A stretch of DNA of 64,000 bases from Betaproteobacteria bacterium (GTDB lineage: Bacteria; Pseudomonadota; Gammaproteobacteria; Burkholderiales; SG8-39): positions 3,667 to 67,666 of the forward strand of contig JBBINV010000011.1 in assembly GCA_037443705.1 (NCBI GenBank), written 5' to 3'. A model generated the notes under the pieces. That model saw only the letters and a program-made list of their open reading frames with translations. It was not told where the DNA came from and searched no databases. Below are positions 1 through 64,000 of this stretch, in pieces. The translations under genes and the position numbers were made by a program. The stretch's first letter is position 1. Each line of letters starts with the position of its first letter.

Positions 1-244
1 AGTACGACGGGTTGGCCAGGAAAACCGTCTCGACCTGCGCGGGCAGGCGCTCGATCAGGACGCGGCAGAGCATGGTCTTGCCGCTGCCGACCTCGCCGCT
101 CACCTTGACGATGCCTTCCTCGTGAAGGATCGCGTACACGAGCGCCTCGAGCGTCGCGCCGCGGTCGGCGCCGTCGAAGAAGAAATCCGTGTGCGGCGTG
201 ATGCGGAACGGCGGCTCGGCGAGCCCGAAGTGCTCGAGGTACAT
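1..244 (-). CDS. ExeA/MshM (GspA-type) AAA ATPase, N-terminal part; gene runs off the window edge
   Basis: Manual translation from ATG 244: MYLEHFGLAEPPFRITPHTDFFFDG...VKVSGEVGSGKTMLCRVLIERLP. The 'Y..FGL...PF..TP' N-terminus plus Walker A GEVGSGKT is the ExeA family signature. Not in the ORF track. Confidence 0.85.
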   Translation of the reverse strand, partial: MYLEHFGLAEPPFRITPHTDFFFDGADRGATLEALVYAILHEEGIVKVSGEVGSGKTMLCRVLIERLPAQVETVFLANPSY

Positions 245-250
245 GGGCCG

Positions 251-1687
251 TTACTTTTCCTCCCCGGTGTGCATTCGGCTATAGAGGGTCGTGCGGTTCA
301 CTCCGAGCAGCTTCGCCGCCTGGCTGACGTTGCCGCGCGTGAGGCGCAGCGCCGCCTCGATGTAGCCGCGCTCGAGCGCGCGCAGCATTTCGTCGAGGTT
401 CACGCCGCGGCCGCGCTCCAGCTCCAGGTGCCTGAGCGCCCGCTCAACGACGTCGGCCTCCCCCGCGGAGCCTTCGGCGGCGGGTGCCTCGAGATCGAGC
501 TCGGGCTCGAGCTCGGCCGCCGACAGCCGCTGCCCGGCGTACTTCGTCGTGAGCCGGATCACGATGTTGCGCAGCTCGCGCACGTTCCCGGGAAACGGAT
601 AGGCAAGCCAGCGCCGCTCCGCCGACTCGTCGAGGGTGAAGGGTTGCACCCCCTGCTGATCGGCGTACAGGCGCCGGAAGTGCTCGAGCAGCAGCAGCCG
701 GTCTCCCTCCATCTCGCGCAGCGGCGGCACGGCGAGCGTGAACACCGAGAGCCGGTGGTAGAGGTCGGCGCGAAAGCGCCCCAGCCGCACCTCGCGCCGG
801 AGGTCCCGGTTGGTCGCCGCGACGACGCGCGCGCGCGAAAAGCGCCGCTGCGTCTCGCCGACGCGCTGGTATTCGCCGTTCTCGAGCACGCGCAGGAGCT
901 TCGCCTGCATTTCGAGCGGCAGCTCGCCGATCTCGTCGAGGAACAGGGTCCCGTCGTGTGCCTCCTCGAAGTAGCCGGCCTTGTTCGCGGCCGCGCCGGT
1001 GAAGGCGCCCTTCACGTAGCCGAACAGGGTCGGCTCTACGAGCGTCGGCGCGATGGCGGCGCAGTTGAGCGCAAGGCAAGGGCGCGCGGCGCGCGCCGAG
1101 AGCCGGTGCAGGCTCTTCGCCACGAGCTCCTTGCCGCTGCCCGACTCGCCCTCGATCAGCACCGGAAAGGGCGAGTCGGCGAACTGTGCGAGCTGACTCT
1201 TCAGCCTGGCCAGCGCCGCGCTGCCTCCGATGAGGTCCTCCGGCCCCCCCGCGCGCCGCAGCTCGGCTTCGCGCATCGCGAGCGCGCGCTCGAGCGTACG
1301 CGTGAGCGTCGCCGGGTCGCAGGGCTTGGCGATGAACTCGGCGGCGCCGAGCGCGCGGGCATGGCGCGCGTGCACGGCGTCGCTCTGTCCCGAGAGCACG
1401 AAAATGCGCATGCCGGGCGAGTGCGCCAGCAGGTCGCCGATCAGCTGGAAGCCCTCGTCGGGCGCGTGCGGGGTCGGCGGCAGGCCCAGGTCGACGAGCG
1501 CGAGCTGGGGCGGCTCGCCGAGCTGGCGAAGGAGCTCCACCGCGTGGCGCCGCGATTCGCACACGTGCACCTCGAAGCTCGCGCCGAGCGCGAACCGGAG
1601 CGTGTCGCCGATCAGCGGATCGTCGTCGACGATCAGAAGGCCGGGCCGGGCTTCAGTGCCCTGCGGGAGGCTGGTCGCCATCGTCAC
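251..1687 (-). CDS. Sigma-54-dependent response regulator (REC-AAA+-Fis HTH), PrsR/NtrC-like
   Basis: Receiver motifs IVDDD, DLGLPP, AKP; Walker A GESGSGKE; GAFTGA loop; FLDEIGEL; [10 protein letters not shown]; C-terminal [14 protein letters not shown]. Confidence 0.92.
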
Positions 1688-2408
1688 GGATGCACTTGAG
1701 GAACGCGCGCTCCAGCAGCGGCTCGCCGGTGCGCGCGCACAGCTCCTGCGGCGCGCCGCAGAAGCGCAGCTTCCCGCGGTCGATCACCGCCACGGTGCCG
1801 CACAGCTCCTCGACGTCCGCGAGCACGTGCGAGGTGAACAAGAGCGCCGCGCCGCCGCGGTTGAGGCGCGCGAGGACGTTCTTCACCGCGACGCGGCCCG
1901 CCGGGTCGAGCCCGCTCATCGGCTCGTCGAGCACGTACAGGTCGCGCTCGACCAGGAAGCAGGCGGCCAGCCCCAGCTTCTGCGTCATGCCCTTGGAGAG
2001 CTGGCGCACGGGGCGCTCGAGCACGCCCGGCTCGAGCTCGAGCTCGGCGAGCTGCCGCTCGACGCCGCCGCGCTCGAAGCGGCCGCCCGCGAGCGTGAGC
2101 ATCAGCTCCAGGAACTCGCGCCCGAGCAGGTAGTACGGCGGCGCGAAGCTCTCCGGGACGTAGGCAAGCCGCCGGCGCGAGCGCGGCTCGCCGTTCGGGA
2201 CCCCGAAGATCTCCACCCGCCCGCCGTCGGCGCCGCATAGGTCCAGGGCGCATTTGATGAGCGTGGTCTTGCCGGCGCCGTTCGCACCCACCAGGGCAAC
2301 CGCCGCCCCGGGCACCACCTCGAGATCGATGCCCTCGAGCACGCGGCGCCTGCCGAAGCGCTTGGAGAGCGCTTCGACCCGCAATGCGACGACTCCGGCG
2401 GCATCCAT
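1653..2408 (-). CDS. ABC transporter ATP-binding protein
   Basis: Walker A GANGAGKTT, signature LSKGM, Walker B VLDEP, H-loop SH. Confidence 0.9.
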   Translation of the reverse strand: MDAAGVVALRVEALSKRFGRRRVLEGIDLEVVPGAAVALVGANGAGKTTLIKCALDLCGADGGRVEIFGVPNGEPRSRRRLAYVPESFAPPYYLLGREFLELMLTLAGGRFERGGVERQLAELELEPGVLERPVRQLSKGMTQKLGLAACFLVERDLYVLDEPMSGLDPAGRVAVKNVLARLNRGGAALLFTSHVLADVEELCGTVAVIDRGKLRFCGAPQELCARTGEPLLERAFLKCIRDDGDQPPAGH

Positions 2409-2414
2409 CCCTCA

Positions 2415-2422
2415 ACTATAAT
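2415..2422. promoter_or_regulatory. Overlapping divergent -10 boxes: TATAAT on + (2417-2422, for mlaF) and TATAGT on - (2420-2415, 6 nt before ATG 2408)
   Basis: AT-rich hexamers in the 42-bp gap between divergent genes; no clear -35. Confidence 0.45.
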
Positions 2423-2450
2423 CTGCGCTTTCGTCCGGATCGAATTCTCC

Positions 2451-3263
2451 TTGGCCGGTACCGACATCGTCGAGATCGACAACGTCTCGTTCGGCTACGA
2501 CGCCGCGCGGCCGGTCCTGCACGGCATCCGCATGCGCATTCCCCGCGGCAAGGTGGTCGGGATCATGGGCCAGTCGGGCTGTGGCAAGACGACGCTGCTC
2601 AGGATCATCGGTGGCGCGCAGCGACCAGGCGCCGGGCTCGCGCGCGTGCTCGGGACGCGCATCGACGGATTGACGAGCGCCGGGCTCTATGCCCTGCGGC
2701 GCCGGATGGGGATGCTGTTCCAGTTCGGGGCGCTTTTCACGGACATGTCGGTGTTCGACAACGTGGCGTTTCCTCTTCGCGAGCATACCCGGCTCCCGGA
2801 GGACCTGATTGCGGATCTCGTGCTGATGAAGCTCGAGGCCGTGGGCTTGCGCGGCGCCGCCCGGCTGATGCCCTCGGAGCTCTCCGGCGGCATGGCGCGG
2901 CGCGTGGCGCTCGCGCGCGCGATCGCGCTCGACCCGCAGCTGATCCTGTACGACGAGCCGTTCACGGCGCTCGACCCGATCTCGCTCGGGGCGGTCGCGC
3001 GGCTGATCCGGCTCCTCAACGATTCGCTCGGCGCGACCTCGATCGTGGTCACGCACGACGTCGCCGAGACGCTGCCGTTCGTCGACTACGTCTACTTCAT
3101 GGCCGACGGGCGGGTCGTCGCCGAAGGCCCGCCGCGCGAGGTGACCGGATCGCCGGTCCCGTTCGTCGGTCAGTTCGTGCACGGCCGGCTCGACGGCCCG
3201 GTCCCGTTCCACTATCCCGCGCCGAGCTACGGCGCGGATCTCGAGCTGGGCGCGGCTGGCTGA
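2451..3263 (+). CDS. mlaF: Mla phospholipid ABC transporter ATPase
   Basis: [33 protein letters not shown]; first gene of the mla operon. Confidence 0.93.
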
Positions 3264-3264
3264 C

Positions 3265-4068
3265 ATGCTGATCGCGATCCGGGACATCCTGGGGAAGCTC
3301 GGGGGGGCGCTCACCTCGCGCATCTGGCGCCTGGGATTCGCGGGCCGCTTCTTCGTCTACATGCTGCTGCACTCGGGCACGGCGCTCGGCCGCTTCGGGC
3401 TGACCATCCGCGAGATCTATTTCGCGGGCGTGCTCTCGCTCATCATCATTCTGGTGTCCGGCATGTTCGTCGGCATGGTCCTCGCGCTGCAGGGCTACGA
3501 GACGCTGCAGCGCTACGGCTCGTCGGAGGCGCTGGGGATCCTCGTGGCGCTGTCGCTCGTGCGCGAGCTCGGGCCGGTGGTCGCGGGCCTGCTGTTCGCC
3601 AGCCGCGCCGGCAGCGCGATCACCGCCGAGATCGGCCTGATGAAGGCCACCGAGCAGATCGCCGCCATGGAGATGATGGCGGTGGACCCGATCGCGCGGG
3701 TGATCGCGCCGCGCTTCTGGGCCGGCGTGATCTCGATGCCGCTGCTCGCGGCGCTGTTTTCGGCCATGGGCATCTTCGGCGGCTACCTCGTCGGGGTACA
3801 GCTGATCGGCGTCGACGAGGGCGCCTTCTGGTCGCAGATGCAGGCCGCGGTTGACGTGCGCGAGGACATCATGAACGGCGTCATCAAGAGCGTCGTGTTC
3901 GGCGTCGCCGTCACCTGGATCGCGGTGTTCGAGGGCTACGACGCCCAGCCGACCGCCGAAGGGGTCTCGAGCGCGACGACGCGCACCGTGGTCACTTCGT
4001 CGCTCGCGATCCTGGCGCTCGATTTCGTGCTCACCGCGCTCATGTTCACCGGAGGAAACGCAAGATGA
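3265..4068 (+). CDS. mlaE: Mla permease
   Basis: [39 protein letters not shown] motifs. Confidence 0.95.
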
Positions 4069-4544
4069 CTCGCGCCACCATCGACGTCTGGGTCGGGCTG
4101 TTCGTCGCCGCGGGCTTCGCGGGGCTGCTGTTCCTCGCCCTCAAGGTGGGGAACCTCGCGTCGTTCTCGACCGCGCAGACGTATCAGGTTCAGGCCAAGT
4201 TTGCTAACATTGGCGGCCTCAAGATCCGGGCGCCGGTCAAGAGCGCGGGCGTGGTGGTGGGTCGGGTGTCGGAGATCCGCTTCGACAACGAGAGCTACGA
4301 GGCGATCGTGACCTTCAACCTCGACGCCCGGTACCAGTTTCCGCGCGACACCGCCGCCAAGATTCTCACCTCGGGGTTGCTCGGCGAGCAGTACGTGGGG
4401 CTGGAAGCGGGCGGCGACGGCGTGATGCTGAAGGGCGGCGACCGGCTGCGCCTGACCCAGTCGGCGGTGGTGCTGGAAAACCTGATCAGCCAGTTCCTTT
4501 TCAACAAGGCGGCTGAGGAGAAGAACGGGAAGGACGGCAAGTGA
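4065..4544 (+). CDS. mlaD: MCE-domain lipid asymmetry protein
   Basis: N-terminal TM helix; [21 protein letters not shown]; TSGLLGEQY; [12 protein letters not shown]. Confidence 0.95.
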
Positions 4545-5281
4545 TGCAGCGCTGGGCGAGGAGGCTGATCGTCACGGCTGCGCTCGCAGGGGCGGCCGGG
4601 TGCGCCACGACCAACGGCGCCGATCCGCGCGACCCCCTGGAGGGGTTCAATCGCTCGATGTACGCGTTCAACGAGGCGTTCGACGACGCGATCGGCAAAC
4701 CCGTGGCGACCGCCTACAAGAACGTCCTGCCCGACCCGGTGCGCGACTGGGTGCGCAACTTCTTCGCCAACCTGGCGGACCTTTTCATCGGCGTTAACAA
4801 TCTTTTGCAGGGCAAGCCCGCCGATGCGGTGACCGACTGGGCGCGCTTTGCGTTCAATTCCACGATCGGAATCTTGGGAATCAACGACGTCGCCTCCGAG
4901 ATGGGGCTCGAGAAGCACAACGAGGACTTCGGCCAGACCTTCGGCCGGTGGGGAGCGGGCACCGGCGCGTACATCGTCTGGCCGTTCATCGGCTCGAGCA
5001 CGGTCCGCGATACCGCGGGGCTCGTGCTCGACTGGAGCTTCGACCCGGTGCGGCGCCACGAGCCGAAGGACCCGCGCTACTTCATGATCGGGCTTCGCGC
5101 GGTGAGTACGCGTGCCGAGCTGCTGGACGCGAGCCGCATCCTCGAGGAGGCGGCGCTCGACAAGTACGTGTTCCAGCGCGATGCGTTCCTGCAGCGCCGC
5201 CGCGGCCTCGTTTACGACGGCAACCCGCCACGCGAGCCCGAGTCGCGCCGGCGCGATGAGCCGCGCGCCGCCGTCCGGTGA
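4541..5281 (+). CDS. mlaA: VacJ/MlaA lipoprotein
   Basis: Lipobox AAGC; DPLEGFNRSMYAFN; NSTIGILG; EDFGQTFGRWG. Confidence 0.93.
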   Translation: MMQRWARRLIVTAALAGAAGCATTNGADPRDPLEGFNRSMYAFNEAFDDAIGKPVATAYKNVLPDPVRDWVRNFFANLADLFIGVNNLLQGKPADAVTDWARFAFNSTIGILGINDVASEMGLEKHNEDFGQTFGRWGAGTGAYIVWPFIGSSTVRDTAGLVLDWSFDPVRRHEPKDPRYFMIGLRAVSTRAELLDASRILEEAALDKYVFQRDAFLQRRRGLVYDGNPPREPESRRRDEPRAAVR

Positions 5282-5928
5282 TTTCCCGCCGGCTTGCCCC
5301 GGGCGTCGCTTTCGCCGCGCTTGCGGCGGCTGCGACCGTCGCCCTCGCCCAGGAGTTCCTCGCTCCGGACGCGCTCGTGAAGAACGTCACGCTCGAGGTC
5401 GTCGACATCGTCTCGAAGGACAAGGAGATCCAGGCGGGCGACCGCAGGAAGGTGATCGCGTTGATCGAGGCCAAGGTGCTGCCGCACTTCAATTTCCCCG
5501 CGATGACCGCGACCGCCGTCGGAACCCACTGGAAGAGCGCGACCCCCGAGCAGAAGAGCCGGCTCACGGACGAATTCCGTACGCTGATGGTCCGAACCTA
5601 CGCCAGCTCGATCGCCGCCTACAGGAACCAGAAGTTCGACTTCCGGCCGCTGCGCGCGAAGCCCACGGACACCGACGTGACGGTCCAGGTGCGCGTGCTG
5701 CAGAGTGGCGCCGAACCCGTCAGGATCGACTACGACATGGAGAAGACGCCGCGCGGCTGGAAGGTCTGGGACGTGCGCGTCGCCGACATCAGCCTGACAG
5801 CGAACTATCGCACCGAGTTCGCGAACCTGGTGCGTGAAGGCGGAATCGACGGCCTGATCAGGTCGCTGCGGGCGAAGAACGGATCCCTCGAGCGGGCCGC
5901 GCCGGTCCCGGGGGCGGAAAAGCGATGA
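5278..5928 (+). CDS. mlaC: MlaC/Ttg2D periplasmic phospholipid-binding protein
   Basis: Signal peptide; PHFNF..MT..AVG..WK.ATPEQ; W.VWDV; operon position. Confidence 0.92.
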   Translation: MISRRLAPGVAFAALAAAATVALAQEFLAPDALVKNVTLEVVDIVSKDKEIQAGDRRKVIALIEAKVLPHFNFPAMTATAVGTHWKSATPEQKSRLTDEFRTLMVRTYASSIAAYRNQKFDFRPLRAKPTDTDVTVQVRVLQSGAEPVRIDYDMEKTPRGWKVWDVRVADISLTANYRTEFANLVREGGIDGLIRSLRAKNGSLERAAPVPGAEKR

Positions 5929-6221
5929 TCCGGCGCGAGGGCACGAGGATGCTCGTCGAGGGTCCGGTGACGCTCGCCAACGTCGCGGGCGTGCTCGAGA
6001 GCGGCTACGCCGAGATCCGCGGCGGTGCCTCCGCCGTGGACCTGGCGGGCGTGACCGAGCTCGACTCGTCGCTGCTCGCGATGCTGCTCGCCTGGCTGCG
6101 CGAGGCGCGGCGCCTCGGCCGCGGGCTCGAGTTCGCCAACTTCCCCGAGGGGCTCGCGACGATCGCGCGCCTCTACGGCGTGGTCGAGCTCCTCCCCGGC
6201 GCCCAGCCACAGGCGCATTAG
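5925..6221 (+). CDS. mlaB: STAS-domain protein
   Basis: DLAGVTELDSS.LAMLL STAS motif; operon position. Confidence 0.88.
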   Translation: MIRREGTRMLVEGPVTLANVAGVLESGYAEIRGGASAVDLAGVTELDSSLLAMLLAWLREARRLGRGLEFANFPEGLATIARLYGVVELLPGAQPQAH

Positions 6222-6230
6222 CGAAGATGC

Positions 6231-6258
6231 GTCGCCGTCCCCGCGCAGGCGGGGACCC
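6231..6258. repeat. REP-like short hairpin GTCCCCGC-GCAG-GCGGGGAC
   Basis: Perfect 8-bp stem at 6237-6256, intergenic after the mlaB stop; related copies at 22172-22230 and 30081-30104. Confidence 0.65.
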
Positions 6259-7173
6259 GTGCCGTTTGCCGCCATGACTCCCGCGATCGAGATCCGCAAC
6301 GTCGAGAAGCGCTACGGCGACGTGCGCGCGCTCGCAGGCGTGTCGCTCGAGGTCGGCTGCGGGGAGTTCTTCGGGCTGCTCGGGCCGAACGGCGCCGGCA
6401 AGACCACGCTCATCAGCATCGTCGCCGGGCTTGCGCGCGCCGACCGGGGCGAAGCGCGCGTCATGGGGCACGACGTGGTGTCGGACTACCGCCGCGCGCG
6501 CGCGAAGCTCGGCGTGGTGCCCCAGGAGCTCGTTTTCGACCCGTTCTTCACGGTTCGCGAGACGCTGCGCTTACAGTCAGGCTACTACGGCATCCGCGGC
6601 AACGACGACTGGATCGACGAAGTCATCGCCAATCTGGATCTCGAGTCGAAGGCCGATACCAACATGCGCGCGCTCTCGGGCGGGATGAAGCGCCGGGTGC
6701 TGGTGGCGCAGGCGCTGGTGCACAGGCCGCCGGTCATCGTGCTCGACGAGCCGACTGCCGGGGTCGACGTCGAGCTGCGCCAGGGCCTGTGGCGATTCGT
6801 TCAGCGCCTGAACCGCGACGGCCACACCATCGTGCTCACGACGCACTACCTGGAGGAGGCCGAGCAGCTTTGTGGGCGCATCGCGATGCTGAAGGCGGGC
6901 CGCGTCGTCGCGCTCGACTCCACGCGCAACCTCCTCGACACGTTTTCGGGGATGCAGCTCACGCTGCGGCTGGACCGGGACGCGCTCCCGTCCGGGATCG
7001 ACGCCACGGTGCTCGAGGCCGAGGGCGGGCGATTTCGCCTGCGGCTGCGCGACACCGCAGGGCTCGAGGAGCTGCTCCACCGGCTTCGCGCCGAAGGCAC
7101 CGCGATCCGCGAGTTCGAGCTTCAGCCGCCCGACCTCGAGGAAGTGTTCGTGCGCGTGATGGAGCGGCACTGA
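6259..7173 (+). CDS. ABC transporter ATP-binding protein (YadG-like); start may be ATG 6274
   Basis: GPNGAGKTT, LSGGMKRR, VLDEPTAGVD. Confidence 0.9.
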   Translation: MPFAAMTPAIEIRNVEKRYGDVRALAGVSLEVGCGEFFGLLGPNGAGKTTLISIVAGLARADRGEARVMGHDVVSDYRRARAKLGVVPQELVFDPFFTVRETLRLQSGYYGIRGNDDWIDEVIANLDLESKADTNMRALSGGMKRRVLVAQALVHRPPVIVLDEPTAGVDVELRQGLWRFVQRLNRDGHTIVLTTHYLEEAEQLCGRIAMLKAGRVVALDSTRNLLDTFSGMQLTLRLDRDALPSGIDATVLEAEGGRFRLRLRDTAGLEELLHRLRAEGTAIREFELQPPDLEEVFVRVMERH

Positions 7174-7928
7174 TGGTCGGCTTCGGGACCCTGCTCCGCA
7201 AGGAGCTGCTTCGCTTCTGGAAGGTGAGCTTTCAGACGGTGGCGGCGCCGGTGCTCACGGCGCTGCTGTACCTGTTCGTGTTCGCGCACGCGCTCGAGGG
7301 CCGCGTGCAGATCTACGAGAACGCGAGCTACACCGCGTTCCTGCTGGTCGGGCTCGCGATGATGAGCGTGCTGCAGAACGCGTTTGCCAACAGCTCCTCT
7401 AGCCTGATCCAGTCCAAGATCACGGGCAACGTGATCTTCATCCTGCTGCCACCGATCACGCACTTTCAGTTCTACGGCGCGTATGTGCTCGCCTCGATGC
7501 TGCGCGGGCTGGTGGTGGGTCTGGGAGTGCTCGCGGCGACGGCGTGGCTCGTGCCGCTGCCGCTCGCCGCGCCGCTTTGGGCGGCGGCGTTCGCTCTGCT
7601 CGGGGCCGCGATCCTCGGGGCGCTCGGCCTGATCGCGGGCATCTGGGCCGACAAGTTCGACCAGCTCGCGGCGTTCCAGAACTTCGTCATCCTGCCCGCG
7701 ACGTTCCTGTCCGGGGTGTTCTACTCGATCCACTCGCTGCCCCCGTTCTGGCAGGCGGTCTCGCACCTCAACCCGTTCTTCTACATGGTCGACGGCTTCC
7801 GCTACGGCTTTTTCGGCGTCTCGGACTTCCCGCCGCTCGCGAGTCTCGCCGTGGTGGGGTTAAGCTTCGCGGGCCTGTCGGCGGCCGCGCTGGCGCTGCT
7901 GCGCTCCGGCTATAAGCTTCGCACCTAA
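7173..7928 (+). CDS. ABC-2 type permease (YadH-like)
   Basis: ATG 7173 overlaps the upstream TGA; KELLRFWKVSFQTVAAP; NAFANSSSSL; NPFFYMVDGFRYGF. Confidence 0.9.
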   Translation: MVGFGTLLRKELLRFWKVSFQTVAAPVLTALLYLFVFAHALEGRVQIYENASYTAFLLVGLAMMSVLQNAFANSSSSLIQSKITGNVIFILLPPITHFQFYGAYVLASMLRGLVVGLGVLAATAWLVPLPLAAPLWAAAFALLGAAILGALGLIAGIWADKFDQLAAFQNFVILPATFLSGVFYSIHSLPPFWQAVSHLNPFFYMVDGFRYGFFGVSDFPPLASLAVVGLSFAGLSAAALALLRSGYKLRT

Positions 7929-7933
7929 AGCAC

Positions 7934-9416
<1,483 letters not shown>

Positions 9417-9429
9417 CGCCGTATGGGCG

Positions 9430-9508
9430 GCGAAAAACCGGGACAGACCCGGATTTCCATCCGTGGCGCATTGTTCGGCCGAAATCCGGGTCTGTCCCGG
9501 TTTTTCGC
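9430..9508. repeat. Long-arm palindromic element, subtype A (AAAAACCGGGACAGACCCGG core)
   Basis: Perfect 28-bp inverted arms 9430-9457 and 9481-9508 with a 23-nt loop; ends at the base before hisG ATG 9509. Confidence 0.9.
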
Positions 9509-10153
9509 ATGAGCACCGTCGGCATCGCTCTCTCGAAGGGCCGCATCCTCGAGGAAACGGCGCCGCTGCTCGCGCGCGTCGGCATTCGCGCCAGCGAGGA
9601 TCCGGAGCGCTCGCGAAAGCTCGTGATCCCGACCGAGCGCCGTGACGTGCGGCTGATCGTGGTGCGCGCGGCCGATGCGCCGACCTACGTCCAGCGCGGC
9701 GCGGCCGATCTCGGCATCGCCGGCCGCGACGTGCTCGCCGAGCATGGCGGAGCGGGGCTGTACCAGCCGCTCGACCTCGGCATCGCGGTCTGCCGCATGA
9801 TGGTGGCGGTGCGCCGGGGTTTCGACTACACGGCCGCGGTGCGGCAGGGGGCGCGGCTGCGCGTCGCGACCAAATACGTGCAGACCACGCGCGAGCACTT
9901 CGCGGCCAAGGGCGTGCACGTCGACCTCATCCGCCTCTACGGCTCGATGGAGCTCGCACCGCTCGTCGGCCTGGCGGACGCGATCGTCGACCTCGTGTCA
10001 ACCGGCGGGACGTTGCGCGCCAACGACCTCGTGCCGGTCGAGGAGATCATGCCGGTGTCGGCGCGCCTGGTTGTCAACCAGGCGGCGCTCAAGACCAAGC
10101 GCGACGTCCTGCAGCCGATCATCGACGCCTTCGCGCGGGCGGCCCGGTCGTGA
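9509..10153 (+). CDS. hisG: ATP phosphoribosyltransferase, short form (needs HisZ, which is not in the window)
   Basis: [50 protein letters not shown]; 214 aa. Confidence 0.95.
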
Positions 10154-11430
10154 AGCTGCGGCGGCTCTCGACGCGCGCGCCCGGGTTCGGGGCCGCGCTC
10201 GCCGGGCTTGCGCGCTACGAGGCGGCGCAGGATGCGGCCGTCGAGCGCGCGGTGAAAACGATTGTCGCCGAGGTGCGCCGGCGCGGCGACCCCGCATTGC
10301 TCGCCTACAGCCGGCGCTTTGACGGCGTCAGGGCCCGTTCGGTTTCCAGCCTGGAGATCCCGGCGGCGGAAATCCGGGGTTTCCTGAAGGAAATTCCGGT
10401 GCGGGAGAAAAGCGCGCTCGAGCAGGCAGCCAGCCGGATCCGGCGCTTCCACGAGCGGCAGCGAGCGCGCTCCTGGAGCTACACGGATCGTGACGGCACG
10501 CGGCTCGGCCAGCAGGTCAGGCCGCTCGAGCGCGTCGGGCTCTATGTGCCGGGCGGCAAGGCCGCGTACCCCTCGTCGGTGCTGATGAACGCCATCCCCG
10601 CCAAGGTCGCCGGCGTGCGCGAGCTGATCATGGTGAGCCCGAAGCCGACGCCGCTCGTCCTTGCGGCGGCCGCGGTCGCGGGCGTCGACCGGGCCTTCGC
10701 GATCGGCGGCGCCCAGGCGGTCGCGGCGCTCGCCTACGGCACGCGCGCCGTGCCGCGCGTGGACAAGATCGTGGGGCCGGGCAACGTCTATGTCGCCGAG
10801 GCCAAGCGCCAGGTCTTCGGCCGGGTCGGCATCGACATGATCGCCGGGCCCTCCGAGATCGTGGTGATCTGCGACGGCAGCACCGATCCGGACTGGGTGG
10901 CGATGGATCTGTTCTCGCAAGCCGAGCACGACGAGCTCGCGCAGGCGATCCTGCTCTGCCCGCGAGCTTCGTACCTCGACGACGTGCAGCGATCGATCGC
11001 GAGGCTCCTGCCGGCAATGCCGCGTCGCGAGGTGATCCGGGCCTCCCTCGGGAAGCGCGGCGCGCTGATCGAGACGCGCAGCCTCGCCGAGGCCTGCGAG
11101 ATCGCCAACCGCATCGCTCCCGAGCACCTCGAGCTCTCGGTGGCGAAGCCGCGCGCGCTGCTTCCCAGGTTGCGCCATGCCGGCGCGGTGTTCCTCGGGC
11201 GCTGGAGCTCGGAGTCGGTGGGCGACTATTGCGCCGGGCCGAACCACGTCCTGCCGACCTCGGGCACGGCGCGCTTCTCCTCGCCGCTCGGCGTCTACGA
11301 CTTCCAGAAGCGCTCGAGCGTCATCAGCGTGTCGCGCGAGGGCGCGCGCCGGCTTGGGCGTCTCGCGGCGCGGCTGGCGCGCGGCGAAGGGCTGTTCGCG
11401 CACGCGCGCGCGGCGGAGCTGCGGCGATGA
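10150..11430 (+). CDS. hisD: Histidinol dehydrogenase
   Basis: [51 protein letters not shown]. Confidence 0.96.
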
Positions 11431-12506
11431 GCGTCGCGCAGAAGGTGATCCGGCCCGAGATCCAGGAGATGCACGCCTACGCGGTGGCCGACGCGACGGG
11501 TCTGGTCAAGCTCGACCTCATGGAGAACCCTTACGGGCTGCCCGAGGAGCTGGCGGCGGAGATCGGCCGTGTCGTGTCGCGGCTGTCCCTCAACCGCTAT
11601 CCGGTGCCGACCGCGCGGCGGCTGCGCAATCTGATCCGAGAGGTGATGCAGGTCCCGCCGGGCTGCGAGGTGCTGCTCGGCAACGGCTCCGACGAGTGCA
11701 TCCAGTACGTCACCGCGGCGATTGCGCGCGAAGGCGCGGTGGTGATGGCGCCCTCGCCCTCCTTCGCGATGTTCTCCGCGTACGCGCTCTTCTACCGCCT
11801 GCGCTTCACCGGCGTGCCCCTGCGCGAGGACTTCACGCTCGACGCCGAGGCTTTTCTCGCCGCGATGGCGAAGGACAAGCCCGCGCTCGTCTGGATCGCC
11901 TACCCCAACAACCCCACCGGCAATGCGTTCCCGGTCGGCGACATCGAGCGCATCCTGCGCGCCGCGCCCGGCCTGGTCGTCATCGACGAAGCCTATCAGC
12001 CGTTCGCGGGCGCGACCTTCATGCCGCGCCTGGCGGAGTTCGAGAACCTGGTGGTGATGCGCACCGTTTCGAAGATCGGCATGGCGGGCCTGCGCCTGGG
12101 CTACGTCTGCGGGCGGCCCGAATGGATCGAGGAGTTCAACAAGACTCGCTCGCCGTTCAACGTCAATGTCGTCACCGAGGCGATCGCGATCACGCTGCTC
12201 GAGCACAAGTCGGTGCTCGACGCGCAGGCGGCCCGGGTGCTCGCCGAGAGAGAGCGCATCCGGCCGGAGCTCGATCGCATGCCGGGCCTCACCGTCTATC
12301 CTTCGGTGGCGAACTTCTTTCTCGCGCGCGTCAAGGGCCCCGCGGGCGCCGGCGCACGCGTCTTCGAGGCGCTAAAGGCGCAGGGCGTGCTGGTGAAGAG
12401 CTTCGCGGGCGGCCCGGCGGCGCTCGAGAACTGCCTGCGGATCTCCATTGGCACGCCCGAGGAAAACCGTATACTCCTCGCAGCACTCCGCGAGGCGCTC
12501 AAATGA
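11427..12506 (+). CDS. hisC: Histidinol-phosphate aminotransferase
   Basis: ATG 11427; [37 protein letters not shown] (PLP lysine). Confidence 0.95.
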
Positions 12507-13090
12507 GGACCGCTGAAGTCGCGCGCAACACGAAGGAGACGCAGATCCGCGTTCGGGTGAATCTCGACGGCGCCGGAAGGTCGAAGCTCGCGACCGGGGT
12601 GCCTTTTCTCGAGCACATGCTCGACCAGGTCGCGCGGCACGGAATGCTCGACCTCGAGATCGAGGCGAAAGGGGACCTGCACATCGACGGCCACCACACG
12701 GTGGAGGACATCGGCATCGCGCTCGGCGAGGCGCTCGCGCGTGCGCTCGGCGACAAGTCGGGGATCCGCCGCTTCGGCCATGCCTACGTCCCGCTCGATG
12801 AAGCGCTGTCGCGCGTGGTGATCGATTTTTCCGGCCGCCCGGGGCTCGAATACCACGTGAAATTCACGCGCGCCCTGATCGGCGAGTTCGACGTCGACCT
12901 GGTGCACGAGTTCTTCCAGGGGTTCGCCAACCACGCGCAGGCGACGCTGCACATCGACAATCTGCGCGGCGACAATGCGCACCACCAGTGCGAGTCCGTG
13001 TTCAAGGCATTCGCGCGCGCGCTGCGCATGGCCGCGGAGCCCGATCCGCGTGCGGCCGGGATGGTGCCCTCGACCAAGGGTTCTCTTTAG
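12503..13090 (+). CDS. hisB: Imidazoleglycerol-phosphate dehydratase
   Basis: ATG 12503; [34 protein letters not shown]. Confidence 0.96.
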
Positions 13091-13105
13091 TCGGAGAGAT
13101 CCGCC

Positions 13106-13726
13106 GTGAGAATCGCGGTCGTGGACTACGGCATGGGCAATCTGCGCTCGGTGTCGAAAGCGATCGAGCACGTGGCGCCGCAGGCCGAGGTGCTCGTCAC
13201 CGCCGACCCGGAGGCGATCCGCGCCGCCGAGCGCGTCGTCGTGCCGGGCCAGGGCGCGATGCCGGATTGCATGCGTCAGCTCTCCGCGAGCGGAGCGCGC
13301 GCGGCGGTGATCGAGGCGACCCGCGAGAAGCCCTTCCTCGGCATCTGCGTGGGAATGCAGATGCTGTTCGAGCACGGCGAGGAGGGCGACACGCCGGGGC
13401 TTGCGCTCCTCGCGGGCGAGGTGCCGCGGTTTCCGGCGGCGAAAATGCAGGGGCTGAAAGTGCCGCACATGGGCTGGAACGAGGTGCGGCAGGAGCGTGC
13501 GCACGCGCTATGGGAGGGCATTCCGGCGGGGACGCGCTTCTATTTCGTGCACAGCTACTTCCCCGCGCCGCGCGAGAGCGCGCTCACGGCGGCGACCTGC
13601 GTGTACGGCTTGGCCTTTACCTGCGCGGTGGCGCGCGATAACATCTTCGCCGTGCAGTTTCACCCCGAGAAAAGCCAGGCCGCCGGACTGCAACTGCTTT
13701 CCAACTTCGTGCGCTGGCGCCCCTGA
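13106..13726 (+). CDS. hisH: Imidazole glycerol phosphate synthase, glutaminase subunit
   Basis: [36 protein letters not shown]. Confidence 0.96.
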
Positions 13727-13757
13727 TTCCCGCGCGGGCGCCCGCGGCGCTCATTCC

Positions 13758-14507
13758 GTGCTGATCATTCCCGCGATCGATCTGAAGGACGGCCGCTGCG
13801 TGCGGTTGCAGCAGGGCCGCATGGACACCGCGACCGTGTTCTCCGACGACCCGGTGGCGACCGCGCGCCACTGGTCCGCGCAGGGTGCGCGCCGCCTGCA
13901 CATCGTGGATCTCAACGGCGCGGTCGCCGGGCGGCCGAAGAACGAAAAGGTGATCCGCGAAATGATCAGGGCGGTGGGCGATGCGACGCCGATCGAGCTC
14001 GGCGGCGGGATCCGCGATCTCGACACCATCGAAAGCTATCTGGATGCGGGCGTCACCTACGTCATCATCGGCACCGCCGCGGTCAAGAACCCCGGGTTCC
14101 TGCACGACGCCTGCTACGCCTTTCCCGGCCACATCATCGTGGGCCTGGACGCAAAGGACGGCAAGGTCGCGGTAGAGGGCTGGTCGAAGATGACCGGACA
14201 TGACGTCGTCGACCTCGCGAGGAAGTTCGAGGACTACGGGCTCGAGGCGCTCGTCTACACCGACATCGGGCGCGACGGCATGATGGGCGGCGTCAACATC
14301 GAGGCGACGCTCAAGCTCGCGCAGTCGACCAAGATCCCGATCATCGCTTCGGGGGGCCTGAACAGCGTCAAGGACGTCGAAGCCGTGTGCAAGACCCTGG
14401 TGCCGGAAGGCGTGATCGGCGCGATCGCTGGCCGCGCGCTCTACGAGGGCAAGCTCGAGTTCAGGAAGGCCCAGGCCGCCGCCGACAAGGCCGTCGGGAA
14501 GGGTTGA
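13758..14507 (+). CDS. hisA: ProFAR isomerase
   Basis: GTG 13758; [36 protein letters not shown]. Confidence 0.96.
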
Positions 14508-14510
14508 GCC

Positions 14511-15265
<755 letters not shown>

Positions 15266-15269
<4 letters not shown>

Positions 15270-15649
15270 GCTGGCTGGACGAGGTTCCGTGGAATGAGCA
15301 TGGGCTCGTTGCCGCCGTGGCCCAGGACGCCGCCTCCGGAAGGGTCCTGACCGTCGCCTGGATGAACCGCGATGCGCTGAGGGAAACGGCCGAGAGCGGG
15401 CGCGCCGTGTACTGGTCGCGCTCGCGCGCCAGGCTCTGGCGCAAGGGCGAGGAGTCCGGCCACGTGCAGACGGTGGTGGAGATACGCCTCGATTGCGATG
15501 CCGACGCGGTGCTGCTCCAGGTCGAGCAGGCCGGCGGCATCGCCTGCCACACGGGGCGCGAACGGTGCTTCTACCGCAAACTGGAGAACGGGAGCTGGGT
15601 GACGACGGATCCGGTGCTGAAGGACCCGTCGCTCATCTACCGAAAATGA
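15266..15649 (+). CDS. hisI: Phosphoribosyl-AMP cyclohydrolase
   Basis: GTG 15266; [26 protein letters not shown]. Confidence 0.95.
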
Positions 15650-15978
15650 AGACTGGACTCTACGAGACCCTGGAGCGCCTCACGGCGGCGATCGAGGAAA
15701 GAAAGAAGGCGAGCCCGGAGCATTCGTACGTCGCGCGGCTCCTTGCCGAAGGCGACGACGGAGTGCTGAAGAAAATCGGCGAGGAGGCCACCGAGACCAT
15801 TCTCGCGGCGAAGGGCGGCGAGCGCCTCGCGATCGTGCGCGAGACCGCGGATCTCTGGTTCCATTGCCTGATCATGCTCGCGCGCCACGGGCTGGGGCCG
15901 GGCGACGTGCTCGCCGAGCTGCACCGCCGCGAGGGCATCTCGGGCCTGGACGAAAAAGCTGCGAGGAAGAAGCGATGA
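15646..15978 (+). CDS. hisE: Phosphoribosyl-ATP pyrophosphatase
   Basis: ATG 15646; [30 protein letters not shown]. Confidence 0.95.
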
Positions 15979-16334
15979 GCGACCCGAATTGCGTGTTCTG
16001 CAGGATCGTGCGTGGCGAGATCCCGTCGAAGAAGGTTTACGAGGACGAGGACGTTTTCGCGTTCCACGACATCCGGCCGCAGGCGCCGGTGCATTTCATG
16101 ATCATCCCCAGGGAGCACGTCGCCACCCTTTACGAGGCGGGCATGGCCCAGCACCGGGCGCTCGGCAAGATGCTGGCGCTCTCCGGGGAGCTCGCGCGCA
16201 AGGAAGGGGCGACGGAGGGTTTTCGCATCATCCTGAACACCGGCCGGGTGGGGCATCAGGAGGTGTATCATGTTCACATGCACGTCCTCGGCGGGCCGGA
16301 TCCCCTCGGACCGATGCTCGCCCGGCGCAGATAG
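15975..16334 (+). CDS. Histidine triad (HIT) nucleotide-binding protein
   Basis: ATG 15975; [29 protein letters not shown] triad. Confidence 0.93.
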
Positions 16335-16353
16335 CGGAGCAACAGGAGGCTTT

Positions 16354-16584
16354 ATGGGTTCGTTCAGCATCTGGCACTGGCTGATCGTCCTTTTGATCGT
16401 GATGCTGATTTTCGGCACCAAGAAGCTGCGCAACATGGGCGCGGATCTCGGCGGCGCCGTGCGCGGCTTCAAGGAAGGCATGCGCGAGGGCGGCGAAAAG
16501 CCCGCCGAGCCGGGCGCGGCGCCTCAGGTCACCGGCAAGACGGTCGAGGGCGAGGTCAAGGGCAGGACCGAGGCCAAGGCCTAG
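16354..16584 (+). CDS. tatA: Twin-arginine translocase TatA
   Basis: SD AGGAGG, then [39 protein letters not shown]. Confidence 0.96.
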
Positions 16585-16604
16585 GGTCGCAGGGCGCAAG
16601 CGGC

Positions 16605-16628
16605 AAAGGCGCCTGCGGGCGCCTTTTT
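16605..16628 (+). terminator. Intrinsic terminator-like hairpin between tatA and tatB
   Basis: AAAGGCGCC-TGCG-GGCGCCTTTTT. Confidence 0.75.
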
Positions 16629-16648
16629 GTTCTCAGGTGACCGGGTAA

Positions 16649-16975
16649 ATGTTCGACATCGGGTTCTCGGAGCTGCTCGTGATCGGGGTGGTCGCGCTGA
16701 TCGTGATAGGCCCCGAGCGCCTGCCGCGCGTGGCGCGCACGGTCGGCCACCTCGCGGGGCGGCTGCAGCGCTACGTCGCCGACGTCAAGGCCGACATCAA
16801 CCGCGAGATCGAGCTCGAGGAGCTGCGCAAGATGCGCGACTCGGTTCAGCAGGCGGCCACGAGCATCGAGAGCTCGGTGCAGCAGGAACTGCAGAAGACC
16901 GAGACGGATCTGAACGCAGCGGCGCAGTCCGCCTTGTCGTCGGAAAAGGCGCCATCGACCGAAAAGCCCGGATGA
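16649..16975 (+). CDS. tatB: Twin-arginine translocase TatB
   Basis: [31 protein letters not shown]. Confidence 0.96.
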
Positions 16976-17766
16976 GCGGAACGCAGGAGACCTTTGTCTC
17001 CCACCTGATCGAGCTGCGCCAGCGCCTGATGCGCGCGCTCGTCGCGGTGCTCGTCGTGTTCGTGGGGCTTTTCCTGTGGCCCGGCGCGGGCGCCGTGTAC
17101 GACCTGCTCGCGGCGCCGCTGATGCACGCGTTGCCCGAGGGCACCCGGATGATCGCGACCGGCGTGATCACGCCGTTCATGGTGCCGATGAAGGTCACGG
17201 CGCTCGCCGCCTTCCTGATCGCGCTGCCCTACGTGCTCTGGCAGGCGTGGGCGTTCGTCGCGCCGGGCCTGTACGAGCACGAGAAGAAGCTCGCGGGGCC
17301 GATCGTGGTGAGCGCGACGCTGCTCTTTTTCCTCGGCATCGCGTTCTGCTATTTCTTCGTGTTCGGCAAGGTGTTCGCCTTCATCCACGACTTCGCGCCC
17401 AGGTCGATCACGCCGGCGCCCGACATCGAGGCGTATTTCTCGTTCGTGATCACGATGTTCCTTGCCTTCGGGGTCACCTTCGAGATCCCGATCGTCGTGA
17501 TCCTGCTCGCGCGCTTCGGCATCGTGAGCTTCGAAAAGCTGAAGTCCGCGCGTCCGTATGTGGTCGTGGGCGCCTTCATCGTCGCTGCGGTGGTCACGCC
17601 GCCGGACGTGCTCTCGCAGTTCATGCTCGCGGTGCCGATGTGCCTGCTCTACGAGGCCGGGCTGCTGCTCGCGCGCTTCGTGGGCAGGCGCGCCGAAGGA
17701 ACCTCGGACTACAAGCCGCTCACCGCCGAGGAGATGGAGCGCGAGCTCGACCGGGCCGACAGATAA
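16972..17766 (+). CDS. tatC: Twin-arginine translocase TatC
   Basis: ATG 16972; [30 protein letters not shown]...A.PM.LLYE. Confidence 0.96.
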
Positions 17767-17768
17767 CT

Positions 17769-17821
17769 GGGGTCAGACTCGACTTTCCCTTGCTCCGCTT
17801 TTCGGGAAGTCGAGTCTGACC
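17769..17821. repeat. Long-arm palindromic element, subtype B (GGGGTCAGACTCGACTT core)
   Basis: Perfect 15-bp arms GGTCAGACTCGACTT (17771-17785) and AAGTCGAGTCTGACC (17807-17821), between convergent genes; second copy at 46451. Confidence 0.85.
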
Positions 17822-17825
17822 GCAT

Positions 17826-18665
17826 CTATTTTCCGTTGAGGAATCGCTCTACGAGCTGAAGCTGCTCGGGGACGTTGAGCGCCGGCGCGTGGCCGCAGCC
17901 GGGAATCGTGACCACCACCGCGCGCGGGCCGCGGCGGCGCATTTCCTCGGCGACCTCCGGGAGCAGCAGGTCGGAGGATTCGCCGCGAAGGCACAGCGTC
18001 GGCACCGAGATCGCGTCGTACGCGTCCCACTGGTCGTAGTCGTTCGGGTAGTTCGTGAACTGCAGCACCATCCTCGGATCGTAGTGCGGGGTGACCTTGC
18101 CCTCGGCGGTGCGCCGGGTCGAGGTTTCGGTGAGCCGGCGCCACTGCTCGTCGGACAACCAGCCGAAGGGCTGGTACACCGTGCGAAAGTACTGCTCGAG
18201 CTCGCCGACGCGCGCGAACCGCGCCGGGTTGCCGGCGTAGGTGCGGATGCGCTCGACCGCCGCCTCGCCCAGCTTCGGCCCGATGTCGTTCAGCACCAGG
18301 CGCCGGATGCGCCCTTTCAGCGCGCCGGCGGCAAGGTGGATGCCGAGCGCGCCGCCCATCGAGGTGCCGAGCCAGTGCACCTCGCCGATGCCGAGCCGGT
18401 CCATGAGCGACACGGCCAGGCGCCCGTAAAACGCCAGGCAATACTCCTTCTCCGGTACCGTGCTCCACTCCGAGAGCCCGCGCCCGATGGTATCGGGGCA
18501 AAGGACACGGTAGCGCTGCGAAAGGTGCGCCGCGATCTCGTCCATGTCACGCCCGGTGCGCGCCAGGCCGTGCCACGCGATCACGGTCTCGGAATGGCCC
18601 GCACCCCACTCGGTGTAATGGATCTCGCGGCCTTCGCAGACGAGATAGTTCGATGTGAAGTTCAT
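17826..18665 (-). CDS. Alpha/beta hydrolase resembling PhaZc/PhaY 3-hydroxybutyrate-oligomer hydrolases
   Basis: ATG 18665; HGLARTGRD, CPD..GRG.SEW, nucleophile GTSMGG, LNDIGPKL, RGESSDLL, GHAP. These motifs match my recollection of Cupriavidus PhaZc. Confidence 0.8.
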   Translation of the reverse strand: MNFTSNYLVCEGREIHYTEWGAGHSETVIAWHGLARTGRDMDEIAAHLSQRYRVLCPDTIGRGLSEWSTVPEKEYCLAFYGRLAVSLMDRLGIGEVHWLGTSMGGALGIHLAAGALKGRIRRLVLNDIGPKLGEAAVERIRTYAGNPARFARVGELEQYFRTVYQPFGWLSDEQWRRLTETSTRRTAEGKVTPHYDPRMVLQFTNYPNDYDQWDAYDAISVPTLCLRGESSDLLLPEVAEEMRRRGPRAVVVTIPGCGHAPALNVPEQLQLVERFLNGK

Positions 18666-19669
18666 CGGGCGCGCAGTTTGCCCACGATCCCGGCCGGGAA
18701 GTAATACACGCATACGATGAAGAGCACGCCGAGCCACAGGAGCCACCGGTCGGGGTGAAGCAGGTTCGGGAGCAGCGGCACGCCCTGCGCCGCACCGCTC
18801 GCGAACTTCATCAGGTCCTGAAGGTAGTTCTGCGCGACGACGAAGATCGTCGCGCCCACCGCCGAGCCGTACATCGTGCCCATGCCGCCGATGACGACCA
18901 TCAGCAGGATGTCGATCATGATGTTGAACGAGAGCGTCGTGTCCGGCCCGGTGTAGCGCAGCCAGATCGCGTACAGCACGCCCGCGAGCGTCGCGCCGAG
19001 CGCGCCGATGCAGTTGGCCGCGGTACGGTAGGTGACGGTGCGGTAGCCGAGGGCCTCCGAGCGGAACTCGTTCTCCCGGATCGAGAGCAGCACGCGGCCG
19101 AACGGCGAATTGACGATCCGCAGCAGCACGAGGAAAAGCGCGAGCGCGGCGACGAAAACGAGGTAGTAGCAGGCGAGACGCGAATGCAGCAGCTCGGGCA
19201 GGCGATAGGTGAGCCCGTCCTCGCCGCCGGTGAGCCCGGAGAGCTGCGAGGCGAGGATCTGGAAGAAGGACGCCACCGCGAGCGTGATCATCGCGAAGAA
19301 GATCGCGCGAACGCGCAGGCTCAGCAGCCCGATCGCGAGCGCGAGCACGGCGGACGCGAGCAGCGCGAGGGCAATGCCGAGCGCGAGGCTGCCCCACCCG
19401 GTGCCGAGCTTCGCCATGGCGATGCCGACCCCATAGCCGCCGATGCCGAAGAACATCGTGTGCGCGAACGACACGATTCCGGTATAGCCGAGCAGCAGGT
19501 CGTAGCTCGCCACGAGGAGCACGAACACCGCGACCTTGGCCGCGACGTTGAGCGAGCGCGTGCCGGGAAAGACGAACGGCGCGAGCGCGAGGCCCGCGAG
19601 GATCGCGACCAGCACCACCGCGAGGGCGCGGCTGCGCGGATAGTCGCCGGATAGGAGCGCGGTCAGCAC
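18662..19669 (-). CDS. HAAT/LIV-type ABC permease (LivM-like)
   Basis: YDLLLGYTGIVSFAH, SPFGRVL..IRENE.R.EALGY, VIGG.GT. Confidence 0.9.
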   Translation of the reverse strand: MLTALLSGDYPRSRALAVVLVAILAGLALAPFVFPGTRSLNVAAKVAVFVLLVASYDLLLGYTGIVSFAHTMFFGIGGYGVGIAMAKLGTGWGSLALGIALALLASAVLALAIGLLSLRVRAIFFAMITLAVASFFQILASQLSGLTGGEDGLTYRLPELLHSRLACYYLVFVAALALFLVLLRIVNSPFGRVLLSIRENEFRSEALGYRTVTYRTAANCIGALGATLAGVLYAIWLRYTGPDTTLSFNIMIDILLMVVIGGMGTMYGSAVGATIFVVAQNYLQDLMKFASGAAQGVPLLPNLLHPDRWLLWLGVLFIVCVYYFPAGIVGKLRAR

Positions 19670-19672
19670 GGT

Positions 19673-20674
19673 TCAGGCCTTTCCGATCGGGTAGAGTCCG
19701 CGCGGGCGCCACAGGAGCACGAGCACCATGAGCAGGATGTTCGAGCCGAGGGCGAGCTTGGGTGCGAGGTAGCCCGTGTAGTTCGCGACCAGGCCCACGA
19801 GCAGCGCGCCCACGAAGCAGCCGCCAACGGAGCCTAGGCCGCCGATGATCAGCACGATGAAGAGCACCACCATCATCTGCATGCCGATCTGGGCGTTGAC
19901 CGACTCCTGATAGAGCGCCCACATCACGCCGCCCAGGCCCGCGAGCGCGCTCCCGGCGACGAATACGCCGATGAAGAGCCGGCGGATCCGGTAGCCGAGA
20001 GATTCGACCATCTCGGCGTTCTCCACGCCGGCCCGGATGAGCAACCCCAGTCGCGTGCGGTTGAGTACCAGCCACATCGCCACGAACACCACGATGCCGA
20101 CCAGCACCGCGAGCAGGCGGTAGCGCTCGATCGCCGCGTCGGCGACGATGAACGACCCCGTGATCGTCGCCGGCCGCGGCACCGGGATGATGTCGGGTCC
20201 CCAGACGACATGGATGAGCTGCTCGACCACGATCAGCCCGCCCATGGTGACGAGGATTTGCCGCAGATGATCGCCGTAGACCGGGCGGATCACGACGCGC
20301 TCGAAGAACCAGCCGAGGAACCCCGCCAGCGCCATAGCGGCGAGCAAGGCGGGAAGGATCGCGGACAGGTTCGCGCCGAGGCTCGGCGCCTGCATCGAGG
20401 CCTTCATCGCCACGAGCACCGAAGTCGCGGCATAGGCGCCGACCGAGATGAACACGCCGTGCGCGAAATTCATCACGTCCATGAGCCCGAAGACGAGCGT
20501 CAGCCCCGCGGCCATCATGAAGATCATCATGCCCATCGCGAGGCCCGCGACCGTGAGCGTCACCCAGGTCGGCAGGCTCGGCATGAAGGGCAGCGCAACG
20601 AGCGCGAGCGCCGGAATGAGCGCGAGCGGCAGCCAGTCGAGCCGCTGCGCGGGAACGGCGGTGCCGGCGCTCAT
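19673..20674 (-). CDS. HAAT/LIV-type ABC permease (LivH-like)
   Basis: ATG 20674; AAGLTLVFGLMDVMNFAHG, RTRLGL.IRA..EN, IIGGLGS. Confidence 0.9.
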   Translation of the reverse strand: MSAGTAVPAQRLDWLPLALIPALALVALPFMPSLPTWVTLTVAGLAMGMMIFMMAAGLTLVFGLMDVMNFAHGVFISVGAYAATSVLVAMKASMQAPSLGANLSAILPALLAAMALAGFLGWFFERVVIRPVYGDHLRQILVTMGGLIVVEQLIHVVWGPDIIPVPRPATITGSFIVADAAIERYRLLAVLVGIVVFVAMWLVLNRTRLGLLIRAGVENAEMVESLGYRIRRLFIGVFVAGSALAGLGGVMWALYQESVNAQIGMQMMVVLFIVLIIGGLGSVGGCFVGALLVGLVANYTGYLAPKLALGSNILLMVLVLLWRPRGLYPIGKA

Positions 20675-21399
20675 TGGTGCACGTCGAGCGAAAGACCGAG
20701 GAGCTTCTGCTGCAGCGGCTCGTCGGCGGCGAGCGCGTCCATGCGGCCGGTGTGCACGATGCGGCCCGAATCCATCACCGCGACCGTGTCCCCGAGCGAG
20801 CGCGCGAAGTGAAAGTTCTGTTCCACCACCAGCAGGCTCGCCTCGCTGCGCTTGAGCTCCCGGAAGGCCTCGATCATGTTGGCGATGATCGAGGGCGCGA
20901 GGCCCTTGGTCGGCTCGTCCACGAGCAGAAGCTTTCTGGGCTCCACGATGGCGCGCGAGATCGCGAGCATCTGCTTCTGTCCACCGGAGAGGTTTCCCGC
21001 GAGCCCGTTCCAGAACTTCTTCATCGCGGGGAAGAGCCCGAAGATCCACTCGAGGCGTTTTTCGTCCGGTGGCCCGCCGCGCGCCGCGAGCGTCAGGTTC
21101 TCGCGCACCGTCAGCCCGGCGAAGATGCCCATGTTCTCCGGCACGTAGGCGATGCCCAGCTGCGCGAGCTCGGGCGTCGGCGTACGCGTGATCTCGCGGC
21201 CGTCGTAGCGGATCGCTCCCGCCGAGGCCCTCCACAAGCCCATGATGGTGCGAAGCGCGGTAGTCTTGCCGGCGCCGTTGCGGCCGAGGAGCATGGTAAG
21301 CCCCCCTCGCGCCACCTCGAAGTCGACGCCTTGCAGGATGTGGTACTGGCCAACGTGCGTGTTGACGCCGGCGAGCGAAAGGAGCGGCTCACGAGGCAC
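20671..21399 (-). CDS. HAAT/LIV-type ABC ATPase (LivF-like)
   Basis: Probable GTG 21399; GRNGAGKTT, LSGGQKQML, LVDEPTKGLAP. Confidence 0.9.
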   Translation of the reverse strand: MPREPLLSLAGVNTHVGQYHILQGVDFEVARGGLTMLLGRNGAGKTTALRTIMGLWRASAGAIRYDGREITRTPTPELAQLGIAYVPENMGIFAGLTVRENLTLAARGGPPDEKRLEWIFGLFPAMKKFWNGLAGNLSGGQKQMLAISRAIVEPRKLLLVDEPTKGLAPSIIANMIEAFRELKRSEASLLVVEQNFHFARSLGDTVAVMDSGRIVHTGRMDALAADEPLQQKLLGLSLDVHQ

Positions 21400-22168
21400 G
21401 CGCGGCCGCCTTCGCAAGGCCGAGGTAGGCCTCCTGCACGATCGGCGAGGCGATCACCGTTTCGGGATCGCCATCGGCGACGAGTTCCCCCTGGTGCAGC
21501 ACGACGATGCGGTCGGCGAGCGAGCGCACCACGTCCATCTTGTGCTCGACGAGCAGGATCGTCTTGTCGCCCCGGGCCTTGACGTGGTGGATCAGTTCGA
21601 GCACCACCGGCACTTCGTCGACGCTCATGCCGGCGGTGGGCTCGTCGAACATGAAGACGTCGGGCTCGAGCGCGAGCAGGATCGCGACCTCGAGCTTTCT
21701 CTGATCGCCGTGCGGCAACGTCGCAGCCACGGCGTCGCGCCTGTCGGCGAGCGCCACGCGGTGCAGGAAGTGCTCGGCTTTCTCCACGAGCTCGGTATGG
21801 CCGCGCCACATCGAGAAGACGTCCTTGCCGACGCCCGCGCGTGCCTGCACCGCGAGGCGCACGTTCTCGAGCACGGTAAGGCGCGGGAAGAGGTTGGTGA
21901 GCTGGAAGGCGCGGCCGATACCGCGCCGGGCGCGCTGCGGCGCGGAGAGCCCGCTGATGTCCTTGCCGAAGAGCGACACGCGCCCGTCCGTGGCCTTCAG
22001 CTGGCCCGATATGAGGTTGAAGTACGTGGTCTTGCCGGCGCCGTTCGGGCCCACGATCGCGGTGAGCGTCCCCGGCCGGAAGGCGCAGGAGACGTTGTTC
22101 ACCGCGACGTGGCCGCCGAAGCGGATCGTCAGGCCGTGCGTTTCCAGGACCGGGTGCTCTTGGGACAT
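21389..22168 (-). CDS. HAAT/LIV-type ABC ATPase (LivG-like)
   Basis: ATG 22168; GPNGAGKTT, LPHGDQRKLE, DEPTAG, EHKMD. Confidence 0.9.
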   Translation of the reverse strand: MSQEHPVLETHGLTIRFGGHVAVNNVSCAFRPGTLTAIVGPNGAGKTTYFNLISGQLKATDGRVSLFGKDISGLSAPQRARRGIGRAFQLTNLFPRLTVLENVRLAVQARAGVGKDVFSMWRGHTELVEKAEHFLHRVALADRRDAVAATLPHGDQRKLEVAILLALEPDVFMFDEPTAGMSVDEVPVVLELIHHVKARGDKTILLVEHKMDVVRSLADRIVVLHQGELVADGDPETVIASPIVQEAYLGLAKAAARAS

Positions 22169-22171
22169 GGG

Positions 22172-22230
22172 CGCCGCCCCCGTGGAAGCGGGGGCCCGCG
22201 ATCTGGATTCCCGCTTTCGCGGGAATGACG
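22172..22230. repeat. Inverted REP doublet (BIME-like)
   Basis: CGCCGCCCCCGTGGAAGCGGGGGCCC followed by CTGGATTCCCGCTTTCGCGGGAATGACG (reverse complement CGTCATTCCCGCGAAAGCGGGAATCCAG, a classic proteobacterial REP/dRS3-type sequence); lies after the binding-protein gene. Confidence 0.8.
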
Positions 22231-22236
22231 TCTTCG

Positions 22237-23427
22237 CTAGCGCTTCACCCGAATCGGAACCTTCATCTCCTCGGGCCTGATCTCGCGCACGAGCTCGGGG
22301 ATCGCCCAGGCGACGTTCGGATCGACCTTGATCTTGAAGTGGAACATGGACTGCATCGCCTGGTGGTCTTCCTTGCGGAAGGTCATGCGGCCCTTGGGCG
22401 TCTCGAAGGACAGGCCCTCCATGGCGGCGATCAGCTTCTCGGTGTCGGTCGAGCCCGCCTTCCTGATCGCTTCCACGATCGCGATGCCGGCTGACATTCC
22501 GCCTGCGGTGAAGAAATCGGGCGGCGACTTGAAGCGTGCCTGATGCTCCTTCACCAGCCACTGGTTGACCGGGTTCTTCGGGTGCTCGTAGTAGTAGTAG
22601 GTCGCGCCTTCCATGCCGGGAAGGGCCTTGTAGCTCGCGAGCGCGGGCAGGATGTTGCCGCCGGTAGCGATCTCGATGCCGAAACGGCCGGGATTGAGCT
22701 CGGCGAGCTTGAACGGGTTGCCGCCGCCGCCCGCCCAGATGATGAAGATCACCTTGCGGCCCTTCTTGTCCTTGAGGGCGTTGAACAGCCGCTCGCCGGG
22801 CGCGGTGAAGTCGCTGGTCGCGACCGGGGCGTACTCCTCGTGAATGATTTCGGCTCCGGTTCCGGCGAGCGCTTCCTTGAACGCCTTCACGCCGTCACGA
22901 CCGAACGCGTAGTCCTGCGCGAGCGTCGCGATCACGGTGTTGGGCTTGCCGAGCGCGACCGCGTTCGAGATCGCGTCCTGGCTCGAGGAGCGGCCGGTGC
23001 GGAAGATGTAGCGGTTCCATTTGTCGCCGGTGATCGCGTCCGCCACCGCGGGCTCGACGAGCAGGATCTTCTTGTACTCCTCCGCCACCGGCAGCATCGC
23101 GAGCGCCACCCCCGAGCCGGTCGGGCCGACCGCGATGTCCGCCTTGTCGTCGCCGAAGGCGGCGGCGAGCTGCGCCTTGCCGACGTCGGGCTTGAACTGG
23201 CTGTCCTTCTCGATCACGACCAGCTTGCGGCCAAGGACTTCCATCTTGCCGCCGGTCGCGTACTCCAGGCCCATCATGAGGCCCGCCTGCGTCTGCTTGG
23301 CGTAGGCCTCCAGCACCCCCGTTTTGTCGTACACGTGGGCGATCTTGATTTCCTTCGTCTGCCCGAAGGCGAGGCTGGTCGCTGCGGCCAGAATGCCTGC
23401 GGCGAACCAATTCCGCGTTGCTTTCAT
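22237..23427 (-). CDS. Periplasmic substrate-binding protein, HAAT family
   Basis: SD AGGAGGAG, ATG 23427; signal peptide; IKIAHVYDKTG.LEAY; DYAFGRDG; GL.FETPKG. Confidence 0.9.
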   Translation of the reverse strand: MKATRNWFAAGILAAATSLAFGQTKEIKIAHVYDKTGVLEAYAKQTQAGLMMGLEYATGGKMEVLGRKLVVIEKDSQFKPDVGKAQLAAAFGDDKADIAVGPTGSGVALAMLPVAEEYKKILLVEPAVADAITGDKWNRYIFRTGRSSSQDAISNAVALGKPNTVIATLAQDYAFGRDGVKAFKEALAGTGAEIIHEEYAPVATSDFTAPGERLFNALKDKKGRKVIFIIWAGGGGNPFKLAELNPGRFGIEIATGGNILPALASYKALPGMEGATYYYYEHPKNPVNQWLVKEHQARFKSPPDFFTAGGMSAGIAIVEAIRKAGSTDTEKLIAAMEGLSFETPKGRMTFRKEDHQAMQSMFHFKIKVDPNVAWAIPELVREIRPEEMKVPIRVKR

Positions 23428-23464
23428 GCTCTCCTCCTGAATAACGGCGATGCGAAGGCCAATG

Positions 23465-23480
23465 AGCATCCGGCGTGCCA
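23465..23480 (-). promoter_or_regulatory. Sigma-54 (-24/-12) promoter of the ABC/hydrolase operon
   Basis: Minus strand TGGCACGCCGGATGCT: GG-N10-GC with consensus TGGCAC, 37 nt upstream of ATG 23427; adjacent to a sigma-54 activator gene. Confidence 0.85.
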
Positions 23481-23578
23481 GGTCATTCATGGCGTTGTTT
23501 TTACGTTATTCTTTTCGATGTAAGCGAACACTTCAGGTCTCGACTGTACAGAATACCGACAATGCCGCATCGGCGCAT

Positions 23579-23603
23579 GTCTGGAAATCATCCAGACTGT
23601 CTT

Positions 23604-23617
<14 letters not shown>
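23579..23617. promoter_or_regulatory. Candidate upstream activator (enhancer) sites
   Basis: Two abutting palindromes, GTCTGGA-N5-TCCAGAC (23579-23597) and GACTGTC-N9-GACAGTC (23595-23617, containing TGT-N11-ACA), about 100-135 bp upstream of the -24 box. Confidence 0.6.
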
Positions 23618-25027
<1,410 letters not shown>

Positions 25028-25031
<4 letters not shown>

Positions 25032-26212
25032 TCGGGCCGGCCCTGCGGCTTCGGGCGCCGGCCCACGGTCACTGCGAGCTCGAGATCCTCGCCCTTGCGC
25101 TTTACTTTGAGTTTCACGCTCGCGCCCGGGGCGAGCGCCGCGACCGCATTCAGCACGCCCTGGGGGTCGGCGACCGGCTTGCCCGCGATCTGGAGCAGCA
25201 CGTCGCCCGGCTTCACGCCCGCCCGGTCGGCCGGGCCGTTCCTGAGCACGCCGTTGATGACCGCGCCGCCCGCGCCGCCGAGCTTGAACGATTCGGCGAT
25301 CGCGGGCGTGACCTCCTGGAGCTCCACGCCGATCCAGCCGCGCGTCACGCTCCCGGTTTTCACGATCTGCTCGAGCACCATGGTCGCGGTCGATACCGGA
25401 ATCGCGAACCCGATGCCCAGCGACGCTCCGCCCGGGGTACGCGAGTAGATCGCCGTGTTGATCCCTACGAGATTGCCGCGCGAATCGACCAGGGCGCCGC
25501 CGGAGTTGCCCGGGTTGATCGCGGCGTCGGTCTGGATGAAGTTCTCGAACACGTTGATCCCGAGCCCCGAGCGTCCGAGCGCCGAGACGATACCGGAGGT
25601 CACCGTCTGGCCGACCCCGAAGGGGTTGCCGATCGCGAGCACCACGTCGCCCACGCGCAGTGCCTCGGACGAGCCGAACGGGATCGCCGGAAGTGCCTCG
25701 GCGTTCACGCGCAGCACCGCCAGGTCGGTCTCCGGATCGCTGCCCACGAGCCTCGCCTGCAGCTTCTGCCCGTCGGCGAGCGCGACCTCGATCTCGTCGG
25801 CGCTCTCCACGACGTGATGATTCGTGAGGATATAGCCCGCGGCGCTCGCGATCACGCCCGAACCGAGGCTTGTGGCGCGCTGGGTTTCGTCTCCGGCGAA
25901 CGGATCGCCGAAGAAGCGCCGGAGCAGCGGATCGCTCGGCAGCGGATTGCGCGGCAGCTTCACCTCCTTGGAGGTGAAGATGTTGACCACCGATGGCGTC
26001 GCGAGCTTTACTGCCTCGTGATACGAATCCGCGGGCGCCGTCGCGGCCGGCGGCGGCACCGCCACCTGCTGCAGTACCGGAACGCCGGGCGCGATGCGGT
26101 TCTCGGCCGGCCCGCGCGCGGGCAGCCACTCGGGGCGGAACGTCGCGACCACGAACAGCGCTGCTACGCAGACCGTGACCGCCTGGGAGAAGACGAGCCA
26201 GAGACGTTGCAT
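25028..26212 (-). CDS. DegQ/DegS-like (HtrA) serine protease with one PDZ domain
   Basis: N-terminal anchor; GSGVI; TNHHV (His); DLAVL (Asp); TDAAINPGNSGG (Ser); C-terminal PDZ. Confidence 0.92.
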
Positions 26213-26277
26213 GGTGTCGTCGAATTTACCACAGCTCTGAAAATTACAGTGTAATCAATCATTTACGCGCATATTCG

Positions 26278-26306
26278 TGGACTTTCCGCGGGCGCGCCGG
26301 TAGAAT
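26278..26306 (+). promoter_or_regulatory. Sigma-70 promoter candidate for petABC
   Basis: TGGACT-17 bp-TAGAAT, 41 nt upstream of petA ATG. Confidence 0.55.
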
Positions 26307-26347
26307 GGCGCGCTTTTGAATCCACACGCTTCGATATTTCACTTTCC

Positions 26348-26941
26348 ATGAGCGAATCCGAAAAAACCGACCACGCGCGGCGCAATCTCATCGTGGCCAC
26401 TTCCGCGGTCGGCCTCGCGGCGGGCGCCGGCGCCGCGGTGCCGTTCGTCGTGAGCATGTGGCCATCGGAGCGCGCCAAGGCGGCCGGCGCGCCGGTCGAA
26501 GTCGACATCTCCGGGATGGCGCCGGGCGAGCTGCGTATCGTCGAGTGGCGCGGCAAGCCCGTGTGGCTCGTGCGGCGCACGAAGGAGATGATCGAGTCGC
26601 TCAAGGCGGTTGCGGGCCGGCTGAGCGATCCCGCGTCGAAAGCCTCCGAGCAGCCGGACTATGCGAAGAACGACGCGCGCGCGCTCAAGCCGGAGTTCAT
26701 GGTGATGGAGGGCGTGTGCACGCACCTCGGCTGCTCGCCGCAGCTGAAGACGGGCGACGCGAAGGCCGAGATGGGCGCCGACTGGGTGGGCGGCTTCTAC
26801 TGCCCGTGCCACGGCTCGAAGTTCGACTTCGCGGGGCGCGTCTTCAAGGGCTCGCCCGCGCCGACCAACCTGCCGGTGCCGCCCTATACGTACCTCTCCG
26901 ACACCCGGATCCTCATCGGCGAAGACAAGAAGGGAGCGTAG
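26348..26941 (+). CDS. petA: Cytochrome bc1 Rieske Fe-S subunit
   Basis: Tat motif RRNL; CTHLGC and CPCHGS Rieske boxes. Confidence 0.97.
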   Translation: MSESEKTDHARRNLIVATSAVGLAAGAGAAVPFVVSMWPSERAKAAGAPVEVDISGMAPGELRIVEWRGKPVWLVRRTKEMIESLKAVAGRLSDPASKASEQPDYAKNDARALKPEFMVMEGVCTHLGCSPQLKTGDAKAEMGADWVGGFYCPCHGSKFDFAGRVFKGSPAPTNLPVPPYTYLSDTRILIGEDKKGA

Positions 26942-26944
26942 GCG

Positions 26945-28228
26945 ATGGCCGGCCGGCTGATGGCGCTGTGGGACTGGTTCGACGCGAGGATGCCCTCGCT
27001 TGCGGAGGAATACCGCAAGCACATGTCGGAGTACTACGCGCCGAAGAACTTCAACTTCTGGTACTACTTCGGCTCGCTCGCGCTGCTGGTGCTCGTGATC
27101 CAGATCGTCACCGGGATCTTCCTCACGATGCACTACAAGCCGGACGCCAGCCTCGCGTTCGGCTCGGTCGAGTACATCATGCGCGACGTCTGGGGCGGCT
27201 GGATCATCCGCTACATCCACTCGACCGGCGCCTCGGCGTTCTTCCTGGTCGTATACCTGCACATGTTCCGCGGCATGCTCTACGGCTCGTACCGCGAGCC
27301 GCGGGAGCTCGTTTGGATCTTCGGCGTGCTGATCTACCTCTGTCTCATGGGCGAGGCGTTCTTCGGCTATCTCCTTCCCTGGGGCCAGATGTCCTACTGG
27401 GGCGCGCAGGTGATCGTGAACCTGTTCGGCTCGGTGCCGTTCATCGGGCCGGACCTCGCGATCTGGATCCGCGGCGACTACGTCGTATCGGACGCGACGC
27501 TGAACCGCTTTTTCGCCTTCCACGTGATCGCGGTGCCGCTCGCACTGCTCGGGCTGGTGGTGGTGCACCTGCTCGCGCTCCACGACGTGGGCTCGAACAA
27601 TCCCGACGGCGTGGAGATCAAGAAGAAGAAGGGGCCCGACGGCAGGCCCCTCGACGGGATCCCGTTCCATCCCTATTACACGGTCAAGGACATCGTGGGC
27701 GTGATCGTGTTTCTCATGATCTTCAGCGCGGTGATGTTCTTCGCGCCGGAGATGGGCGGGTACTTCCTCGAGTACAACAACTTCATCCCGGCCGACCCGC
27801 TCAAGACCCCGCCGCACATCGCGCCGGTGTGGTACTTCACGCCCTACTACTCGATCCTGCGCGCGGTGCCGCCGCTGTTCAACTCGCAGTTCCCCGGCGT
27901 GCTCGCGATGGGGGTGGCGGTGCTGGTGTTTTTCTTCCTGCCGTGGCTCGACCGCAGCCCGGTCAAGTCGATCCGCTACCGCGGCGCGCTCTACAAGAGC
28001 GCGCTCGCGATCTTCGTGGTGGTGTTCCTGATCCTCGGCTACCTCGGCACCGAGCCGACCACGGTCTGGGGGCAGTTCGGCTTCGAGGCCTTTTTCCTCG
28101 ATACGCGCGACATCGCGACCTGGGTGGCGCGGCTGTGCACGGTCGTGTATTTCCTCTTCTTCATCCTGATGCCCTGGTACACCGCGATCGACAAGGTGAA
28201 GCCGGTTCCCGAGCGGGTGACGTCATGA
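26945..28228 (+). CDS. petB: Cytochrome b
   Basis: RYIHSTGAS..F, LHMFRG, PWGQMSYWG, FFAFHVI, Qo motif variant PVWY. Confidence 0.97.
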   Translation: MAGRLMALWDWFDARMPSLAEEYRKHMSEYYAPKNFNFWYYFGSLALLVLVIQIVTGIFLTMHYKPDASLAFGSVEYIMRDVWGGWIIRYIHSTGASAFFLVVYLHMFRGMLYGSYREPRELVWIFGVLIYLCLMGEAFFGYLLPWGQMSYWGAQVIVNLFGSVPFIGPDLAIWIRGDYVVSDATLNRFFAFHVIAVPLALLGLVVVHLLALHDVGSNNPDGVEIKKKKGPDGRPLDGIPFHPYYTVKDIVGVIVFLMIFSAVMFFAPEMGGYFLEYNNFIPADPLKTPPHIAPVWYFTPYYSILRAVPPLFNSQFPGVLAMGVAVLVFFFLPWLDRSPVKSIRYRGALYKSALAIFVVVFLILGYLGTEPTTVWGQFGFEAFFLDTRDIATWVARLCTVVYFLFFILMPWYTAIDKVKPVPERVTS

Positions 28229-28953
28229 GAAAGGCCGTATTCATGCTGTTGCTTGCGCCTCTGGCGGCGCTCGCTGCGCAGACCGGCTACCGGCTCGACC
28301 GCTCGCCGCACGATCCCAACGACCTCGTGAGCCTGCAGGCGGGCGCGCGCACGTTCGTCAACTACTGCCTCAACTGCCATGGCGCGCAGTTCATGCGCTA
28401 CAACCGCCTCATGGAGCTGGGGCTCTCCGAGGCGCAGATCAAGGACAACCTGCTGTTTCCCGGCGAGAAGGTCGGCGAGACGATGAAGGTGGCGCTCGAT
28501 CCGAGGGATGGCAAGGCCTGGTTCGGCGTCGCGCCGCCGGACCTCTCGGTGATCGCGCGCTCGCGCGGCACCGACTGGCTCTACACCTACCTTCGCACCT
28601 TCTACCGCGACCCGAAATCGGCGACCGGCTGGAACAACGCCGTGTTCCCCAACGTGGCGATGCCGCACGCGCTCTGGAGGCTGCAGGGCGAGCGCGCGCT
28701 CGAAGTGGCCTCGCACGCGGATTCCTCGGGCCACGTGGCGCTCGAGTACAAGTGGACGCAACTTTCGCCCGGCGCGCAGTCCGCGGTCGAGTACGACGCG
28801 ACCGTCAGGGATCTGGTCAATTTCCTCGCCTACATGGGCGAGCCGGCGGCGCAGTCGCGCAAGCGCATCGGCGTGGTGGTGCTCTTCGTGCTCGGCATCC
28901 TGCTCGTGCTCGGCTACGCGCTCAAGAAGGAATATTGGAAAGACGTGCATTGA
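28225..28953 (+). CDS. petC: Cytochrome c1
   Basis: ATG 28225; heme motif CLNCH; PPDLS; MPHAL; C-terminal TM helix and KEYWKDVH. Confidence 0.96.
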   Translation: MRKAVFMLLLAPLAALAAQTGYRLDRSPHDPNDLVSLQAGARTFVNYCLNCHGAQFMRYNRLMELGLSEAQIKDNLLFPGEKVGETMKVALDPRDGKAWFGVAPPDLSVIARSRGTDWLYTYLRTFYRDPKSATGWNNAVFPNVAMPHALWRLQGERALEVASHADSSGHVALEYKWTQLSPGAQSAVEYDATVRDLVNFLAYMGEPAAQSRKRIGVVVLFVLGILLVLGYALKKEYWKDVH

Positions 28954-28975
28954 CCCCCGGCGCGTCGACATCGCG

Positions 28976-29006
28976 GGCCGGGCGGGAGAGCCGCCCGGCC
29001 TTTTTT
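28976..29006 (+). terminator. Intrinsic terminator after petC
   Basis: GGCCGGGCGG-GAGAG-CCGCCCGGCC-TTTTTT. Confidence 0.85.
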
Positions 29007-29022
29007 CTCTAGGGTTTGCGCC

Positions 29023-29622
29023 ATGATGCAACTTTATTCGGGCACCACCTGCCCCTTCAGCCACCGCTGCCGCTTCGTGCTGTACGAGAAGGGCATGGAC
29101 TTCCAGGTGATCGATGTCGACATGTACAACAAGCCGGAGGACCTCGCGGTGATGAACCCGTACAACCGGCTGCCGGTGCTGGTCGAGCGGGACCTCGTGC
29201 TTTACGAGTCGAACATCATCAACGAGTACATCGACGAGCGCTTCCCTCATCCTCAGCTGATGCCCGCCGACCCGGTGATGCGCGCGCGCGCGCGCCTGAT
29301 GCTGTTCAACCTGGAGGTCGAGCTCTTCAGCCAGATCGAGTCGCTCGAGTCGGGCAAGGAGAAGCCGGTAGAGCGCGCGCGCCAGCACGTCACCGAGCGC
29401 CTCACCGAGCTCGCGCCGGTCTTCACCAAGACCAAGCACATGCTCGGGGACGACTTCACCATGCTGGATGTCGCGATCGCGCCGCTCCTGTGGCGTCTGG
29501 ACCATTACGGCATCCGGCTCGGCAAGCCCGCCGCGCCGCTCATGAAATACGCCGAGCGCATCTTCTCGCGCCCCGCGTTCATCGAGGCGCTCACGCCTTC
29601 CGAGAAGGTGATGCGAAAATAG
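29023..29622 (+). CDS. sspA: Stringent starvation protein A (GST fold)
   Basis: LYSG..CPFSHR.R, NPYN..P.LV.RDL.LYES.II.EY.DERFPHP.LMP. Confidence 0.93.
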   Translation: MMQLYSGTTCPFSHRCRFVLYEKGMDFQVIDVDMYNKPEDLAVMNPYNRLPVLVERDLVLYESNIINEYIDERFPHPQLMPADPVMRARARLMLFNLEVELFSQIESLESGKEKPVERARQHVTERLTELAPVFTKTKHMLGDDFTMLDVAIAPLLWRLDHYGIRLGKPAAPLMKYAERIFSRPAFIEALTPSEKVMRK

Positions 29623-29627
29623 CGCGC

Positions 29628-30074
29628 ATGCAGGAGATCCCGACCAAGCCCTACATCCTGCGCGCGCTCTACGAGTGGTGCGTGGACAACGGCTACACCC
29701 CGCACCTCGCGGTCAGGGTCGACTCGCGTGCCCAGGTCCCGCCCGAGTACGTGAAGAACGGCGAGATCACGCTCAACATCGCGCCCACGGCGGTGCACAA
29801 GCTGCAGATGGGGAATGAACTGATCGAGTTCTCGGCGCGCTTCGGCGGCGTTGCGCGCCAGATCTCGGTGCCGGTGGCGGGCGTGTACGCGCTCTACGCG
29901 CGCGAGACCGGCCACGGCATGACCTTCGACATCGAGGCGGCCAAGCCCGCGGCGCAGGCCGAAGCCGAGGCCGAGCCCGCGACCTCCAACGACGCCGCCA
30001 CCGCGGCGCTTCCCGCGCCGACCGAGCCCACAAAGCCGACAGGTGGCAAGCCTCAACTGAGACGCGTGAAATAG
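29628..30074 (+). CDS. sspB: ClpXP adaptor SspB
   Basis: ATG 29628; KPY.LRALYEWC.DN..TP; FSARFGG; C-terminal LRRVK. Confidence 0.93.
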   Translation: MQEIPTKPYILRALYEWCVDNGYTPHLAVRVDSRAQVPPEYVKNGEITLNIAPTAVHKLQMGNELIEFSARFGGVARQISVPVAGVYALYARETGHGMTFDIEAAKPAAQAEAEAEPATSNDAATAALPAPTEPTKPTGGKPQLRRVK

Positions 30075-30080
30075 CACGCA

Positions 30081-30104
30081 GTCGTGCCCGCGCAGGCGGG
30101 GACC
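30081..30104. repeat. REP-like short hairpin
   Basis: GTCGTGCCCGC-GCAG-GCGGGGACC, nearly the same as the copy at 6231. Confidence 0.6.
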
Positions 30105-30129
30105 GATGCCTTCTCTATAATTCTCGCGG

Positions 30130-30205
30130 GCCGGCTTAGCTCAGTCGGTAGAGCAGCGGTTTTGTAAACCGTTGGTCGGCGGTTCGAATCCGTCAGCCGG
30201 CACCA
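30130..30205 (+). tRNA. tRNA-Thr (anticodon TGT)
   Basis: 76-nt cloverleaf GCCGGCT...AGCCGGC-ACCA; D arm GCTC/GAGC; anticodon loop TTTGTAA; T loop TTCGAAT; TATAAT at 30116-30121. Confidence 0.97.
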
Positions 30206-30228
30206 GGCCGCGGGGCGCTCGCCGTTCG

Positions 30229-30957
30229 CTAAGGGGTGAAATCGAACGTGGTCTCGATCGGAACGGGCGAGCCCGGCAGCCGGATCTCGAGCGCGACCGT
30301 GTACTTGTCCCGGGTCCGGACCCGGAAGTAGTTGCCGTAGCTCAGCCTTCCGTTGAACGCCATCGGCTCGAGCTTCTTGGTCTCGCCGCGGAGCGGCGTC
30401 CCGACCCGCGCGCGCACCTTCGCGTCCTTGATCTCGGCCTTGCTCGCCTCGTCGTGCAAAGTCACGTTGACGTGGTAGAAGCCCTTGCCCTTGGGAATGC
30501 CGCCGTGCATCGTGCTCTCGGGGTCGGTCGATGCGTGCTGCGCGCGCAGCGCGTCGGCCGAGGCGATCCCGAGAAGGATCTCGGTGCCGTGAATGATCCT
30601 GCGATGGGCGTCGGGTACCGGTGCGCGCGCCGGCGCACCGTTCGTCGCCACGCCGCCCGCGTTGAACATGTAGACGATCGCCGCGCGGATTTCCGGGTCG
30701 GTGAGCGACGCCATGCCGCCGCGCGCCGGCATGTTGCCGTGCCCGTTGATGGCGGAGGCGACCGCGGCGTCCAGCCCGCGGCTGAAGCGCGGCGTCCAGG
30801 CCGCACGGTCTCCGATCAGGGGCGCGCCGCTCGCGCTGCTGCCGTGGCAGTTGATGCAGACCGCATCGACGATGTCCTTTCCGCTGCGGCCGCTCGTTTG
30901 CGCCGGCGCCTGCTGCGAAAGCAGGAGCGCAGCCGCGATGAGGGATAGTCTCAGCAT
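30229..30957 (-). CDS. Periplasmic cytochrome c5-like domain fused to a P19/Tp34-like metal-binding beta domain
   Basis: SD GGAG, ATG 30957; signal peptide; CINCH; GAP..GD...W..R; MPARGG; C-terminal domain with MHGG, YHVNV, LEPM....SYGNYF. Confidence 0.75.
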   Translation of the reverse strand: MLRLSLIAAALLLSQQAPAQTSGRSGKDIVDAVCINCHGSSASGAPLIGDRAAWTPRFSRGLDAAVASAINGHGNMPARGGMASLTDPEIRAAIVYMFNAGGVATNGAPARAPVPDAHRRIIHGTEILLGIASADALRAQHASTDPESTMHGGIPKGKGFYHVNVTLHDEASKAEIKDAKVRARVGTPLRGETKKLEPMAFNGRLSYGNYFRVRTRDKYTVALEIRLPGSPVPIETTFDFTP

Positions 30958-31081
30958 TGCGATCTCCGGCGTCCGCGCGCGCGGACGATCTCGCATGAGA
31001 CGCAGTTAGAACCGCCTGGAATTTCCCGTCTTGACCGCAGTCAAGCGGCGCCCGTTTTGTGCGCCGCGCCGGGAACGGTTC

Positions 31082-31936
31082 TCATTGGACTGGCGTCGCC
31101 GCCTCGGACTGCGCGATCTCGAGAAGCTCGCCGAGCCCCCCGCGATCGACGCCGAGCTGGCGCATCGCGAGCGAGGTGTGCGCGTCGGGCGGCTCGATCT
31201 CGCACCGGCCGGCGGCGGCCCCGCGCAGGTGCTCGGCGAGCACGGCTGCCGCGATGAGGTTCCGGCTGGCGGGAGTGGCCGCCGAGATCGTGCCGCGCAG
31301 CGCATCGGGGTTCTCGTGGTGGCGGATCGCGAGGCACACGTCCTCGGGCAGCAGCCAGCTTTTCGCGAGCAGGTACCCGATTCGGCCGTGGTGCGTGCCG
31401 AAGCGCCCGGTTTCCGCTTCGATGTCGGCGGTGCCGAGCATCACGTCCTCGTATCTTGCGCCGTAGCGCGCGAGCATCGGCGGCATGCCGCAATCGCGAA
31501 ACAGGCCGAACGTGTGCGTGACGTCGCGATCCGAGGTGCGCAGCGCTGCCGCGGCAAGCGCAGACAGCGCGGCGATACGCCCCGAGCGCTCCCAGAATCG
31601 CTCCATCCCGGCGTGGCCCGCCGCCGGGAAGGCCTGGCGCAGCAGCAGCCCCATCACGAGCTGCGTGGTGGCGAGGAGCCCGAGGATCGCGAGCGCCTCC
31701 CGCACCGATGCCGCGGGTCGGCGAAGCCCGTAGAACGGGGAGTTCACCGTCTTCAGAACGGTTGCGGCGAGCCCCGCGTCCTCCGAGACAAGGCGCGCCA
31801 CCCTGTTCAGGTCGGGATCGTCGGCGCGCGTCTCGCGGATGAGCGCGGTCGGCACCGCGGGGCACGGCGGGATTCGGACTTCGTTGGCGAAGCGCGCGGC
31901 AATGCGGTCCAGCGCGTCCGGCTCGGCAAGCGGCAT
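31082..31936 (-). CDS. Stand-alone HDOD-domain signalling protein
   Basis: IPPCP, D.GLAA.VLK.VNSPFYGL, FWERS, GLFRDCG, HG.IG..LA..W.LP. Confidence 0.85.
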   Translation of the reverse strand: MPLAEPDALDRIAARFANEVRIPPCPAVPTALIRETRADDPDLNRVARLVSEDAGLAATVLKTVNSPFYGLRRPAASVREALAILGLLATTQLVMGLLLRQAFPAAGHAGMERFWERSGRIAALSALAAAALRTSDRDVTHTFGLFRDCGMPPMLARYGARYEDVMLGTADIEAETGRFGTHHGRIGYLLAKSWLLPEDVCLAIRHHENPDALRGTISAATPASRNLIAAAVLAEHLRGAAAGRCEIEPPDAHTSLAMRQLGVDRGGLGELLEIAQSEAATPVQ

Positions 31937-31955
31937 GGGGGCTCCTCGCCCCGTC

Positions 31956-33866
31956 CTATCGGCGCGCCGCGGAAAGGCTTGAGGCGAGAAGCGCGCACAA
32001 TTCCTTCAGCCGCGCGCGCGCCGCGGCGTCCAGGCCCAGCGGGTCGAACCGGTAGCGCCGGTGCAGCCGAAGCGCCTCGTCGAACGCAGGGCCGAGCTCC
32101 GCAGGCAAGCGCGGCCGCGCGTTCGCGACCTGGAAGAACTCCGAGTCGGCGCCCGGCCAGACGCGCGGCGGCTCCTGCGCGCGCCCGGCCTCGCGCGCGA
32201 CGCGGCGTCCGCGCAGCAGCCGCCAGCCGAGGACCGCCACGAGCAGCGCAAGCGCGACGTACCAGCCGTCGCTCGCCTGGAGCTCGCCGCGCTGCGACCA
32301 GCGGAACGCCGCCCAGCGTCCGAGATCGGCGAGCTTCTGCCAGAACGGCGCGAGGCTTGCCTCTTCCTCCTGGAACCAGGAGGGCGGCGTGGTGTCGACC
32401 TCGGCCCAGCGGCTTCCGTCCCAGGCGCGCGCCCAGGCGTGGGCGTGGCGCGCGCGAACCACGTAGGCATCCTCGAGGGCGCTGTACTCCACCACCGCGA
32501 AGCCGGTCGCGTAGCGCGCAGGGATTCCCGCGGCGCGCAGCAGCAGGGTCGTCGCGGCCGCGAAATACTCGCAGTGTCCCGTGCGCGTGTTGCGCATGAA
32601 GTCGGCGAGCGGAGTCACGCCCGCGGCGGCCGGCCGCTCGCGCCAGAGCGAGTACGTAAACCCGGCGAAATGCTCGCGCACGCGGCGCAACGCTTGTTCC
32701 GCCGGCAGGCCGCGCAGCCCGAGCTCCCCGGCCACGGCATCGAATGTGGCGCGCTCGGAAGCCGGGACGGCGAGGTCCTCGGGGGCGGGACCTTCGGCGA
32801 GCTCGGCTGCGGGCGCGAGCTCCGCCTCGTACTGGATCCAGTCGCCCGGAATCTCGGCATGCACGGCGCCGAGCGAGTTGCGGCGAAGCGTGCGCGCGCC
32901 GAGCCCGGTGACGCGCGTGCTCTGCGCCGGAAGCGAGAGGAGGATCCGCCCGCGCTCGATGCGCGCCGCGATGCGCGCGGAGGCATCCGAGGGCACCGCG
33001 CCGAGCGTCCAGGAAAGACCCCCCGGATCGGGTGCGACCGGCTGCATCGGCGCGCCGCGCGCGAGCCACGTCCCGGCGACGTAGGTGTTGTAGCTCGCGC
33101 GATGCAGCAGCCGCAGCCGCGGACCTTCGGCGGGCCGCGCGTAGATGCGGAGCACGATCGCATCGAGCAGCTTCGCCCGCCCGATCGCGCCGATTTCGGT
33201 GGTCGCCCGGTACGGATCACCCGCCAGGCCGCGCAGAAACCAGTCGGCGAGCCAGGCTTCCGCCTGGTCGCGCAGCTGGACGAGGCCGATGTGGCCCGCG
33301 TACCCTCCCGCGAGCCCGGCCGCGAGCATCAGCGTCCAGAGCGCCGGATGCGCGCGCCGCGGGCGCACGGCGAAAAGGCCCCAGGCAACCGCAACCGCCA
33401 CGCCGCCGAAGTAGGCCGGGCCCTGCGCGTTCGCGATGCCCGCGGCGATCAGGACGAGCGCCACGTACACCGGGCTCGTGTCGACGAGGGGATCGCGAAT
33501 CGCGGGGTCGCGGCGCTTCATCTTGCGCAGATAGCGGAACAGCGCCGAAAGCGGGATGCGGCGCGCCTGCGACACCATCTGCGCGAGCAGAATCGGCGCG
33601 AGCGCCACGGGCAGCCACTGGAATGCGCCCAGGATCCCCTGAGCGATCCCGCGGTTCACCGCGAGCACCGCGGCGAGCCCGGTGAACAGGATCGTGCACA
33701 GGTCCGCGATGCGCGAGTGCTCCGCGGCGCCGAGGTCGAAGCGCAGGCGCGTGCGCCGCGCTGCCTCCACCGCGACCGCGAGGGCCGCCGCCGGGAGCCA
33801 GTTGCCGGTCTGCCAGCCCCAGAAAAGAAGCGCTGCGCCGGCGAGATAGGGCGGCACCGAGATCAT
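31956..33866 (-). CDS. Membrane-anchored transglutaminase-like protein (TgpA-like)
   Basis: ATG 33866; multi-TM N-terminus; catalytic triad motifs GHCEYFA, HAW, VDTTP. Confidence 0.88.
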   Translation of the reverse strand: MISVPPYLAGAALLFWGWQTGNWLPAAALAVAVEAARRTRLRFDLGAAEHSRIADLCTILFTGLAAVLAVNRGIAQGILGAFQWLPVALAPILLAQMVSQARRIPLSALFRYLRKMKRRDPAIRDPLVDTSPVYVALVLIAAGIANAQGPAYFGGVAVAVAWGLFAVRPRRAHPALWTLMLAAGLAGGYAGHIGLVQLRDQAEAWLADWFLRGLAGDPYRATTEIGAIGRAKLLDAIVLRIYARPAEGPRLRLLHRASYNTYVAGTWLARGAPMQPVAPDPGGLSWTLGAVPSDASARIAARIERGRILLSLPAQSTRVTGLGARTLRRNSLGAVHAEIPGDWIQYEAELAPAAELAEGPAPEDLAVPASERATFDAVAGELGLRGLPAEQALRRVREHFAGFTYSLWRERPAAAGVTPLADFMRNTRTGHCEYFAAATTLLLRAAGIPARYATGFAVVEYSALEDAYVVRARHAHAWARAWDGSRWAEVDTTPPSWFQEEEASLAPFWQKLADLGRWAAFRWSQRGELQASDGWYVALALLVAVLGWRLLRGRRVAREAGRAQEPPRVWPGADSEFFQVANARPRLPAELGPAFDEALRLHRRYRFDPLGLDAAARARLKELCALLASSLSAARR

Positions 33867-35177
33867 CGCAGCGACGCAAGGCCCTGTTCCATTTCGCCGG
33901 GATGAAGCACGTGCAGCCCCGGCTCGCGCGGCGCATCGCCGCGCGGGCACACGAGCAGCGTGCGCACCTCGAGCCCCAGGCCCCGCGCCGTGGCGACAAA
34001 GCGCCGGCGCGGCTCGTCCCAGGCGAGGAGCACCGCGATCACGCTCGCGAGGCTTGAGCGGCGCGCGAGCGCCGCGCGCGCGAGCGTGTCGAACCGGTCG
34101 GGCGGCGAGGGCTGCACGCCCGCGAGGATCTCGAGCATGTGCCCGGCGTGGAGCTGCCCGCGCCCCGCGGTGTAGGTGAGCGGCTCGCCCGCTACGAACA
34201 GGAGATCGAGCAGGCACTCCTGCGTGTCGATCGTGCACACGAACGAGGCCGCGAGCGCCACCGCCTCCTCGAACGCCGCGTCCTCGAGCGCCGCGCCCGT
34301 GTCCAGCACGAGCGCATGGCGCTCGTAGTACTCGTCCTGGAACTCCCTGACGATGGGCCGGCCCGCGCGCGCAAAGCTCTTCCAGTGCAGGCGGTGCAGG
34401 GGATCGCCGGGGCGGTAGTCGCGAAGCGAAAGGAACTCCTCCGAGTCGCCCGCGGAGGAGGCGAGCGACACGCCGCCAGGCTGGAAGCGCCGCCGGCCGG
34501 GTAGCACGATCGCGGGCAGCCGGTAGCGGCGCGGGAGCGCCGTGACGCTAGCGGGAAGCGGCAGGCGCGCGAGGCCGTACACGAGGCCGAGCGGGTCCGG
34601 GCGCCGTACGGTGAGGCCGGCGAGCTCGATCCTGCCGCGCCGGCGGGGCGTGAACGAGAGCTTCGCGGACACCGACTCGCCCGGCGCCACCGTATCCAGC
34701 TCCACCCCGCCTTCGGTTTCCGGCACGCGCCGCTCGATCAGCCAGCGCCAGCGGAAGTACCCCATCGCGCGGTCGAACCAGATGCGGTGCTCCTCGCCCG
34801 GCTCGCGCGCCGCGCGCCACTCGGCGTACGAGGGCCGGGGATCGCGAAACGCTTCCGCCACCGACGCACCCGCCAGGGGCCTGCGTCCGCGGTTCTCGAG
34901 CAGCACGCGGTACACGAAGGGCTCGCCGGCGGTCGCATGGCGCGGGAGCTCCCGCCGCGCCGCAAGGCGCGCGCGGAACGCGAGGCTCGCGAGCCACGCC
35001 AGCAGCAGCAGCGCAGCGAGGATCGTGAAGGCGCGCGCCGTAGCGGTGCGGGCGAGGTCAATTCCGGCCGCGCCCGCGGCGCCGGCCGCGCCGAGCGCGA
35101 GCCAGCCTGCCGGCGTGAGGCAGCCAGCGGTCGATCGCGGCCGCCAGGCGAATTGCCGCGTAGAGCGAGCGCCTCAC
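33863..35177 (-). pseudogene. DUF58 family protein with a +1 frameshift about 19 codons after the start (or a sequence error)
   Basis: GTG 35177 overlaps the moxR TGA and reads VRRSLYAAIRLAAAIDRWL. The continuation LTPAGWLALG...EPFVYRVLLE...LRDYRPGD.LHRLHWKSFAR is in the next frame from 35119. Total span 1315 = 3n+1. Confidence 0.75.
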
Positions 35178-36139
35178 GCCGGCGCCTTCACCTCCTTCAG
35201 GATCTCGGCGACGAGCGCGGCGCCGCTCGCGCCGCCGAACTTCGCCTGGGGATCGAGCACGATGCGGTGCGCGAGCACCGCGACCGCGAGCTCCTGGACG
35301 TGCTCGGGGCGGACGAACTCCTCGGAATCGATCAGCGCGAGCGCCTTGGCGGCCTGCGCGAGCGCGATCGTGGCGCGCGGCCCGCAGCCGAGCTGGACCT
35401 GCGGTGCGGTGCGCGTCCGGCGCACGAGCTCGACGATGTAGTGCTTGATCTCCTCCGCAATGCGCACCTCGCGCGCGCGCGCCTTCAGCGCCACCACCTC
35501 GTCGCGCGAGGCGACCGCGCCGATGCCGGCAAGCGGGTGGCGCAGATCCTGCGCGGAGAGCACCTCGGCTTCGGTAGCGGCGTCCACGTAGCCGAGCGCG
35601 AGACACATCGCGAAGCGGTCCATCTGCGCTTCCGGCAGGGGATAGGTGCCGCGGAACTCGACCGGGTTCTGCGTCGCGATCACGAAGAAGAGCGCGTCCA
35701 TCGGGTGCGTGCGCCCCTCCACCGAGACCTGCCCCTCGGCCATCACCTCGAGCAGCGCCGATTGCGTCCGGGGCGAAGCCCGGTTGATCTCGTCCGCGAG
35801 CAGGATCGAGGTGAACACGGGCCCGGCGCGAAATTCGAACGTCTGCTCCTTCTGGTTGAACACCGACACCCCCAGGATGTCCGAGGGCAGCAGGTCGGGA
35901 GTGAACTGCACGCGCGTGAAGCGCGCGCCGATCGACGCCGCGAGGCTCTTCGCAAGCGTCGTCTTGCCCGTGCCGGGAAAGTCGTCGATCAGTACGTGCC
36001 CGCCCGAGGCGAAGGCGGCGAGGAGCTTTCTCACCGCGTCATGCTGCCCGCGCATGACGCGCTCTATGTTCGTGGCGATGCGCGCCGCAAGCGCCGCTGC
36101 GTTGCGCGCGTCGATCGCGGGCCCGGAGGCGGCGTCCAA
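35174..36139 (-). CDS. moxR: MoxR-family AAA+ ATPase
   Basis: Probable TTG 36139; PGTGKT.LAK, RVQFTPDLLPSD..G, ADEINRASPRTQSALLE, ATQNPVE..GTYPLPEAQMDRF. Confidence 0.93.
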   Translation of the reverse strand: MDAASGPAIDARNAAALAARIATNIERVMRGQHDAVRKLLAAFASGGHVLIDDFPGTGKTTLAKSLAASIGARFTRVQFTPDLLPSDILGVSVFNQKEQTFEFRAGPVFTSILLADEINRASPRTQSALLEVMAEGQVSVEGRTHPMDALFFVIATQNPVEFRGTYPLPEAQMDRFAMCLALGYVDAATEAEVLSAQDLRHPLAGIGAVASRDEVVALKARAREVRIAEEIKHYIVELVRRTRTAPQVQLGCGPRATIALAQAAKALALIDSEEFVRPEHVQELAVAVLAHRIVLDPQAKFGGASGAALVAEILKEVKAPA

Positions 36140-36141
36140 CG

Positions 36142-37104
36142 TCAGGCCCCGCGGTCGCGCACAGCGCGGATCCGGCGCGCGAACTCCAGCACCGCGCGCG
36201 CGAGCGCGACCCGGTCCTCGACCGAGCGCATGATCGTGGGCGCCGATGTCACCGCGATCCCGCTCGCGCGGATCCCGTCCGCGAGCGCCTCGTCCTCGGC
36301 GTCGATCACGAAGCCGTCGATGAGCTTGCGGTACTCGAGCGCGATCGAGCGCGCCGAGACCTCGCGGCCGAGCTCGGTCATCATCTTGCCGGCCGAGCCC
36401 TTGAGCGCCTTGCCGCCCACGATCGGCGAGACAGCGACCACCGGCGCGCCGCGCCTGCGCAGGAGCTCGCGCATCCCGGGCACGGCGAGTATGGGGCCGA
36501 GGGTGTGGAACGGGTTCGCGGGGCAGAGCACCACCGCTTCCAGCTCGCTCGCGTGAAGCGCGGCGATCACCTCGTCGGAAACGCGCGCATCCTCCGCACC
36601 GGCGTACTGGAAGCCGGTCACGCGCGGCTCGCAGGCGTGCTGCATGAAATATTCGGGAAACGGGATCGCGCCTTCCTCGGTGAGCACGTGCGTGCGCACC
36701 GGGTCGTCCGTCATCGGCAGCACGCGCGCCGCGATTCCCAGTCGCTCGCAGAACGCGCGCGTCACTTCCGTGAGGCGCCGGCCGGCGCGCAGCGCCTCGG
36801 CGCGCAGGATCGGCGCGGCGGCCGAGCGGTCGCCGAGCCGCGGCAGGTCCGGACCGCCCAGGCGCCGCACCATTTCGTGCAGCGCGAAGGTTTCCCCCGC
36901 GGGCTCCCATGCGGCCTGCGGACTCGCGATGCCGGAGAGCGTGTACAGGATCGTGTCGATGTCGGGCGATACGGCGAGCCCGGCCTGCTCGTAGTCGTCG
37001 CCCGTGTTGACGATGACCGCGAGATCGCTCCCGCGCAGCCGGTACAGGCCGTCGGCGAGCTTCGCCCCCCCGACCTGCCCCGCGAGCGCGACGACGGTTC
37101 CCAT
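36142..37104 (-). CDS. CofD/FbiA-like 2-phospho-L-lactate transferase homolog (divergent)
   Basis: ATG 37104; GGAKL, VNTGDD, PDIDT.LY, LGDR, PMTDD, NP....PIL..PG, VSPIVGG.A.KG.A.K.M; several conserved positions are substituted. Confidence 0.8.
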   Translation of the reverse strand: MGTVVALAGQVGGAKLADGLYRLRGSDLAVIVNTGDDYEQAGLAVSPDIDTILYTLSGIASPQAAWEPAGETFALHEMVRRLGGPDLPRLGDRSAAAPILRAEALRAGRRLTEVTRAFCERLGIAARVLPMTDDPVRTHVLTEEGAIPFPEYFMQHACEPRVTGFQYAGAEDARVSDEVIAALHASELEAVVLCPANPFHTLGPILAVPGMRELLRRRGAPVVAVSPIVGGKALKGSAGKMMTELGREVSARSIALEYRKLIDGFVIDAEDEALADGIRASGIAVTSAPTIMRSVEDRVALARAVLEFARRIRAVRDRGA

Positions 37105-37126
37105 AGGCAATAGTGTACGATGGAGC

Positions 37127-37205
37127 GAAAAAGGGGTCAGGACCCTTTTCCGCAATCTTTTCCGCAATTGGCGCGTACTCGGAAAAGGGTCCTGACCCCT
37201 TTTTC
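37127..37205. repeat. Long-arm palindromic element, subtype C (AAAAAGGGGTCAGGACCCTTTT core)
   Basis: Perfect 26-bp arms 37127-37152 and 37180-37205 with a 27-nt loop, in the divergent cofD/eamA gap. Confidence 0.9.
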
Positions 37206-37218
37206 AATTCCAATCTCC

Positions 37219-38085
37219 GTGCTGCACGCGAAGCTCGTCCTGATGGCGGTGTTCTGGAGCGGCGTGTTTCCCGCCGTGAACGTGCTGCTCGCGAGCATGG
37301 GTCTTTATACCGCGGTGTTCCTGCGCTTCTGGTGGGCCGCGGTGATTCTGCTCGTGCTGCTCAGGTTTCGCGAGCACCGCCTGCCGCGCCTTTCGCCGCG
37401 CGAGGCGGTGCTCGCGATCGGCCTCGGGCTGATCGGAATCAGCGCGTACAACACGCTCTTCACCGCGGGGCTCGGGATGGTAGAGGCGAGCCGCGCCGCC
37501 CTCATCGTGCCGACCAATCCGGCGTTCACGGCGCTTCTTGCGGCGCTGCTGCTCAAGGAGCGCGTCGGCGCCGTGCGCGCGGCGGGCATCGCGCTTTCGG
37601 TTTCGGGCGCGCTCTGGGTGCTGTGCCGCGGCGATCCGCGCGCGTTCACGGCGCTCGAGCTCGGCGCGGGCGAGCTGATTCTCGTGCTCTGCATCTTCGT
37701 CTGGAGCGCGTACACCCTTCTCGGAAGGATCGCGCTCGCCACGATCTCGCCGCTCGCGCTCACGGCCTACTCGATGCTCGCCGGGAGCCTGCCGATGGCG
37801 ATCCCGGCCTGGTTCGAGCACGAGTCGCTCGCGCGCGTGACCTGGCAGGGCTGGGCCGCAATTGCGTACCTGGTCGTGTTCGGGACCGTGGTGCCGTTTC
37901 TCTGGTACTCCGAGGGTGTGAAGGCGCTCGGCGCCGCGCGCGCCGCGCAGTTCATCAACCTGGTGCCCCCGCTCGCGGTTGCCGAGTCGGTGCTGATCCT
38001 CGGCGAGCCGTTCACCCCGGCGCTCTTCGCGGGCGCCGGTCTGGTGGTCGCGGGGCTCTACCTCACCAACCGGCCGCGCTCATAG
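37219..38085 (+). CDS. DMT/EamA-family transporter
   Basis: Probable GTG 37219 (the ORF-track start at 37120 reads through the palindrome); about 10 hydrophobic helices in two EamA repeats. Confidence 0.88.
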   Translation: MLHAKLVLMAVFWSGVFPAVNVLLASMGLYTAVFLRFWWAAVILLVLLRFREHRLPRLSPREAVLAIGLGLIGISAYNTLFTAGLGMVEASRAALIVPTNPAFTALLAALLLKERVGAVRAAGIALSVSGALWVLCRGDPRAFTALELGAGELILVLCIFVWSAYTLLGRIALATISPLALTAYSMLAGSLPMAIPAWFEHESLARVTWQGWAAIAYLVVFGTVVPFLWYSEGVKALGAARAAQFINLVPPLAVAESVLILGEPFTPALFAGAGLVVAGLYLTNRPRS

Positions 38086-40086
38086 CCGCGCCGCGAGCTC
38101 CGCGCCCTCGCGCATCGCGCGCATCGCGTCGAGCTCGCCCGCCTCGCGCGCGCCGCCGATGCAGTGAAGCGTCCGGTCCTTCATCGAAAAGGGAACGAGG
38201 GGGGTCTGCCCGGCGCACACGATCACGGTATCGGCGGCAATCGTGCGCTCCGTGCCGTTCACGGCGACGTGCACGCCCGCGTCGTCGATGCGCCGGTACG
38301 CCACGCCGCCGAGCATCTCCACGCCTGCGCGCGCGAGCTCCATCCGCAGCGCCCAGCCCGTGGTCTTGCCGAGCGTGCTGCCGAAGGGCGTGGCAGAGCG
38401 CTTGAGCATCGTGATGCGATGCGCAGGTTGCGAAGGCGAGGGGGCGGTGGGCACCAGGCCGCCTGCGGTGGCGATCGCCGGATCGATGCCCCAGTGCTCG
38501 GCGAAAGCGCCCGGTTCGCGCTGCGCCCTGCCGCTCTCCAGGAGATAGAGCGCGACGTCGAATCCGATGCCCCCGGCGCCGATGATCGCAACGCGCTTGC
38601 CCGCGCGCACGCGGCCCGAGATCACGTCGGCGTAGCCGGCCACCTTGGGATGATCGATGCCGGGAATTTCGGGACGGCGCGGCTCGATTCCCGTGGCGAG
38701 GACGATTTCGTCGAAACCGGAAAGCTCCTCCGGATCGGGGGCGGCGCCGAGCATCACCCTCACGCCCGCCCGTTTCAGCCGCTCCGCGTAATAGGCGACC
38801 GACTCGCCGAACTCCTGCTTGCCCGGGACGCGCATCGCGAGGTTGAACTGGCCGCCGAGGCGCTCGCTTCGCTCGTAGAGCGTCACGTCGTGCCCGCGCT
38901 CCGCCGCCACCGCAGCGCACGAGAGGCCCGCCGGGCCGCCGCCTACGATTGCGATGTTCTTTCGCGAAGGCGTCCGGGTGTAGACCAGCTCGGTCTCCCG
39001 GCACGCGCGCGGATTCACCACGCAACTGGCGACGCGGCCCTCGAAGATCTCGTCGAGGCACGCCTGATTGCACGCGAAGCAGACGTTGATCCCGGCGCGG
39101 TCGCCCGCGCGCGCCTTGTTGGCGAAGTCCGGGTCGGCGAGAAACGGCCGAGCCATCGATACCAAGTCGGCGTCGCCGCGCGCGAGGATTTCTTCCGCGA
39201 TCTCCGGCGCATTGATGCGGTTGGACGCGATCACCGGGATTCCGACCGCCTTCTTCAGGCGCCGCGTCGCCCAGGCGAAACCGCCGCGCGGCACGGCGTG
39301 CGCGATGGTAGGGATCCGCGCCTCGTGCCAGCCTACGCCCGAGTTGAGCAGGTCGGCGCCCGCGGCCTCGATCGCACGCGCAACCTGCGCGACCTCGTCG
39401 CCCGAGAGCCCGCCCTCGACGAGATCGAGCACCGAGATGCGGTACTGAAGCACGAAGTCAGGCCCGCAGCGCTCGCGTACCCGGCGCACGATTTCCACGG
39501 GAAGGCGCATCCGGTTCTCGAGCGGCCCGCCCCAATCGTCTGCGCGCCGGTTGGTGCGCAGGCACAGAAACTGCGTGAGAAGATAGCCCTCCGAGCCCAT
39601 GATCTCCACGCCGTCGTAGCCCGCCTCGCGCGCAAGCGCCGCGGCGCGCGCGAACGCCTCGATCAGCGCCTCGATTTCCGCACCGGAGAGCTCGCGCGGC
39701 GCGAACGGATTGATCGGCGCCTTGAGCGCCGAGGGCGCCACCGCGTCGGCGCGCTTCGCGTAGCGCCCGCCGTGCAGCAGCTGCAGCAGAATCCGGCCGC
39801 CGGCCTCGTGCACCGCGCGCGGGATGGCGCGGTGCCGCTCGCGGTCCTCGGCATCCATCATCGTCTCGCGCCAGGGGCCGAGCGAACCTTCCACCGTGGG
39901 CGAGAACGCGCCGGTGACCATCAGCGCGACGCCGCCGCGCGCGCGTTCGGCGTAAAACGCGGCAAGGCGTCCCGGGCCCTCGGCCATCGGCTCGAGGCCG
40001 GTATGCATCGAACCCATGAGAATCCGGTTGGGGAGCGTGAGGTGCGCGACGCGCAGGGACGAAAACAGGTGGGGGTAGCTTTGCAT
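38080..40086 (-). CDS. fadH: 2,4-dienoyl-CoA reductase (FMN/Fe-S/FAD)
   Basis: ATG 40086 (TAGAAT -10 at 40120-40115); NRILMGSMHTGLE, GSEGYL, GVGWHEARIPTI, C..CNQAC, GGGPAG. Confidence 0.93.
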   Translation of the reverse strand: MQSYPHLFSSLRVAHLTLPNRILMGSMHTGLEPMAEGPGRLAAFYAERARGGVALMVTGAFSPTVEGSLGPWRETMMDAEDRERHRAIPRAVHEAGGRILLQLLHGGRYAKRADAVAPSALKAPINPFAPRELSGAEIEALIEAFARAAALAREAGYDGVEIMGSEGYLLTQFLCLRTNRRADDWGGPLENRMRLPVEIVRRVRERCGPDFVLQYRISVLDLVEGGLSGDEVAQVARAIEAAGADLLNSGVGWHEARIPTIAHAVPRGGFAWATRRLKKAVGIPVIASNRINAPEIAEEILARGDADLVSMARPFLADPDFANKARAGDRAGINVCFACNQACLDEIFEGRVASCVVNPRACRETELVYTRTPSRKNIAIVGGGPAGLSCAAVAAERGHDVTLYERSERLGGQFNLAMRVPGKQEFGESVAYYAERLKRAGVRVMLGAAPDPEELSGFDEIVLATGIEPRRPEIPGIDHPKVAGYADVISGRVRAGKRVAIIGAGGIGFDVALYLLESGRAQREPGAFAEHWGIDPAIATAGGLVPTAPSPSQPAHRITMLKRSATPFGSTLGKTTGWALRMELARAGVEMLGGVAYRRIDDAGVHVAVNGTERTIAADTVIVCAGQTPLVPFSMKDRTLHCIGGAREAGELDAMRAMREGAELAARL

Positions 40087-40290
40087 TTCCCGGAGCTTTT
40101 CCTGTTCCAGCCCCATTCTAGCTGGGCGTGACGAGCACTGTCCCCGCGAGAATCAAAACGCCGCCGGCGAGCGCGGCCGGGCGCAGCGTGTCGGCCGGCG
40201 TCATCATGCGTCGAGGGTAACCGGGAAGGGCCCGGAAGACGATGTCCGAAAACGGCGAGCGGCGGCCGCGGCGCGGCGCATAATGCGCGC

Positions 40291-41739
40291 ATGGTGCTCG
40301 ATGCCGCGACCTGCTACCGCGCGATGCGCTCGCACGACGCGCGCTTCGACGGCCGGTTCTTCGTGGCGGTGTCCTCCACGCGCATCTACTGCCGGCCGGT
40401 GTGCACGGTGCGGCCGCCGAAGCGCGAGAACTGCCGGTTCTTTGCGAGCGCGGCGGCCGCCGAGGCAGCCGGCTACCGGCCGTGCCTGCGCTGCCGCCCC
40501 GAGCTCGCCCCCGGGAACGCCTCGATCGATGCGACCTCGCGCCTCGCTCAGGCCGCGGCGAGCCTGATCGAGGACGGCGGCCTCGACGGCGATAGGCTCG
40601 GCGAGGTGGCGTCGCGGCTCGGGATCAGCGACCGGCACCTGCGGCGCGCCTTCGGTGCCGAGTTCGGTGTCGCGCCGGTGGCGTTCGCGCAGACGCAGCG
40701 GCTGCTGCTCGCCAAGCGCCTGCTCACCGACACGCGGCTGCCGGTCACGGAGATCGCGTACGCGAGCGGCTTCCGGAGCCTGCGCCGCTTCAATGCGCTC
40801 TTTCGCAGCCGCTACCGGCTGAGCCCCGGGCAGCTGCGGCGCGCGGCGGCCGCGCCGGCAGCCCCCGATGCGCACGAGTTCGAGCTCGGCTACCGGCCGC
40901 CGTACGACTGGCGTGCGATGATCGCGATTTTCGGCGCGCGCGCCATCGCCGGCGTGGAGTCGGCGCAGGACGGACTTTACCGGCGCACGGTTCGAGTCGT
41001 CACCGCGGGGCGCGAGCACCGCGGCTGGATCGAGGTTGGCCTTTCGATGCGCAGGGCCGCGCTTCGCGTGCGCCTCGCGCCTTCGCTCGCGAGGGCGATC
41101 CCCCCGGTGCTCGCGCGCGTGAAGTCGCTCATGGACCTCGCCTGCCAGCCGCTCGAGATCGCCCGGGCGCTCGGCGCGCTCGCGCGGCCGAATCCGGGCC
41201 TTCGCGTGCCAGGCGCGTTCTGCGGGTTCGAGGTAGCGGTGCGCGCGATCCTCGGCCAGCGCATCTCGGTCGCCGCGGCGCGCACGCTCGCCGGGCGCTT
41301 TGCGGAAGCATTCGGGGAGCCGGTCGCGTCGCCTTTCGAGTCCGTAAAGACGGTTTTTCCATCCCCCGAGCGGATCGCGGACCTGTCCCACGCGACAATC
41401 GCCCGCATCGGAACGACGGCGGCGCGCGGCAAAACGCTCGCAGCGCTCGCGCGGGCGGTGGCGGACGGAAAGCTCGTCCTCGCGCCCAATGTCGGCGTGG
41501 AGGCGGCGCTCGCGAAGCTTCGCGAGCTGCCCGGAGTCGGACAGTGGACCGCGCAGTACATCGCAATGCGCGCGCTCGCCTGGCCGGACGCCTTTCCGCA
41601 CACCGACCTCGGTGTGATGAAGGCGCTCGGGGAGTCGCGCCCGGCACGCGTGCTCGCGCGCGCCGAAGCATGGCGCCCGTGGCGCGCGTACGCGGTGATG
41701 CACCTGTGGCAATCGCTCGAACGGAAGGAATCGGCATGA
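40291..41739 (+). CDS. alkA: Ada metal-binding/AraC-HTH fused to AlkA 3-methyladenine glycosylase (AdaA-AlkA)
   Basis: DARFDGRFF, YCRPVC and CLRCRPE Zn motifs; HLRRAF HTH; ILGQ..SV; PGVGQWTA HhH; FP..DL. Confidence 0.92.
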   Translation: MVLDAATCYRAMRSHDARFDGRFFVAVSSTRIYCRPVCTVRPPKRENCRFFASAAAAEAAGYRPCLRCRPELAPGNASIDATSRLAQAAASLIEDGGLDGDRLGEVASRLGISDRHLRRAFGAEFGVAPVAFAQTQRLLLAKRLLTDTRLPVTEIAYASGFRSLRRFNALFRSRYRLSPGQLRRAAAAPAAPDAHEFELGYRPPYDWRAMIAIFGARAIAGVESAQDGLYRRTVRVVTAGREHRGWIEVGLSMRRAALRVRLAPSLARAIPPVLARVKSLMDLACQPLEIARALGALARPNPGLRVPGAFCGFEVAVRAILGQRISVAAARTLAGRFAEAFGEPVASPFESVKTVFPSPERIADLSHATIARIGTTAARGKTLAALARAVADGKLVLAPNVGVEAALAKLRELPGVGQWTAQYIAMRALAWPDAFPHTDLGVMKALGESRPARVLARAEAWRPWRAYAVMHLWQSLERKESA

Positions 41740-42224
41740 AAGTCTTCGACTACTACGACAGCCCCCTCGGACGCATGATGCTCGTCGCGAACGAGGCGGG
41801 GTTGGCCGGGGTCCACTTCCTGGGACAGAAGCATGTCCGCAGCGCGAAGGGGCTGGCCCGCTCCGGTTCTCACCAGGCATTGAAGGCCGCCAAACGGCAA
41901 CTGCACGAATACTTCTCGGGAAAGCGCAGGCGCTTCGACCTCCCCCTTGCGCCCGAGGGGAGCGAGTTCCAGCGCGCGGTGTGGAAGGCGATCGCGGGCG
42001 TGCCGTTCGGCGAGACGATCAGCTACGCCGAGCTCGCGCGCCGCGCCGGCTGCCCGGGCGCCGCGCGCGCCGCCGGCGCCGCCACCGGCCGCAACCCGAT
42101 CGGCATCATCGTGCCCTGCCACCGGATCGTGGGCTCGGACGGCACGCTCACCGGCTACGCCGGCGGGCTGGAGAAGAAAAAGCGGCTTCTCGCTCTGGAG
42201 GCCGGGGCGGGCAGCCTCATTTAG
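41736..42224 (+). CDS. ogt: Methylated-DNA-protein-cysteine methyltransferase
   Basis: ATG 41736; FQ..VW, PFGET.SY, NP..IIVPCHR active site. Confidence 0.93.
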   Translation: MKVFDYYDSPLGRMMLVANEAGLAGVHFLGQKHVRSAKGLARSGSHQALKAAKRQLHEYFSGKRRRFDLPLAPEGSEFQRAVWKAIAGVPFGETISYAELARRAGCPGAARAAGAATGRNPIGIIVPCHRIVGSDGTLTGYAGGLEKKKRLLALEAGAGSLI

Positions 42225-42738
42225 GGCAGGGCGGAAATTCCTCGGCGGCGTTGCGGTAGAGCGCGCCCAGGCTGTAGGCGTGGCGCGTGCGCTCCTCGCG
42301 GCCGCCGCGCCACGGCGAGCCGTAGGTCGTGTCTTCGATCGAGAGAAGCAGGGGCGCCGGAGCGAGTGTGTCGGGCAGCGCGGGCATCGGCCCGTCCGCC
42401 GCGAAGGAGAGCCTCACGCCGACCTCGCGGCCGCGCGACAGGATCGGCTCGTCGCGCACGTCGCTCACCCGGGTCGCGGCAACGCGCCGCTCGCGCGCCT
42501 GTCGCTCCAGCGCGTCAAGCCCGAGCAGCACACCCGGAGCCGCCGCGAGGCCCAGAACTCCCGCGGCGATGAGCGGGAGCGTGCCCCGGTGCGACGCCCA
42601 CCACGTGAGGGCAACCGCAGCCACCAGGTAGGCGAGCGCCGCGGCGGCGAGTCCGGAAGGGCCGTGGCGCGCCACCGCGGCCAGCCAGAATGCCGCCAGC
42701 AACTGGAGCGCGGTGAACAGGATGGCGAGGAGCCGCAT
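42217..42738 (-). CDS. Hypothetical membrane protein (three N-terminal TM helices and a soluble tail)
   Basis: 173-aa ORF filling the gap after paaK; hydrophobic N-terminal half; no recognised motif. Confidence 0.55.
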   Translation of the reverse strand: MRLLAILFTALQLLAAFWLAAVARHGPSGLAAAALAYLVAAVALTWWASHRGTLPLIAAGVLGLAAAPGVLLGLDALERQARERRVAATRVSDVRDEPILSRGREVGVRLSFAADGPMPALPDTLAPAPLLLSIEDTTYGSPWRGGREERTRHAYSLGALYRNAAEEFPPCPK

Positions 42739-42757
42739 TCGCTCCCGCGGCGCGACG

Positions 42758-44038
42758 CTACTTCGCGCGCTTGTCGATCACGCGCTTGGCTTTCCCGATC
42801 GAGCGCTCGATCGTGCTGATCGGCACGAGCTTCACGTCGGTCGTCACCCCGATCAGCGACTTGATGTTGTGCTTCAGCCGTTCCGTCGAATTCGAATCGG
42901 CGGCTCCGGGCTGCAGCTCGACCAGCACGGTCAGGTGGTCCATCGGGCCGTCCTTGGTAAGCTCGAGCACGTAGTGCGGCGAAAGTTCGGGCTGCCTCAG
43001 GATCAGCTCCTCGATCTGCGACGGGAAGACGTTCACGCCGCGGATGATCATCATGTCGTCCGATCTCCCGGTGACCTTTTCCATGCGGCGCATGGTGCGC
43101 GCGGTGCCGGGAAGCAGGCGCGTGAGGTCGCGCGTGCGGTAACGGATGATCGGGAGCGCCTCCTTGGTGAGCGAGGTGAAGACGAGCTCGCCCATCTCGC
43201 CGTCGGGCAGCACGCGTCCGGTCTGCGGATCGATCACCTCGGGGTAGAAGTGGTCCTCCCAGACCGTGAGGCCGTCCTTCGTCTCGATGCACTCCTGTGC
43301 CACGCCCGGCCCGATCACCTCGGACAGCCCGTAGAGGTCGATCGCCTGCAGCGAGGTGCGGCTCTCGATCTTCGCGCGCAGTTCGTTCGTCCAGGGCTCG
43401 GCGCCGAAGATGCCGACGCGCAGCGACGCCTTCTTCGGATCGAGTCCCTGGCGCTCCATTTCGTCCGCGATCGCGAGCATGTAAGAGGGCGTCACCATGA
43501 TGATCTCGGGTTTGAAGTCCGTGATCAGCTGCACCTGACGCTCGGTCATGCCGCCGCCGAGCGGTATCACCGCGAGCCCGAGGCGCTCGGCGCCGTAGTG
43601 CGCGCCGAGCCCCCCGGTGAAGAGCCCGTAGCCGTAGGCGACGTGCACCTTGTCGCCGGGGCGCGCGCCGGCGGCGCGGATCGAGCGCGCCATCACGCCG
43701 GACCACGTGTCGATGTCCTTCGCGGTGTAGCCGACCACGGTGGGCTTTCCGGTGGTGCCGGAGGAGGCGTGGATGCGCACGATCCGGTCCATCGGCACCG
43801 CGAACATCCCGAAGGGATAGGTCTCGCGCAGGTCCGCCTTGGTGGTGAAAGGAAACTTCCCGAGGTCCTCGAGCGAGCGCAGGCTCTCGGGCTTCACTCC
43901 GGCGGCATCGAACTTCCTGCGGTAGTGAGGAACGTTCTCGTAGGCGTGCGCGAGCGTCCATTTCATGCGCTCGAGCTGCAGCGCGCGCAACTCGTCCCTC
44001 GATGCCTTCTCGATCGGCTCCAGCGCAAACGCCTTCAT
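42758..44038 (-). CDS. paaK: Phenylacetate-CoA ligase
   Basis: ATG 44038; [47 protein letters not shown]. Confidence 0.95.
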
Positions 44039-44478
44039 GCTCCCCCTCCGTGGGAATCCACCCAGTGTCCCTTGACCGTGGTCGACTTGCCGCGGAAAGC
44101 CGCCACCAGCGCGCCGTCCTGGTTTTCTACGCGCACGTCGTACACGCCCGCACGCCCTGCGCGCGCCTGCTCGAGCGCGACCGCGGTGAGCGTGTCGCCG
44201 ATTCGCGCCGGGGCGAGGTAATCGATCGTGCAACCGGCCGCGAACGCGAGCTGGTTGTGGCTGTTGCAGGCGAAGCCGAACGCGGAATCGGCGAGCGTGA
44301 AGATCATGCCGCCGTGGCAGGTGCCGGCGCCGTTCAGCATGTCGCGGCGCACGCGCATCGACAGCCGCGCGTACCCGGGCCGCACCTCCTCGAGCGTCAT
44401 GCCGAGCAGCTTCGAGACGCCGTCGCCGCGCCACATCGCGGCCGCGGCCGCCTCGGCCAGTTTCGCTCGCTCCATCAA
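44035..44478 (-). CDS. paaI: Hotdog-fold hydroxyphenylacetyl-CoA thioesterase
   Basis: MLNG.GTCHGG.IFTLAD.AF.FACNS. Confidence 0.92.
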
Positions 44479-44514
44479 AAAAGCTTACACCATCGGCGCT
44501 ACAATTCCTTCGCC

Positions 44515-45126
44515 ATGGTCAAGGTCTACGCGATCGACGGCGTCACGCCCGTCGTCCACCCGGGCGCGTACGTGCATCCTGCGGCGGTGCTGATCGGCGA
44601 CGTGATCGTGGGACCGCGCGTCTACGTCGGCCCCGCGGCGTGCCTGCGCGGCGATTTCGGGCGCATCGTCGTGGAGGAGGGCGCGAACATCCAGGACACC
44701 TGCGTGCTGCACGCCTTTCCCGATCGCGACCTCGTGGTGGAGGCCGACGCCCACATCGGCCACGGCGCAATCCTGCACGGCTGCGTCGTGAGAAAGGACG
44801 CTCTCGTGGGGATCAACGCGGTCGTGAACGACAACGCGGTGGTGGGCGAGCAGGCGATCGTCGCCGCGTGCGCGTTCGTGAAAGCCGGGTTCACCGTGCC
44901 GCCGCGCACGCTCGTGGCGGGAGTCCCGGCGAAGGTGGTGCGCGAGCTGTCGGAAGCCGAACTCGCCTGGAAGCGCGACGCCACGCGCGGCTACCAGGAG
45001 CTTGCCGTGAGAAGCCTTCGGACGATGAAGGAGACCGTCGCCCTCCAGGAGACAGAATCCCATCGGAAGCGCATCTCGGTCCCCGGGTCGATCCCGCTCT
45101 CCGATCTCAAGGTGAAGGCGAAATGA
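44515..45126 (+). CDS. paaY: Hexapeptide-repeat PaaY/CaiE-like protein
   Basis: ATG 44515; P.VHP.AYVHP.AVLIGDV, LRGDFG, NIQD.CVLH.FP, GHGA.LHGC. Confidence 0.9.
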
Positions 45127-45674
45127 GCGACACGGCGCTGCTCATCATCGACCTGCAGAACGACTACTTTCCCGGCGGCAAGATGGAGCTGGAAGGGGCC
45201 GAGGACGCGGCTGCAAGGGCCGGCGCGGCGATGAAGGCATTCAGGGCGAAAGGCTTGCCCGTCATTCACGTACGGCACCTCTCGGTGCGGCCCGGCGCGG
45301 CGTTCTTCGTTCCGGGCACCGAAGGCGCGAACATCCATTCGAGCGTTCGCCCCCGGGAGGGCGAATCCGTCGTCGAGAAGAATTTCCCGAACAGCTTCCG
45401 CGAGACGGGCCTGAAGGGCCTTCTCGAGAAGCAGGGTGTGCGCAACCTCGTGGTCGCGGGAATGATGACGCACATGTGCGTGGACGCGACCGTGCGCCAG
45501 GCCGCGGACTACGGGTTCAGGGTGACGCTGCTCGCCGATGCGTGCGCGACGCGCGCGCAGACGTACGGCGATGAAACGGTGCCGGCGCGCCAGGTGCACG
45601 TCGCGTTCCTCGCGGCGCTGAACGGGCTTTATGCGAAGGTGCTGGACACCGGAAAATTCCTGGAGGGAGCGTGA
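45123..45674 (+). CDS. Isochorismatase-family cysteine hydrolase
   Basis: ATG 45123; [25 protein letters not shown]. Confidence 0.9.
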
Positions 45675-46447
45675 GCTACGAATTCATTCAGACCGAAGTC
45701 AAAGGCCGCGTGGCGGTGGTCACCCTGAACCGTCCCAGGCAGATGAACGCCCTCAACGCGAAGCTCATGCAGGAGCTCGCGCAGGCGCTCTACGGCTTCG
45801 ACGCCGACGACGGCATCGGCGCGATCGTGATCGGCGGGAACGAAAAGGCGTTCGCCGCGGGGGCCGACATCGGCGCGATGAAGGACTACGACTTCCTCGA
45901 AGTGTTCAGGTCCGACTACATCACGCGCGACTGGGAGCACCTGAAGAACATCCGCAAGCCCGTGATCGCCGCGGTTGCGGGCTTCGCGCTCGGCGGCGGC
46001 TGCGAGCTCGCGATGATGTGCGACCTCGTGATCGCGGCCGAGACCGCGAAGTTCGGCCAGCCCGAGATCAACCTCGGGATCTTCCCGGGCGCGGGGGGCA
46101 CGCAGCGCCTGCCGCGCGCGGTGGGAAAGGCAAAAGCGATGGATCTCTGCCTCACGGCGCGCATGATGGACGCCTCGGAGGCCGAGCGCGCGGGGCTGGT
46201 GTCGCGCGTCGTTCCCGCGGCGAAGCTGATGGAAGAGGCCATGGCGGTGGCCGAGAAAATCGCGTCGTATTCGCTTCCGGTCGCGATGATGGTGAAAGAG
46301 GCAGTCAACCGCGCCTACGAGACGACGCTCGCCGAGGGGATTCGTTACGAGCGGAGGCTGTTCCACGCCGCATTCGCGCTCGCCGACCAGAAGGAAGGCA
46401 TGGCCGCGTTCGTGGAGAAGCGCAAGCCGAACTTCAAGCATCGCTGA
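45671..46447 (+). CDS. Enoyl-CoA hydratase (PaaF-like)
   Basis: [39 protein letters not shown]. Confidence 0.92.
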
Positions 46448-46450
46448 GCA

Positions 46451-46512
46451 AATGGGGTCAGACTCGACTTGTTCCGTCGCTCAGCTTCCGGAAAGTCGAG
46501 TCTGACCCCATT
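46451..46512. repeat. Long-arm palindromic element, subtype B
   Basis: Perfect 20-bp arms AATGGGGTCAGACTCGACTT (46451-46470) and AAGTCGAGTCTGACCCCATT (46493-46512) with a 22-nt loop. Confidence 0.9.
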
Positions 46513-47707
46513 CATTCTCCTCCTCGCCCACATCCTCTCGATGCTGGGCTTCGGGACCTTCCCGGCGCTGCTGCCGGAGCTGCGCGACGCCTGGCGCCTC
46601 TCGAACTCGGAAATGGGCCTCATCGGCAGCAGCTTCTTCGCCGGCTACATCGCGAGCGTCGCGTACTGGACCGCGCTCACCGATCGCGCCGACGGCCGGC
46701 GCGTGTATCTCACGGGAAGCGCGCTCGCCGCGGCCGGCGGCGCCGGATTCGGGGTCGCTGCCGAAGGTTTCGCGAGCGCCGCGCTGTTTCAGTTCGTGCT
46801 CGGCGTCGGTCTCGCGGCGACCTACATGCCGGGGCTGCGGCTGCTCTCGGACCGTGTGGGCGGCCCTCAGCAGAGCCGCTACATCGCCTTCTACACCTCG
46901 TTCTTCGGCATCGGCAACGCGGTGTCGCTGTTTCTTGCGGGCGCGATTGCGCCCGCCTGGGGCTGGCGCGCCGCGTTCGTGGTATCTGCCGTCGGGCCAT
47001 TCGTGGCGGGAGTTCTCGTGATTTCGGGATTGCAGGCCAGGGCGGCCCAAGCCGCTCCCACCCCTTTTTCGCTCGCGCTCCTTTTTCCCGTGCATGCCTG
47101 GCGCAAGGTGCTCGCGGTGCGTGCGGCCGCCGGCTACACGCTCGGCTACATGGTGCATTGCGTGGAGCTGTTCGGCTCGCGCGCGTGGATGGTGGCGTTC
47201 CTTTCGTTCTCGGCGGGGCTGCACGCGGGCGGCGCGACCTTTCCCTGGAACGCGGCCGCGATCGCCGCGGCGGTGAATGTCGCCGCAGTACCGGCCTCGA
47301 TCCTCGGAAACGAGGCCGCGCTCCGGATCGGGCGCAGGCCCTGGATCCTCCTGGTGATGCTCTCCTCGGGCGCGGGCGGCATCGCGCTCGCGCTCTCGGC
47401 GCCGCTGCACTGGGCGATCGTGCTCGCGATCCTCACCGGCTACTCGATGCTCGTGATGGCCGAATCGGCGACCCTCACGGCGGGCCTGGTCGCCGCCGCG
47501 CCGCAGGAGCTGCGCGGCGCCGCGATGGGCCTTTATTCACTCGCCGGCTTCGGCGGCGGCATGGTGGGCCCTGCGCTCTTCGGCGCGGCGCTCGATGCGG
47601 GCGGCGGCGCGGGGAGCCTTCCGGCCTGGGCCTGGGCCTACGGCGCGATCGGTGCCGGCTGTCTCGCCGCCCCCGTATTCGCCAGGGTCTTCGGCAGGGG
47701 ACGCTAG
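46469..47707 (+). CDS. MFS transporter; start uncertain because the N-terminus lies inside the palindrome
   Basis: About 12 hydrophobic helices; LTDRADGRR and LRIGRR loop motifs; the first ATG (46541) falls mid-TM1. Confidence 0.85.
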   Translation: MFRRSASGKSSLTPFILLLAHILSMLGFGTFPALLPELRDAWRLSNSEMGLIGSSFFAGYIASVAYWTALTDRADGRRVYLTGSALAAAGGAGFGVAAEGFASAALFQFVLGVGLAATYMPGLRLLSDRVGGPQQSRYIAFYTSFFGIGNAVSLFLAGAIAPAWGWRAAFVVSAVGPFVAGVLVISGLQARAAQAAPTPFSLALLFPVHAWRKVLAVRAAAGYTLGYMVHCVELFGSRAWMVAFLSFSAGLHAGGATFPWNAAAIAAAVNVAAVPASILGNEAALRIGRRPWILLVMLSSGAGGIALALSAPLHWAIVLAILTGYSMLVMAESATLTAGLVAAAPQELRGAAMGLYSLAGFGGGMVGPALFGAALDAGGGAGSLPAWAWAYGAIGAGCLAAPVFARVFGRGR

Positions 47708-47737
47708 AATTCAGTTCTTCCTCGGAGGGGAGGGGTC

Positions 47738-49405
47738 ATGGATCGAATCTGGCTGACGAGCTATCCCGAAGGCGTGCCGGCGGACATCCGCTACGACGCG
47801 TACAAGTCAGTAGGCGACCTGTTCGAAAAATCCGTCAGGCAGTACGCCGAGCGCCCGGCGTTCCATTGCATGGGAAAGACCATCAGCTTCGCGGAGCTCG
47901 ACCGCCTGTCGCGCGACTTCGGTGCGTGGCTGCAGTCGAAGGGCCTCGCGAAGGGCGCGCGAGTGGCGATCATGATGCCGAACGTCCTCCAATACCCGGT
48001 TGCGCTTTACGGCACCTTGCGCGCGGGTTGCACGGTGGTGAACGTCAATCCCCTCTACACCGCGCGCGAGCTCGAGCACCAGCTGAAGGACTCGGGCGCA
48101 GAAGCGATCGTGATTCTGGAGAACTTCGCGCACACGCTGGAGGAAGTGCGCGCGAGGACGCCGGTCAGGCACGTGGTGGTCACGGCGCTTGGCGACATGC
48201 TTGGCGCGAAGGGCCTGATCGTCAATTTCGTCGTCCGGAACGTGAAAAAGATGGTGCCCGCATTCGACCTGCCGGGCGCGCAGCGCTGGAACGCGGTGCT
48301 CGGCGAGGGCGCGTCGAAGACGCTCATGCCCATCGAGACCGGGCACGACGACATCGCGTTCCTCCAGTATACCGGGGGCACCACCGGCGTCTCGAAGGGC
48401 GCGATGCTGCTTCATCGCAACATCCTCGCCAACATCGAGCAGGCCGCGGCCTGGCTCATCCCGGGCCTGAAGGGCGAGACCGCGGTGATCGTCACCGCGC
48501 TGCCGCTCTATCACATCTTCTCGCTCACGGTGAACTGCCTCAACATGCTGAAGGTGGGCGGGCTGAACATCCTCATCACCAACCCGCGCGACATCCCGGC
48601 TTTCGTAAGAGAGCTCGGCAAGCACCCCTACAACATCATCACGGGGGTGAACACGCTGTTCAACGCGTTCCTGAACGATCCGGATTTCCCGAAGCTCGAT
48701 TTCTCGAGGGTTAAGCTCTGCATCGGCGGCGGCATGGCGGTGCAGAAGGCAGTGGCGGACAAGTGGAAGGAAGTGACGGGCCGCACGCTGCTCGAGGGCT
48801 ACGGCCTCACCGAGACGAGCCCCTGCGCCACCATGAACCCGCTCGATCTCGCCGCCTACAACGGGTCGATCGGCCTTCCGATGCCCTCTACCGAGATCGT
48901 GCTGCGCGACGACGCCGACAAGGACGTGCCCCTCGGCGGCACCGGCGAGATCTGCATTCGCGGGCCCCAGGTCATGAAAGGCTACTGGCAGCGGCCCGAC
49001 GAGTCCGCGAAGGTCATCGGCCCGGACGGTTTTCTCCACACCGGCGACATCGGCACGATGGACGAGAAAGGGTTCGTGCGCATCGTGGACCGGAAGAAAG
49101 ACATGATCCTCGTCTCGGGCTTCAACGTGTACCCGAACGAAGTCGAGCAGGTCGTCGCCATGCACCCGGGCGTGCTCGAAGTCGCCGCGATCGGCGTGCC
49201 CGACGAGCACTCGGGCGAGGTGGTGAAGGTGTTCGTGGTGAAGAAGGATCCCGCGCTCACCGAAAAGGACATCATCCAGCACTGCCACGACCAGCTCACC
49301 GGCTACAAGCGCCCCAAGTACGTGGAGTTCCGCGCCGAGCTGCCGAAGACCAACGTCGGCAAGATCCTCCGGCGCGCGCTGCGGGACGAGAAGAAGGCCG
49401 CTTAG
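47738..49405 (+). CDS. fadD: Long-chain fatty acid-CoA ligase
   Basis: SD GGAGG; [49 protein letters not shown]. Confidence 0.95.
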
Positions 49406-49455
49406 TTTCGCGCGATTGACTGACCGCCCCGGCGCGGGCGTGTAAGCTCCGCGCC

Positions 49456-50373
49456 TTGGTTCCCCGCCACCATCTCGTTCCCGGGCTCGGCTGGATCGGC
49501 GTTTCGATCCTGTGCTGGGTGCCGCTTTTTCCGATCGCCAAGCGCGTGCTGCCGATCGTGGATGCGTTCGCGATGGGGACGGCACGCTATGTGATCGGCG
49601 GGCTGGTGTTCGTGCTGCTGCTGGGGGCTCTCGAGGGCTGGCAGGCGCTGCGCTACGACGGGCGGCTGGTCGCGGCGGTCGTGTTCGGGGTGATCGGGAT
49701 CACGGGGTTCAACGGGTTCGTGTGGTACGGGCTCACGTTCACGCGGCCGGAGCACGCGGCGATCATCATGGGGATGCAGACGCCGCTGATCGCGCTCGCG
49801 GTGTGGCTCACGCGCGGGGTGCGGCCGGCTCCGTTCACGCTCGCGTGCACGGTTGCCGCGTTCGTGGGCGTGATGCTCGTGGTGACCAAGGGCGACCCCG
49901 CGGGGGCGGTCGCGGGCGGCGCGCTCTGGGGCGACTTCCTGGTCTTTCTCGGCGCGCTCTCCTGGGTGACGTACACGCTCTCGGGCGCGCGCTTCGCGGG
50001 GTGGTCGCCGGTGCGTTTCACTGTGCTCACGGTGATTCCCGGGACGTTCGGGTTGTTTCTCTTGAACTTGACTGCAATACGCTACGGGATCGCGTCGGTG
50101 CCTACGCCCGAGGCGCTGTGGTCGGTGGGCTGGCAGATCCTCTATTTTGCGATCGGCACGGTGGTGCTCGGCGTGCTCGGGTTCAATTTCTCGGTGAAGT
50201 ACCTCGGGCCGCTCAACACGATGCTGATGCTGAACCTTGTGCCGGTGGGTGTCTTCGCGGTGGAAGCAGCGCTCGGCCGGAGCTTCGCCGCGATCGAGAT
50301 TCTCGGCGCCGCGCTCGTGATCGGCGCGCTGGTGGCGAACAATCTGTACCTCAGGAAGTCCGCGCCAGCGTAA
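49456..50373 (+). CDS. DMT/EamA-family transporter
   Basis: Two EamA repeats of hydrophobic helices; TTG start uncertain. Confidence 0.85.
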   Translation: MVPRHHLVPGLGWIGVSILCWVPLFPIAKRVLPIVDAFAMGTARYVIGGLVFVLLLGALEGWQALRYDGRLVAAVVFGVIGITGFNGFVWYGLTFTRPEHAAIIMGMQTPLIALAVWLTRGVRPAPFTLACTVAAFVGVMLVVTKGDPAGAVAGGALWGDFLVFLGALSWVTYTLSGARFAGWSPVRFTVLTVIPGTFGLFLLNLTAIRYGIASVPTPEALWSVGWQILYFAIGTVVLGVLGFNFSVKYLGPLNTMLMLNLVPVGVFAVEAALGRSFAAIEILGAALVIGALVANNLYLRKSAPA

Positions 50374-50432
50374 TCCGGATTGAACGGACGTATAATCCGG
50401 ATTGGACGGACCTTTAATCCGGATTGGACGGA
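50371..50432. repeat. Three direct repeats with a 22-bp period, consensus TAATCCGGATTGGACGGA, each containing the palindrome AATCCGGATT
   Basis: Units start at 50371, 50393 and 50415; unit 1 begins with the DMT stop codon TAA; unit 3 ends 2 nt before ATG 50434. Confidence 0.92.
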
Positions 50433-50433
50433 A

Positions 50434-51654
50434 ATGGCATCTCCTCGCCCGAGGCTCTACCCGCGCTTTGCCGCCGCACGCGTCGCGGCAGCGCTCAGGG
50501 ACACCCCGGTCGTGCTCGTGAATGGGCCGCGACAGAGCGGGAAGACGACGCTCGTGCGCGAGTTGATCGCCGGGCGGCGGGACTACGTCACCCTGGATGA
50601 CGCGACCGAGCTCGCCGCGGCGAACGCCGACCCGACGGGTTTCGTGCGCCGTTTCGACCGCGTCGCGATAGACGAGGTGCAGCGCGCGCCCGGGTTGCTG
50701 CGCGCGATCAAGAAGGCCGTCGATGACGACCGGCGGCCGGGGAGGTTCCTGCTCACCGGCTCGGCGAACCTGCTCTCCCTGCCCCGGGTGGCGGAAAGCC
50801 TCGCCGGCCGCATGGAGGTGGTGACGCTGCTTCCGCTTTCGCGATCGGAGCTCCGGCGCCGGCGGCCGAGCTTTCTCCGTGACGCCTTTTCGGGCCGGGT
50901 CGGTCCGGCACAGCTGCGGAAGCCGTTGGAGCTCGAGCGCGCGGTCGAAAGCGGCGGCTACCCCGCGTTGCTGGCGCGCACCACGGACGCACGCCGGCGC
51001 GCGTGGGCTCGCGAGTACCTCCGGTCGGTCGTTGAACGCGATGCCCGCGACGCCGCGGATATCGAGAAGCTCGACCAGCTCCCGCGCCTGCTTCGCGCAA
51101 TGGCGCATAACGCCGCGCAGCTCGCGAATTTCACCCGCCTGGGTGCGGCGATCGGATTGGACGACAAGACGACCCGGAAGTACGTGGGCGTTCTGGAGCG
51201 CCTGTACCTGGTGCAAAGGGTCGCGCCATGGTCGCGCAATCGGCTGAAACGGGTGGTCAAGGCGCCGAAGCTTCATTTCCTCGACTCGGGGCTGCTCGGC
51301 GCGATATCGCCCGTGTCGGGAGATCGTCCGGCGTTCGGGCGAGCGCTTGAGACGTTTGTCTTTTCGGAGCTTGCCAAGCAGGCGGCGATCCTGGAGTCGC
51401 CTCCCGCAATCCACTACTACCGCGACAAGGACCAGCTCGAGGTCGACTTCGTGCTCGAGGACGAGCGTGGCCGGGTCGTGGGCGTTGAAGTCAAGGCTGC
51501 GGCAAGTGTCGGGCTTTCCGATTTCCGCGGCCTGCGCAGGCTGTCGAAAGCCGTAGGGCGCGGCTTTGCCCTCGGCGTCGTTTTCTACGACGGCGGTTCG
51601 ACGGCGCCTTTCGGAGACCGGCTCTTCGCAGCGCCGATATCGACCCTGTTCTGA
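50434..51654 (+). CDS. AAA_14 ATPase with C-terminal DUF4143 (PD-(D/E)XK-like) domain
   Basis: ATG 50434; GPRQSGKTT, IDEVQR, LTGS, GGYP, K.HFLDSGLL, YYRDKDQLEVDFVLE, EVK. Confidence 0.88.
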   Translation: MASPRPRLYPRFAAARVAAALRDTPVVLVNGPRQSGKTTLVRELIAGRRDYVTLDDATELAAANADPTGFVRRFDRVAIDEVQRAPGLLRAIKKAVDDDRRPGRFLLTGSANLLSLPRVAESLAGRMEVVTLLPLSRSELRRRRPSFLRDAFSGRVGPAQLRKPLELERAVESGGYPALLARTTDARRRAWAREYLRSVVERDARDAADIEKLDQLPRLLRAMAHNAAQLANFTRLGAAIGLDDKTTRKYVGVLERLYLVQRVAPWSRNRLKRVVKAPKLHFLDSGLLGAISPVSGDRPAFGRALETFVFSELAKQAAILESPPAIHYYRDKDQLEVDFVLEDERGRVVGVEVKAAASVGLSDFRGLRRLSKAVGRGFALGVVFYDGGSTAPFGDRLFAAPISTLF

Positions 51655-51661
51655 CGAAGCA

Positions 51662-54118
51662 TCACCGAGCCGGAACGAGCCGCAGCGTCTTGTGCGGCTG
51701 CGAATCCAGCGTCTTGCGGTCGGTGGCCATGCGGATGTACTCGCCCTTCGCCCAGGCCTCGGTGAACGCGGCGTAGTGCGGCGAGAGGATGTTGCCCGAC
51801 TGTCCGCCGGAGTGGATGAAGAGCGAGTTCTCCAGGTCGGAGAGATCGTAGATCGCGCGCAGGCTCGCGGCGTGGCGGTTGGCGAACGGGCGCTCGTCGT
51901 CGTGGAAGTCCTTGCGGCCCACGTTTATGGTGTAGGTGTCGCCCGGCGTGGGCGCGGTAATGTCGAACAGGCGCGCCAGGAGCGGCTGGCGACCGAACGG
52001 CCGGTGCTCGAGCCGAGCGAAGTGCGCCTCGCCCCAGCGCCAGCGCGAGCTGTCCGCGCCGTAGCGCTGCGTCAGGTCCTTGAGCGCGGCCTCCAGCGAC
52101 AGCGCGAGCAGTTCCTCGCAGGTTTCCACGGCCGGCGTGCGCAGATCGTCGCACCAGCGTGCAGCCTCGCCGTTCCCCGCGAGCACCGTTGCGACGAGCG
52201 GGGCGCGCGGCGCCCAGTTGGCGCGAAACGCTTCGCCCAGCTCGTCGGCATAGAGCGCGCGCGTGAGCTCCCGCCACCACGCCCAGGCTATGACGGGTTC
52301 GGCGCGCCCCGGCGACATCGTCCCGTCCCATTTGGCGAGCATCGCGAGCGCCTTGCGCGCCTCCTCGCTCCTCGGGCGCGTCCCAAGGAGGCGGGGGAGT
52401 GACTCGCGCATCGCAAGCGACACGACATCCGCCTGCATGCGCGCGAAGCTCGCGACCGAGTGCTTGGGCGCCGCCTCGAGGAGTTCCGCGATGCGGTTTG
52501 CGCGATACGGAGGCTGCCATTCGCTGGTGAGGTAGTGCGCGTAGCCCGGCGGCGTGATTCGCTCGTTCGCCGTGAGAATCCGGCCGCTCGACGGGTTGTA
52601 CGTTCGCGGCAGCTCTTCGAACGGGATCCATCCCGCCCAGTCGTATCTCGCGTCCCAGCCCGGCGCGGGTGCGAGGCCCTTCAAGTCGTTCTCGGGCTTT
52701 CGCACCGGCACGCGCCCGGCGGCGATGTAGCCGATGTTGCCCTCGACGTCGGCGTAGACCATGTTCTGCTGCGGGACGTGGAAGTCGCGCGCCGCGGCGA
52801 GGAACCCTTCCCAGTCGCGCGCGCGCGCGAGCTTGTGGGCGGCCTGCAGCGTCTTGTCGTCCTCGAGCAGCGCGGTCCACGCGAACGCGAGCACGTAGCC
52901 GCGCGGCGCGAGCTCCTGCGCGCTTCGCAGCACGTCCGAGATCACGGGACCGTGGCGGGAGACGCGCACGCGCAGGCGCTCGTCGGGTGCGCCCTTTACC
53001 TTGAGAGTTTCCTCGATCACCTGGAATGGCCGCGGGCCCTCGGGCGTGACGTAGCCGCCCGCCGCGTCGAGCTTCTCGAGGTACAGGTCCTGCACGTCCG
53101 GCCCGGTGTTGGTGAAGCCCCAGGCGATGCGGTCGTTCCTCCCGAGCACAATCGCCGGCACCCCGGGCAGCGTCGCACCGATCACGTCGGTGCCGGGAAC
53201 CGAAAGGTGCGCGAAATACCACACTGGCGGCGCGGTGAGGCCGAGGTGCGGGTCGTTTGCGAGCAGCGGCTTGCCCGTGACGCTGCGCTCGCCCGAAACG
53301 ACCCAGTTGTTCGAGCCGATTCCTTCGCCGTCGCCGAGGAAATCCGGAAAAACCGGGACAGACCCGGTTTTCGCGGTTGGCTGTTCGGAAAACCGGGTCT
53401 GTCCCGGTTTTTCCTCCGCCAGCTGCACCGCCTCACGCTCGAGCCGGCCGTAGAGCGACTTCAGGTCCGCGATCTCGGGAGGCGGCTCGCCGGGATAGGG
53501 AGCGATGAACTCGTGGATGCGCGCGAGCGGCAGCGTGCGCGCAAGGCGCATCCGGAGGAGCTCATTCCTCCAGTTGCCGCCCAGATCCCAGGCCATCATC
53601 TTGACCCAGGCGGCGGAATCGGCGGGCGTCCAGCGCTCGGGGCGCGCGCCGGTGAGCCAGAACTCGGGCGGCAGCACGGGGTCGGCGGCGAGAAACGCGT
53701 TGACTCCGCGAGCGTAGGCCTCGAGCAGCTGCCGGGTCTCGGCGTCGGCCTGGCGAAGGTTCGCTTCGGCTGCGCGGCGCACGCCGAGCGTGCGCAGGAA
53801 CCGGTCGGTCTCGCGCGCGCCCGGCCCCAGGATCTCCGCGAGGCGCCCCGCCGCGATCCTCCGGTTCATCTCCATCTGCCAGAGCCGGTCCTGCGCGTGC
53901 GCGTAGCCGAGCGCGAAGAGCGCGTCTTCGAGCGTCTGCGCGCGGATGTGCGGGATGCCGTAGCGGTCGCGCCGGATCTCGGCCGGGGCGCCGAGGCCGT
54001 GGATCCGTACCTCGCCTTCGACGCGCGGTAGCGACTGGCGAAGATAGAGGTAGCCCGCGCTCACGGCGAGCGCGACCCCGAGCACCAGCGCGAACAAGCC
54101 CCGGACGAGCAGCCTCAC
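51662..54118 (-). CDS. Penicillin acylase / AHL acylase family Ntn-hydrolase
   Basis: GTG 54118; N-terminal anchor; RD.YGIPHI.A; GYAHAQDRLWQME; nucleophile G-SNNWVVSG (Ser codon 53314-53312); LANDPHL; GQSGN. Confidence 0.92.
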   Translation of the reverse strand: MRLLVRGLFALVLGVALAVSAGYLYLRQSLPRVEGEVRIHGLGAPAEIRRDRYGIPHIRAQTLEDALFALGYAHAQDRLWQMEMNRRIAAGRLAEILGPGARETDRFLRTLGVRRAAEANLRQADAETRQLLEAYARGVNAFLAADPVLPPEFWLTGARPERWTPADSAAWVKMMAWDLGGNWRNELLRMRLARTLPLARIHEFIAPYPGEPPPEIADLKSLYGRLEREAVQLAEEKPGQTRFSEQPTAKTGSVPVFPDFLGDGEGIGSNNWVVSGERSVTGKPLLANDPHLGLTAPPVWYFAHLSVPGTDVIGATLPGVPAIVLGRNDRIAWGFTNTGPDVQDLYLEKLDAAGGYVTPEGPRPFQVIEETLKVKGAPDERLRVRVSRHGPVISDVLRSAQELAPRGYVLAFAWTALLEDDKTLQAAHKLARARDWEGFLAAARDFHVPQQNMVYADVEGNIGYIAAGRVPVRKPENDLKGLAPAPGWDARYDWAGWIPFEELPRTYNPSSGRILTANERITPPGYAHYLTSEWQPPYRANRIAELLEAAPKHSVASFARMQADVVSLAMRESLPRLLGTRPRSEEARKALAMLAKWDGTMSPGRAEPVIAWAWWRELTRALYADELGEAFRANWAPRAPLVATVLAGNGEAARWCDDLRTPAVETCEELLALSLEAALKDLTQRYGADSSRWRWGEAHFARLEHRPFGRQPLLARLFDITAPTPGDTYTINVGRKDFHDDERPFANRHAASLRAIYDLSDLENSLFIHSGGQSGNILSPHYAAFTEAWAKGEYIRMATDRKTLDSQPHKTLRLVPAR
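53346..53414. repeat. Long-arm palindromic element, subtype A, in-frame inside the acylase gene
   Basis: Perfect 27-bp arms 53346-53372 and 53388-53414 with a 15-nt loop; 69 bp equals 23 codons. Confidence 0.92.
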
Positions 54119-54214
54119 GGCCGGGAGAATACCCTTTTCCCGGTTCGTTCCTCGTATGCGGCAGTGCCGCATTTCTGTTATAACCGGCCGGTTACCACGG
54201 CAGGGGAAGCTGCG

Positions 54215-55441
54215 GTGCTCTACAGCCTCTACGAAGCCCACCACACGGCGCTCACGCCGCTGCGCTACGCCGCGGAGCTGACCCGCGGCTGGTTCGGGCA
54301 TCCCTTCAGCCCTCTTGCCTACATGCCGGTCTCGAGGCGCCTCGCCGCGTCCTCGGACCTGTTCCTTCGTGTCACGCAGCGCTACGAAAGGCCCGATTGG
54401 CGCATCGCGGCCACCCGCATCGGCGAGCGCATCGTCCCGGTGACGATCGAGACCGCGGTTGCGAAACCGTTCTGCAACCTGATCCATTTCAAGCGCGCGC
54501 TCGACGAGCCGCGCGACGACCCGAAGGTGCTGGTGGTCGCGCCGCTCTCGGGGCATCACGCGACGCTCCTGCGCGACACGGTGAAGGCGTTCCTGCCCGA
54601 ACACGAGGTGTGGGTGACCGACTGGATCGACGCGCGGATGGTGCCGCTCGCGCACGGGACATTCCACCTCGACGACTACGTGGACTACGTGCGCGAGTTC
54701 ATTGCGCTGCTGTCTCCGGAGCTCAACGTGATCTCGGTGTGCCAGCCGACCGTTCCCGTGCTCGCGGCGATCTCGCTCATGGCGCAGGCCGGCGACGAAA
54801 AAGCCCCCGCCACGATGGTGATGATGGGCGGTCCGATCGACGCGCGAAAATCGCCCACGGCGGTGAACAATCTCGCGATGAAGAAGCCGTACTCGTGGTT
54901 CGAGAGCCACGTGATCCAGCGCGTGCCTTCGAAGTACCCCGGCTTCATGCGGCGCGTGTACCCGGGATTCCTGCAGCATCTCGGGTTCGTGGCGATGAAC
55001 CCCGACCGGCATCTCACGGCGCACTGGGAGTACTACAACCATCTGCTGCGCGGCGACGGCAGCTCCGCGGAGTCGCACCGGCGCTTCTACGACGAGTACA
55101 ACGCGGTGCTCGACATGCCCGCCGAGTATTACCTCGACACGATCCGCACCGTGTTCCAGGAATTCGCTCTGCCCAGGGGGCGCATGTTCGTGCGCGGAGA
55201 GCTGGTTCGGCCGCAGTCGATCCGGCGCACGGCGCTCCTCACGATCGAGGGCGAGCTCGACGACATCTCCGGGAACGGGCAAACGGAAGCCGCGCACCTG
55301 CTGTGCCTGAACATCCCGCGCGAGCGGCGCGCGCACTATTGCGCGCCGGGCGTGGGGCACTACGGGATCTTCTCGGGGCGGCGCTGGCGCGAGACGATCT
55401 ACCCCCGGGTGCGCGACTTCCTCCGCGCCTACAGCTCGTAG
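54215..55441 (+). CDS. phaZ: Intracellular PHB depolymerase (PhaZ1/PhaZa type, Cys nucleophile)
   Basis: GTG 54215; VAPLSGHHATLLRDTV, TDW.DAR, FHLDDY, SVCQP.VP, MGGPID, YPGFLQ, EGELDDISG.GQT, GHYGIFSG. Confidence 0.93.
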   Translation: MLYSLYEAHHTALTPLRYAAELTRGWFGHPFSPLAYMPVSRRLAASSDLFLRVTQRYERPDWRIAATRIGERIVPVTIETAVAKPFCNLIHFKRALDEPRDDPKVLVVAPLSGHHATLLRDTVKAFLPEHEVWVTDWIDARMVPLAHGTFHLDDYVDYVREFIALLSPELNVISVCQPTVPVLAAISLMAQAGDEKAPATMVMMGGPIDARKSPTAVNNLAMKKPYSWFESHVIQRVPSKYPGFMRRVYPGFLQHLGFVAMNPDRHLTAHWEYYNHLLRGDGSSAESHRRFYDEYNAVLDMPAEYYLDTIRTVFQEFALPRGRMFVRGELVRPQSIRRTALLTIEGELDDISGNGQTEAAHLLCLNIPRERRAHYCAPGVGHYGIFSGRRWRETIYPRVRDFLRAYSS

Positions 55442-56373
55442 GTCGAGCCTGCCTCGCCCGCTACGGCCTTCTCCACAAGCGCGCGCGAAAGCCTGGGTGC
55501 GACGAGCTCGATGAAGTCATAGGCATAGCGCCGCAGGTACGCGCCGCGCTTCACGCCGAGGCGCGCCGTAGAGGAGGGAAACAGGTGCGCGGCGTCGATC
55601 GCCTTGAGCGGGCGGTCGCGGCGCGCGTCGAACGCCATCGCCGCGAGGATTCCGACCCCGAGCCCCAGCCCCACGTAGGTCTTGATCACGTCGGCATCGA
55701 ACGCCGTGAGCGCAATGCGCGGCGAAAGCCCCCGTTGCTCGAACGCGCGGCTGACGAGCGAGCGGTTGGCGTAGGCGTAGTCGTAGGTGACGATCGGGTA
55801 CTGCGCGATCGCCTCGAGCGTGAGCGGCCGCGCGCCAAGCAGCGGGTGCTTCGGGGGTACCACCACGCAGCGGTTCCACTGGTAGCAGGGCAGGGCGGCA
55901 AGACGCGCGTCCTCGGCGATGCGCTCGGTCGCGAGGCAAAGATCCGCCTCGCCCGCGGCCACCTGGTCGCAGATCTGCGCCGGGTTCCCCTGGTGGATCA
56001 CGAGGTACACGTCCGGGTAGCGCCGCTTGAACGCCGCCACCGGCGCGGGCAACGCGTAGCGCGCCTGCGTATGGGTGGTCGCGATCGTCAGCGTGCCGCG
56101 GTCGCGGCTCGCGTAGTCCTCGCCCGCGCGCTTGAGGCTCGCCGCTTCCGCGAGCATGCGCTCGGCGATCGCGAGCACCGCGCGCCCGGGCTCGGTGAGC
56201 GTCGTGAGGCGCTTGCCGCTGCGCACGAAGATTCTCACGCCGAGCTCGTCCTCGAGCTGGCGGATCGCCTTGCTCACGCCGGGCTGCGAGGTATGCAGCG
56301 CCTCGGCCGCCGCCGAGACGTTCAGGCCGCGGCGGGCGATCTCGCACAGGAAGCGGAGTTGCCGGAGAGTCAT
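55429..56373 (-). CDS. cysB: CysB/Cbl LysR-type regulator
   Basis: ATG 56373; LNVS.AAEALHTSQPGVSK.I, ATTHTQARY.LP, HQG.P.Q, DADVIKTYV..GLG. Confidence 0.93.
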   Translation of the reverse strand: MTLRQLRFLCEIARRGLNVSAAAEALHTSQPGVSKAIRQLEDELGVRIFVRSGKRLTTLTEPGRAVLAIAERMLAEAASLKRAGEDYASRDRGTLTIATTHTQARYALPAPVAAFKRRYPDVYLVIHQGNPAQICDQVAAGEADLCLATERIAEDARLAALPCYQWNRCVVVPPKHPLLGARPLTLEAIAQYPIVTYDYAYANRSLVSRAFEQRGLSPRIALTAFDADVIKTYVGLGLGVGILAAMAFDARRDRPLKAIDAAHLFPSSTARLGVKRGAYLRRYAYDFIELVAPRLSRALVEKAVAGEAGSTYEL

Positions 56374-56408
56374 AACCACAGAGCATATAAATGTAACACA
56401 TCAGTATT

Positions 56409-56436
56409 TTGAAGGAATAAGACCGGTCGCTACCAT
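56409..56436 (+). promoter_or_regulatory. Candidate promoter for the cysI operon (possibly leaderless); AT-rich CysB control region
   Basis: TTGAAG-16 bp-TACCAT, 7 nt before ATG 56444. Confidence 0.5.
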
Positions 56437-56443
56437 CGGCGGC

Positions 56444-58123
56444 ATGTATCGCTACGGCGGAATCGACCAGCGCGTGGTGGACGAGCGGGTGGCGCAGTTC
56501 CGCGGCCAGACCCGGCGCTACCTCGAAGGCAAGCTCTCCGAGGAGGAGTTCAGGGCGCTGCGCCTGCGCAACGGCCTGTACCTCCAGAAGCACGCGCCGA
56601 TGCTGCGCGTCGCGATCCCCTACGGGATGCTCTGCGCGCGGCAGCTCCGGATGCTCGCGCACATCGCGCGTACCTACGACAGGGGCTACGGGCACTTCTC
56701 GACGCGCCAGAACATCCAGTTCAACGGGCCGCGCCTGGAGGAAGTCCCCGAGATCCTCGCCGAACTCGCGACGGTGCAGATGCACGCGATCCAGACCTCC
56801 GGCAACTGCGTGCGGAACATCACCACCGACCATTTCGCCGGCATCGCACCCGACGAGGTGGTCAATCCGCTCGTGTGGTGCGAGATCCTGCGCCAGTGGT
56901 CGACCCTCCATCCCGAGTTCTCGTACCTGCCGCGCAAGTTCAAGATCGCGATCTCCGGCAGCTCCGCGGACCGTGCCGCGACTGCCGTGCACGACATCGG
57001 GCTTCTCGCCCTGAAGAACGAAGGCGGGGAAACCGGTTTCCGGGTCCGGGTCGGCGGGGGTCTCGGCCGGGCGCCGATCGTCGGCCAGGTGATCCGCGAG
57101 TTCCTGCCCTGGCGGCATTTGCTCACGTACGTCGAGGCTATCCTGCGTGTCTACAACCGCTTCGGGCGCCGCGACAACATCCACAAGGCGCGGATCAAGA
57201 TCCTCGTGAAGGAGATGGGCGTGAATGCGTTCCGCGACGCGGTCGAGGCGGAGTGGGCGAACCTCAGGGACCGCGAAGGAACGCTCTCCGGGGAGGACGT
57301 GCAACGGATCGAGAACCGGTTTTCGCGCCCTGACTACAAGGCGATTCGGGACGAGAGTCTTCTCGAAATCCAACCCGTTCCCGCCGCCTGGCTGAAGCGG
57401 AATGTCCATCCGCACCGCGTGCCGGGGTATGCCGCGGTGACGCTCTCGCTCAAGAAGACCGGTGTCCCGCCGGGCGATCTCACGGCCGAACAGATGGACG
57501 CCGTGGCGATTCTGGCCGAGCGCTTCAGTTTCGGCGAATTGCGCGTCACGCACGAGCAGAATCTCGTGCTTGCGGACGTGCGCCGGAGCGATCTGCCCGC
57601 GCTGTGGCGCGAAGCGAAGCGGCTCGGTCTGGCCACCCCCAACGTAGGGCTCCTGACCAACGTCATTGCCTGCCCCGGGGGCGATTTCTGCTCGCTCGCA
57701 AACGCGCGCTCGATCCCGATCGCCGAAGGCATCCAGAGGCGCTTCGACGACCTGGACCACGTATTCGACATCGGCGAGCTCGACCTGAACATCTCGGGCT
57801 GCATGAACGCCTGCGGCCACCATCACGTGGGGCACATCGGCATCCTCGGCGTGGATAAGAACGGCGAGGAGTGGTACCAGGTCACCGTCGGCGGCGATCA
57901 GCGCGGGAGAATCGGGTCGATCATCGGCCCGTCCTTCGCCGCCGCGGACGTTCCCGATGTGATCGAGCGTCTGCTCGCGGTCTATCTCGAGCGTCGCGAC
58001 TCGGAGGCCGAGCGCTTCGTCGACGTCGTGCAGCGAATCGGCGTCGAGCCGTTCAAGGAAAGGGTCTATGGCAACGTTGCTGATGCACGCACGCGTCGCG
58101 GCCGACAGCTGGCAGCTGCTTGA
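56444..58123 (+). CDS. cysI: Sulfite reductase hemoprotein (nitrite/sulfite reductase family)
   Basis: ATG 56444; RL.NGLY.Q, STRQNIQFN, LPRKFKIA, ACPGGDFCSLA and SGCMNACGHHH (Fe-S/siroheme Cys). Confidence 0.93.
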   Translation: MYRYGGIDQRVVDERVAQFRGQTRRYLEGKLSEEEFRALRLRNGLYLQKHAPMLRVAIPYGMLCARQLRMLAHIARTYDRGYGHFSTRQNIQFNGPRLEEVPEILAELATVQMHAIQTSGNCVRNITTDHFAGIAPDEVVNPLVWCEILRQWSTLHPEFSYLPRKFKIAISGSSADRAATAVHDIGLLALKNEGGETGFRVRVGGGLGRAPIVGQVIREFLPWRHLLTYVEAILRVYNRFGRRDNIHKARIKILVKEMGVNAFRDAVEAEWANLRDREGTLSGEDVQRIENRFSRPDYKAIRDESLLEIQPVPAAWLKRNVHPHRVPGYAAVTLSLKKTGVPPGDLTAEQMDAVAILAERFSFGELRVTHEQNLVLADVRRSDLPALWREAKRLGLATPNVGLLTNVIACPGGDFCSLANARSIPIAEGIQRRFDDLDHVFDIGELDLNISGCMNACGHHHVGHIGILGVDKNGEEWYQVTVGGDQRGRIGSIIGPSFAAADVPDVIERLLAVYLERRDSEAERFVDVVQRIGVEPFKERVYGNVADARTRRGRQLAAA

Positions 58124-58571
58124 GGGCGGCGCCGGGCGCTGGGTGGCGCCAGGCGAAGACGGCCTGGTGCCGGATTTCCCGGAGGACGCGGATCTGCTCG
58201 TGCCGCTCGCCGTCTTTCGCGCCCGGAAAGCCGAGCTCCTGGAGCGGCGCGGGCGCACCGGCGTGCTGCTCGAGCCGCACGAGGACCCGGCAATGCTCGC
58301 GCCGGATCTGGGGCGACTCGCGCTCGTCGCGCTGCGCTTTCCGAAGTTCTCCGACGGGCGCCCGTACTCGAGCGCGCGGCTGCTTCGAAGCCGCTACGGC
58401 TATCGCGGCGAGCTGCGCGCGGTCGGCGACGTTCTGCGCGACCACCTGCTCTTCATGCATCGCTGCGGCTTCGATGCGATGGCGCTTCGCGCCGACCAGG
58501 ATCCGGAAGACGCGCTCGCGGCGCTCGCCGAGCTGCCGCTCCGGTACGAAACCGGCGCCAGGGCGGCATGA
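58068..58571 (+). CDS. DUF934 family protein (sulfite reductase partner)
   Basis: ALRFPKFSDGR.YS.ARLLR.RYGY.GELRA.GDVL.D.L.FM.RCGFD. Confidence 0.9.
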   Translation: MATLLMHARVAADSWQLLEGGAGRWVAPGEDGLVPDFPEDADLLVPLAVFRARKAELLERRGRTGVLLEPHEDPAMLAPDLGRLALVALRFPKFSDGRPYSSARLLRSRYGYRGELRAVGDVLRDHLLFMHRCGFDAMALRADQDPEDALAALAELPLRYETGARAA

Positions 58572-59248
58572 GCCGGGCGCAAGCCGCACTCGATCTGCTC
58601 GGGCGCATCGCACGGGAGCACCCTCCGGCCGCGCTCGCCTCGAGCCTCGGGGCCGAGGACATGGTGCTCACGGACCTCATCGCGCGCGAGCACCTGCCGA
58701 TCGAGATCTTCACGCTCGACACCGGGCGCCTGCACGGAGACACGCTGGCTCTGATCGAACGGGCAGAGCGCCGTTACGGACTGGAGATAAAGGTTTTTCG
58801 TCCGCAGACCGGGGCGGTCGCGCGATTCGTTGCGAGCCACGGACCCGATGCCTTCTACCGGGGCGTTGCGCTTCGACAGCGCTGCTGCGAGATCCGCAAG
58901 CTCGAGCCGCTGTCGCGCGCGCTCGCCGGAAAAGGCGCCTGGATCACGGGCCTTCGGCGCGAGCAGTCGGCGGACCGCGCCGGGATCGCGCTCGAAGAGT
59001 TCGATTCGGCCCACGGCATCCCCAAATTCAATCCGCTCGCGCACTGGGGCGAGAAGGACGTCTGGGACTACCTGCGCGCGCACGCGGTGCCCCGCAACCC
59101 GCTCCACGACCAGGGCTACCGCTCGATCGGCTGCGCGCCCTGCACCCGGCCCGTGCTCCCGACGGAGGACCCGCGGAGCGGCCGCTGGTGGTGGGAGCGC
59201 GCCGGTGCACGCGAATGCGGCATCCATCCGCATGACGCACGAGCGTAG
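58568..59248 (+). CDS. cysH: Adenylyl-sulfate (APS) reductase, Fe-S type CysH
   Basis: SSLGAED, LDTGRL, CCEIRK, TGLRREQS, SIGCAPCT, RSGRWWWE, ECGIH. Confidence 0.93.
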   Translation: MSRAQAALDLLGRIAREHPPAALASSLGAEDMVLTDLIAREHLPIEIFTLDTGRLHGDTLALIERAERRYGLEIKVFRPQTGAVARFVASHGPDAFYRGVALRQRCCEIRKLEPLSRALAGKGAWITGLRREQSADRAGIALEEFDSAHGIPKFNPLAHWGEKDVWDYLRAHAVPRNPLHDQGYRSIGCAPCTRPVLPTEDPRSGRWWWERAGARECGIHPHDARA

Positions 59249-60116
59249 CCATCTCGACTGGCTCGAATCCGAGGCCATCTTCATCCTGCGCGAGGTTGCG
59301 GGCGAGTGCTCGAGCCCGGTGCTCCTTTTCTCGGGCGGCAAGGATTCGGCCGTGCTGCTGCGCCTGGCGGAGAAGGCGTTCCGCCCGGCGCGCTTTCCTT
59401 TCCCGCTCCTTCACGTGGACACCGGCGACAATTTTCCCGAGGTTATCGCGTTCCGCGATGCGCGCGTGGCGGAGCTGGGCGAGACGCTCATCGTGCGATC
59501 GGTAGATGACTCGATTCGCCGTGGAACCGTGAGACTGCGCTCTGGAGACAGGAGCCGCAATGCGGCGCAGTCGGTGACGCTGCTCGAGGCGATCGCGGAA
59601 TTCGGCTTCGACGCCGCGATCGGCGGGGCGCGACGCGACGAGGAAAGGGCGCGCGCCAAGGAGCGGATCTTCTCGTTCCGCGATTCGTTCGGCCAGTGGG
59701 ACCCGCGTAACCAGCGCCCCGAGCTCTGGGACCTGTACAACGCGCGCGTAGCTCCCGGCGAGCACGTGCGCGTATTCCCGATCTCCAACTGGACCGAGCT
59801 CGACGTCTGGCAGTACATCGCGCGCGAGCGGCTCGCCGTGCCTTCGATCTATTTTGCGCATCGCAGAAGGGTGGTTCGAAAGAAGGAGCTTCTCGTTCTC
59901 GCGTTGAACGGCGAACCGTCGGAGGAGCTGTCGGTCCGCTTTCGCACCGTCGGCGACATCCGCTGCACCTGCCCGGTCGAGTCGGCTGCCCTTGACGTCG
60001 ATGCGATCATCGAGGAAACGATGCGGGCGACATGGACCGAGCGTGGCGCCACGCGCATGGACGACCGTGCGTCCGAGGCCTCGATGGAGCGGCGCAAGCG
60101 TGAGGGATATTTCTAG
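59232..60116 (+). CDS. cysD: Sulfate adenylyltransferase subunit 2
   Basis: ATG 59232; LESEAI.ILREV, FSGGKDS, HVDTG.NFPEV, GGARRDEE, RKREGYF. Confidence 0.95.
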   Translation: MTHERSHLDWLESEAIFILREVAGECSSPVLLFSGGKDSAVLLRLAEKAFRPARFPFPLLHVDTGDNFPEVIAFRDARVAELGETLIVRSVDDSIRRGTVRLRSGDRSRNAAQSVTLLEAIAEFGFDAAIGGARRDEERARAKERIFSFRDSFGQWDPRNQRPELWDLYNARVAPGEHVRVFPISNWTELDVWQYIARERLAVPSIYFAHRRRVVRKKELLVLALNGEPSEELSVRFRTVGDIRCTCPVESAALDVDAIIEETMRATWTERGATRMDDRASEASMERRKREGYF

Positions 60117-60118
60117 AG

Positions 60119-61339
60119 ATGCTGCGCTTCATCACCGCGGGGAGCGTGGACGACGGCAAGAGCACGCTGATCGGCCGGCTGCTGCACGATTCGCGCGCCG
60201 TGCTCGCCGACCAGCTCGCGTCGCTCGCGCAGGCATCGAGCCGGCGCGGGTGCGACGGGATCGACCTTTCGCTCCTCACCGACGGGCTGGAGGCCGAGCG
60301 CGAGCAGGGCATCACGATCGACGTCGCCTACCGCTATTTCGCCACCGCGCGCCGCAAGTTCATCATCGCCGACACTCCGGGGCACGAGCAGTACACGCGC
60401 AACATGGCGACCGGGGCCTCGACCGCGGACGCCGCGGTGATCCTCGCTGACGCTGCAAAAGGCCTTCTGCCGCAGGGGCGCCGGCACCTCTGCCTCGCGC
60501 ACCTGTTCGGAATCCGGCATCTCGTGGTGGCGGTCAACAAGATGGACCTCGTGGGCTATCGCCAGGATGCGTTCGATCAGGTTCGATCCCGGTTCGAGGA
60601 ATTCGGCGCGAAGCTGGCGATTTCCGATCTGCGGTTCGTCCCTGTGTCGGCTCTGCGGGGCGACATGGTGGTCGATCGAGGGGAGGCAATGCAGTGGTAC
60701 GAGGGGCCGACGCTCCTCGAGCTGCTCGAGTCGATCGAGCCGGAAAGGGATGCCGTGCATCGGCCGTTGCGCTTTCCGGTGCAGCTCGTGCAGCGCGCGA
60801 ACGGCCGCCGCGCGTACCTCGGGCGCGTCGCCTCGGGCACGGTGCGCACGGACGCGGAGCTCCTTGTCTTTCCGCCCGGCCGCAGCACTTCGGTGAAAGC
60901 GATCCGGACCCACGACGGCGAGCGGGGCCTGGCGATGGCCGGCGAATCGGTAGCGCTCGAGCTCGCCGGCGAGCTCGACGTGGCGCGCGGCGCCCTGCTT
61001 GCGTCCGCGGTGCAGCCGCCGCGCGGCGCCGCCAGGCTCGGGGCGAAGCTCGTGTGGTTCGCCAGCGAGCCGCTCGAGCGGCGCCGCAGGTACGTCCTCA
61101 GGCACACGACTCGCACGGTCAAGGCGCGCGTCGCCTCGGTGGATCACGTCCTCGACATCCACACGCTTGAAAAGGAAGCCGGGAAAGACCGCGTGCGAAC
61201 GAACGACATCGCGCACGCGGAGCTCGCGCTCCAGCAGCCGGTCTACTTCGATCCCTACCGCGAGAACCGACCTACGGGCGCGTTCATCCTCGTGGACGAA
61301 GCGACGCACCAGACGGTCGCCGCCGGAATGATCGAATGA
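60119..61339 (+). CDS. cysN: Sulfate adenylyltransferase subunit 1 (GTPase, no APS kinase domain)
   Basis: GSVDDGKST, EREQGITIDVAYRYF, DTPGHEQYTRNM.TG, NKMD. Confidence 0.95.
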   Translation: MLRFITAGSVDDGKSTLIGRLLHDSRAVLADQLASLAQASSRRGCDGIDLSLLTDGLEAEREQGITIDVAYRYFATARRKFIIADTPGHEQYTRNMATGASTADAAVILADAAKGLLPQGRRHLCLAHLFGIRHLVVAVNKMDLVGYRQDAFDQVRSRFEEFGAKLAISDLRFVPVSALRGDMVVDRGEAMQWYEGPTLLELLESIEPERDAVHRPLRFPVQLVQRANGRRAYLGRVASGTVRTDAELLVFPPGRSTSVKAIRTHDGERGLAMAGESVALELAGELDVARGALLASAVQPPRGAARLGAKLVWFASEPLERRRRYVLRHTTRTVKARVASVDHVLDIHTLEKEAGKDRVRTNDIAHAELALQQPVYFDPYRENRPTGAFILVDEATHQTVAAGMIE

Positions 61340-61799
61340 GGACGGCCGCGCCGAGCGCGGCCAGCAGGGCGAACCAGGCGAGCGACCACTCGGCGATCGA
61401 CAGCCCGAGGAAGGTCCACTTCACCTCGGCGCACTGGCCTGAACCCGTGAAGAGCTTCTCGATCGTGCGCGCAATCGGCAGGTTCTCGAGCATGAAGAAG
61501 AGATCCGGCCCGCACGCCGGGACTTTCTCCGGCGGCAGGTGCTGCAGCCACACCTGGCGCGCCGCCACGCCGAAGCCGCCGAGGGCGAGAACGGTCGACG
61601 CAAGGGAATAAGCGGCCGGGGCGGCGCCATGGAACGCCCCCGCGGCGAATAAGATTCCCACGCCGTAATAAAAGCCGCGCTGGACGAGGCACAGCGGGCA
61701 GGGCTCCTGGCCCTGGAAGTACTGCAGGTAATAGCCCGTGGCGAGCAGCGTCGCGCAGGCGATCGCTCCCGAGAAGAAAAGGCTCCGGTTCCCTGTCAC
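61284..61799 (-). CDS. dsbB: Disulfide bond formation protein B
   Basis: GTG 61799; EPCPLC..QR; second Cys pair ACGPD...GQC; FLGLSI.EW; the 3' end overlaps the cysN 3' end. Confidence 0.88.
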   Translation of the reverse strand: MTGNRSLFFSGAIACATLLATGYYLQYFQGQEPCPLCLVQRGFYYGVGILFAAGAFHGAAPAAYSLASTVLALGGFGVAARQVWLQHLPPEKVPACGPDLFFMLENLPIARTIEKLFTGSGQCAEVKWTFLGLSIAEWSLAWFALLAALGAAVLIRSFRRRPSGASLRPRG

Positions 61800-62776
61800 T
61801 TCGATGCCGCGACCGATTGATCGATCGCGCCGAATATCGAGGCCCCGCGCGCGTCGCGCATCTCGATTCGCACGCGGTCGCCGGGCTTGAGGTAGGGCGT
61901 CGTCGCCTTGCCGCCACCCAGGATTTCCTCGGCGCGCCGCTCGAAGAGGCACCCCGCGCCCTTCGCGCGGTCGCGGTTCGAGATCGTGCCCGAGCCTACG
62001 ATCGTGCCGGCGGCGAGCGGCCGGGTCTTCGCGGCGTGCGCCACCAGGCGCGGGAAGTCGAACTGCATGTCGATTCCGGCATCGGGCTCGCCGAGAAGTT
62101 CCCCGTTGACCCACGCGCGCACCGTCCCGCGCACGCGCTTTCCGTCCCACGCTTGCCCCAGCTCCTCGGGCGTTACCGCCACCGGCCCGAAGGACGAGGG
62201 GGGCTTGCTGTGGAAGAACCCGAAGCCACGCGCAAGCTCGGCCGGCACCAGCTCGCGCAGACTGACGTCGTTCATCAGCAGGAAGAGCACGATGTGCTTC
62301 CCCGCCTCGTCCTTGTGCGCTCCCATTGGCACATCGTCCGTGATCACGGCGAGTTCCATCTCGAGATCGATCCCGTTCCCCGGGTCGGCGACGATGTCGT
62401 CGGCGGGCCCGAGGAGCGGCGCCGAGCATCCCTGGTACATGAGCGGCTCGCGCCTGGCATCCGCCGGCAGCGCGAGCTTCTGCGACTTGAGGATCAGCTC
62501 CGCGTGCGCCAGGTAGCTCGAGCCGTCGGCGAACTGCGTCGCACGCGGCAGCGGCGCCATCGCGGCGGCCGGGTCGAAGTCGAAGGCATTGCGTGCCTGA
62601 CCGGCCTCAAGGGCGGAAAAAAGGTCCTTCAGCTGGGGTTCGAGGTAGCTCCAATCGTCGAGCGCAGCCTGGAGCGTCGGCGCGATGGCATCGGCCTTCA
62701 CCGCGCGCTTCAGGTCGCGCGACACGACGAGGAGCGTGCCGTCCCGTGTGCCGTCTTTCAGGGTGGCGAGTTTCAT
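61796..62776 (-). CDS. Fumarylacetoacetate hydrolase family protein
   Basis: MKLATLKDGTRDG.L.VVSRDL, PLPRA.QFADGS.Y, D.E.E.AV, NDVSLR, SK, GSGT.SN. Confidence 0.9.
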   Translation of the reverse strand: MKLATLKDGTRDGTLLVVSRDLKRAVKADAIAPTLQAALDDWSYLEPQLKDLFSALEAGQARNAFDFDPAAAMAPLPRATQFADGSSYLAHAELILKSQKLALPADARREPLMYQGCSAPLLGPADDIVADPGNGIDLEMELAVITDDVPMGAHKDEAGKHIVLFLLMNDVSLRELVPAELARGFGFFHSKPPSSFGPVAVTPEELGQAWDGKRVRGTVRAWVNGELLGEPDAGIDMQFDFPRLVAHAAKTRPLAAGTIVGSGTISNRDRAKGAGCLFERRAEEILGGGKATTPYLKPGDRVRIEMRDARGASIFGAIDQSVAASK

Positions 62777-62830
62777 CGAAAAAAAACCGGGACAGACCCG
62801 GTTTTCGCCGGGTCTGTCCGGATTTTTCGA
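62776..62830. repeat. Long-arm palindromic element, subtype A (short loop)
   Basis: TCGAAAAAAAACCGGGACAGACCCGG-TTTTCG-CCGGGTCTGTCCGGATTTTTCGA; fills the whole gap between the TetR stop and the FAH start. Confidence 0.85.
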
Positions 62831-63418
62831 TTATCGCAGAAACAGGCGCGCGGCTTCGTCGGCGATCTGGTCGAGCGAGGCGCGGCCGCGCGCGCGGTAC
62901 CAGGTCGCGCTCCAATTGAGCGCGCCGAGCACGAACAGGCGCGCGAGATGCGCATCCCCATCGATGCGGCCGGCGCGCGCGAGCTCGTCGATCATCCTCT
63001 GCCAGAGCGCGTCGTAGCGGTCCTTGATCGCGAGCACGCGCCGGCGGCTGGCGGGGGTGAGCGAGCGCCAGTCGTAGAGCAGCACCGGAATGAAGTCGGC
63101 GTCCTCGCCGAGGATCGTGTCGAGCTGCGCGCGGATCAGCCGCCGGAACTTGTCCTCGGGCGCGAGCGGCGCGGCGAGCACCGCCTCCGAGCGCCTGAGC
63201 CCCTCGGCCAGGCCCTGCTCCATCACCGCGACCAGCATCTCCTGCTTGCTGCGGAAGTGGTAGAACGGACTCCCGGAATGCATCCCGGCGGCGGCCGAGA
63301 TGTCGCGGATCGTGGTGCCGTCGAAGCCCTTCTCGCGAAACAGACGCGCGCACACGCGCAGCAGGGCTTCGCGACGGTTGCCGTTGCTAGGCCGGCAACG
63401 CGCGCGCGATGAGGGCAT
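62831..63418 (-). CDS. TetR/AcrR-family regulator
   Basis: Probable ATG 63418; RLF.EKGFDGTTIRDI..AAG..SGS.FYHF.SK. Confidence 0.9.
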   Translation of the reverse strand: MPSSRARCRPSNGNRREALLRVCARLFREKGFDGTTIRDISAAAGMHSGSPFYHFRSKQEMLVAVMEQGLAEGLRRSEAVLAAPLAPEDKFRRLIRAQLDTILGEDADFIPVLLYDWRSLTPASRRRVLAIKDRYDALWQRMIDELARAGRIDGDAHLARLFVLGALNWSATWYRARGRASLDQIADEAARLFLR

Positions 63419-64000
63419 CGAACGGGGTGTCCGAGGCGAGGGTGCCGAACGCGCCACCGGCCTCGCCTTCGAGCCGCGAGCGGCAGAATGCGTCAAGAAC
63501 GAACCCGGGGGCGTGTCGCGCAAGCAGACTCGCCTGCAGTGCGAGCGCGAGGTCCTGCGTCAGGCGCCGCGCCGAGGCCTCCATGCCGGCCGCATCCGCA
63601 AGCCGGGACCTGAGGGACTCGCAGAAGCGGTCGTAGGCACGGTGCGCGCCGCGGGCCGTGTCCAGCTCCGCCGCGACCGCGTCCGTCACCTCGGGCGACT
63701 TGCGCAGCGCGCGCAGCACATCCAGGCACATGATGTTGCCCGAGCCTTCCCAGATGGAGTTCACGGGCATCTCGCGGAAGATGCGCGAGAGGCTCGACTC
63801 CTCGACGTAGCCGCTGCCCCCGATCACCTCCATCGCCTCTTGCGCGAAGTGCGCGCCGCGCTTGCAGATCCAGAATTTCGCTGCGGGCGTCAGCACGCGC
63901 GCAAGCAGCCGCTCGCGCTCATCCACCTGCGCGTCGTAGGCGCGCGAAAGCCGGATCGCGAGGGCGGTCGCGGCCTCCGACTCGAGCGCCAGGTCGGCGA
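63387..64000 (-). CDS. Acyl-CoA dehydrogenase (AidB-like), C-terminal part; gene starts beyond the window
   Basis: TPAAKFWICKR, EAMEV.GG.GYVEE, REMPVNSIWEGSGN...LDVLRA. Confidence 0.88.
   Translation of the reverse strand, partial: ADLALESEAATALAIRLSRAYDAQVDERERLLARVLTPAAKFWICKRGAHFAQEAMEVIGGSGYVEESSLSRIFREMPVNSIWEGSGNIMCLDVLRALRKSPEVTDAVAAELDTARGAHRAYDRFCESLRSRLADAAGMEASARRLTQDLALALQASLLARHAPGFVLDAFCRSRLEGEAGGAFGTLASDTPFDALIARALPA

Follow-up and report, generated by a model that had tools for sequence, protein, structure and literature searches.

How does a 69-nt palindrome come to lie in frame within the coding sequence of a conserved enzyme, and how did the gene survive it? The palindrome in question (53346-53414) is found in a 64,000-nt stretch of betaproteobacterial DNA, referred to here as the window, inside a gene for a penicillin-acylase-family precursor (Ntn hydrolase, MEROPS S45-type) that occupies 51662-54172 of the minus strand and encodes 836 amino acids from the ATG at 54172; the GTG at 54118, the point at which most homologues start, may be an alternative start. 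The palindrome is a REPIN-type doublet composed of two inverted copies of a REP module, GAAAAACCGGGACAGACCCGGTTTTC. Arm 1 (53346-53372, plus strand) forms a small hairpin of its own, AAAACCGGG-ACAGA-CCCGGTTTT, and is separated from arm 2, the inverted module (53388-53414, minus strand), by a 15-nt loop (53373-53387) that is found in no other copy. Both arms are 27 nt long and 100% complementary, and 100 shuffles produced 0 matches. In the mRNA the palindrome corresponds to a hairpin of -53.7 kcal/mol (z = -10.2). Read in the frame of the gene, it contributes 23 codons, EKPGQTRFSEQPTAKTGSVPVFP, which are residues 254-276 of the protein (window 53413-53345, counted from the ATG at 54172), and ten residues, DFLGDGEGIG, separate this peptide from Ser287, the Ser of the motif SNNW. 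An earlier note on this DNA had described an in-frame palindrome with perfect arms that ends 10 codons before that Ser, and both statements hold. No frame of the REP module, on either strand, contains a stop codon, and the inserted length is divisible by three, hence the reading frame of the acylase stays open.

In a profile search the reading frame of the host gene matches PF01804 (Penicil_amidase) almost end to end (profile positions 1-673 of 675; E 7.9e-246), and its closest structures are the D-succinylase 7EBY (E 2e-84) followed by the glutaryl-7-ACA acylase 4HSR. The precursor has the order N-terminal membrane or signal helix, alpha part, linker and beta part. Matches to solved alpha chains stop at query residues 188-215, and matches to beta chains (4HSR, 1GK9, 1FM2 and others) start at residue 287, in agreement with the enzyme family named in the earlier note. 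Ser287 (codon at 53312-53314, minus strand) is therefore the predicted catalytic nucleophile and residue 1 of the mature beta subunit, and it is invariant across alignments A1 and A2 and in 53 homologues. Codons 278-286 (FLGDGEGIG, 53315-53341, minus strand) encode original linker residues N-terminal to the scissile Gly286-Ser287 bond. An AF2 model built from the 53-sequence alignment, which replaced an earlier AlphaFold run with 24 close homologues (pLDDT 48), has a pLDDT of 89.5 and a pTM of 0.89. In this model the final helix of the alpha subunit spans residues 237-253, the linker extends from there to Ser287, and residues 258-284 form the sole long segment of low confidence. Compared with the orthologue L081, the gene has a dN/dS of 0.156 at a dS of 0.65, with alpha and beta parts alike, a pattern indicative of purifying selection. 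The score against the PvdQ equivalog is 84 bits versus a cut-off of 950. Judged by its sequence, the host protein is an intact penicillin-acylase-family Ntn hydrolase, and by analogy with its relatives and from the model we infer that the precursor would cleave itself with release of a spacer.

Comparison with orthologues reveals the empty site. The orthologue L082 (85% identity to the window acylase over the trimmed alignment used for the tree) has QLAQ|FAPDNEGSGSNNW and lacks 24 codons exactly at the insertion point; relative to it, the window gene carries a net insertion of 72 nt, EKPGQTRFSEQPTAKTGSVPVFPD (53342-53413, minus strand, codons 254-277). A gap of about 23 residues in a close homologue had been anticipated in the earlier note, and 9/9 orthologues of the same genus are free of any repeat. 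The same region of the acylase is occupied in other lineages by other repeats. REP-type hairpins are located in the linker zone of 15/81 orthologous loci, represent at least eight sequence types, and come from a minimum of six clades of the tree. Where the arms reach 22 nt or more, the inverted repeat always lies from -131 to -6 nt relative to the Ser codon (8/8), and no such repeat was detected in the remaining ~188 kb of acylase coding sequence (2.4-kb genes). The inserts vary widely in sequence, reading frame and length, and in L018 and L081 a second copy of the insert's own repeat family is found elsewhere in the locus. That the insertion survived because it lies in a disposable segment, as the earlier note proposed, is strongly backed by this distribution and by the low-confidence stretch of the model.

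The acylase palindrome belongs to the main REP family of the genome, the core of which, CCGGGACAGACCCGG, is present at ~46 loci as 28 doublets and 18 singles. All 28 doublets are convergent (ACAGA...TCTGT), and their loops, which range from 4 to 45 nt, vary in sequence and length among copies. The acylase copy is the sole internal in-CDS copy in the whole genome. Two further candidates were rejected: 'KPGQTLFSF' on contig C59 looks like a native motif of its host enzyme, presumably the conserved motif of alanine dehydrogenase, and a match on contig C104 looks like a chance match. Overlapping stop/start operon junctions hold about half of the genome's doublets.

Two other copies lie in the window, both described in the earlier note as intergenic repeats of the same element, at 9430 and 62776. 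Related copies are indeed present. The first, of the ATTTC sub-type (9431-9507), lies between murA and hisG and retains both arms with 2 mismatches each; however, it falls within a mini-ORF of 29 codons (9423-9512), the TGA of which shares bases with the hisG ATG at 9509. The other (62780-62830) is degraded and is situated between two minus-strand genes as read from flanking sequence; its left arm (62780-62806) is matched with 2 mismatches, and its right arm is more degraded and unmatched. Two Y1_Tnp genes in the genome score above the Pfam cut-off. One, at C27:~32622-33312, has the main-family hairpin on both sides in inverted orientation, GAAAAACCGGGACAGACCCGGCTTTCC and GAAAACCGGGTCTGTCCCGGTTTCTC, and the other, on contig C19, is flanked by the genome's second repeat family. 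Against REP_Tyr_transpos (NF047646) the Y1 proteins give E values of 1.2e-16 and 2.1e-22, at 60.9 and 79.6 bits versus a cut-off of 80. The RAYT-like Y1 (HUH) transposase gene on C27 is likely the master locus of the main family. Set against the corresponding empty sites of same-genus genomes, the copies at hemE and hisG each display a target duplication of ~9 bp; a third such comparison failed, as the DctM orthologue is missing from the same-genus genomes.

The explanation that we regard as highly probable is that a REPIN inserted into the unstructured linker of the acylase. The main REP hairpin of the genome, in two inverted copies and with the C27 RAYT-like gene as its likely master, would have added a net 72 nt (24 codons) to the linker DNA of a periplasmic acylase, between helix 237-253 and Ser287. 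The gene would have survived because, the linker apart, the precursor has no long unstructured stretch. Penicillin-acylase-family enzymes cut themselves at Gly|Ser, with a second cut that frees the spacer in characterised homologues, and the linker would therefore be almost free to vary in sequence and length. In homologous acylases two cleavage sites free a spacer, and a cephalosporin acylase with a shortened spacer still cleaves itself, whereas in MacQ the spacer remains visible within the mature enzyme (PMC5566955). We infer that the window protein is made and cleaves itself, and that the REP-encoded peptide is either trimmed off or left as a floppy tail of the alpha subunit; depending on the location of the second cleavage site, it may stay on that subunit. 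Since relatives hold other repeats in the same place, the linker appears to tolerate inserted DNA about as well as intergenic space does. A hairpin of this stability within an open reading frame might be expected to carry a cost, which we count against this explanation.

Tolerance need not be all there is to it. Strong palindromes number 8 in ~10.5 kb of linker zone versus 18 in ~226 kb of flanks that are mostly coding, a density ~10x that of the flanks overall and, at a guess, similar to that of intergenic DNA alone. Such a density, reached despite the requirement to stay in frame, suggests that passive tolerance may be an incomplete explanation. The linker DNA, or an earlier REP remnant within it, could instead be a target that attracts REP and REPIN insertions, with elements replacing one another. 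The window gene (WIN) and L081, sisters with 95% SH-aLRT support, hold doublets of two different families at one codon boundary, between QLAE and F(L)GDGEG in both genes, and these are not relics of one shared insertion because a dS of 0.65 separates genes in which the window copy retains perfect 27-nt arms. In the clade formed by L020, L038, L018 and L026 every member has a doublet, and three sequence types are represented. Next to the inserts of WIN and L081 there are also partial copies of element ends, GGATTTCC after the former and GATTTCC CCGATTCTCC at the latter; GGATTTCC is either what is left of a family-2 element or a second, incomplete copy of the inserted element's own terminus. However, the insertion point shifts by several codons among clades, lying after FAP in L003 and abutting the scissile bond in L026 and L038, the empty-site sequences contain no obvious hairpin, and the acylase sites share no target motif and show no clear target duplication, just a weak CGGA(G/T) repeat being visible at the window site. 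A targeted hot spot is thus possible but doubtful, and it can coexist with tolerance of the linker.

A bolder and equally tentative proposal is that this REPIN class, with its RAYT-like (TIRYT-type) gene, is adapted to translated but dispensable sequence. The in-frame mini-ORFs that its doublets form at operon junctions (...F-F-A-stop) could relay ribosomes from one gene to the next, the acylase linker would be another habitat of this kind, repeatedly recolonised across Burkholderiales, and occupancy would reflect targeting or positive retention and not chance. Searches of the literature for target duplication by REPINs, or for REPINs in translational coupling, returned nothing relevant.

Improbable, in our opinion, is that the insert is useful to its host, whether as an mRNA hairpin, placed between the alpha and beta coding parts, that slows ribosomes or helps to stabilise or process the transcript, or as a Gly/Pro/Ser/Thr-rich peptide that tunes autoprocessing. 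The stability of the hairpin fits such a role, as does the retention of near-perfect arms in many lineages, but the youth of the copies would account just as well for perfect arms, and a simple terminator scan left the site unflagged. REP-encoded residues occupy P3-P10 of the cleavage site in L026, L035, L037 and L038, where they replace the original linker; nevertheless, most orthologues, among them every one from the same genus, lack any repeat, and the inserts have little in common in sequence, frame or length. Finally, the genome is a metagenome-assembled draft of 121 contigs (3.6 Mb) and Logan unitigs end within the palindrome, but a repeat-induced misjoin that placed the REPIN between two gene halves is almost certainly not the answer, given that two Logan pieces (52900-53413 and 53385-53900, from a separate assembly, likely of the source run and possibly of the same reads) share 29 nt and agree with the sequence of both junctions without mismatch, that the frame is unbroken with both flanks colinear with orthologues, and that the same kind of insert occupies the same place in independent assemblies of other samples. 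Contigs of related runs contained no empty-site allele of the acylase, and a search for RNA runs with the acylase region returned none, the matching runs all being metagenomic DNA.

In-frame REP insertions were already known, and it is the recurrence at one site that is new. Insertion of REPINs into the acylase linker amounts to a natural experiment on the variable part of an Ntn-hydrolase precursor, in which inserts of 10-40 residues, acquired independently many times, are confined to the ~40 codons before the nucleophile. A linker region that tolerates such inserts would be useful in industrial acylase engineering, for example in linker design or the choice of tag insertion sites. Furthermore, 'extragenic' REP and REPIN elements can turn into linker-coding sequence, in several lineages placing REP-derived residues directly beside the scissile bond, and the filled and empty sites with a ~9 bp duplication bear on how REPINs move.

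Among known systems, the acylase palindrome belongs with the REP/REPIN elements that accompany a RAYT-like gene, with the Rickettsia elements only an analogy. Like REP/REPIN-RAYT systems, the family consists of a short hairpin repeat in tens of copies, mostly extragenic (here one is intragenic), its inverted doublets form one long hairpin, and a Y1/HUH transposase gene lies between inverted copies of the same repeat. Unlike them, the main-family module lacks the GTAG / CGTC end tag, and two filled-versus-empty comparisons show the ~9 bp target duplication. Both Y1 proteins match REP_Tyr_transpos but score below NCBIfam's curated cut-off. To our knowledge, IS200/IS605-type transposition makes no target duplication. 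Within the RAYTs, the TIRYT/TIRtron class has flanking inverted repeats with a GGGGWSAS motif (Di Nocera et al. 2013, PMC3733652); the genome's second family, GGGGTCAGAC..., fits this motif exactly and the main family, CGGGACAGAC..., with one mismatch.

The family also resembles bacterial MITEs (such as Correia/NEMIS, RUP and Nezha), which are non-autonomous, have inverted repeats and can fuse to or extend ORFs; the acylase copy has inverted arms, and a ~9 bp target duplication is seen at two other copies. It differs from them in that the sole gene seen flanked by the repeat encodes a Y1/HUH transposase, not a DDE-type parent with matching ends, and in that every arm of the REPIN forms a hairpin by itself. 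On the side of the host, the protein shares with Ntn-hydrolase acylases (penicillin G acylase, cephalosporin/glutaryl-7-ACA acylase, MacQ, PvdQ, 7EBY) a single precursor chain and a catalytic Ser that is predicted here to become the N-terminus of the beta subunit, and the linker upstream of that Ser is variable and tolerant in length in such acylases (PMC5566955). It differs from them in that its best PDB relative, 7EBY, matches only at E 2e-84, in that its PvdQ equivalog score is far below the cut-off, and in that it belongs to a subfamily uncharacterised in substrate and processing.

Further parallels are the intragenic REPs (Di Nocera et al. 2013) and the Rickettsia palindromic elements (RPE), in which a palindromic repeat is likewise translated in frame in a functional gene, dimers encode 20-30 residues, and survival is ascribed to a fold-neutral location. 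The RPE are set apart by the bacterial class of their host, and our element by its tie to its own RAYT-like gene. From both, the present case differs in its sequence family and in its host, an uncultured Burkholderiales-like betaproteobacterium; moreover, the site is a pro-peptide-like linker beside an autoproteolytic bond, and in orthologues that one site has been occupied repeatedly by different families.

The palindrome at 53346-53414 of the window is 69 nt long, with two perfectly complementary 27-nt arms separated by 15 nt, and shuffled sequence yielded no match like these arms. It lies within a minus-strand open reading frame that matches Pfam Penicil_amidase from end to end (E 7.9e-246) and, numbering from the ATG at 54172, encodes EKPGQTRFSEQPTAKTGSVPVFP at positions 254-276 of the protein. 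Ten residues separate this peptide from the Ser of GSNNW (Ser287). The arms, the reading frame and the residue count thus confirm the observation in the earlier note that an in-frame palindrome of 23 codons ends ten residues before the Ser of SNNW. Two Logan contigs, taken from a run with 99% of the words of the region, match both insertion junctions perfectly, and their overlap falls within the right arm; therefore, we take the insertion to be real sequence and not a misjoin. The ATG at 54172, the first of the frame, gives an 18-residue N-terminal extension that is absent from homologues. Most homologues start at the position of a GTG at 54118 (V/M-RLLVRGLFALVLG...), which by this alignment is probably the true start.

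Residue 287 corresponds to the start of the solved beta chains of glutaryl-7-ACA acylase, penicillin G acylase and cephalosporin acylase, and alpha-chain matches stop at residues 188-215; of the solved structures, D-succinylase 7EBY is the closest. In an AlphaFold model built from 53 homologues (mean pLDDT 89.5, pTM 0.89), residues 258-284 form the sole long stretch predicted with low confidence, reaching from directly after the last helix of the alpha part (237-253) up to the Gly-Ser bond. A previous model, whose alignment was shallow, could not be used. Characterized homologues have a precursor with two cleavage sites and release the spacer, a cephalosporin acylase with a shortened spacer retains self-cleavage, and the spacer is still visible in the mature MacQ particle (PMC5566955). 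Given the low-confidence stretch and these features of homologues, "disposable" is a fair description of the linker segment, and the peptide may be either released or kept as a tail of the alpha subunit.

In the genome (3.6 Mb, 68.6% G+C, 121 contigs), of which the window is C11:3667-67666, the core of the repeat, CCGGGACAGACCCGG, is embedded in GAAAAA...TTTTC and found at ~46 loci, as 28 doublets and 18 singles. Each module is a small hairpin by itself, and all doublets are convergent, with loops unrelated in sequence and length. The acylase copy is the only copy of this main family internal to a gene. Two RAYT-like genes score above the Pfam Y1_Tnp cut-off, both outside the window, within which no transposase lies near the repeats. 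One (C27:~32558-33338, including flanks) has a main-family module on both sides in inverted orientation, and the other (C19:~11508-12322) is flanked by an inverted second family, GGGGTCAGACTCGACTTTCC; the palindromic GGGGTCAGACCCC core has about ten further matches in the genome. Both proteins match the NCBIfam REP-associated tyrosine transposase model below its curated cut-off. This layout is a REP/REPIN-RAYT arrangement, more precisely of the TIRYT/TIRtron type, whose GGGGWSAS-like core (Di Nocera et al. 2013; PMC3733652) the core described here resembles.

The orthologue L082, with 85% identity in the trimmed alignment used for the tree, has an empty site, reading ...VQLAQ followed directly by FAPDNEGSGSNNW. 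Exactly at the VQLAQ boundary, the gene in the window is longer by 24 codons (72 nt, 53342-53413), in line with the predicted gap of ~23 residues in a close homologue. All nine same-genus species representatives also lack any repeat there, with EDAxRLLAxAPGEPPDG as their ordinary linker. L081, a sister gene in conserved synteny, is 84% identical to the window gene, and both have PHB-depolymerase and LysR neighbors. Between the two, dN/dS is 0.156, with similar values for the alpha part and the beta part, at a dS of 0.65, and the gene is under purifying selection. Sequence comparison indicates that the insert must be much younger than this split, because dS is 0.65 and yet the 27-nt arms are perfect and identical to the common form of the family. 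At the same codon boundary, L081 has a doublet (GGGGTCAGACaCGACT... / ...AGTCGAGTCTGACCCC) of the second family, that of the C19 gene, and another copy lies 8 kb away on the same contig.

Scanning 81 orthologous loci for REP-type hairpins revealed 15 with such an insert in the linker, of at least eight sequence types that include GGGGACAGACCTCAT, GGGGACAGTCCCC, GGGGACGTACCCC, CCGGGTCAGACCCCGG and clusters of GGGGTCAGACCCC. Beyond these 15, a same-family genome provides one more case (L095, G013:C99), and peptide sequence suggests three others (P0018, P0023 and P0026). All eight inverted repeats with arms of at least 22 nt lie at -131 to -6 nt of the Ser codon, and the rest of the acylase coding sequence (~188 kb) has none; the flanks of these loci hold 18 strong inverted repeats in ~226 kb. 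In a maximum-likelihood tree, insert-bearing genes fall into at least six separate clades, within which sisters often have different repeat families in the linker. At L026, L035, L037 and L038, REP-encoded residues stop two to four residues short of the scissile bond, and therefore the repeat has become the linker there. At L018, a second copy of the spacer family directly follows the stop codon. Several other uncultured Burkholderiales-type genomes (L095, L011, L018, L020, L026, L037 and L038) have REPIN families of their own with a GGGG(A/T)C(A/T)G core, copies of which occur in the acylase linker and in neighboring intergenic DNA. Repeats of this class are widespread across the Burkholderiales-type group.

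The simplest reading is that of the earlier note, and we hold it with considerable confidence: a REPIN inserted in frame and survived in an unconstrained linker. Insertions would happen anywhere, and the survivors would be those that are in frame, free of stops and in this segment. Both the confinement of recurrence to the linker zone and the low-confidence stretch of the model support survival in a disposable segment. Targeting, or attraction of one REP by another, may add to passive tolerance. We consider this rather doubtful, and retain it because different families hold the same boundary in sister lineages and because the linker zone, with 8 strong palindromes in ~10.5 kb, has about ten times the density of the flanks overall; our guess is that intergenic DNA alone would have a similar density, even though linker insertions must keep the frame. 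An adaptive role of the mRNA hairpin or of the encoded peptide is improbable. The hairpin is strong (-53.7 kcal/mol; z = -5.6 in wider context), and a simple terminator scan did not flag the element.

Many other doublets of the main family lie in translated-looking sequence. A script assigned 12 of the 28 to a junction pattern, and two more (C46:7328 and C58:2877) appear to fit by eye, without confirmation by the script; including these two, about half of the doublets are at operon junctions. An ATG or GTG precedes the element by at most 15 nt, the element is open throughout in the frame that the acylase also uses (EKPGQTR...), and the resulting mini-ORF of 22-34 codons, with a peptide ending ...N-P-G-L-S-R-F-F-A, closes with a TGA overlapping the downstream start codon (ATGA or GTGA). 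Nine of these mini-ORFs also have their first ATG overlapping the stop of the upstream gene. One is in the window (9423-9512), and the others are at C4:86628, C6:82819, C9:60594, C12:47132, C15:6508, C15:11239, C36:23180, C52:1172, C55:19839, C66:14930 and C89:1515. The start of the mini-ORF is a duplicated copy of the downstream start codon. At the hemE junction, same-genus genomes with an empty site (L133-L141) read CTGCTCGCGTGAGCGCGCTG, and the filled site (L132, C66:~14921-15015) reads CTGCTC-GCATGAGCG-AC[REPIN]GCATGAGCG-CGCTG, the 9-bp duplication being the overlapping stop/start. The murA-hisG junction (window 9417-9519, compared with L109-L119) has the same kind of duplication, about 9 bp and GCATGGGCA-like. 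These flanking repeats imply an insertion mechanism that duplicates its target. From its sequence, the mini-ORF resembles a relay by which adjacent genes could stay translationally coupled despite the inserted hairpin. A further doublet (C29:21680-21735) directly follows an ATGA junction in frame with the downstream ORF, presumably an lnt-like membrane protein from its N-terminal sequence alone, and constitutes an N-terminal extension of 20 residues or else a 5' leader.

A limited literature search found no account of different REP families repeatedly colonizing the same orthologous position, here the autoproteolytic linker of an Ntn hydrolase, nor of junction mini-ORFs with target duplication. 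We know of no target duplication on transposition of the IS200/IS605 relatives of RAYTs, and in this respect the REPINs described here, with ~9 bp duplicated at two junctions, differ from that type of transposition. In-frame palindromic repeats in genes are already known: the acylase insert resembles the Rickettsia palindromic elements in this respect, and intragenic REPs occur in several phyla, where dimers encode 20-30 residues (PMC3733652).
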